A DNA stretch of 64,000 nt, taken from assembly GCA_002269645.1 (NCBI GenBank), contig NIVC01002711.1, forward strand, positions 1 through 64,000, in the 5' to 3' direction. Numbering within the stretch: position 1 is the stretch's first letter; each line of letters starts with the position of its first letter. The notes under the pieces are model-generated. The model was not told where the DNA came from and did no database searches. It saw nothing but the letters and a program-made list of their open reading frames with translations. Of the stretch, positions 1-64,000 are shown one piece after another. The DNA is from Macrostomum lignano (lineage: Eukaryota). Made by a program: the position numbers and the translations under genes.

Positions 1-234
1 TGAATCAGAGGGTGCATAGTTAGTACCTAGTAGTAATGCAAAGACAAAAGTTACTCTTTAGACTTAAGTTTTACCTAAAGAAAAGCTAAATAGACAGGGG
101 CTTGATCAATACTCCTCCACACGGTTTTATAAAAGCTCATTTATTTAACAAATAGCCCAGCACAGATTAATTGCAAACACTATATAATATATACGATCAA
201 AAACCCCGTTAGAACTATTGGTGTAACTAAAAGT

Positions 235-1756
235 TCAGGTGTATTTGACCACGCCAACAAGAGCTGGACGAAGGGTTCTCTCGTGCAGACGTAGCCAACC
301 TTTGTAACTACGGCAACAGTGCCTGGTTGGCAATTCTCGGCAACGGGCACTTCGAATAGGGCCTCGTGCTGATTCGGGTCGAACTTCTCGCCAACGTCGG
401 GTTTTATTGGCTCAAGCTTGTGACGTCGGAACACCTGAAGTGGCCAGGAATGACACGATCTTATAACTAATCAAGGACACGATCTCATAACAAAAGGGCA
501 CGATCTCAAACTAAGGATACGATCTCATAACCAATCAAGGACACGATCTCAAAACCAACTAAGGGCACGATCTCGCAATCAACTAAGGACACAATCTCAC
601 AACCAACTAAGGACACAATCTCACAGCTAACCAAGGACACAATCTCACAACCAACCAAGGACACAATCTCACAACTAACCAAGGACACGATCTCAAAACC
701 AACTAAGGGCACGATCTCGCAATCAACTAAGGACACGATCTCAAAACCAACTATAAGGACACAATCTCACAACCAACTAAGGACACAATCTCACAGCTAA
801 CCAAGGACACAATCTCACAACCAACCAAGGACACAATCTCACAGCTAACCAAGGACACAATCTCACAACCAACCAAGGACACAATCTCACAGCTAACCAA
901 GGACACAATCTCACAACCAACCAAACACAATCTCACAACCAACAAGGACACAATCTCACAACCAACCAAGGACACGATCACAATTGATTAAGGACACAAG
1001 AACAAAGTACTCCACAAAGTCAGCCAGTTATCACCTGTTTGAGCTGGGCCTCAGTCATGCGCAGACCCTCCACCAGAGTGGGATCTGCCTCAGGTGGCGC
1101 GGTCTCGTTCGCCTTAGCCAGAACGTCGGCAACGTCGAGGAGATCCTTGCAGAATGCGGAGATACCAAATATCCGAGCCTCTTCGGCTTGTCTAGTCAAT
1201 CGACGCCTGGTGTTCTCACTTTCGGCTAGAGCGCGAACGTACTTGTCCTGTTCAAAGTTAGATACGATTACGAAACAAACTATTTTTAAAAATGTTCTAA
1301 TACTACTACTCTGCAGAAGTAGAATACACTGCAACAGTGTTTAATATGGCCCTGAAAGGTATTGAAGCAAGAATATTTACACAGACACACGCCCGCACAG
1401 GGACGCACACTCGCACGGCGGCCCTGACTCTCATGAATTTTAATTCAATTCAATAAAAACAATTAAATAAGCTTCACCTGCAGCTGATCCATAGCTGTTT
1501 GTAATTCCGAGCAACGTTTAGCCAGAGCCGCAACCTCCTGCTGCTGCTGCTCCAGCTTCTGGGCGTCATCAGCCTCGCCACCGACTCCAGGAGCGCCAGC
1601 GTCGGCCTCCGAAGAAGTAGACGACATCAATCGATGACTACAAAGTTGAGAGCTTCTAGAAATGCCAGTCAAATTGCTGATAGCAGACAACTGCTGCTGC
1701 CGTTGAACGGCGAGTCCAGAGAGAAATCGGACGGATCGATAGAGACGCTGATACAT
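235..1756 (-). CDS. GRPEL1: Mitochondrial GrpE nucleotide-exchange factor (GRPEL-like), 3 exons: 1756-1478, 1247-1035, 434-235; apparent 1-nt deletion at ~290
   Basis: N-terminus is R/S/L-rich like a mitochondrial presequence (MYQRLYRSVRF...). GrpE motifs: DKYVRALAESENTRRR, FCKDLLDVADVL, GLRMTEAQLKQVF, GEKFDPNQHEALFEV, PGTVAVVTKVGY. After a one-base shift the reading continues LHERTLRPALVGVVK. Donors CAG|GTGAAG (1478) and CAG|GTGATA (1035); acceptors CAG|GAC (1247) and CAG|GTG (434); both introns phase 0. AATAAA at 145-140. Confidence 0.93.
452..1000. repeat. 24-bp minisatellite (AAGGACACAATCTCACAACCAACC) filling GrpE intron 2
   Basis: About 22 degenerate tandem units; source of the spurious CEIVSLV ORFs. 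Confidence 0.95.
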
Positions 1757-1881
1757 TATTAGGCTGGAACAATGGCATGCATGTGTTTGCAAAGCAGTAT
1801 AAATAAGATAATAAATATCTAAACATTTACAAGACTGTTGCGTCCAACAACAACCAGCGCTGGCGGCAAATTACACACAAA

Positions 1882-1972
1882 GCACGCACTCACACACACG
1901 CTCACACAGTGTGTGCAACGACCCTGACTTTCTAATTGTCAGGGATGGACACTCTTTGTGCCCTAAGGGTCA
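1882..1972. repeat. Dispersed repeat fragment, also present at ~20811-20902
   Basis: The block CACACACGCTCACACAG...TGACTTTCTAAT..TC.GG..ATG.ACACTC occurs at both loci with about 70% identity by eye. Confidence 0.55.
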
Positions 1973-2370
1973 GACTCACACATTATTAATGCCTATCCTT
2001 AACTAATTCCTATAGCTTAACCTAACATGTGGCAAACGAAAAATAAAAAAGCTAAACAGAATACGTTTAACTGACCAACAGATCATTCGATAAAAAGCAA
2101 CATTATAGAAAAATGCAAGTTTCACAATGTACTTATAGATTAGTTATCAATTTTAAAATGCAACTATGCCCATGTAAAATATTATAATAGGAAAGTTAAA
2201 ACAAAACCGTTATGAGATGATTTGATTTTTTAACGATTTATATAGAACATAATTGACTTTTTAAAGTACAGCAATGGAGAAACAAATTTACAGAGATTGC
2301 AACGGTAACGCTGAAGTTAAAGTCATTTATCATCATGCATTAATTTAGGTAAGAGTTCTTATTAATTAAA

Positions 2371-2823
2371 CTACTTAGCATTGTCATTCTCAGTAGTATC
2401 ATCATTAGCAGTGGTAGCATTCACACTGTCTTTATCAATGGGATCGTGAATCAGGCGGCTAAGCTTCATCCAGCTGGTAATAGCCTGGGACAATTTGTCC
2501 GTGTGATGGTGCCTGCTGCCCAGACTGCACACAGACATGCTAGAAAAAGTCTCTTCAACGCGAACTTGTCGACCATCGCTTTTGTTGTCGTCAATAACGA
2601 CCTCGGCATCGCTGGGTCTGGGCAGCAGGGTGACCAGATGACCCACGCATCCGTGGGGTAATTCTCGAATAGTCTTACCGCTGATCGGCCGGCCTCTAAA
2701 GGAACAATTAAACAGTGCAGGATCTTGATCGCTGATGCGCAGTGTTGACATTAGATACTCTTCGCGACGCGTGTCGCCGTGATCCGAGGTCACTTGAAAC
2801 GGCATGTAGGCAACTCGCTCCAT
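2371..2823 (-). CDS. RNASEH2C: Ribonuclease H2 subunit C
   Basis: MERVAYMPFQV matches the family (H/Y)(L/M)P motif, FNCSFRGRPISG the SFRGR motif, LPHGCVGHLV the vP.G..G.v motif, and SQAITSWMKLSRLIH the C-terminal W..l...iH motif. ATG at 2823 is preceded by the acceptor TTTTCAG|CC. The upstream part of the listed 200-aa ORF is non-coding read-through. Confidence 0.88.
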   Translation of the reverse strand: MERVAYMPFQVTSDHGDTRREEYLMSTLRISDQDPALFNCSFRGRPISGKTIRELPHGCVGHLVTLLPRPSDAEVVIDDNKSDGRQVRVEETFSSMSVCSLGSRHHHTDKLSQAITSWMKLSRLIHDPIDKDSVNATTANDDTTENDNAK

Positions 2824-2929
2824 GGCTGAAAATTTGATAGAAAAAATAAATAGTGTCATTTGGCATTTGGCTCCGTCTTTGCAAACAACTGCAGAGAGGA
2901 GACATTGGGGAGAATGTGGCACTGTGTTG

Positions 2930-3992
2930 AAGGGGGGCATGAGGAGAAGGGGGCCATGAGGAGAAGGGGGCATTTAGGAGACGGGGCACTGTAAAAAAGG
3001 GGAACTGTGGAGAAGGCGGCTCTAGAGAAGGGGGCACTGTGAAGAGAGGGGCACTGTGAAGAGAGGGGCACTGTGAAGAGAGGGGCACTGTGAAGAGAGG
3101 GGCACTGTGAAGAAAGGGGAACTGTGAAGAGAGGGGCACTGTGAAGAGAGGGGCACTGTGAAGAGAGGGGCACTGTGAAGAAAGGGGAACTGTGAAGAGA
3201 GGGGCACTGTGAAGAGAGGGGAACTGTGAAGAGAGGGACAATGTGAAGAGAGGGGCACTGCGAAGAGAAGAGCACTAGAGAAGGAGGCACTGCGAAGAGA
3301 AGAGCACTAGAGAAGGAGGCACTGCGAAGAGAAGAGCATTGGGGAGACGGGGGCACTGTGAAGAGAAGAGCCCTGGAGAAGGGGGAACTGTGGAGACTGG
3401 GGGGCACTGGAGAAGGGGGAACTGTGGAGACTAGGGGGGGGCACTGGAGAAGGGGAACTGTGGAGACTGGGGGGGGCACTGGAGAAGGGGGAACTGTGGA
3501 GACTGGGGGGGGCACTGGAGAAGGGGAACTGTGGAGACGGGGGGGCACCGGAGAAGGGGGAACTGTGGAGACTGGGGGGGGGCACTGGAGAAGGGGGAAC
3601 TGTGGAGACTGGGGGGGGCACCGGAGAAGGGGGAACTGTGGAGACTGGGGGGGGGCACTGAAGAAGGGGGAACTGTGGAGACTGGGGGGGGCACCGGAGA
3701 AGGGGGAACTGTGGAGACTGGGGGGGCACCGGAGAAGGGGGAACTGTGGAGACTGGGGGGGCACCGGAGAAGGGGGAACTGTGGAGACTGGGGGGCACCG
3801 GAGAAGGGGGAACTGTGGAGACTGGGGGGGGGCACTGGAGAAGGGGGAACTGTGGAGACTGGGGGCACTGAAGAAGGGGGAACTATGGAGACTGGGGGGG
3901 CACTGGAGAAGGGGGAACTGTGGAGACTGGGGGGCACTGGAGAAGGGGGAACTGTGGAGACTGGGGGGCACTGGAGAAGGGGGAACTGTGAT
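2930..3992. repeat. Compound G/purine-rich minisatellite (17-bp TGAAGAGAGGGGCACTG, then ~34-bp GGAGAAGGGGGAACTGTGGAGACTGGGGGGGCACT)
   Basis: Direct tandem units with variable G-run lengths; generates all the P/S-rich and G-rich ORFs between 2708 and 4079. Confidence 0.95.
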
Positions 3993-4519
3993 AAGGGGCA
4001 GTATTAAGTTATACCGAAACCCTAACCCCGAGCACTTCCAATATACTAGCTCGTAAAAAGTTAGTCTAAACTGCTTCAATTAAATAACTCCTGAGAATGT
4101 AACAAAAAACTTTTAGAAAACGCAAGAAAATTTCACCAACGACAGGTAGCAGGCATAAAGTATCACTCGCATCGTATGTCATATGTCGTAATTAGAATTG
4201 AATATATTAAAATAAAACAACTCTTAGATACGACAGTCGATAAGAACGATAAGAATCTTATTAGTCCCTGGTAATAAAGTTTTTTAAGTATAATTCAAAA
4301 AAGTTGTAAAGCACCAATCAGTTTACAAGTGGAGGGGGCATAAGTTAACTGGGCAATCGGATTAAGTTAAGACTTTTTCAGTTTTTTGCGAAGTGTGAAC
4401 CAAGATAAAAAAACGTATTTAGGATTTTATATTTGCGATTAGAAAATTAAATGGTTATATTCGTTATTAGAAAATCGTGTGATTAGAAAATTACGAGCCG
4501 TATCTTCGTGAATAAAAGA

Positions 4520-4637
4520 TAATACTTACTATTAGAAGATGATATTCGTGATTAAATAATTTTCGTGATTAGAACACAATATTCGTGATTAGAAGATGAT
4601 ATTCGTGATTATTGTAGAAGATGATATTCGTGATTAG
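4520..4637. repeat. Short degenerate tandem repeat (GATATTCGTGATTAGAA-like)
   Basis: Five or six copies of TTCGTGATTA with ~20-25-nt spacing. Confidence 0.7.
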
Positions 4638-5132
4638 AAAAGCAGCATATAGAAATTTAAAATAGGAGCCAAGTTAATTACATTTACAATAGCATGATCT
4701 CCGTTCCACGGCACAACGGCAGTTTTGAACGATTATGAGAAATTAGTACAGTGTGATGATGAATCATGCAAAGTACATTACAAAGAGTTGCACTTCGGTT
4801 TTGTTGGAAAAAGGAAATTGAATAACACTTTAATGGTTCTATTTTTGCCCGTTTTTTAATAAATTGAAATACTCGTAGTTTTACTCATGAAATTAAAATC
4901 GTAATTAGACTTGATACGTAGAAAATAATATATTAAAAACCCCGAAGAGTCGACAATTGTATGCTCTGAACTGACTTGGAGTTAATTTGGTTGTGAGCAG
5001 ATATAGGCAGAGAAATGCACAACTTTTAAGTGTTCTCATCAATGCGATTTACAAAACCCTTTTACGCTCGTAAAACAATTTTCATACGAAAATAGGCTTA
5101 CTAAAACGATTCAACATTGTTGATAAGCCAAG

Positions 5133-7199
5133 TCAAGTACTAAAAATATAATCATCAGGTATTTCACCGCTGCAAAGGCTTAATAAGTCCATGTCTCTGC
5201 TGATCGCAACGTAGCCAGGTATATAGCTATCCTTTGGAAAGTACGAGCTCAGCTCATGCGGGGTAGCGAACGTGCCGTCATATTTGAGCACGCTTTCTTG
5301 TTGAATCGGAGTGTAACAAAACTCAGGCACCGAAGTATTGTCAAAATGCTTCTTCGGCTTTGGCACTTCGTGCATTGTTTCACCGTTACGCCATATCGCC
5401 ACGGTAACGGTTGCCATGGTCTCTGAGAACCGTAAGAGAGCAAGCGAGTTCGGGTGGTGCGGATTCGATCTCAGGAGTTCATCGGCTTTGTCTCGCGTTA
5501 CAAATCCATACACGAGTCCGTTAGAGAACATCGCCTTGCACAGATATTTGCTATTTGAGACAAAATTCACGCAACAGAATGCGAATTCCCACAGTGACCG
5601 AGGCTTGATCTCACCACTGCTCACACTTCCAATGATAGGTTTTTTAATAAAATCTTTAAATACTACTCTATCGCCGGCTGATAACAATAGACGGCATTTT
5701 TCACGGAAGTACGCAATACTATCAGCATTGATTTGATGCTTAGTTTTTCGAAGGATGTAATTTTGGATTAGATAAACTACTTCATCAAGCGTCAATGGCT
5801 TGGGAGCTCCGGCAACTATTGGGTAGACTGGACGATCCGAAGCGTACCATTCAATAGCGGCCGTAGCCTCCGAGCGCTGGATGTCGTTCGTAATGAAAAC
5901 GATTGGCTTGGACAAGCACGAGACGACTGTTTGCTCCGGCAACAGTCCACCTGGGTTTGGTTGCGTCAAGAAAAATACGCAAAGTACAAAGGCCTGAGTA
6001 GGCTTTGATCCGCTGCTAGATGACTGCGGCCGATTTTCGAAGCGAAGCGACAGTTTGGCAGTATTTCCATCCCAGTCAATTGAGCTGGAACCCAGTAGAT
6101 TTTTAGTTAACTGCTCCGCATTGCACAAGGCCTCCATCGACAAGTCTTCAAAGTTATGCGCAGTCTTAGCAGACAATACAGCGATGCGCAAATCACCGTC
6201 GCGTTCAACGCCTAGTACGACTTGGAAGAACTTGGCAAAGAGTGGTCGCACGCGGAGCTTTAAGTATTTACCAGCAGTGCTAGACCCGACTCGGACCACT
6301 CGAGCATGTTCCTCAATCACTAGGGAGTTGTGTAGCAATTTCTTCATCGGGTCTGCAAGCTTTTTAAGCATACCACTTTGCTCAAACTGTGAGCAGGTCC
6401 GATAAACAAGCTCCAATGGAGCTTTCTTCTCCAGTTCTAACAGATTCTGATAATCCAAGCAATTGTTGATAGCAGAAACGCGATGAGACAAAGCAAGAAA
6501 TTCATTTACAAGAGTTGACACTCCATCAATCTGCTTTTGAGCTCGGTCTGGCGTGAGGCAAACAGTTTTCAAGTAACCCAACGTTTTTTCTAGCTGTGGG
6601 CCTCTGCCAACCATACAAGGCTCGCACAGCCGAGCAACCTTGCTAGCTACAAGACTTTTCGAATCGCTGGACAGAGCGGATGAGACATGCCTCTTCTTGG
6701 CTGATCGACTTTGCAATTCGTCGCGACTCGAATTTAACAGCTGAGATTCGAACTTGAAAACATTGTTAATCAGTTTTAAAAAATTCCATCTTCCATCCAA
6801 TTCTTGACTATAGTACTTAGAAAACTCCTTCGACAACCGATGATACCGATCTTCAACTTCGTAGAGCCTCACCTCGCTCTCCGCACCGTCTTGATTAATA
6901 CCGGACAGTATGGTACTTTCTTTGTCGAAGTACGCTTTCAATTCGGAATTAAACTTGTCAAAAAAATCGCCTATACGCCAGTCCTGCTGAAAGATGAAGG
7001 CGGCAGTGAAACTATCGCTAAAGTCTAGCTCATTGAGGCTGTTGAGAAATTCCGCAGTCAAGCATTTCTGAAGCACAAAACGAACTTCTCTAGTAAGGAA
7101 GCCATCCGACAGAGTGCAGTAGCCTTCGTTTAAAGCTTTAACAAAATCGTTGTCTCCAAATCTCTCCTGTAACTTTTGATAGTGCACTTTAAGCTCCAT
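5133..7199 (-). CDS. STAT: Divergent, intronless STAT-family transcription factor (688 aa)
   Basis: N-domain-like Y..SDGFLTREVRFVL. DNA-binding-domain strands RVRPLF / IAVLSAKTA / KLSLRFEN. CLSKPIVFITNDIQRSEATAAIEWY resembles STAT SLPVVVISN.SQ..NAWA.ILWY. SH2: SLWEF...NGLVYGFVTRDKADELL...ALLRFSET. Tail Tyr motif PGYVAI resembles STAT5 GYVK. Confidence 0.85.
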   Translation of the reverse strand: MELKVHYQKLQERFGDNDFVKALNEGYCTLSDGFLTREVRFVLQKCLTAEFLNSLNELDFSDSFTAAFIFQQDWRIGDFFDKFNSELKAYFDKESTILSGINQDGAESEVRLYEVEDRYHRLSKEFSKYYSQELDGRWNFLKLINNVFKFESQLLNSSRDELQSRSAKKRHVSSALSSDSKSLVASKVARLCEPCMVGRGPQLEKTLGYLKTVCLTPDRAQKQIDGVSTLVNEFLALSHRVSAINNCLDYQNLLELEKKAPLELVYRTCSQFEQSGMLKKLADPMKKLLHNSLVIEEHARVVRVGSSTAGKYLKLRVRPLFAKFFQVVLGVERDGDLRIAVLSAKTAHNFEDLSMEALCNAEQLTKNLLGSSSIDWDGNTAKLSLRFENRPQSSSSGSKPTQAFVLCVFFLTQPNPGGLLPEQTVVSCLSKPIVFITNDIQRSEATAAIEWYASDRPVYPIVAGAPKPLTLDEVVYLIQNYILRKTKHQINADSIAYFREKCRLLLSAGDRVVFKDFIKKPIIGSVSSGEIKPRSLWEFAFCCVNFVSNSKYLCKAMFSNGLVYGFVTRDKADELLRSNPHHPNSLALLRFSETMATVTVAIWRNGETMHEVPKPKKHFDNTSVPEFCYTPIQQESVLKYDGTFATPHELSSYFPKDSYIPGYVAISRDMDLLSLCSGEIPDDYIFST

Positions 7200-7768
7200 T
7201 TGAATGCATCGTCTGAAAGAATCGATTTGATAAATTTGTACAGTTAGTTACAAAACTATTTAATAATACAAGACAAACTCCAATAAACTAAAAAATGCAG
7301 TTTGCTACAACTAAAACGAGCTATTAGTAAAGTTGTGTAATGCCACTCTGGCCAGTGCAAGCTTGTACATTGTATTAGTAAGTACATGTTGCTACTCAAC
7401 TTATGTACGTAAGGCACGCAGCTCTTGTGCACGTTGCAATCAGATCGCTTCTAAACATACAAATATTGTCTCACCCTACTTGGAGGATGAACACCTTATT
7501 TCTTGAACGCCACAAACACTGCCTGACTCCTGAGTCATTACAAGTTGCACTATTATCTTTTTTACGCTATATCGCGGAAAATATTGATACAAAGAGTAAC
7601 TAAGAAAATCTTTCAAAAAGCAAACACAATCACCTTAACATTTATTTAATAACAAACAACGAAGAAAGTGTTTCAATCGTCTTAAAATGCGCTCCAATAA
7701 TTACATAAATACAACGGATTCAGTAGCTAACAGACAAAAATAAATCAATTCAGTCAATTACACTCAGT

Positions 7769-9377
7769 TCAACGTTTCCCTAACAAACGTTGCTGTCGAA
7801 ATTTCGACATTGGGCGTTGGCTATTGGATTCGGAAATTGATTGATGAGCATTAGCAGCAGTGGCAATATTGGCTTCAACTACTCGATCTTTAACTGCCGG
7901 CGCTTGACTCTGACTTAAGGCTTGTCGTTTCAGCCGCTCAGGAGCACCAATATCGGCTGGACTAGTGTACAGCGGCGCGACTGACGCTTCGCTGCAATCG
8001 CCAGGGGAGTCAGCATCATCACAGTCGGCAGCTTTAGTCTGACCAAGTCTTACTCCAATGTGTCTAAAATTGATTGTCCTCTGACGCATAGTTTCAGCAT
8101 TAGGTGGCTCGCTAGGCCGGTAAGTCAGACTATCATTCTCGTCTGGCTGGGCGAAACTAACCGACTTGCTTGACTTCAACTTACTAATCGGCTTGTCTGT
8201 TAATCCTTGCTCTTCTAGCGCTTCTTGAAGCTCAAGTTCGTCGAGACGGGCCCAAATCTTAGCATCATCAACTGCACCGGTTGCTTCGCAATCTTTCACT
8301 CGCTGTTCTCGCTCTTCAATTTTCTGTTGTCGAACTGCCTGACGATGCTTGATAGCCCAATCGGCTTCAGATTCATTTGTCCACTGTTCTCGAATATCGC
8401 CGCCAGCTTCTGTGGCGCCTAGATCTTCTAGTAGGCGACAGTTCTCCATCGCGCTAGATTGGCGAGCCTGCGTTTTGTGTTGTTAATTGTTTACGCTTGA
8501 GTTAACGTATCTGAGTTTTCACAGCATTCTAGTTAAGGGTCAGAATAGTATGCATGTATGGCGGGGTCCATGAGAATTGTCCGCCAAGATTTGTCATTTT
8601 GCCATGAGGTAGATTTTTTCTGCATTGCCCCCCCCCCCCAACGCTTAGTGTCTTAATAAAAGATTTACCCCATCAAAACGTTTCGATGGTAACTGCATAT
8701 TAAATGCTTGTATGTTATTTATTTATATTTACATACATGGGTTTATCTGTGAGCTACATCTGTCTTCTGGAAATTCTCGGGCTCCCTGTGCGGCATGATC
8801 AGTTTTCAGAATCACCCAGCCACTTTTAAATGGCACACATGTAATTTAAGGTGAAGTGAGAGTTAGGAGCTAGGGCTCGGCCAATCGGGACAAGTCAGGT
8901 GCAAGTGAGGTGCCATCGTTGCCCAATATCAGCCCAAATCTACCATTTTCAAGAGGAATGACTCAGTCAGATCAGATGACCACGAATTTAATATTAGCAG
9001 TAACTTGTGCTTGCTATTTTAAACCCTAAATTACAAAAGAAACAAAGAGATGAACGCACCAGAAACAAATTCCTGCTAGCTCTCAATCGATCGCATCTTA
9101 GTTGAACAATTTTCAATGCATTCACTGCAGAAGTCTCAGCATAATAGTCACAGCCAAGTCGAATAGTAACTTCGCAACAGTGCAGCACTGTGCCTTTAGC
9201 TAAGCAACCAGGCGACAATGTTAATAATTGTTCAGAGCGAAATCTGCTTGAAACTTCAGCAAGACGCTTCTCCAGTGCAGAATATTTCTCCAGCTGACTG
9301 TCTATTTCTACTAATTTAGCTTCAGCTTCAGCGGCAGCTGTGCGCTGTATCTCTAGCAGAGAATGTGCTTCAGTCAT
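7769..9377 (-). CDS. URI1: Unconventional prefoldin RPB5 interactor (URI1/Bud27-like), 2 exons: 9377-9060 and 8467-7769
   Basis: Alpha-prefoldin domain KYSALEKRL...GTVLHCCEVTIRLGCDYYAETSAVNALKIV; GDIRE; RPB5-binding IWARLDELELQE; C-terminal URI box RPMSKFRQQRL. Donor CTG|GTGCGT and acceptor CAG|GCT are both phase 0. AATAAA at 7647-7642. Confidence 0.9.
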
Positions 9378-9821
9378 TTTTATAGCGAGTGGCTTTTTAG
9401 TTTTTGAATCTCTGCAGGCATAACTGATATTGTCTGTAATATCTGATTGGTTTCTGGAAATACTCGTAGAATGATTAAAATACAATTACTATTGATTGTG
9501 ATCTTAGATCTGGTCAAATACAGAATAAGTCAATTAAGCAACAATCAATTTCTAAACACAATCTTTCTGAACATAGGCATATTGGACCAAAAATCTGTCT
9601 TCAGCATAAAAATAAACCATTGTGTAAATAGAATATTCATTTATAAGAATGTATAGTTTAGTTCCACAAGCATTATTATGGTGTTTGCACAGTTTTTATT
9701 GTCTAGTGGGTTAGGGTTTATCATGAGCTATTAGGTTAGGTATTAGGTATTATATATTAGCATGTTTTAGAATCCAAAACAAAGCAAAGTTTTAACCTAA
9801 GATCAAGTTGAGTAAGAATAA

Positions 9822-9968
9822 CCACTGTTAATGAAAATCTTAACTTACATTAAGAGCAAAAGCATTAGCATTAAAACAAAGAATCTTAACTTGTTTACTC
9901 TTAATTTCATTTAAGTTGACTAAAAGTTACTGATAATCATTAATAAGCATTAATACATTAATCTTAAC
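9822..9968. repeat. AT-rich repeat arm, inverted copy of 12272-12418
   Basis: The reverse complement aligns with 12272-12418 (ATTAATGCTTATTAATGATTATCA...TTTAATGCTAATGCTTTTGC...AGATTTTCATTAA), about 75-80% identical by eye. Confidence 0.7.
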
Positions 9969-11124
9969 ATAGAAAGTATGGAAATTTTGCCCTTCTTTTC
10001 AAAGCAAACTTCATAATAGCAAACTACATTTAACATCTTTTTAGCCAAAACAGAGAGGTCATCCAAGCAATTTACAAGCTAAAAAGAAACAAATTAAAAG
10101 TAAATGTGTATAAAAATATTACTAAGAAAAGATAAAGTAAAATAACTAACTTATTTATTTGAAACTAGAAAGCTAATTAATTACTAATAAAATATGAACA
10201 GGAAATTTCATTCAATAGCACTAGCAAGTGCAGTAGAAAGTTACAAAATATTAGAAAAGAAAATGAATCAAAGTGATGCTTATGCGCAATGCTTATGTAT
10301 AATTTATGTTATAACCTATAAATGTAAATATATAATTTAAAAACATAAAAATGTAAATATAATGAAACATTTGAAAGACATTTACTGCTATTTATACTTA
10401 TTAACTACTTGACTTAACTCAATATTTAAGAATCAAAAGCTACAATAAAAATTTCTCAACTTCAGTTTAACTTTAAAAAAATGATATAAAAAATAAAGTT
10501 GCTTATAATATGCCTACTTTTTATAGTATATTCTTTTAAAACAAAAGTTTTACCTACACTAATTATGGTTAAAAATTGTTATTCTTTGCTTTATTTTTAT
10601 AACAATAAAAATAATATATAAAATAAGCCAGATTCCAAAAAGTAATGTAAAATAAAGTAAAGTAAAGAATGTAAAATAAAGGAATAACGTCTAAAAAGTC
10701 AATGATAAACTTTTTGCTACTTTAAAATTAACAATAAATAAAAATAGTATAACTTATTGCTAAAAACGTACACTTTTCATCATTCTTTCTATAGGTATAA
10801 TTTAAGTTTGTTTAAAATGAAGATATTTATAATATTTTAAAGACTTTTCATACAAAAGCCTTTCTTAGGAAACTCAACTGACAACTTGTGAAAACTAAAT
10901 GACTTTTTAGGAAGAATTTTTGGCTTACATTTTAGGGCTTTTTTGTTTTTTGGTGTACACTGGCCTACATTTACTTGATATAGGATTCTTGTTCCTATGT
11001 ATACTAGTACTACACAATCTGGACCCTGGGTGCCAAGCTATACTATGGATTGTAAAATTAATTATATTTATAAATAAGATTTATTACGCCTAAGCTTAAT
11101 ATTTATTAACCCTATCATGCTTGG

Positions 11125-11280
11125 GCGCAACCTGGGGATTCACCCGGCCATCTCTATTGGCAACACACACATGTAAATCGCTATTGGATGGAATAGTAGG
11201 CATGTGACTGCTCTCAGCCAATAGCGACTTACATGTGTGTGTTGCCAATAGAAACGGCCAGGTGAATCCCTAGGTTGCGC
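11125..11280. repeat. 63-bp near-perfect inverted repeat with 30-nt loop (MITE or hairpin)
   Basis: Arms 11125-11187 and 11218-11280 are reverse complements with 5 mismatches, all transitions. Confidence 0.9.
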
Positions 11281-11562
11281 ATGTATGAACCCTATGCTGC
11301 GCATCTGCTGGATCTGAAATTGTATTACAATAGGGTTCCGCATTATAAAATAGAGATCAATGCTTAAGTTTTAAGTATTAAATTAAACTGAATATTTATA
11401 GGAATTTTACTAAGCATCTTGACTTTAGTCTTTTTATAACATTTCAAAATTATTGCAATCTAATAACTTTGTTCTATATTAACCTATTGGCTATATAGTG
11501 AACTAACTGACTAAGAACAGCTTTTATCCTTTTTCTCCTTGTTTATATTTATTGTTTACTGT

Positions 11563-12428
11563 CAATGTTGGGCACCAGTCCATTAATAAGCAAGAATCCA
11601 TTAATAAGCATTAATAAGCATTAAGATTTTTTATTAACATTAATAGACTGCCATTAGGATTTTTTTAACTAATAGATTAATTAATTTGTGTTAATAATTT
11701 TGTGAGTTAATGACAAATTCATCATTAATGTTAATGGCAATGTCAATGACCAAAGATGCAAAGAAAGAAAAAAATATAAGTCTGAAGAGAAGTTACAACA
11801 TTATAAATATGTTTGAATTTACCTAAATGCTTAATTAATCTCTTTTGACTCTTTGTTTATGACAATGATCATGCAAATTTAACAACTTATTAACTAATGA
11901 ACTTTAAAAATGAATAACAATTGTGAACTTTATTGCCTGAGCGTGAGCATTGATTGTTTTTATTCACTTCTTTCCTAATCTTTTGTAACTTTCTACTATG
12001 CCTACTAATGCTACTAAAACAACCTTCCTATTCATATTTTATTATTAACTATTTAGCTTCAAGTTTCAAATAAATAAGTTATTTCTTTTATAGTAGGCCT
12101 ATGTTTACTTTTAGTAGTATAATATGTACAAGTTTTTTTAATTATTATTTATCACTTTTTAGCTTGTAAATCACTTAGATGACCTCCATATTTTACTAAA
12201 AAGATGGAAAAGCAAAGACAGTGCATTGTAAAGTCTGTCTTGTAAAAAGTGCTAGATTTCTGTATTTTCTATGTTAACTTTAATGGATTAATGCTTATTA
12301 ATGATTATCAATTAACTTTTAATTAACTTCACAAAATTAAAAATTAATAAGTTACAATTTTTTATTTTAATGCTAATGCTTTTGCCATTAATAGAAGTTG
12401 AGATTTTCATTAATGGTGCCCAACACTG
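11563..12428. mobile_element. Non-autonomous DNA-transposon-like element with 15-bp TIRs
   Basis: CAATGTTGGGCACCA (11563-11577) and TGGTGCCCAACACTG (12414-12428), 1 mismatch. AT-rich interior with no ORF; no clear TSD. Confidence 0.5.
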
Positions 12429-14203
12429 CTTATAATGCAGGCCCTAGACTTTTTTAAGATTATATTAGGCCAATAATTTTCCTAAAATGAATTTAAGCCA
12501 ATATAGCTATATGCCTATACTATAGATTGAGGTATTGTTTATAAAAATGATTTTAGCTTTTAATTTGGTCAAGGGTCATAATGCTCCAATATAGATTTTT
12601 ATGGCTGTCAGACTAAAAATGCAAAAGCATAGGCCTATTAAAAAGAAAAAGTCCAAGGATAATTCCAGCTAAGGCTATAAGCTAAGGACTGCCATAACAG
12701 TAGGCCTATAGAGTATGGTATTTTATATTTCCAAGCACAAAGGCCACACTTAGGAAAGTTACATGTATGCTAGAAATATCCTGTGTACAAATGTTAAAAA
12801 TGACTAACATCACTAGTCTCAGAGACTCAGTCTCAGAGTCTCAAAGAGTCAAAGTTGGTATAGGCCTACAGCAGTATACAGTGACTACACATTCTGCATA
12901 CGAATTCGTGCCAATTTTCGGCGTACAAATTTGGGCGCACAAAAAATACACATGTACATTTAAGAGAACATTTAATTTTGACCTAAAATAATTTGTGTAA
13001 ACATATAAATATTAATTCCTCTAAAAGGCATAGGTATGAATCCTAGGCACAGGTTGTTGGTAATTATATTATACAAAAAACACGAGAGGAAAGTCAATTT
13101 AGTGCGGTAAAAACATAGCTAAAGTTGTTTTTTTCTTTATGTGTGGGAAATAAAATGCTATCTTATTTTTTAGGCAACAAACAAGTTCTAATTTCTTTAA
13201 ATAATGCATTTAAATGTACTATTTTTGTTTTAACGAACAAACTGCCGAGTTTAGTTGCCATAGGCCATTAACATTACAAGTAGAAATTTTCTTTCATATA
13301 CGTTGCTACTCACTCCGAATCAAAAGACTTTCAGCATTCGTTAACAGACGGATGCTATCAAACTGTCCTTAAATTTTTTAATGTGCGGCGCTATCTCTAC
13401 GTGCGTTACAATAAATGTATGCAACGCGTACATTTGCAGTGCATGAATGTGAACGTGTAAAACCGAGATCCTTATTTACGTGCGTACATGTTTGATCGTT
13501 CTTGAATATAGGCTGCACATGAACTACTTTTAGTAGACTACACTTAAGTAGTTTGTGAGGCTGCACGATGCAGACGTATCAACATGCAGATCAATCTATT
13601 TGATTAAAACATGCAGGTTATTTTATTTTATTTGATTTATTTGATTTGATTATTTGATTTGATTACAATATACTGCATGTAAAGTAGTAGTATAAATAAT
13701 TAGGTATGTACATATCTCCACTCCAGCACGACTGGCGAGTTCTTCACCTTTTTCACGGGTGAAACACCTTTTTAGTTGACGTGATCAGTACGTTATAGTC
13801 ATGCGGTCTTTATCCGCTGGTCGATTTTCCCGACTTCTAATCAACGTTGCGAACAATGTACTTTTACGTGGACCTTACACACCCGACGTTCAGTGTGGAC
13901 GTATGACGTCTTTCTCGCAGTCAAGCGCCAATTTTCGTTAACAACCTGTCTAATTTATTATCCGTCAGCTAGTGTAATACAAAAGTACATATACGAGTTT
14001 GTCAGCGACGTCGCCGACATCGTATAGCTGTACCGGTAGAGACATTTATATTGACATACATATGTGTTTCGCTACCTTTTGCTTTTTATTAATCTTCATA
14101 ACTTACAAGTTTAGCATGTAGGAGCTACTGTACATGTGTAGATCAAGCTTCATTTAGCGTGTGACATACGGTAATACATAATTAGTCTTAATTAGGGAAT
14201 TGA

Positions 14204-15106
14204 TGTCCGATGTCTATGTCCTGCGCCGCACCCTCTCTGAAGACGATGGCTTCGTTGTCGCTCGGCGCCGCAGCTCGCGTTACCCTAGCTGAGATCACAC
14301 TGGCTGCCCTCGCTTTTGCCGACGACATTTGCCCTGGGTGTACAGAGACCCCTCGCCCGCTCAATCATGCCTCAACAAGATCTGTGAGGAAGGCACCAGA
14401 GTCGGCCTCGAAGTGAACGCCCGCAAGACCGAGGTGCTCCACGTCGGCATCAGCGACCCACCTGCTCTCACCCTCCCAAACGGCGACGAAATCTCTTCCT
14501 GCTCGGATTTCCGCTACCTCGGCTTGCTGGTGGTCTCTCCGGACGACATCGTCACCGACCGTCCGCGCAACTCTGGAGAGCTGCTCGGCAACTGACTCCC
14601 ATCTTCAGCTCGCCCGTGCCTGAACTACTAGAATCTGCAGGATTTTCCGAGCTGCCGTGGAGCCGATATTCCATTACGGTTTTGAATGTCTGCCGGTCAC
14701 GGAATCTCGCAACCAGGCTCTCGACGCCACCTTCAGAGCTTTGCTGCGGTTTGCTCTCGACCTCCGCTACCCTGAAAGGCTGTCAAACTGCTCCGGTGCT
14801 CGCTCCGGCGTCCCGCCAGTGAGCTCCATCCTCAGAACGCAGAGACAGCGACCTCTCGGCCATGTGCTACGCGGGGCCGGGGAAATGAGCCCCTTCGCAG
14901 GTGTCGTGCACAACCCGCCGTGCGACCCATATCGTTGCGGACTTGCGCGCACTGAGACGCTTCTAAAGACTTTTGCTAGTGACCTTCAGGCCATCCACCT
15001 CACCCGCTTGAGGCGAGGCCACTTCCTACCCCTCTGAACTTTTTTGCGGGCGTGTGAGCGCTAAGAGTCTCTGACTCTTCAGCGTCTTTTTACAAGCGTA
15101 TCTATC
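14204..15106 (+). mobile_element. 5'-truncated, frameshifted RTE-like non-LTR retrotransposon with 11-bp TSD
   Basis: RT motifs LAFADD, GLEVNARKTEVL and FRYLG, then AVEPIFHYGFECL...LDATFRALLR...LGHVLR, spread over several frames. TSD TAGGGAATTGA at 14193-14203 and 15107-15117. (TATC) tail and a 3' stem-loop AAGAGTC-TCT-GACTCTT. Confidence 0.9.
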
Positions 15107-15174
15107 TAGGGAATTGAAATTAGAGGGGTAAAGGGTAAAGAGTAAAAGCCGCACCCTAAGGAGCGCCAATATAT

Positions 15175-16697
15175 TTGGTGTTCTGGAGAGCACCCCTGTC
15201 TCTTGGTGTGCGCTCCTGTCTCTTGTTGTGCGCTCCTGTCTCTTGGTGGGCGCTCCTGTCTCTTGTTGTGCGCTCCTGTCTCTTGGTGGGCGCCCCTGTC
15301 TCTTGGTGGGCGCCCCTGTCTATTCTTGTGCGCTCCTGCCTCTTGGTGGGCGCCCCTGTCTCTTGGTGGGCGCCCCTGTCTCTTGATGGGCGCCCCTGTC
15401 TCTTTGTGTGCGCTCCTGTCTCTTGTTGGGCGCCCCTGTCTCTTGGTGGGCGCTCCTGTCTCTTGCTGGGCGCTCCTGTCTCTTGTTGGGCGCCCCTGTC
15501 TCTTGGTGGGCGCTCCTGTCTCTTGTTGTGCGCTCCTGTCTCTTGGTGGGCGCCCCTGTCTCTTGGTGGGCGCCCCTGTCTATTCTTGTGCGCTCCTGCC
15601 TCTTGGTGGGCGCCCCTGTCTCTTGGTGGGCGCCCCTGTCTCTTGATGGGCGCCCCTGTCTCTTAGTGAGCGCTCCTGTCTCTTGTTGGGCGCCCCTGTC
15701 TCTTGGTGGGCGCTCCTGTCTCTTGTTGTGCGCTCCTGTCTCTTGTTGGGCGCCCTGTCTCTTGGTGGGCGCCCCTGTCTCTTGTTGTGCGCTCCTGTCT
15801 CTTGTTGGGCGCCCCTGTCTCTTGGTGGGCGCTCCTGTCTCTTGGTGGGCGCTCCTGTCTCTTGTTGGGCGCCCCTGTCTCTTGGTGGGCGCTCCTGTCT
15901 CTTGCTGGGCGCTCCTGTCTCTTGGTGTGCGCTGCTGTCTCTTGTTGGGCGCCCCTGTCTCTTGGTGGGCGCTCCTGTCTCTTGGTGTGCGCTGCTGTCT
16001 CTTGGTGGGCGCTCCTGTCTCTTGTTGTGCGCTCCTGTCTCTTGGTGGGCGCCCCTGTCTATTCTTGTGCGCTCCTGCCTCTTGGTGGGCGCCCCTGTCT
16101 CTTGGTGGGCGCCCCTGTCTCTTGATGGGCGCCCCTGTCTCTTTGTGTGCGCTCCTGTCTCTTGTTGGGCGCCCCTGTCTCTTGGTGGGCGCTCCTGTCT
16201 CTTGTTGGGCGCCCCTGTCTCTTGGTGGGCGCTCCTGTCTCTTGGTGTGCGCTGCTGTCTCTTGTTGGGCGCCCCTGTCTCTTGGTGAGCGCCCCAGTCT
16301 CTTGGTGTGCGCTGCTGTCTCTTGTTGGGCGCCCCTGTCTCTTGGTTGGCGCTCCTGTCTCTTGGTGGTCGCTCCTGTCTCTTGGTGTGCGCTCCTGTCT
16401 CTTGGTGGGCGCTGCTGTCTCTTGTTGGGCGCCCCTGTCTCTTGTTGGGCGCCCCTGTCTCTTGGTGTGCGCTCCTGTCTCTTGGTGGGCGCCCCTGTCT
16501 CTTGGTGGGCGCCCCTGTCTATTCTTGTGCGCTCCTGCCTCTTGGTGGGCGCCCCTGTCTCTTGGTGGGCGCCCCTGTCTCTTGATGGGCGCCCCTGTCT
16601 CTTTGTGTGCGCTCCTGTCTCTTGTTGGGCGCCCCTGTCTCTTGGTGGGCGCTCCTGTCTCTTGCTGGGCGCTCCTGTCTCTTGGTGGGCGCCCCTG
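15175..16697. repeat. 20-bp GC-rich minisatellite (CTGTCTCTTGGTGGGCGCCC), ~75 copies
   Basis: Regular 20-bp period with recurring variant blocks; source of the ORFs between 15175 and 16729. Confidence 0.97.
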
Positions 16698-17713
16698 TGA
16701 TAACAATATCTAAAAGTACAAAGTAACAAAGTCGTATTTATAGCGCCTTATACCCGTAGAGTAGCAGAAGCAGGTGATGTTCTACCTGCTGGCCATGTAC
16801 TTTTGAATCAGTGACAATGCAGAAAGCAGATATTTACAAAAGGCTAGATACGCTTTTACAAATCTGCATTGTTTTAAAGAAAAGCTTTTTGTCTAAAAAA
16901 CTTTTTTAAGCTTTAAAAATTTTTTAACAGCGCATTGTTCGAACGCAACGATTCAATGGGATGGCCGGGAGACACTAAATAGTGTGGTCGAGGGGTAGTA
17001 GGGTGAGGAGTAGAGATATAGTATCAATAGGTAGAAGCAGTAGGGAAAATAGAATGCGAAGTAAAAAGAGTATGACTAAAATGTGTAAATAGAGAAAGAA
17101 GCATGTTACGAATATTTCTATAGAAATGTGTACCAATTTATTACATGTTGGAATTCAAAACTACTAATGTATTAATATTTTGGCCTTGCTCAGTACTGCC
17201 GCATAGCTATACTATATTTACCACAATGAATAGTCACATGCTTTTCTGACGCTAATTAAAACTAAAATCATTGGTGCGTTACAGAGTTCGTGTATACACA
17301 TGCACATGTAGAAGTCAACTGCTAATGAGCCTGCTGAAATATGCAAATGAGCCCCTCGGCCTTACTACGTATGACAAAACAACTGACAGGTTTACATTCG
17401 AGGTTTGACATCGCGAACTCTGATGGGTACCCACTTCCCCTCGAGGGCATTGTGAGGCTCCAGTCGCGATTTCCAATTGAATTGGACAGGCTCTGTATGG
17501 GACATTATGCAGTCTCAATGATGATCCTGTCGGACGAATCTGATTGGCTAGTTGGTTCGGTCAGCCAATCAGATTGCGGATTTCAGAATTCTATAGTGGG
17601 GTCTACCTATCGGGCCGCCAGTTTTATAAAAAAAGAATACCTGAAATGCAGAACTCTTTTTGGGGGACCAACTTCGAACCAAATTGAACCTTCGAAAACA
17701 ACTGACAAAGAAA

Positions 17714-36935
<19,222 letters not shown>

Positions 36936-39901
36936 GAGCTTCATTTTTAGGATTCTTATTTCCATCTATGCATACATAGCTCTAATAATGACTTGCACTG
37001 TCTAATTATGTATTAATATTTTTTCTGGCAACTAATATACTGTAGTTGTTTCATACACTGTGAGATATTTGTTTTAGTTTGAGTGATTTAACGCGGTTTC
37101 CAGCTGTGTCAATCGCGTTGTCGCAAAAATTTATGAGCTTATAATAAGGAAAACGTTTTAAGGTAGCTAAGTAAATAAATAAACGTAAATATGCTGATAA
37201 TCAAAATATAAAATAATTTTTTAAATAATAAAATTTTCAATAAAAACTATCAAGCCATTAACGATACATGTACTCGTACATGTATAAACAAATTAAAAGC
37301 ATCGTGCTGAGTATTTTTTGGTTTTTGGCTATACTCATGGTGATATGCAATGTGTTGTTACTAAAAGTTGCTCATTTTTATTTATATATTCTGCGTGGAG
37401 CACTTACGTACATTTAATTAGCTACATGTAAGAATGATAGTAGTATATTTAATCACTCTACCACTGTCTTTCAGGTTTGTCGAAGTATTCTCTAAGTAAT
37501 GATATTCGATGTACAATTTATTTTTTCAAATTTGAAAAACTTGCATTACCATTTAAACCTCTTAAAAACAGTAACGCAGCTAAATAAACACAAAATCAGA
37601 CACATTTAGTTTCCGTATACTGTATACTATTTTGTAAATTTATTGCAATATTACGAGCGACCATATTATTAATTTTGTTTTCACTACTCTTTCAGTTTCG
37701 ATGATATTCTTAATCAGCTTGAGTCTTGGTGTCGAAATTTTTCATAATTAATATACAGCTGTTACATGTACGAACTAATTACTCGCTCTGTTGTTATTTT
37801 AAACCACGAGATAATTTTTTATCAATGACTGAATTACTCTACTTATCCTGGAAAGTAGTTTGCGCACTCATTGTTGGCTGAATTTGCAATTCAGTTTTTC
37901 CATGCATGCGTGTAACTTCCTTAATTAGAGTGCGCATAAATAAATGTTAATTCTAATATAACTGCTATATAAAGACTAAAATATGCAAAATGCAAATGCA
38001 AATGCTAAATTCTACCTTCCTACTAATATAGCTATAGCTAGCAATACGTATTTGAAGTAAGCGTTCTCGTAAACGATGGCATACGCTTTAAAAATTAATA
38101 TTTTGAAACCCCATCACATGCATGCCTGATGATTAGAGAGTCAGGGCCGCTGTACATGTACAGCTTGTATTGAAGGTGCTCAGGGGTCAGCGGAATGAGC
38201 AGAATTGCCTCACGGGCTGGTTGCGTTGCAAAATAGCAAAACCAAAAAAGCCACCAGCGAATATTTTTTCTATTGTCCATCCCGTGTGTAAATTAAGCTT
38301 TATGACGGCAGCCGCTAGCTGTCAATCAAAGAAAGCTATACTGATGATTTGCAAATAATAGGAACTATAATCAGATGCGTTGCACTTGACGATTGTTACC
38401 GTGCATGATTAAATCGGAGAATGTTTTATCTAAGCCAATAACGCGAAATAGAAAATTGCTTCTATGAGTGTGTGCCCCTAAATATTCATTCGGTAGACAA
38501 TTAGTCGGAGTTAGAGTTACGTATATTTGCTTAGCTAGACTTGCATTTAATCAAACTGATAGCAACTTAACAAACTCTACACTGCACTATGAAGCTTAAG
38601 TCAATGCTTTCTGCGTACCTTGGATCGCATGGGCAGAAACTTTGACAACTGGTATATGGCTACATAGTCAGTTTTATTGGGCATGGTTTATTAATTTTGG
38701 GCAAATAGCAACTAGCTCAGTAAATCAGGTAATACGAGGTAGATCTCGTATTTGTCCCGAGCAATGCAAACAAATTTCTGACAGAAGCTAGAACTACTCT
38801 CAAAAAATTATGATCCTGATGCATGATATTAGACGATATGCTAGTGGTATATTGACGTTTGTTAAAATTATGCGAAAGATTTAACGACAAGAAAAATGTT
38901 TAACGTAAAACGAAGTGAATTAGCTAGTTGTCGAAAATCTATAGAGATAGACGATTGTATGGCGCTATCGAATCCCAAAGATTACCAACCAAAGTTACTA
39001 TTAAGCAACATTCCGACGTCCGCTGACGAACCCATTGTTCGACGACGCCGACGTGCAAATGCTGTGCGGGTGAGACGTCTTCAGAAAGCTTTCTGATGTT
39101 GAAGGGACGTCCCTGAGACGAATGCACTCATTTTGTGATCAGATATTTAGAAACATAGAGAATCAATAATGCTTTGAGGCTATTTTATCTGTACGTTTGA
39201 TCTTATAATGGAATCGATTCGTCTTTGTGACGTCCCTGCAACCTCAAAAATACTTACTGAAGACTTCTATCTCTAGTAGCAACACACTTCGTTGCGCCAA
39301 GATCGCAGTTTGTAACGCGGTAGTTACGACCAGTTTTGGATGGATAATAAACGTAACGCGTAAGTGTTGTCATGCGACATTCAGTTCAACTATCGATTAG
39401 ATACAAATATTTGTTTTCGGAATCGGTATACAGTACAGTGATTGGCAAAGGTTAGAGACAAACATTTAGAATCCATAGAGAATCCGCAGTTAGTATAAAA
39501 TATTGTAATGAGTTAAAACATTTGTTTCTATTCATCAAGTTTAAAACAAAAGACAAAGAATCTCAGACACTGAAGCCACAACGTTCTAGATGAAACCGAG
39601 TGCCTTATCCTAATTTTATAGCTGTCCTTGGATTGATGTCAATATTATTTGTAAAATTCAAGCTCCATGGAAAAATATTTTTTGCTATGAAGTATTTCTA
39701 CCCAATAAAAAAGGGAGGAGTCTATACCATACCCTGTGCAAAAACAGTCTATTAATACACTAATGAGACCTCTGTAATGACAGACAAGGGGAACGTCCTT
39801 CTATCTTAGTCGTCTATAAACAAGCTCGGAGTATCAGCGCTCAGATACGTCATAGTTTCAAGATTTCTCGAAATGTTTGACACGTCAAGCACAATAAAGC
39901 A

Positions 39902-42045
39902 TCAAATTTCTTCTGTAGACTCGAGTTCGCAGACTTCTGTCTGTCCGCATGGCGGCCAAACCGAGTCGATAGTGTAATTATTGAACGCGATGAGCTTGCT
40001 GTCCGGACTTAAAGGCTTGCACACAGTCAAAGTGAGCTTTTTCCGTCCGAACAGCGCAGTTCTCAGTCGGAAGAGCACGACAAAGGTTCGCTCGAAGTAC
40101 TCCGCAACAGTAAGCATTAGCCAGTAGCGGTGCTCAACACTGTTCTCCGTGACTCGATTCACCACTGAAGATAAAATTCCGACAACAAAGTTGATAAACA
40201 ATACAGGTACCGCAAGAATGTAGGCCATATGCAGCAGGCTCAGGTCAGCTCTGTCTTCGCCCGGCCTGAATACCGTCGGATCAATGATGTTCAGTGACAC
40301 CAAGAAGGTGGTGTAATAAGCTCTGAAGAATGTGTTGCTGCTGTCCGAAGAATTACTACTGGCAGCAGCTTGCGCCGCGGCGAACGTCGAACTAGCTTGA
40401 AACAATCGCGTGAAAATAGCCGTCAGTATGATGTAGACAAGTGAGAATAATGTGAAAGTGCCAATGCTGTTGTAGAAGCTAGTTGTGATAGTTGTTATCG
40501 GCCAACACATTTGCAAGTAGCAGAGAATGAAAGCTAGACTGGAGAGTACCAGCAAAATGGTGCAGCATCCACTTGTTGCATAGATCATGGTGCCAAACAT
40601 ATTGCAGCTTGTAGTTGTATTTAGATGAAGCCAGTACAAAAAACACGAGACTGGCAGCGCCAAAATTAATGGGGCCAACCAGGAAATTAGATCCGAGTAG
40701 CTTCTTCTTGGCCAAGCGGGATAGCCGAGCTTGTACCTAAATAAACAGAAGTTTGCATCACGCATCAGTTTGCTTGCAGGAGCTGGCTTCGGGCACTGCA
40801 GCAAATCGAAAAAGTGACAGTAAACCGGCAGCCAGCGAGGAGCAAGCCGTTATGCTAATTTTGCTAACCCTTGAGCAGCATAAAAATACATGCACAGGCA
40901 CGAGAGGCAGATGCCATAACTGCTGAGGTAATCTGCCCCGAAAATGTAATATGTGAGTAATGATATCTCTATTATCATGCTTACCTCCAGATCTCCTTTC
41001 GAGCTAGGCCCAAAGCTGTGCTCACTAGACAAAAAAGCGAGAAAGTAATCCAGCAGATTAAAGTGCTAAGTAGTCCGTAAGGCGTCGATGCTACCTCATT
41101 TGTCGATTTGCTGCACTTTATCCTCAGGTATTTGTTAGACTCTACACCGAAGAATCCGACTGTGCAGATGCACAAGGCCGTAACCAAAAGTTGCACGATC
41201 AGGCTAGCAATGTAGGATCGACTGTAGAGTTCCTCTACCCACTGTCGCCAGATGAAGCCCTGACGGAAGATTCCCATCTCCCGAATCTCGTCCAACGAAC
41301 TTGCACTGTACACATCCAGCAGTACAATGATTGGACAAACAAAGAATTCTTTGTGTTCGCCGGTAAAGTTCGTCAGGTCCAAAACGATGTGCTCATTGAT
41401 GCCCACTGCGTCGGCTTGTGCAATCCTGTTTGGCGAATAACAGTACAAAATGTACTCCATGTACTTGGCCAGACCGATGTACACCCCCCAGCTGATTGGG
41501 CACATGCCGTGCTGACAGCGCTTGTCGAACATGAACTCCTGCTCGTCTCTGGTGAATAGTTGGTGATGGAACAGGACCAGCAGACTCCAGACATCAGGCG
41601 TACCATCTTTGATATTTTGGTTTTTCAGCATGAACTGCATGGCGCTCATCAGCATATGGTAGGCATTGAATTTTTGCTCAGTTAGCTTAGAGAAGTCTAC
41701 AGCAGACTCTTTCATGAGGAGCAGGCATTTCTTGGCGTTGTAGAACATGGCTACAAAAAATGGATTCGATGCAAAATAATGTATCTGCCTGCTGCCGCGG
41801 GTCGACTTGGAGAAGCGGGGTTCGCAGAGTTTCCACGCTCCGCCAAGATCCTGGCTCTGCAGAAATTTGGTCCAGTCAATTCGCTTAGAAAACGACCTCA
41901 GCTTATCGGAGTCGTCTTCGGCGAGGCATTTTATGAAGGCTAGCCATTCCCTTCGACTGGGCAGAAAGTCCACGATGTCGATGGGACATTCCGTCTGTGG
42001 ATTGTCTCCGTCAGTAGGATCGATTGAATTGATATTGCAGCTCAT
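39902..42045 (-). CDS. TRPV-family cation channel (TRPV5/6-like pore), 2 exons: 42045-40985 and 40736-39902, 631 aa
   Basis: Degenerate ankyrin repeats (NPFFVAMFYNAKKCLLL; GMCPISWGVYIGLAKYMEYIL), about six hydrophobic segments, pore helix/filter YTTFLVSLNIID (cf. TRPV5/6 FSTFELFLTIID), S6 PVLFINFVVGILS and TRP-box-like HRYWLML..AEYFER. Donor GGAG|GTAAGC and acceptor TTTATTTAG|G are both phase 2 and join the two listed ORFs. Confidence 0.82.
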
Positions 42046-43207
42046 CGCTTGAATAAAATATCACGAATTCTCTAAAGCGGAAATGCGTGAAAAGCTGGTC
42101 TTTAGTCAATTTCCATGATTGAGACTTATTAGATTTTAAGTAGTATCGAGTTTGTATCCCCTGCAGATAACGATTTTCATTGGCTCAAATCAAGCTGTAT
42201 ATTTTTCTGGTTTCTGCAGACTTCGACCAATGGCAAATGGCAAGAGCACACGATAAACGTATGAATGCCGGAGTCTTGACTTCCGGGCATATACTTAATA
42301 TGGGCATATCCGGGCATAAGGTAACCCACAGTTTATAAAACTTCAACTTCAACTTCATGTAAGGTCACGTACATGCATGTAACTGCAAATACATGTAGCC
42401 ATCTAAAGAATGCAACCATGCGGTGATCAAATCGGGAGCTCGAGAATCGCCCGAAGATGAACTGTCCGCCAATATTTGCCCGCCGAGGTTTTCCTGCAAC
42501 ACATATTGAGCCATGCGGCAGATTTTAACTTCAGTGCCCACCCCCAATGCATATAGTAAGTCGCTCTTAATAAAGAGATTTTAGGGACCAAGTGATGTGT
42601 TCCTTATTACCAGACTTTGTCTGTAATCAAGGAACAATCACTTCTAGCTTCTTTGCTAGGCAACCCGGTAATCAACTGAAGGTATTTAATTACCTTAAAT
42701 CCGGATTAGACGTCTCTTCGTTAACTCCTTGTGTAGATCTCGTCAATCTTCTAGAAGTCTTGGATCTTCGTCTCTGGTCCTGGTTCTTCTTTTACTTCCG
42801 ATGAAGTCACTTCCGGCCGGTGTCTGCAGTCAGGACCAATCAGAGGCCTCGTATCAACAATGGGTACCCGGCGCCGAACTGCAGTTTCACTTAAGCCTTC
42901 TCCTTCTAGTAGTGCCTCACTGCACTCTAGGTATTGCTCCGGTAATCTCTAATAGATCCTCTAAGATCTAGTGGGTAGTCCTTCGGGCGACTACAGCCAA
43001 TGGAGTCTCAAATGGACTCAAGAGTCTCAACAGACTCTAACACTATAACAATAGCGAGTCGACTCAACAACAACTGGCGCAAATGAGAAAGGCTTATCGC
43101 AACAACTCGACCGAGTCTCGATTGACTTGGTGATCAGGAAGTCCTCCTAAGGCTTCCTCTTCGGAGCTTCTCCTATCGTCAAGAGTTGACTCCGGTTCCG
43201 CTTTGGG

Positions 43208-43437
43208 CCGCTTATATTTATAGACGGTTTCGCCAGCTAAAAATAGCAACATGACTCACGTGTTGCGCTAAAAATAGTAACATGACTCATCGCGTGGTTA
43301 TAAATAGTAACATGACTCATGGTGCTGCCATCAATAGTAACATGATTCATTCTGATACTATAAATAGTAACATGATTCACTTTGTTACTATAAATAGTAA
43401 CATGTTTCATCCGCTAAAATAGTAACATGAATCATGC
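43208..43437 (-). promoter_or_regulatory. Candidate promoter/enhancer: TATA box plus seven ~30-bp-spaced AATAGTAACATGA(C/T)TCA cores containing AP-1-like TGACTCA
   Basis: Minus-strand TATATAAATATAAG at ~43223-43210. Cores at ~43241, 43272, 43302, 43333, 43362, 43392 and 43417, separated by variable spacers. CCAAT-like motifs at ~42837 and ~42998. Confidence 0.45.
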
Positions 43438-44057
43438 CTAAAGTTCAAGTGCGCATGCATGCACTAGCTTACTTATAGCAGTATTTTATGATTAACTATT
43501 CTACTTTTTTGTGGGAGGTAGAACACTTTACACAAGCGACATAGCATCTGCTTACCGATGTACCCCTGTATAAAAATAAATAAAAACCTACCAGAAAAAT
43601 AAGCATTTGATATGCAGTCACAATATACTAAATCTTTACTATCTAATTCTAAACGTTTTAATCGGGTAAATCTCTTGATTGACTTACTAAGCATTCGGAA
43701 CAAACCTCTGCGGGCAATCCTCATGGACCCAGCGAGGTAACTCTGCCCATTGGCCTTGGGGGCCTTGGGGGTTGGCCTTCATGGCTGTGTGAAACGCCAC
43801 AATCCGCCAACTAATTCTTCGTGCTAAATTATACTAGCGTAATTAATTCGGTTCGTCGAGCAAGAGCGCTGCAAGTCATCTCAACATATTTTTTTGAACA
43901 GAAATCAAGCCAACTTTCCTGTCCGACAACAGCGGAAAAGAGGTTTTAAACAAAACCTTTGTAAAGCTAAATGTGTCTGCATTGTATTTCAACGAAGAGC
44001 AAATAATGTGTCTCTAGTTTGCTCAAGCGTTTTTTTGTAGTTAGGAAAGTTAATTCG

Positions 44058-44828
44058 TTAAAACGGAAAAACGCATTCGCACAGACCGGCCGACACTTCA
44101 TTCATTTCCATGCGTCCGTCACTTAGATTCGGATTGGCTGACCATCGCAAAATCACATTCTCGTCATTTCCCGTGTTGCTTGGCTCCGATTGACTCCAAA
44201 GAGTTCTGGCCACCTCAAGATTGCAGGCAATCCAATGCCAGCCTTCGAGCGGCTCTGCACTGTCCTCAGTCTGGAAACCGCCGAGCCAGAACGACTTGCC
44301 AAAACTGTACTTCGCATGAAGCATCTCAATATGGTGCATCTCGGTAGCGTCCACCACATCTGCCATGATGACCGGGCCGCTCTCCGACTCGCACTTTTCT
44401 CTGCTTTGCTTCCAACTTCCTGAGTCGTTGAACAGCTTGTACTTCACTCCGCACAGGTCGTCTCCGTAGCCAGACGGACACAGCGCGCCCGCCTCGAGTC
44501 CCGGCTGCTGCTTCACAAACACCCGGCCTCTCCTGGAGCAGCCGCAGTTCCTCACCGACTTGCTGCACTTGTCGAACACGAACAGCTGGCACGGACCGTC
44601 AGCCAGGCTGAACGCCTGACAGCGCCGGTCTCTGCTGCATAATGCGGAGCACTTCAGGGTAGAACTCGCATCTGGCTTGATGACAACAAACTCACTTCTT
44701 AAGCACAGTAGTCCAAGTATTCGATGGTAAGCATTGGACGTTCTTGACAGACTGCTGCAGGTATGTAGCAACAAGGTGGTTAAAATAAACAAATGACCAA
44801 TTATATATGCGGCTTTCATGACAGGCAT
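44058..44828 (-). CDS. Secreted PAN/apple-like + C-type lectin domain protein, paralog A (256 aa, intronless)
   Basis: Signal peptide; PAN-type CSALCSRDRRCQAF; CTLD with SWKQSREKC, FWLGG, GWHW, W..SEPSN and terminal LCEC. Confidence 0.88.
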   Translation of the reverse strand: MPVMKAAYIIGHLFILTTLLLHTCSSLSRTSNAYHRILGLLCLRSEFVVIKPDASSTLKCSALCSRDRRCQAFSLADGPCQLFVFDKCSKSVRNCGCSRRGRVFVKQQPGLEAGALCPSGYGDDLCGVKYKLFNDSGSWKQSREKCESESGPVIMADVVDATEMHHIEMLHAKYSFGKSFWLGGFQTEDSAEPLEGWHWIACNLEVARTLWSQSEPSNTGNDENVILRWSANPNLSDGRMEMNEVSAGLCECVFPF

Positions 44829-45754
44829 TTTAGGCGAGACAGGTTATAAAACTTTGTTTTAGTTGCGCGTTCTTATAAATAGATTTTTTAAATCCACGAT
44901 CGGCTTAGATTGTTGATCGCTTGAGAGAATGCTTTTACAGGCATTTTCAAATTGATTTCGAGTGTTTTTGCAGCGTCTAAAGGGAATTATGACTGGCGTC
45001 TCCTGAGTGGAAGCTTTTACGTGTCAGTGTCAACTTGGTCTCTAAAGTGGGTCGGTGAGCATAAGCTATCATGACCGTAGAATAAATTTTTAACAGGCTT
45101 CCAATTTGGGTTAAAAGCAGGTAAGTACTCGTAGTGTATGAACTAATGCCTCTTCAACTTACAATAATTGCCAAAATGCAATCCTTCGACTGATTTGGCT
45201 GATTGGAGCCTGGCGGAATGGGCGACGCTCGCCTCCCCGCTGTGTGTTCGGATAGCCCTGTAGCTAAGTCAAGTATAAGTCAAGCTGGTTGATTGAAAAT
45301 ATTGAGAGCTTAATTTTTTCAGAAAAAAATTTGTGTTTCTTTTATCCAGGGTTTAAGGGCATTAAAAAGAGGCTCACAACGCCAATAATTTACGCAGCTG
45401 ATGTATAAGCTTCAATGAGAAAACGATATGTACAGGCTTATAGTGATCCCGCACGTAAGACGCATATCAATTACCAACTATCACTAGCACTGTCATTTAA
45501 ATTTTGACAGTCAAAGACCTGGAAGAGGGGCGCTAGGCGAACAAGGAGTTTAATTGAATTGTTTGGACCCTTGCAAGCAACCTCCTATTAGCTATCGAAG
45601 ACAATGATATGAATAATTTTATTTAAGTATCGCTCACTTGATAAATTAGTATCTTTTCAATAATTACTGTTTAAATTTTATATAACATCAATTCTGTTCA
45701 ATTTTTCTATCTGTACAATCTTTTTATGATAATGATCAGTATTGATTAAATCAG

Positions 45755-46025
45755 TCCCAGATGTGCAACCGACAACTCAGCCGCAGCTATTGTGTGGCGC
45801 ATCTGAAGACTGCGTACGGCTGTTCAGTCCAAGGACTGGGGGTCGCCACACGCACCCTCAATTGCCCCAGCTAATGCTGGCACCCATTTTACAGCTGCAG
45901 TGGGTGAACTGAAGCAATGCAGAGTTAAGTGTCTTGCTCAAGGACACAATTTGTTCAAGTGGGGATCGGGAATCGAACCCCCGACCTTCAAGTCGTGAGT
46001 CGCTCTAACCATTGGCTACAACACC
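45755..46025 (-). mobile_element. tRNA-derived CORE-SINE
   Basis: On the minus strand: A box TAGCCAATGG and B box GTTCGATTCC, followed by the CORE-domain sequence TTGTGTCCTTGAGCAAGACACTTAAC...CAGCTGTAAAATGGGT (cf. the MIR/CORE consensus GTG.CCTTGGGCAAG.CACTTAAC...TGTAAAATGGG). Confidence 0.85.
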
Positions 46026-47137
46026 TTTCTTTTTACTACACATACAATTTATTAATTAATGATAAGTCTGTAAATTTTCTTTGTTTAAGTTTTAAAAAGG
46101 CTGCTGCAGCTGAGCAGGATGGCATTGGGTCGAATGAAGTGGAGAGCAGGGCTGCTGAACGAATACTCGCCCAGCCCTTGTAAGAGTCGTCGAGAAATGG
46201 GTGCTGCACCAACGGCCATAATGGCTATGGACCCATGATAATGTCTTTTTCAGCACCCCTTTTGCTTCCGATTTCTGTAGATATACATATACATGTACTA
46301 AAGCTCGATCTGCCTTTTTATTTGTTTGTTACGCATTTAATAGCAAACGGATAGGTAAATTTTTATTCAACTTGGCTCATTCGATGCCAAACTTTCAGGA
46401 TTAAGCCCAAAAACAGATATTTTCCATATCTGAGTAATGTATCTGTATGAGCCAAATTATAGTCTATGGCTAATACTGAAACGGCAACTGAAACTGTTGT
46501 GTTAGTGCAGATATCGGGGGGGGGGGTCTTTCGCGAAAGCAACTCACGGTGTGCCATAGACGTCAGTTGGGGAGGAAACACTTGTGGTTTGTTCGAAAGG
46601 CTCGCAACTTGACACGGCGTTCGATCGATCGCAACTTTGCGAGCTCGTAACTTTACGCAAAGGCCAGTTTCTTGAAAAGAGCGCAAGTCTATAGTCCTAC
46701 TTAATATCGATCGTAAATCTGCGCCTGATCGAGACCAAGCGTGAGTGAGCATGAGCGCCCAACTTCATTCTCATGAGAGACTGGCGCAAGTTTAACTGTC
46801 CTAGTTTTTACCAAGGCTTTTCTTTTTACGAGTCACATTAAAAAATAGCTCCCAGAAATTAAAGTCTTTGTCAAGTCTCCATCTTTTCCGCAAAAAATAA
46901 AACAGGTGCCCAATTCCTACTACTGTTAGTAATAAATAAAGCAATAAATCCATAATACTAAAATTAGCTTTTTAGATTTGATTTTTTGCCTTCTCTCCCA
47001 AGAAACAGTCTAGGAAATAGTTTACAGACTTAACTAGACTTCCGAATTTCGTAAGTCACGCAAAGTCTAAGCTACTTTCGAGAAACTGTCTATAGTTAGC
47101 GCGTAAGTCAAGTTGAGTCGATCAAATGTTTTCTATG

Positions 47138-47243
47138 TCCACCTCACCCCGCTTGAGGCCACTTCCTGCTCTTCAGAGCATTTTCGCGAGCGTGTGAGCG
47201 CCAAGTGTCTGTGACTCTTCAGCGTCTTTCTATCTATCTATCT
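47138..47243 (+). mobile_element. Short 3'-end copy of the RTE-like LINE at 14204-15106
   Basis: CCACCTCACCCCGCTTGAGGCCACTTCCT...CGTGTGAGCG..AAG.GTCT.TGACTCTTCAGCGTCTTT plus a (TATC)3 tail aligns with 14996-15106. Confidence 0.85.
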
Positions 47244-47654
47244 ACGCAGAGCGTAAAGTTCTAACCTACGATCAAACTTACCACAGAACTTACGCAAGTT
47301 TCGAGAAAGACCCCCCAGAAATGCGCCTGACCCAGCAGCCCGGATGTCTCAGTAAGGCGGGGATACGCTTTGTAGGTCGAGTTTTTTGTCATGAAAACCT
47401 CAGAAAGCATCAAAGATAAACAATTACATAGTACACAGCCTGTTAGAATTTTCATTAAAGTTGAGATCAATCCGAAATCAATCCAAATGTGTTGGCAGTG
47501 GGATAAGCAGAGCGAGGCCACGGGAGAGGCCGCGGTCCCCCACAATGGCCCCCACAAAATGCAACCCTTTGGGAGCTAAAAAAGTAGGTAACCAAACTTG
47601 ACGAATGACAGGAGCCCAACCGGTTTAAGAGACGGGTAGGAGCGCCTACCAAGA

Positions 47655-48110
47655 GGCGCCAAGAGACAGGGACGCCCACCAAGAGACAGGGACGCCCACC
47701 AAGAGACAGGGACACCCACCAAGAGACAGGGACGCCCACCAAGAGACAGGGACGGCCACCAAGAGACAGGGACGCCCACCAAGAGACAGGGACGGCCACC
47801 AAGAGACAGGGACACCCACCAAGAGACAGGGACGGCCACCAAGAGACAGGGACGCCCACCAAGAGACAGGGACGCTCACCAAGAGACAGGGACGCCCACC
47901 AAGAGAAAGGGACGCCCACCAAGATACAGGGGGGCGCCCACCAAGAGACAGGGACGCCCACCAAGAGAAAGGGACGCTCACCAAGAGACAGGCACGCCCA
48001 CCAAGAGAAAGGGACGCCCACCAAGATACAGGGGGGCGCCCACCAAGAGACAGGGACGCTCACCAAGAGACAGGGACGCCCACCAAGAGACAGGCACCCA
48101 TCTAGAGACA
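47655..48110. repeat. 20-bp minisatellite (CCACCAAGAGACAGGGACGC), reverse-complement relative of the 15175-16697 array
   Basis: About 22 units. The reverse-complement unit GCGTCCCTGTCTCTTGGTGG differs by ~1 nt from GCGCCCCTGTCTCTTGGTGG. Confidence 0.95.
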
Positions 48111-48722
48111 GCAGGGGTTGCAGCCCTCACCAATCAAAATTACCGCATACGCCACTGTGTGCCGGCAAAAGCGTACACAATTCCCATCTTACGAGATACA
48201 TGTAGCTATGCATTAGCAGTTTTCTAGCTAATGGACTGATTTAAGTTAAATAAAAGCTTTTATTTTACATTAGTCAAACACCTGTATTACACAGTTGCTT
48301 CCTATATATTTACTAACTACATGTAAACTACTAACATGCGGAAGAGCTCGTTTGCAATCGTTTCAATCCAGACAAGCAAGCCGATGCCAACAGAGACCGC
48401 TAAAAGTTAGTCAAATAAATAGATGAAAGCATTCAGGAAAGATGAAAGACACCGGCCGCTTAGCTAACCCTGTGCACAGTCAAACATAGGTGATGTTTTC
48501 AGTGGTGCTACAGTGCAAACAAAGACCATCACAATTCCTTCAGGGATTTTACCTCCAAGAAGGAAGAAATAAACTCATCGCTGCATTCAGAAACCTTCCG
48601 CCTTGTCATCGTTGAAATCTCAAAGTCCATTATTACATAGTATTCCCATTGCAGCACCGCGTGGCTTTTACTTCATGATGCTTGGCAATGGCTGAAAAAT
48701 TCTCAAACCGGATCTAACTCAA

Positions 48723-49180
48723 TACAACTCTACTCAATCACTGACTCAGTCATTACAACTCTACTCAATCACTGACTCAGTCATTACAACTCTACTCAAT
48801 CACTGACTCAGTCATTACAACTCTACTCAATCACTGACTCAGTCATTACAACTCTACTCAATCACTGACTCAGTCATTACAACTCTACTCAATAACTGAC
48901 TCAGTCATTACAACTCTACTCAATCACTGACTCAGTCATTACAACTCTACTCAATCACTGACTCAGTCATTACAACTCTACTCAATCACTGACTCAGTCA
49001 TTACAACTCTACTCAATCACTGACTCAGTCATTACAACTCTACTCAATCACTGACTCAGTCATTACAACTCTACTCAATCACTGACTCAGTCATTACAAC
49101 TCTACTCAATCACTGACTCAGTCATTACAACTCTACTCAATCACTGACTCAGTCATTACGACTCTACTCAAGCACTAACT
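48723..49180. repeat. 31-bp highly homogeneous minisatellite (TACAACTCTACTCAATCACTGACTCAGTCAT)
   Basis: About 14.5 near-identical units; each contains TGACTCA and the palindrome TGACT-C-AGTCA. Confidence 0.97.
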
Positions 49181-49437
49181 CAAATCTGCTAGGTCATTAC
49201 AACAAGACAAGACGAAAGCATTAACTTAATGCACTTTTAATCTTGCAAATCCTTGTTAATCGTCTATTTTCAGTGAATTATTCCAATTACAAGCGTATTT
49301 GGAGATCCAAAAAGATTTTTAACACTCACAAGACCTAACTATGTAGCTATCAGACTTCAAGTACAGTCTACAAAAGCTCCAGCTGTGATTCGCACACGCT
49401 GCGACGACAAACTCAGGGCAGAGATATGCCATGCAAC

Positions 49438-50211
49438 TCAGTTGAATGGCGACGCGCACTCGCACAGAACTTTGGACAGATCAGAGGCCTCGTTTATATC
49501 GACCAGCTTTGGGAGACTGTGATACCGCGCAACAGCATTCTCGTTGCCATCTCCCACATTGTTTGGCTCGTCATGACCCCACAAGCTGCTGCTCAAAGGG
49601 ATGTTGCAGGCGACCCAGTGCCAGCCTCCTGACGGCTCTAGACTTCCTACTTTCTGGTGGCCTCCGAGAAAAACCGATTGACCAGAACTGCGCGACTTGT
49701 AAATAATTTCCACGTGGTCCATCTCGGTGGCGTCAACCACATCGGCCATGATCACCAGGCCGCTCTCCGACTCGCATTTCTCTTTGCTCTTTTTCCAGTT
49801 GCCCGTCTCACTATGCAGCTTGTACTTCACTCCGCACAGGTCGTCTCCGTAGCCAGACGGACACAGCGCCCCAGCCTCGAGTCCCGGCTGCTGCTTCACA
49901 AACACCCGGCCTCTCCTGGAGCAGCCGCAGTTCCTTACCGACTTGCTGCACTTGTCGAACACGAACAGCTGGCACGGACCGTCAGCCAGGCTGAACGCCT
50001 GACAGCGCCGGTCGCTGCTGCACCAGAAGGCGCAGCCGGCCATTGAAACAACGTCGGAGAGGCTACGAACGAACTCTTTGTTGATGCAGAGGCTGCCGTT
50101 GATGCTTGAATACGAAGCCACGTCAGCTGCCTGCACGACTTTTAGCATGAAGAGAAAAACGGAAAACAGTTGGCTAAGCGTCTTTGTTGGCATTTGATGA
50201 TTATTTATCAA
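49438..50211 (-). CDS. Secreted PAN/apple-like + C-type lectin domain protein, paralog B (257 aa, intronless)
   Basis: Signal peptide; GCAFWCSSDRRCQAF; CTLD with NWKKSKEKC, VFLGG, GWHW, W.HDEPNN (EPN motif) and terminal LCEC. The start could be the second Met (MPTKT). Confidence 0.88.
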   Translation of the reverse strand: MINNHQMPTKTLSQLFSVFLFMLKVVQAADVASYSSINGSLCINKEFVRSLSDVVSMAGCAFWCSSDRRCQAFSLADGPCQLFVFDKCSKSVRNCGCSRRGRVFVKQQPGLEAGALCPSGYGDDLCGVKYKLHSETGNWKKSKEKCESESGLVIMADVVDATEMDHVEIIYKSRSSGQSVFLGGHQKVGSLEPSGGWHWVACNIPLSSSLWGHDEPNNVGDGNENAVARYHSLPKLVDINEASDLSKVLCECASPFN

Positions 50212-52942
50212 AATTTATTCCTTAAGATTTTCACTGCCAAGACTGTAGACTGGTAGTCTGCAAATTTTATGCTGTAAATTATCCTAATAGTCAAAGTAAC
50301 GTACTGAAGCCGAAGAAAACGATTCAGTTTCTAAGAATTCCTTCGATGGGCTATTGCGATTGTATTTCAGTCAATCGGTTCCATATTTAGTGTAGATGCA
50401 GGCAGTAGAGCAGGTAGAAGTTGACATGACTCTTGCTATTTGACGATTGAAGCTCTAACCAACCAAAATAGTCTGGCTAAAATCTGATCGCTAATGTGTT
50501 CAGTCATTTTTTATCTCTACGAGCATACTCGTAAAATATCGCATGCATTTTGGTATTTTCAAGTTGCAAAGTTCAAATTTTGAATTTCAATTTGAAAGTG
50601 ATAGGTTACCACAGATGCCAAGCACATTTCCATAGCTATACAATTAAAAAATAGTTGGGATTGTACGTGTACATAAGTTAGGGCTCTAATTTTTTTCTTT
50701 TTAGAATATTCCACTGCTGCCACCAAAGTTGTGACAGCTGGACGGTTTTAATAATTTTAATTATCCTACAGGTCGATCAATGTCTGAATTCGTGGGGGGA
50801 TTTTTTATGGATCTGTTCTGCTGCATCATCGCAGTCATGGAGGTGAGGAGGGCGTTGACGTCGATGAAAGGTGCAGCAGGTGACAAAACAGTGATCGGGG
50901 ATGAGACGGGAGGAGGCCATAGTCGGGGCGGCTGACGTTGCCGGCGGTTGTGGGCATGCATGCAGCTTGGGTCGGCAGGGACCGCCCTTTAGGGGCCGCT
51001 TCAGCAGAGGCTGTGGTGTGGTCGTCCTGGGACTGATAGATCTGATCGCCAGATGAGTCAGTCGTTGATCGCGTGATGACGCTCATGGATGGCATAGTAA
51101 TCTGGTCATCCTGGTCATCTCGTCATTTAAGCATTTGAAGCTCCTACTAGAGCCTTAAGTTCACATGAAATCCAAATTTATCCGATTTCTCCCCATAGAA
51201 ATCTCCAAATGCTAAAGTGGTCGGGTTTTCGGCATAACGGGAGCTATTTGGCTCCAAATGAAGGGGCAGGATTGGGGTGGATAATATTTGACAATATAAG
51301 ATTATGTTGTAGCGCATAAGCTTAGGCAGTATGTAGCTAAGCTGTTTTCACAACACGAATTTCAGCTTAAGTAGCTAGCAGTAGCGATACGAGCTAAATT
51401 TATCCTCACTATCAGATTTTCGTACAGCAATTTGCAAACTTCGGCAGTAAAAAAGTCAGATCACTCCGGATATTTTAAAGATTACTCTATGCTTTAAACG
51501 TTAAAACAAGTTGAGCAACATAGCTTAACTGAACACTATATTTTTCAAATAAAGATTTAGAAAGTAATATTTTGCTTTATACAGTTGCATTTATTTTTCA
51601 ATAAAAATTTCAGTAGCTAGCCTACAAGGAAAATGACCTCGATTTATTTTCTAAGAAATCCTTTTTTTCTTTTGTTACGTGTTACGTGTTACGTGTTACG
51701 TACGTTCTGGTCGCTGGTCTGTGACTCTGTGCTTGCTTTTTTGTGTGGAAAATACTAACGCCTTCGTTATTGTCGGACGAGATCATTTTTGTAGTTTATT
51801 GTTTTTTGGTTGTTATGTTTGCAAAAATAAGAGCTTCGTGTAATTTTTAGGCAAATCTGCTAAGCCAAAGTTGCTAAGCCAAACAATTATGAAGTGACAA
51901 CAACATAGCGTTTTATTTGGTTTGCACGTCAATCAATCAATTTAGATTATGCCTAGGCCCGTACTGTAATGATTGATTGAGTAACATGGTATAATATTGG
52001 TGTAATGTTAAAATTTTGTTTCTTTTTTTAAAGGCGTTAACATAACAATCAATTTAAATAACACTTGCTAGGCCTAATTATTGTGTAAGAATTTAAGAAA
52101 ATTATTCCTATCTATAGCTATAACCCAAGAAATTTACTGTCATTCCCTAGAGACCCCAGGAAAAGAAAAAATAATTAAAAATGGTGGATAGGAGGGCCTA
52201 ACTTAGATCTAAAGTAGCATTTTTAACTTTGACTTAATCTTTAGACTATATATTAAAGGTGCAAGGGTAAAAACTTTAAACAATGTTTATTTAAAACTGT
52301 ATTTGACAATGTGGCATCACCAAATTGTGCGCGCACCTTTGTTAGAAAGAGTCCAGACTCCAGAGGCAAAAAATGCATGCTTAACAGCTACGCTTATGGG
52401 AGAATAATTTATGAATGAGACTGTTTTTACGATTAGAATTTTTATTTTTTGCAAATAAATCACCATTTTGTCCTATATACTAAAAATGAGTTGTCTGTAT
52501 GTGGGTAGGTATGCGATAGATTTCAGAAAAAATGGCTCAACCGATTTTCTTCAAACTTGCACCATTTGATTAGAAATTTTCCTGGGACAGTACATGCATC
52601 TTGGCTAAAAAATTGCTCAATTTTAAAGGGATTAAATATTCGAAAAACCTGCTTTTTGCAAAGGTCAAGCAGCTCTTTCGACCTAAAATTCATTGTAAGA
52701 ATGCTAGAGAAAAAACCGACTGGCTGAATTCCGATTGTGATAAAGATTGCATCACAACAAGTTGAAAACAGTGCCGAAGAAATGCACACACGACTTGATT
52801 TAAATTGCGTAACCAATATTGCTAACTTAAATTGAGACTGATACTGGCTGACTGAGAAATTGATTATGTCATTACTTTTTACTTCAATTAACTTGCTGTA
52901 AGAATTGAATTATAAGGGCCACAATTCATGTACTCCAATTGA

Positions 52943-53026
52943 AAAGAGATAGCCAAGATGCGAACAGACTGGAATGCTAATGTAGCAACCTGGGTTCGAA
53001 TCTTAGTAGTACAAAAAGATTTTTTT
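52943..53026 (+). other. tRNA-like Pol III promoter unit (SINE head or small ncRNA)
   Basis: A-box-like TAGCCAAGATG (52950) and B box GGTTCGAATC (52993) with tRNA-like spacing; T7 run at 53020-53026. No full cloverleaf. Confidence 0.4.
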
Positions 53027-53074
53027 ATCAAAACACCTTAAAAACACAACAAAACTGCTAAACATAATAGAAGC

Positions 53075-56000
53075 GCAATGTCAAACATAGAAGAGCCACC
53101 ATGTCGAACATTAAAGAGCCAACATTTCGAATATAAAAGAGTTACCATGTCAAACATAAAATAAGCACTATGTCAAACATATACGTGACTCCATGTCAAC
53201 GATTAAAAAGCCACCATTTCAAACATAGAAGAGCCACTATGTCAAACCTAAACAAGCCACCACGTCTAACATTTCTAACATTTAAGAGCCACCATGTCAA
53301 ACATTTAAGAGCCATTATGTCAAACATTAAAGAGCCACCATGTCAAACCTAAACAAGCCACCACGTCTAACATTTAAGAGCCACCATGTCAAACATTTAA
53401 GAGCCACCATGTCAAACATTTAAGAGCCACCATGTCAAACATATATGTGACTTTATGTCAAACTTTAAAGAGCCACCATTTCGAACATTAAATAGCCACT
53501 TTGTCAAACATTAGAGAGCCGCCGTGTCAAACATAAAAGAGCCACCAGGTTAAACATTAAAGAGCCACCATGTCAAACAATAAAGAGCCACCATGTCAAA
53601 CATAGAAGAGCCACCATGTAAAACATTTAGGAGTCACCATATCAAACATCAAATAGCTACTTTGTCGAACATTAAAGAGCCACCGTGTCAAACATAAAAG
53701 AGCCACCATGTTAAACATAGAAGAGCCACCATGTCAAACATAAAAGAGCCACCATGTCAGACATTAAAAAGCCACCGTATCAAACATAAAAGAGTTACCA
53801 TGTAGAACAAAAAACAGCCACCATGTCGAACATAAAAGAGCCACCATGTAGAATATTAAAGAGCCACCATGAAGAACATTAAAGAGCCACCATGTCAAAC
53901 ATAAAAGAGCCACCATGTCAGACATTAAAAAGCCACCGTATCAAACATAAAAGAGTTACCATGTAGAACATTAAAGAGCCACCATGTTAAACATAGAAGA
54001 GCCACCATGTCAAACATAAAAGAGCCACCATGTCAGACATTAAAAAGCCATCATGTCGAACATAAAAGAGCCACCATGTAGAATATTAAAGAGCCACCAT
54101 GAAGAACATTAAAGAGCCACCATGTCAAACATTTAAGAGCCACCATGTCAAACATTTAAGAGCCACCATCTTAAACATATATGTGACTTTATGTCAAACT
54201 TTAAAGAGCCACCATTTCGAACATTAAATAGCCACTTTGTCAAACACTAGAGAGCCGCCGTGTCAAACATAAAAGAGCCACCAGGTTAAACATTAAAGAG
54301 CCACCATGTCAAACAATAAAGAGCCACCATGTCGAACATAAAAGAGCTACCATGTCAAACATTTAAGGGCTACCATGTCAAACATTTAAGAGCTACCATG
54401 TCAAAACATAAAAGTGCAATCATGTCAAACCTAAAAGAGCCACCATGTCAAACATAAAAGAGCCACCATTTCGAACATTAAAGAGCCACCATTTCAAACA
54501 GTAAAGAGCCACCATGTATAACATTTAAGAGTCACCATATCAAACATCAAATAGCCACTTTGTCGAACATTAAAGAGCCACCGTGTCAAACATAAAAGAG
54601 CCACCATGTTAAACATAGAAGAGCCACCATGTCAAACATAAAAGAGCCACCATGTTAGACATTAAAAAGCCACCGTATCAAACATAAAAGAGCCACCATG
54701 TTAAACATAGAAGAGCCACCATGTCAAACATAAAAGAGCCACCATGTCAGACATTAAAAAGCCACCATGTCAAACATAAAAGAGTTACCATGTAGAACAT
54801 TAAAGAGCCACTATTTCACACAGTAAAGAGCCACCATGTCAAACATAAAAGAGCCACCATGTCAAACATTAAAAAGCCACCATGGCGAACATTAAAGAGC
54901 TACCATGTCAAACATTAAAGAGCTATCATGTCAAACACAAAATAGCCACCATGTCAAACATTGAAAAGACACTATGTCAAACGTATACGTGACTCCATGT
55001 CAAACATAAAAGTGCCACCATGTCAAACATAAAAATGCCACTATGTCAAAAATTAAAGAGCCACCATGTCGAACATTAAAGGGCCAGCATGTCAAACATA
55101 AAAGAGCCACCATGTCGAACATAAAAGAGCCACCATGTCGAACATAAAAGAGCCACCATGCCAAATATAAAAGAGCCACCATGCCAAACATTTAAGAGCC
55201 ACCATGTTGAACATTTAAGAGCCACCATGCCAAACATAAAAGAGCAACGATGTCAAACATAAAAGAGCCACCATGTCAAACATAAAAGTGCCATTATGTC
55301 AAAAATATACGGGACTCCATGTCAAACATTAAAGAGCTATCATGTCAAACACAAAATAGCCACCATGTTAAACATTGAAGAGACACTATGTCAAACGTAT
55401 ACGTGACTCCATGTCAAACATAAAAGTGCCACCATGTCAAACATAAAAGTGCCACTATGTCAAAAATTAAAGAGCCACCATGTCGAACATTAAAGGGCCA
55501 GCATGTCAAACATAAAAGAGCCACCATGTCGAACATAAAAGAGCCACCATGTCGAACATTTAAGAGCCACCATGTCGAACATTTAAGAGCCACCATGCCA
55601 AACATAAAAGAGCAACGATGTCAAACATAAAAGAGCCACCATGTCAAACATAAAAGTGCCATTATGTCAAAAATATACGGGACTCCATGTCAAACATTAA
55701 AGAGCTATCATGTCAAACACAGAATAGCCACCATGTAAAACATAGAAGAGACACTATGTCAAACGTATACGTGACTCCATGTCAAACATAACAGAGCCAC
55801 CATGGCGAACATTAAAGAGCCACCATGTCAAACATAAAAGAGCCACCATGTCAAACATTAAAGAGCCACCATGGCGAACATTAAAGAGCGACCATGTCCA
55901 ACATAAAAGTGCCACCATGTCAAACATTAAAGAGCCACCATGGCGAACATTAAAGAGCCACCATGTCAAACATAAAAGTGCCACCATTTCAAACATTAAA

Positions 56001-56270
56001 GAGCCACCATGTCCAACATTAAAGAGCCACCATGTAAAATATAAAAGAGCCATCATGTCAAACATAAAAGAGCCATCATGTGAAACATTTACGTGACTCA
56101 ATGTCAAACATTAAAGAGCCACCATGTCAAACATTAAAGAGCTATCATGTCAAACACAAAGAAGCTACCATGTCAAACATAGAAGAGCCACCATGTCAAA
56201 CATTAAAGAGCCACCTTTTTAAACAAAAAAGAGACCCCATTTCAAACATAAAAGAAGTGTCATGCCAAAC
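53075..56270. repeat. ~23-bp satellite (AAACATAAAAGAGCCACCATGTC), ~3.2 kb, with higher-order duplications
   Basis: About 140 units; diagnostic variants (e.g. GAGCTATCATGTCAAACAC) recur at ~370-440-bp intervals. Confidence 0.97.
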
Positions 56271-56329
56271 AAAATGGAACCATTATAAAGCTAAGGAAAT
56301 TGTTGCACTAGCTACTTGTTCTCTGGTGG

Positions 56330-56830
56330 ATGCTTGCTTTTTAAGGATGGATACTTGCTTGCAGGGGATGCTTGCTCTTGTGGGTGGAGGGTACTTGCTA
56401 TCTGAGAGGGGGTTGCTAGATATCTATAAGGTATCTTTGTATCCAGGTTATGCTTGCTATCAGGGGTTGCTTGCTGTCTGGGGGATGCTTGCGAACTGGG
56501 GATGCTTGCTATCTGGGGTCTGAGGGAATGCTTGCTATCTGGGGTTGCTTGCTGTCTGGGGGATGCTTGCGAACTGGGGGATGCTTGCGCACTGGGGGAT
56601 GCTTGCGAACTGGGGGATGCTTGCGAACTGGGGGATGCTTGCTATCTGGGGTCTGAGGAAATGCTTGCTATCTGGGGATGTTTGCTATCTGGGGTTGCTT
56701 GCTATCGGGGGGATGCTTGCTACCTGGGGGATGCTTGCTACCTGGGGGATGCTTGCAGTCTGGGGGATGCTTGCTATTTGGGGATCGATGCTTGAATGCT
56801 GTCTGAGGATGCTTGCTGTCTTGGGATGTT
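56330..56830. repeat. ~18-bp G-rich minisatellite (GGGGGATGCTTGCTATCT)
   Basis: About 25 degenerate units directly after the 23-bp satellite. Confidence 0.92.
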
Positions 56831-57822
56831 TTGTTTTTAGAGGGAATGTCTGTTGTTGTTTTTTGAAGGTTTTATTTCGCTGTCTATTTGTTATTTGTAA
56901 AGAACAAGGATTCTATCCAGATGTCCCCCATCGGGGGGCGAAGATTGCTAGTCCTTTTCTAATAAGCAGTGTTTTATTATTGTATGATACCACCTATGCA
57001 TCAGTGACCAATGCAGGATGCAGTAGTGCTGTTTTAAAATAGGTGCTTAGCCTTAAACAATGCTTGAAATGCTATAGGCCTAGGCCCCAATAAAAAGAAA
57101 TTAGGCCCCTTACATGTTAATTTTCTATTTGCAAAAATATTGTCTTGCCAAAAGTTTTTGTCTTTTAATAAGTTATGCCATTTTTTGTTTTATGCTGTTT
57201 CGTATCAGATTTTTCTCAATTGACTGCTATTGCGCCAGAGTATGCCAATATGATGCATATTCAACCTCCTTTGTGCTAGAATTTATGTAAAAAGGCCATC
57301 TTCCTAACTATGGGGCACAAGGAATGCAGTTGCAGTGTAGTAGTGCTAGACCGATATAAAGCAGGGCATGTAGTAGTTAAAATGTAGCATATAAAATATA
57401 AAATAAATTAAGAATATGGTGAAATCCAAAAATCGGGGCAAGTTTTATGAAAATTCGTTTTTTGGCAATTTGAAAGCAATAAAGCTATAAAATAAATTTA
57501 TTCAAGTTTTTAAAAGGTAAAAAAAGTCTATTAAAGCACAAATTATTTTTGTATAGCTTAATTTTTGATAAAATGATTTGTTAAAATGGTAAGTTTAATT
57601 ACGACCTAAAATGAGTTGAATGAAAATGATAGAAAAGCTATAATAATGTTTTTTATTAACTTTAACTATCTTATAATGTTACACTCTATAATTCTACAAC
57701 ATATTTAACATTATTTTCAAGGGTTTATTTGTTTATCACTTTTGTTACTCTTGACAACGTGTATTTTGTAGAGTTCATTTGCAATAAATTGTATTCAATG
57801 TAAGTTTATTATTTAAACATAC

Positions 57823-58160
57823 AAATTCCCGTAAGGATCGGAAAATTGCATTTTACTCAGCTTCTACTAAAGAGATTTGGAAAATTCTTTTTTTCCTGCA
57901 TATACGCTGCGATGATACATGTTTTAGTGTAATTTCATTGTTCTTCATCGCTTAATGAGCATACAGTAAACATCTGATTTGGAGGCCAGGTAACACATTG
58001 GAATTCCCATAAGGATTGGAAAATTGCATTTTACTCAGCTTCTACTGAAGCGATTTGGGAAATTCTTTTTTTCCTGCATACACGCCGCGATGATACATGT
58101 TTTAGTGTAATTTCATTGTTCTTTGTCGCTTAATGAGCATACATTAAGCATCTGATTTGA
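57823..58160. repeat. Tandem duplication of ~160 bp (57823-57982 and 58002-58160)
   Basis: Two copies of AATTCCC.TAAGGAT.GGAAAATTGCATTTTACTCAGC...CATCTGATTTG, about 90% identical by eye. Confidence 0.9.
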
Positions 58161-60041
58161 ATGCTGGGTTCACATTTTGTGGTACCATTTTTTACCCAAA
58201 ATTTTGAAGTCTAAATATAGGCATATTACAAATACTAATACTATGCAAGTTGATATTTAAATGAAAGAAAACAACTTAAAGATTATTTTGCAACAAGGAA
58301 TTAGCGATATATTTACTTTTAGAGAAAGATGTTTGCTGGCAAACTTTGCACTTTATATTAGTATGAATTTTCGCGAGTTTATATGGTTTTACAAAAACTT
58401 TGAAATCCTTAGAAATACTTCATCTTTTTGAATTGAATAAAAAGTAAAACACAGATTACTTTCTGTTTTGTAAGTAGTAAAAAATTAGCCTTCTCTAAGG
58501 CTTACAAGTCTTAAAATTAATTGTTTAATAATGAAAAAAGTGAAATAAAAAATTGCAACTCGGTCAACTTGGACTTTCAAAATGGCTTTTTTGTGGTTTT
58601 TTCTTATTTATTCAACAATATATAGCATGAAAACAATAGTTTTTATCCAGAACTATTTTCTATAGACCTATCTATCTTTCAAAAACCTTTTTTAGATACA
58701 TTACTTTCTATCAAATGTCTGCAGATTTGTTTTACCATTTTATCGCACATTTTTGGATTTTGCCATGTATATTTTAATTTAAAATCTACTAGACTAATTT
58801 TAAGGACAAAATTTAAATGTTTTAAAACTTTTTTGTTGCCTAAATATAACATTTCTAATTTTTTTCTTGTCTACCTTATTTCAGTTTTCATGCTAGTAAT
58901 GTTATTATAAAAATTAATAATTAATGTTTTTTGATGAGTTTATAATATCTTTTTTATCTAAAAATGTTCTGGCACATAGTTGACATAATCCTAACTATTG
59001 TTCCAAACAAGATACTTTCATATTGTAGAAAGATTAGTATATGCCAAAAAAATGCTAGCATACAAATGCTTCAGCTAGTATACATATGGCGTGTAAAGAG
59101 GAAATACAACTTTCTAACATAATCATTGGCTTATAATTCTTAACTATTCATTCTCAAGCTTATAGCACAGTGTACAAAAGCATTGAAGTATGTATCATAA
59201 TTATAAAAATTATGCTAAACAATCCTTTGCTATAGTAAAGTTAATTTCAAAATTATAATAATAAATTAGATTTTCACAAATTATACTAAAATTTTCTACA
59301 GGTGCTAGCAAAAATATACCGAAATAAATAATGTACAAAGCTATTTTGTTTTACTAACTATTTTTATTTTTTAAATGAGATATAAGTTTTGTTTCCTTTT
59401 AGAAATTATTTCTACATATACTAGTTATTGCATTGGTTATTTGCTTATTAATCAGGCAATTTTTAATAGCATACAATTTACTAAAATACATAATTGGCAT
59501 AATTTACTGGTATACACTTTATTAGATAGCCAAATACTTCCTAGAATATATGTAATATCTGCAAAAATGTGATACTTTTTATGTTTATACTTTTTAAACA
59601 GATATATTCTTATTAGTTTTTTATATTGCATTGCCACATCCATAGCTGTTAAAAGCAGGTTCAAGTATGGCTTGTGGTAGAACTTCTGGACCTATTATAT
59701 TGTGTGGCATATTATCACATTAACCTTAACTAGTATCCTTAATTGACTCATTGACTATTGTTTCTATTTAAGTATATTTACTAATACCATTCCCTATCCC
59801 TTTTTGATAAAAAATATTAAAACAACTGCAAAACAAACTAGAAGATTGCTATAAGAAAATAGCCAAGACAGTTTTTGTACAAAACTTGCATATTTGTGTG
59901 TACATTTTTGGCAAACTTATGCAATTCTCTTGTGCAAGGCCTTTACCAATTTTTTATTCAATGAAATCCTTAAAGAGATGGAAGAGTTTGCTCTTGAACA
60001 TTCCAGATTGCAATGGAAATTGCAGTTGTTGCTTAGTTCTA

Positions 60042-60072
60042 NNNNNNNNNNNNNNNNNNNNNNNNNNNNNNN
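60042..60072. other. Assembly gap (31 N)
   Basis: Run of N. Confidence 0.99.
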
Positions 60073-60809
60073 ACTGATAAGGAGCGGGCTGGGGGTGGGC
60101 GCGCGAGGAGAAATTAGTAATTAATGCGCGGCTTTTCTATTGGCCGGCTGAGAAAAACAGAAACAGAAATTATCGATCGCGCGCTGTACGCAGGTTTTAA
60201 AAATGTACCCAGCTGATTAAAATTCTTTGGGCACTACTTTAAGCAGACGTGAGAAAACGGAACTAGTAATATTAAAGATTGGTACCGTATGTCAAAACGG
60301 CCCTTGGCGGAGCTACTTAAACTGACAACGTCACGCTAAAAATATAATTTTACCTGGAACTACTATGTGGAGTATAACCAAGGACTACTAGACTTGTCTT
60401 GTCATTATTTTAAACGTTTTTTCAAGTGACAGACCAATTAATTTAACATGAAAATCGATTAATGCGTCGTTAGAGCAGCATGTGAGGCACAAAATATAGT
60501 GTGATTAGAACTTTCTCTGACACTGTTAAGAGACCCAATCACTGTTTTAGTGTTGAAAATCGTGAAATTTCCTATCTCCGTAGTGTATTTTTCCGGTGAA
60601 ACCTGCCTTTAAAAAACTATTTCTGAACGAAAAGCTTTATATTGAATAAATATCGATAGAGCAATAAGAAAGGCACAACATATCAAAAGATGAACACTGG
60701 ATCTGCCTCCTATCAAAAGCAATAACAATTTTTGTGCTGAAAAAAATAAAAGCCTCCAATCTAGCTGTAGTGTATTTTTCGGCGAAAAGTTGCCTTCAAA
60801 ACATACCAT

Positions 60810-61332
60810 AGATCCTGGCGCTGCAGCTTGCCCGATCGTACAGGGCCTCGGTCCCGACGCTCTCGTCAGCTCGAAAGGCCGCACGGAGCAGCCCTGAGTG
60901 CGCCGAGAGTCCAGCTGCCGCTCTAGCGTAGCCGTCAGTGTCCACGTCTCGGCGTTGTAGAGCAGAACGGTTTCGACCACCGCCTGCCACATCCGAGCCC
61001 TCTGGCGGTCGGGCAGCGCTTCGGACTGGACGTCGGCCCGGATTGAACGGAAGGCCGCCCAGGCAAGACCTCGGCGCCGCCGCACCAGGCACCAGACCGC
61101 CGAGGTAGGTGAACCGCGCTGGCAGCGTGCGAGCGCATGGTCGTCTGCCCGTCTGCGAAGCGACATGTCAGGTCCGCTGGGATGTCGGCCGGAACAGTCA
61201 GCACCTCGGTCTTCAGCGTGTTGACAACCAGTCCGACGCTCGATGCCACCTCGACCAACCTGTCGATCTGGCGCTGGGCGCCTTCAACGGACGAGGACAG
61301 GAGGGCGCGTCGTCGGCGTAGCTAAGCACGCT
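60810..61332 (-). mobile_element. Degraded RTE-like non-LTR retrotransposon RT fragment (second subfamily)
   Basis: VLSYADD, VGLVVNTLKTEVL, FTYLGG, RRRRGLAWAAF and VVETVLLYNAETWTLT...LDSAHSGLLRAAF across frameshifts. Confidence 0.88.
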
Positions 61333-62004
61333 ATAAGGCGCTTTTCGCACGGCGCTGAAGTGTCACCCTGCAGAACTCCTGATGAAGTGTCGAACTGATC
61401 AGGTATGTAATCGCCTCAGTGAACCGTCTTCTCATGGGGGAAGGATCAGATCGTATGACTATAAGGGATGGCTGCCAGCCGTCTATGACCAGGCTATGAC
61501 CGACAAATCGCCTTCAGGTTGTCTCGCCCATTATTGATACATGTAGCTTTTTGGTGGTGTTATTTTAGAGACCTGAGGGGTAATGATCGACCCACATGTG
61601 CCCCATCGATAGCTAAGGTGCAAATATTGGTCATCGGGTTATTGCATGACCCACGGCTGTCACCACTCTGTGTGACCTGGTGCCAGAGCCCCGCCTGGGA
61701 TGGGTATCAAGGATTTGAGCAAGCAGGGAGCAGCATGCAGCTGAATAATGGGTCTCTGCTTGGGCACAAATCGGGAACTCCAGGATCATTACTGAAGGAT
61801 TTTTATCAGGGGATCAGCTTTTAAGGCTGTGACGACATACGGTTCAGATTGCAAAGAGTAGTGTATAGAGAACACGTACCAGCTATACATGTACATGTAT
61901 AGTTTGGATTGGTCAATGGGTTCGGGCCTGGCCCCTCATATGAAAGGTTCTCCTCCACATGGAGCACCAGATCGCTGGTGTGATGAACCACTGCTGGTAG
62001 CGTG

Positions 62005-62090
62005 CGTCTGCGCCGTGGCATGTCAGGTCCGCTGTGACGTCAGCAGACACAGTCAGCATCTCGGTCTTCAATATGCTGACAACGCTTAAA
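62005..62090 (-). mobile_element. Short fragment of the same RTE-like family
   Basis: CATGTCAGGTCCGCTG..ACAGTCAGCA.CTCGGTCTTCA..TG.TGACAAC aligns with ~61160-61230 (KTEMLTV vs KTEVLTV). Confidence 0.75.
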
Positions 62091-63562
62091 TCCATGCACC
62101 TCTTTCTGTGCTTTCAACAGACGAGAAAAAGAGGTTGAGGTCGCCAGCGCTTGCCAAACAGGCTCAGGTGTTTTTTGCCGCTGTGGCGAACGATGCGTCT
62201 CCACAACAGATAAAAAAGCACGAAGAAATCTCTCCATTTCAGCATTCGGGGTGTGCCATGAAGCTCACAGATGTTCAATTGAAAAGATATTTTTGGTGTA
62301 AAGTCTACTCAGATGTTATATTGCAAAATGCTTAATTGGTTTAATTTTAAAAAGATTTTCCTTGCTGTAGTATGCATTTGATTTTTTTTAATTTAGTTTC
62401 GTAGAACTGGACGGGGAACCGAAAATCCGGTCATCTGGGCTACATGGTCTACAGCTGCCATTCCGCGGTTGAATCACAAGAGCAATTTTCTGAGAAACAG
62501 GAGTCAAGTTAAACAAAGGCTTACTAGGGAGAACTCCGACTGCCAGAATCGTTAATTCTCTGTTGAGAATAATAAACGTTAAAATGGTTGCTGAATTATC
62601 AAACTTTGTTCCACTACGAAAATTACTGGTTTACCTGGTGACGACTGGCCCACCACTCGATGTCCGCTTGAAATGTTGATACGAGTATTATGCCTCTCGA
62701 AGTACGACTAATATATCTTTAATTCCTCTTCAAAAAAAGCTATGTTGACTGTTTACTCAATATTATTCGGTTTCTAAAGCATTGCTTGGAGTGCCCAACT
62801 ACATATATACTGACTGCTGGCTTATTGGACTGCCCTTCTACATGTATTTGCATGTAGATTTGAACTGTTTTTAATTATTCAACTATATGTATATCAATGC
62901 CTTAAAAACTGAAGCCGTGGTAATCCGGATTGTCAGCGTTACAAGCAATATCGAATACATGTAGCTGAAGCAGATGGAATATTTTATGAGTTGTACGTGC
63001 AGTGTATCTTCTGCAGTATAAATTGTACGTATTAACTTAAAATTAAGATGGAGCCACCCATATCTCACTTAGAATACATATAGACCGAGATACATATAGG
63101 CAGTAAAGTTGATGGCATTGATGTTGTTTAATCCGATTACAATTGGAAAGGCTCGCAAGCAATTGCTGCTGTGATTGTACATATGTACATTTATTTAAAG
63201 AATCTAGGTTTCGAGCTATGTCGATCGTATTGTATTTTTTACTCGTGCATGTATACATGTGCATGTAAGTTCACGAGAATATTGAATTGGAGATAAAGAT
63301 CACACTTGCGGACTCAGAGGTGTTAGAGACTTTGATTAATCACTGGTGCAGAATAACTCCATTACTAATTTAGACACAGCTATAATAGCATTAAGATACT
63401 CGTTGTAGTACCTTTCTGTATGTCTCTCGTTCTTATCTGGAGCTCTTACTGCAGTACATCCCGTTTGCTAATTTGCCAACTGCGAGCGAGTTGAAAGCAA
63501 AAAAATCTAATTTAAAGTAAAGGCGCATGCAGCTATAAGAGTATATGCACGACCGCGAAGGA

Positions 63563-63910
63563 TGTCACTGTCTCACTACAGCCAGTGCCACCTCAGCAAT
63601 GTCACAGTCTTATAACAGCAAGTGCCACCTCAGAAATGTCACAGTGTCACTACAGCCAGTGCCACCTCAGCAATGTCACTATCTCACTACAGCCAGTGCC
63701 ACCTCAGCAATGTCACAGTGTCACTACAGCCAGTGCCACCTCAGCAATTGTCACAGTGTCACTACAGCCAGTGCCCTCTTGGCAATGTCACTGTAGTCTC
63801 ACTACAGCCAGTGCCACCTCAGCAATGTCACAGTCTCACTACAGCCAGTGCCACCTCAGCTATGTCACTGTCTCACTACAGCTAGTGCCACCTCAGCAAT
63901 GTCACAGTGT
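63563..63910. repeat. ~37-bp minisatellite (CTACAGCCAGTGCCACCTCAGCAATGTCACAGTCTCA)
   Basis: About 9 units. Confidence 0.94.
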
Positions 63911-64000
63911 CAAAATAATCAATACTACGTCCTCTAGCACTGCGTCATACCTATATTTCTCGAATACCATTTGTAATTGGCTTTCCCGGCGGTGCTGAAG

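What the first reader, a model, noticed from the sequence alone, without database searches (positions are those of the whole stretch)
235..9413. Candidate SL-trans-spliced operon: URI1 - STAT - RNASEH2C - GrpE
Seen: four unrelated genes lie head-to-tail on the minus strand, with stop-to-next-acceptor gaps of ~550, ~2300 (about half minisatellite) and ~600 bp. Each start codon sits just downstream of a YAG acceptor for which I found no obvious upstream exon: URI1 TTATGCCTGCAG|34 nt|ATG (9413-9412), STAT GATTCTTTCAG|13 nt|ATG (7214-7213), RNASEH2C TTTTTTCTATCAAATTTTCAG|CC|ATG (2827-2826), GrpE ATTGTTCCAG|7 nt|ATG (1765-1764). AATAAA follows URI1 and GrpE. Established: acceptors just before the ATG in tightly packed co-oriented housekeeping genes are the signature of SL-resolved operons in nematodes, flatworms and tunicates. 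Inference: a polycistron coupling an RNA polymerase assembly co-chaperone, ribonucleotide repair and mitochondrial import with a STAT. The lectin A start, which lacks such an acceptor, is an internal control.
Basis: partly seen in the sequence, partly recalled or inferred. Interest (0 to 1): 0.75.

Follow-up and report, generated by a model that had tools for sequence, protein, structure and literature searches.

The report
Trans-spliced flatworm gene cluster, probable operon
Four same-strand housekeeping-type genes of the flatworm Macrostomum lignano each begin right after a spliced-leader acceptor site and fit the published definition of an operon in this species, where a third of genes are trans-spliced, so the finding is largely right but ordinary.

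Summary
The window is the end of contig NIVC01002711.1 of the Macrostomum lignano Mlig_3_7 assembly. This species has one 35-nt spliced leader (SL). Published figures are about 30% of genes trans-spliced and about 15% in operons. All four acceptors match the published trans-splice motif [TC]TNCAG, far more often than chance (Fisher p about 3e-4). Two indirect lines support real SL use. First, deposited 5'-partial gene models start within 0-2 nt of such junctions. Second, a third genomic copy carries SL-like bases (…CATG| instead of …CAG|) at three junctions, best explained by the documented Pilon polishing with RNA-seq reads. Corrections:
- URI1 more likely uses upstream acceptors, with exon starts at 9453 and 9433, not 9411.
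- The "STAT" is a divergent STAT-like protein with no Pfam hit above threshold but significant homology to STAT5B.
- The window's GrpE copy carries a 1-nt frameshift, probably an assembly error.
- A fifth co-oriented gene (GRP94-like) follows in the sister copies.

Co-transcription itself is not shown. The gaps (about 410, 800 and 455 nt from predicted poly(A) signals, repeats removed) pass the 1-kb criterion for M. lignano. They are well above its roughly 100-bp mode. Kind: already known.

The parts
7769..9459 (-). URI1-like gene (unconventional prefoldin RPB5 interactor). Three candidate SL acceptors: TTCCAG 9459-9454, TTACAG 9439-9434, CTGCAG 9417-9412. ATG at 9377. Exon 1 runs to 9060, intron 9059-8468, exon 2 8467-7769 (stop 7771-7769).
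   Evidence: Sequence. Pfam Prefoldin 5.7e-8. UniProt A0A1I8J863, 338 aa, is named 'Unconventional prefoldin RPB5 interactor', and PAA55758.1 lies on this contig. Deposited 5'-partial CDS models start at window 9431 (exon start 9433) in L001/L002 and at the 9453-equivalent in L005.
7641..7646 (-). AATAAA poly(A) signal of URI1, overlapped by ATTAAA at 7650. It lies about 120 nt after the stop and about 410 nt before the STAT-like acceptor.
5133..7218 (-). Divergent STAT-like gene without introns. Acceptor TTTCAG 7218-7213, exon start 7212, ATG 7199, stop 5135-5133, 688 aa.
   Evidence: ORF. No Pfam hit for the full length; SH2 hit of 15 bits, below the cut-off, for the C-terminus. HMMER against 1.84 billion proteins gives hits with STAT_int, STAT_bind, STAT_linker and SH2 domains at E 3e-7 to 5e-4. 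BLASTP to Mactra STAT5B gives 5e-13 over residues 429-597, including PIVFIT...IEWY and GFVTRDKADELL...LLRFSE. 12 synonymous versus 4 non-synonymous differences to copy L005.
2929..3998 (.). C-rich minisatellites (17-nt and 34-nt units) that fill about half of the STAT-to-RNASEH2C gap. A further 20-nt array lies at 4505-4639. Copy number differs between the genomic copies.
   Evidence: TRF; indel differences
2371..2831 (-). RNASEH2C gene without introns. Acceptor TTTCAG 2831-2826, exon start 2825, ATG 2823, stop 2373-2371, 150 aa.
   Evidence: Pfam RNase_H2_suC 1.3e-5, above the cut-off. The L001 model starts at the ATG, 2 nt after the junction. No AATAAA or ATTAAA downstream.
235..1769 (-). 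GrpE (mitochondrial GRPEL1-type) gene. Acceptor TTCCAG 1769-1764, exon 1 1763-1478 (ATG 1756), exon 2 1247-1035, exon 3 434-235. A 24-nt minisatellite at 452-979 sits in intron 2. A 1-nt deletion at about 292 shifts the frame in this copy.
   Evidence: Pfam GrpE 7e-38. The sister copy gives an intact 230-aa product. The deposited models PAA93446.1 and PAA49834.1 begin 'LIMYQ', which is 1 nt after the junction. Differences between copies are listed.
140..145 (-). AATAAA poly(A) signal of GrpE. The contig, and so the window, ends about 140 nt further on.
9460..10950 (-). AT-rich (24% GC) gene-free region upstream of URI1 with several TATA-like motifs. This is the inferred location of the cluster's promoter and the URI1 outron. 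No gene is called for at least 7.7 kb upstream.
   Evidence: inference only

Best explanation
This is a cluster of four co-oriented Macrostomum lignano genes: URI1, a divergent STAT-like gene, RNASEH2C and mitochondrial GrpE. A GRP94-like gene follows just beyond the contig end.

Each mRNA is matured by trans-splicing of the species' single 35-nt spliced leader (…TTGCATG) onto a [TC]TNCAG acceptor 2-76 nt upstream of its start codon. This step is strongly supported by indirect evidence.

The cluster meets the published in-silico definition of an M. lignano operon. Most likely, RNA polymerase II starts in the AT-rich region upstream of URI1 and reads through all four genes. Each upstream mRNA is cleaved and polyadenylated at its own signal, and each downstream cistron receives its cap through SL addition. 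This co-transcription step is inferred, not shown.

The SL's terminal AUG is out of frame with all four ORFs in this copy, so translation starts at the genes' own AUGs.
For: - Organism and system. The contig belongs to GCA_002269645.1, Mlig_3_7, and proteins are named M. lignano. SL sequence, motif, 30% trans-spliced, 15% in operons and the 1-kb repeat-adjusted criterion come from PMC8629364.
- Motif. All four acceptors, plus two further URI1 sites and the GRP94-like gene, match [TC]TNCAG. Proximity to the ATG is non-random. The TATA-type lectin control lacks the motif.
- Gene-model 5' ends. The deposited CDSs are flagged 'partial' and begin 0-2 nt after a junction for URI1 (3 of 3 copies), GrpE (2 of 2) and STAT (1 of 3). 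The RNASEH2C model in L001 starts at an ATG 2 nt after the junction. The annotation pipeline cut transcripts at mapped SL-read peaks (PMC5730564).
- SL footprints. In copy L005 the bases at -4 to -2 of three junctions are changed to the SL's bases: six substitutions in 12 positions, all toward …CATG| (nominal p about 1e-9). The assembly was Pilon-polished with STAR-mapped RNA-seq.
- Operon criteria. The genes share a strand, no ORF or called gene lies between them, and gaps after repeat subtraction are under about 1.1 kb from the stop and about 410, 800 and 455 nt from predicted poly(A) signals.
- Chimeric model. UniProt A0A1I8J972 joins RNASEH2C 1-133 to GrpE 4-end. Such chimeras are treated as signs of polycistronic precursors in PMC12582326.
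- Conservation. The order and spacing of all five genes are kept in three genomic copies.
Against: - No RNA read was seen here. Evidence for SL addition is indirect, and for GrpE it rests on model ends only.
- The three genomic copies share multi-mapping reads, so they are not independent.
- Co-transcription is untested.
- The gaps are 4-8 times the ~100-bp mode of M. lignano operon spacers and exceed the 300-bp threshold used for other flatworms. The second gap is 2.3 kb in raw length.
- Each gap holds at least one GT[AG]AG and some TATA-like strings, so internal promoters or cis exons cannot be excluded from sequence alone.
- The chimeric model keeps the reading frame through a GT..AG 'intron', which is typical of ab initio prediction.
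- About 60% of trans-spliced genes in this species are monocistronic.
Confidence: 0.45

Rival explanations
1. All four genes are SL-trans-spliced but each is transcribed from its own promoter inside the preceding gap, as a monocistronic gene with an outron. Under this reading the head-to-tail arrangement is simple gene density, not an operon.
For: - About 60% of trans-spliced M. lignano genes are not in operons.
- Gaps of 410-800 nt lie well above the ~100-bp operon mode and above the 300-bp flatworm threshold.
- The next gene downstream (GRP94-like) has the same kind of acceptor and also carries stress-promoter elements, TGACGTGG and CCAAT-N9-CCACA, 150-220 nt upstream. So an acceptor before the ATG does not imply dependence on an upstream promoter.
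Against: - The gaps pass the species-specific 1-kb repeat-adjusted criterion.
- No recognisable promoter element (CCAAT, TATA at a suitable distance) is present in gap 1, and only weak TATA-like strings occur in gaps 2 and 3.
- A chimeric RNASEH2C+GrpE model exists.
Confidence: 0.25
2. The cluster is a partial operon. Two short units, URI1+STAT-like and RNASEH2C+GrpE, are separated by an independent promoter in the 2.3-kb repeat-rich gap. Some other subset of the genes could equally be co-transcribed.
For: - 75% of M. lignano operons have two genes and fewer than 7% have four or more.
- Gap 2 is the longest: 2307 nt, or 1102 nt from the stop after repeat subtraction, which is borderline for the criterion.
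- The only chimeric model links RNASEH2C and GrpE alone.
Against: Measured from the predicted ATTAAA at 4860/4834, gap 2 is about 800 nt after repeat removal and still passes. The published analysis argues that repeats inflate operon spacers.
Confidence: 0.22
3. The acceptors belong to ordinary cis-spliced introns in the 5' UTRs, with short non-coding first exons hidden in the gaps.
For: Each gap contains at least one GT[AG]AG (7474; 5101 and 4529; 1979, 1905 and 1893). In other flatworms many SL acceptors are shared with cis-splicing.
Against: - The deposited models have no upstream exon and stop at the junctions.
- The bases written into copy L005 at three different genes are the SL's own last bases, CATG. 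Three unrelated cis exons would not share these.
Confidence: 0.04
4. The AG-containing motifs upstream of the ATGs are chance occurrences with no role in splicing.
For: AG dinucleotides are common, and URI1 has three candidate sites within 80 nt.
Against: Fisher combined p = 3e-4 for the specific 6-mer at the observed distances. Gene-model ends coincide with the junctions, and SL footprints lie at them.
Confidence: 0.01

Closest known systems
Macrostomum lignano SL trans-spliced genes and operons (Wudarski et al. 2017, PMC5730564; Ustyantsev & Berezikov 2021, PMC8629364)
   Same: Same organism and assembly. One 35-nt SL ending in ATG. The [TC]TNCAG acceptor sits at the mRNA 5' end. The genes are conserved housekeeping types, which are enriched among trans-spliced genes. 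They are co-oriented neighbours with repeat-inflated spacers under 1 kb after repeat subtraction.
   Different: The spacers (about 410-800 nt) fall in the tail of the published distribution, not at its ~100-bp mode. Four-gene operons are a small minority (fewer than 7%). Co-transcription of this particular locus was not verified here and is not described in any paper I could search.
Caenorhabditis elegans SL2-type operons
   Same: Co-oriented, functionally unrelated housekeeping genes. Downstream cistrons are capped by trans-splicing coupled to upstream 3'-end formation.
   Different: C. elegans uses a dedicated SL2 family and spacers of about 100 nt. M. lignano has a single SL, and the spacers here are several-fold longer and contain minisatellites.
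Parasitic flatworm operons, such as the Schistosoma/trematode cytochrome b-c1 subunit 7 and enolase pair (PMC12582326)
   Same: Same phylum. The SL ends in AUG. Operons are resolved by the same SL that serves monocistronic genes. Chimeric gene models arise from polycistronic precursors.
   Different: The median intercistronic distance is about 99 bp and a 300-bp threshold is used, which this locus would fail. No orthologous operon is reported there (no GrpE or prefoldin mention).
Canonical metazoan STAT proteins, such as STAT5B
   Same: Homology covers the end of the DNA-binding domain, the linker and the start of the SH2 domain. It includes the PxVxIT…WY and GF(I/V)x(K/R)xxAxxLL…LRFS(E/D) motifs. 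A GYV tyrosine motif lies about 80 residues after the SH2 arginine. The predicted helical, then beta, then helical, then alpha/beta order is compatible (low confidence).
   Different: No Pfam STAT or SH2 domain reaches its gathering score. No N-terminal STAT_int match was found. The nearest relatives are M. lignano paralogues only. DNA binding and phosphorylation are untested.

Membership tests
SL trans-spliced gene of M. lignano | The organism possesses an SL RNA and the trans-splicing machinery | not testable with these tools
   Taken from the literature (PMC8629364). No SL RNA gene lies in the window and Rfam gives no hit. The organism's identity was established.
SL trans-spliced gene of M. 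lignano | A [TC]TNCAG acceptor directly at the 5' end of the mature mRNA, with no upstream cis exon | tested here: met
   The motif is present at all four genes and closer to the ATG than chance allows. Deposited 5'-partial models begin 0-2 nt after a junction for URI1, GrpE and STAT (L005), and the RNASEH2C model (L001) is consistent.
SL trans-spliced gene of M. lignano | The SL sequence is found on the mRNA 5' end | tested here: inconclusive
   No RNA reads were available. Indirect evidence: copy L005 carries the SL-terminal bases (…CATG| or …TG|) in place of the acceptor AG at the URI1, STAT and RNASEH2C junctions, and the assembly was polished with RNA-seq. GrpE shows no such footprint.
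M. lignano operon as defined by Ustyantsev & Berezikov 2021 | Immediately adjacent genes on the same strand, with no opposite-strand gene between them | tested here: met
   Gene calls on three copies. Only repeat-derived ORFs occur in the gaps.
M. lignano operon as defined by Ustyantsev & Berezikov 2021 | Repeat-adjusted intergenic distance below 1000 bp | tested here: met
   Gaps 1 and 3 are 556 and 607 nt even when measured from the stop codon. Gap 2 is 2307 nt, less 1205 nt of TRF arrays, giving 1102 nt from the stop and about 800 nt from the predicted ATTAAA. Poly(A) sites are predicted, not measured, so gap 2 is borderline.
M. lignano operon as defined by Ustyantsev & Berezikov 2021 | The downstream genes are SL trans-spliced | tested here: inconclusive
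   Strong indirect support, as in the rows above. No direct reads.
Operon in the strict sense (polycistronic precursor) | A single primary transcript spans the cistrons | not testable with these tools
   The only hint is the chimeric RNASEH2C+GrpE model A0A1I8J972, which may be an ab initio artefact. No M. lignano transcript contigs are in the searchable collections.
Flatworm operon by the 300-bp criterion (PMC12582326) | Intergenic distance of 300 bp or less | tested here: not met
   All gaps are at least about 410 nt. That paper calls its own threshold conservative.
STAT transcription factor | STAT DNA-binding, linker and SH2 domains recognised by curated profiles | tested here: not met
   Pfam gives no family for the full length and an SH2 hit of 15 bits against a cut-off of 21 for the C-terminus. 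No PDB sequence hit. The AlphaFold model has pLDDT 33 and is unusable.
STAT transcription factor | Significant sequence homology to bona fide STATs over the linker and SH2 region | tested here: met
   phmmer against 1.84 billion proteins gives E 3e-7, 8e-6 and 5e-4 to proteins that carry STAT_int, STAT_bind, STAT_linker and SH2 domains. One of them is named STAT5B, from Mactra antiquata. Pairwise BLASTP gives 5e-13.
URI1 (unconventional prefoldin RPB5 interactor) | An N-terminal prefoldin alpha-type domain, and orthology to URI1 | tested here: inconclusive
   The Prefoldin domain is met. The URI1 name comes only from the UniProt entry A0A1I8J863 in the same 90% cluster. Orthology was not tested independently, and no PDB hit was found.
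RNase H2 subunit C / GrpE | Pfam family above its gathering score | tested here: met
   RNase_H2_suC scores 25.9 bits against 20.8. GrpE scores 130 bits against 25.8. The best GrpE relatives are animal mitochondrial GRPEL1.

The most novel reading that the evidence does not exclude
The four genes, perhaps with the GRP94-like fifth, really are one polycistron. Its make-up would then be functional: a lineage-specific, divergent STAT-like transcription factor would be expressed in fixed proportion with proteostasis and genome-maintenance genes (a Pol II assembly co-chaperone, RNase H2 and the mitochondrial Hsp70 nucleotide exchanger). That would tie a signalling factor to housekeeping output in a regenerating flatworm.
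Probability: 0.1. Interest if true: 0.4.

Novelty: already known. Interest (0 to 1): 0.15.

Why it matters
It adds little beyond confirmation. SL trans-splicing and operons were mapped genome-wide in M. lignano in 2017-2021, and the deposited gene models at this locus already end at the trans-splice junctions.

Three points have practical value:
- A sequence-only reader can recognise SL acceptors correctly, but cannot distinguish an operon from trans-spliced neighbours.
- Anyone designing promoters or transgenes for these genes in M. lignano should expect the regulatory region to lie upstream of URI1, not in the gaps, if the operon reading holds.
- The public reference appears to contain RNA-seq polishing artefacts that overwrite acceptor AGs with SL bases. 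This matters for splice-site analyses on this assembly.

Tried and rejected
- Rfam scan of the whole window: no hit, so no SL RNA or snRNA gene.
- Search for the 35-nt SL in the window with up to 3 mismatches: none.
- Search for the SL 3' 13-mer with up to 2 mismatches: 10 matches against 3.9 expected. The one I inspected (17135) is not at a gene start, and 2334 lies in the RNASEH2C 3' UTR. I treat this as AT-rich background and did not pursue it.
- Transcript contigs carrying the SL. Exact-protein look-ups returned only genome contigs. Homologue searches showed no M. lignano or other Macrostomum transcriptome-derived proteins. Direct RNA evidence was therefore unobtainable.
- Synteny outside the species. 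The Fasciola hepatica GrpE spans 17 kb and has no called neighbour within 10 kb, which is uninformative. Other Macrostomum genomes are not in the collections.
- STAT identity by structure. The single-sequence AlphaFold model had pLDDT 33, so I ran no fold search. phmmer against PDB sequences gave nothing.
- URI1 against PDB sequences: only spurious hits at E 0.7.
- Gene-level annotation in the literature. The locus tags Mlig017145, Mlig020272, Mlig023729 and Mlig033556 appear in no searchable main text. They are also absent from the held supplements of PMC5816591. PMC8629364 has no held supplements, and those of PMC5730564 are small.
- Noncoding conservation between copies as a proxy for constraint. 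Divergence is too patchy (0.35% to 6%) to interpret.
- BLAST of the gap sequences against the rest of the window, to find dispersed repeats: one 90-bp hit only. No further repeat subtraction is justified.

Full report
**Origin of the sequence**

An exact-protein look-up of the 690-aa model of the "STAT" ORF placed it on two contigs of NCBI assembly GCA_002269645.1. BLAST showed that the window is identical to NIVC01002711.1 positions 1-64000. Window position 1 is therefore a contig end. Papers link GCA_002269645 and NIVC00000000 to the Macrostomum lignano Mlig_3_7 assembly. Homologues are named "[Macrostomum lignano]" by NCBI and UniProt.

Two further genomic copies of the locus were retrieved:
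- L001, on the 1.0-Mb contig NIVC01000027.1, is 99.25% identical over window 10811-1.
- L005, on NIVC01003778.1, is about 98% identical.

M. lignano is a recent polyploid with a duplicated large chromosome (PMC8629364), so such copies are expected.

**Check of the observation**

- URI1-like: ATG 9377, one intron 9059-8468, stop 7769, 338 aa, Pfam Prefoldin.
- STAT-like: intronless ORF 7199-5133.
- RNASEH2C: 2823-2371.
- GrpE: ATG 1756, three exons.

The AGs sit at 9413-9412, 7214-7213, 2827-2826 and 1765-1764, at 34, 13, 2 and 7 nt from the ATGs. Stop-to-acceptor gaps are 556, 2307 and 607 nt. Tandem arrays cover 52% of the middle gap. AATAAA follows URI1 (7646) and GrpE (145). Lectin A (ATG 44828) has no acceptor within 120 nt and has a TATA-like TATTTATAAG instead.

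All four acceptors match [TC]TNCAG, the motif published for M. lignano trans-splice sites. That 6-mer occurs once per 387 nt in the window. The observed proximities have probabilities of 0.087, 0.036, 0.008 and 0.021 (Fisher p = 3e-4).

**Biology of the species**

Published work establishes the following:
- M. lignano has one SL, CGGTCTCTTACTGCGAAGACTCAATTTATTGCATG.
- About 30% of genes, and 45% of conserved genes, are trans-spliced.
- About 7% of assembled transcripts are multi-gene precursors.
- About 15% of genes are assigned to operons. The definition is adjacent co-oriented trans-spliced genes whose spacer, after subtracting repeats, is under 1 kb. The spacer distribution peaks near 100 bp.
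- 75% of operons have two genes and 18% have three.

**Indirect evidence that the SL is used here**

No RNA data could be reached with the tools. Two proxies exist.

The first proxy is the deposited NCBI gene models. They are flagged "partial", and their CDSs run to the 5' end of the transcript model. The annotation pipeline (TBONE) cut transcript models at peaks of mapped SL-containing reads. The CDS starts imply these mRNA 5' ends:
- GrpE: exactly at TTCCAG| in L001 and L005.
- URI1: exactly at TTACAG| (window exon start 9433) in the window copy and in L001, although the two are in different frames.
- URI1: exactly at the TTCCAG|-equivalent (window 9453) in L005.
- STAT-like: exactly at the junction in L005, and 5-7 nt inside it in the other two copies.
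- RNASEH2C: at the ATG, 2 nt after the junction, in L001, and 9-11 nt inside it in the other two copies.

The per-model probability of landing 0-2 nt after the motif by chance is about 0.008. The copies share multi-mapping reads, so they are not independent.

The second proxy is in copy L005, where three junctions have lost their AG:
- URI1: …tttccag|AAACC became …attcatg|AAACC.
- STAT-like: …tttcag|ACGATG became …tttctg|ACGATG.
- RNASEH2C: …ttttcag|CCATGG became …tttcatg|CCATGG.

These are six substitutions in the 12 positions from -4 to -1. Every one changes to the base the SL has at that position (SL end …gcatg|). The nominal p is about 1e-9. The coding sequences of L005 are intact and evolve mostly synonymously (STAT-like 12 synonymous, 4 non-synonymous).

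The assembly paper states that contigs were polished with Pilon using RNA-seq mapped by STAR. The simplest explanation is that SL-bearing RNA-seq reads overhanging these junctions were written into the reference. That is a footprint of trans-spliced mRNAs at exactly these sites.

I rate SL trans-splicing of URI1, STAT-like and RNASEH2C at about 0.9, and of GrpE at about 0.85.

**Operon or trans-spliced neighbours**

This is the unproven step.

In favour:
- The genes share a strand and nothing lies between them.
- The arrangement is kept in all three copies.
- Spacers pass the species criterion: about 410 nt (from AATAAA 7646), about 800 nt (from ATTAAA 4860/4834, minus 1205 nt of arrays) and about 455 nt (RNASEH2C has no canonical signal; estimated from TATAAA 2242).
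- A UniProt model from the older ML2 annotation (A0A1I8J972, 360 aa) fuses RNASEH2C residues 1-133 to GrpE from residue 4, through a GT..AG junction at window 2424..1748. A recent flatworm study treats such chimeras as by-products of polycistronic precursors, even across several kb.

Against:
- The spacers are 4-8 times the ~100-bp mode and fail the 300-bp rule used for parasitic flatworms.
- Most trans-spliced genes are monocistronic.
- Four-gene operons are rare.
- The in-frame chimera looks like an ab initio product.
- The fifth gene, described in the next section, shows that an identical acceptor can coexist with what looks like its own promoter.

My estimates are about 0.45 for a four-gene polycistron, about 0.22 for partial operons and about 0.25 for independent trans-spliced genes. 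Cis-spliced 5' exons (about 0.04) and chance (about 0.01) are effectively excluded.

**The fifth gene**

In L001 and L005, GrpE is followed after 1.4 kb by a 786-aa HSP90-family gene with these features:
- a signal-peptide-like N-terminus and a C-terminal KTEL, so it is GRP94/HSP90B1-like;
- a CTACAG acceptor 14 nt before its ATG;
- 150-220 nt upstream, a perfect TGACGTGG (on the opposite strand) and a CCAAT-N9-CCACA.

From my own knowledge, those two elements correspond to the mammalian UPRE and near-ERSE consensus motifs. The spacer exceeds 1 kb, so by the published rule this gene is outside the operon.

**Gene identities**

GrpE and RNASEH2C pass the Pfam cut-offs. The best GrpE relatives are animal mitochondrial GRPEL1. 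URI1 has a Prefoldin domain, and its cluster mate is named "Unconventional prefoldin RPB5 interactor" by UniProt.

The "STAT" is the weak point:
- no Pfam family for the full length;
- an SH2 hit below threshold (15 bits against 21);
- no homologue in the word-indexed 5.8-billion search except itself;
- no PDB sequence match;
- an unusable AlphaFold model.

An exhaustive phmmer search nevertheless found four relatives: M. lignano paralogues (Mlig018849, and UniProt "SH2 domain-containing protein"), a metagenomic protein, and Mactra antiquata STAT5B. Three of the four carry STAT_int, STAT_bind, STAT_linker or SH2 matches.

Pairwise BLASTP to STAT5B gives 5e-13 over residues 429-597. This stretch covers the end of the DNA-binding domain, the linker and the start of SH2, with PIVFIT…IEWY and GFVTRDKADELL…LLRFSE. 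It is a divergent, lineage-expanded STAT-like protein under purifying selection. Its function as a STAT is inferred.

**Mechanism**

From established knowledge of SL operons: Pol II initiates upstream of the first gene; cleavage and polyadenylation of each upstream cistron leaves an uncapped downstream RNA; that RNA is capped by trans-splicing of the SL at the next acceptor.

Here the SL's terminal AUG is out of frame with all four ORFs in the window copy. It opens short upstream ORFs of 5-36 codons. Translation of the annotated proteins must therefore use leaky scanning or reinitiation, as is usual for flatworm SLs.

**Verdict**

The kind of system is already known in this species, and the public annotation evidently already encodes these trans-splice sites. 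Interest is low.

Noticed in passing
L005 1456-1462, 3700-3702 and 8955-8960 (equivalent to window 9459-9454, 7215-7213 and 2831-2826): In the third genomic copy, the acceptor AG at three trans-splice junctions is replaced by the last bases of the spliced leader (…CATG| or …TG|). This is probably an artefact of polishing the public assembly with RNA-seq reads. It would corrupt splice-site analyses on Mlig_3_7 and may affect many trans-spliced genes. A real RNA-templated conversion is unlikely but not excluded.
   Followed up: partly
window 1-1031, especially 292: Compared with the sister copy, this contig end has a run of single-base deletions at 1031, 1008, 944, 292, 233, 203, 129, 119, 100, 71 and 13. 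The one at 292 shifts the frame of GrpE's last exon, and the one at 1031 alters the intron-2 donor (GTGAGT to GTGATA). No GrpE gene is called on this contig. This is probably poorly polished contig-end sequence, not a pseudogene.
   Followed up: partly
L001 18150-18447 and L005 12700-18229 (beyond window position 1): A fifth co-oriented gene lies 1.4 kb after GrpE. It is GRP94/HSP90B1-like, 786 aa, with a signal-peptide-like start and a KTEL end. It has a CTACAG acceptor 14 nt before the ATG. Upstream it carries UPRE-like TGACGTGG and ERSE-like CCAAT-N9-CCACA elements that are identical in both copies.
   Followed up: partly
window 2424 to 1748, minus strand: UniProt A0A1I8J972 (older ML2 annotation, 360 aa) is a chimera of RNASEH2C residues 1-133 and GrpE from residue 4. 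They are joined by an in-frame GT..AG junction across the intergenic gap. Because of it, the 90% protein cluster mixes RNASEH2C and GrpE sequences.
   Followed up: partly
window 5133-7199; paralogues P0126/P0130 (Mlig018849) and P0127/P0132: M. lignano has a small family of very divergent STAT-like, SH2-containing proteins that escape the Pfam thresholds. Outside the species, only weak links to a mollusc STAT5B and one metagenomic protein were found.
   Followed up: partly
window 9406 / L001 7803: A single extra A in the URI1 5' leader of the sister copy puts the SL's AUG (junction at 9433) in frame with the URI1 ORF there. In the window copy it is out of frame. In the window copy, all four genes get short out-of-frame upstream ORFs from the SL AUG.
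   Followed up: partly
window 9600-10811 versus 1-9600: Divergence between the window and L001 changes abruptly. There are about 2% substitutions upstream of about 9600 and only three substitutions in the 9.6 kb downstream, across genes, introns and gaps alike. Further upstream (beyond 10811) identity falls to 88-95%, with large indels. This suggests a recent conversion or duplication boundary, or an assembly mosaic, near the start of the cluster.
   Followed up: no
window 452-979, 2929-3998, 4505-4639, 15193-16700 and many others: The window is unusually rich in minisatellites with units of 17, 20, 24, 34 and about 20-40 nt. These generate long spurious ORFs on both strands. Copy numbers differ between the genomic copies.
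   Followed up: no
window-wide, for example 2334-2346, 17135-17147 and 34882-34894: 13-mers within 2 mismatches of the SL 3' end (AATTTATTGCATG) are more frequent than in shuffles: 10 against 3.9 expected, with 0 of 100 shuffles reaching 10. The two I inspected are not at gene starts. This may only reflect AT-rich word bias.
   Followed up: partly
window 44058-44828 and 49438-50211, minus strand: Two paralogous secreted C-type-lectin-like genes. Lectin A has a TATA-like element about 45 nt before its ATG and no acceptor. The upstream region of lectin B has four [TC]TNCAG motifs within 100 nt of its first in-frame start.
   Followed up: no
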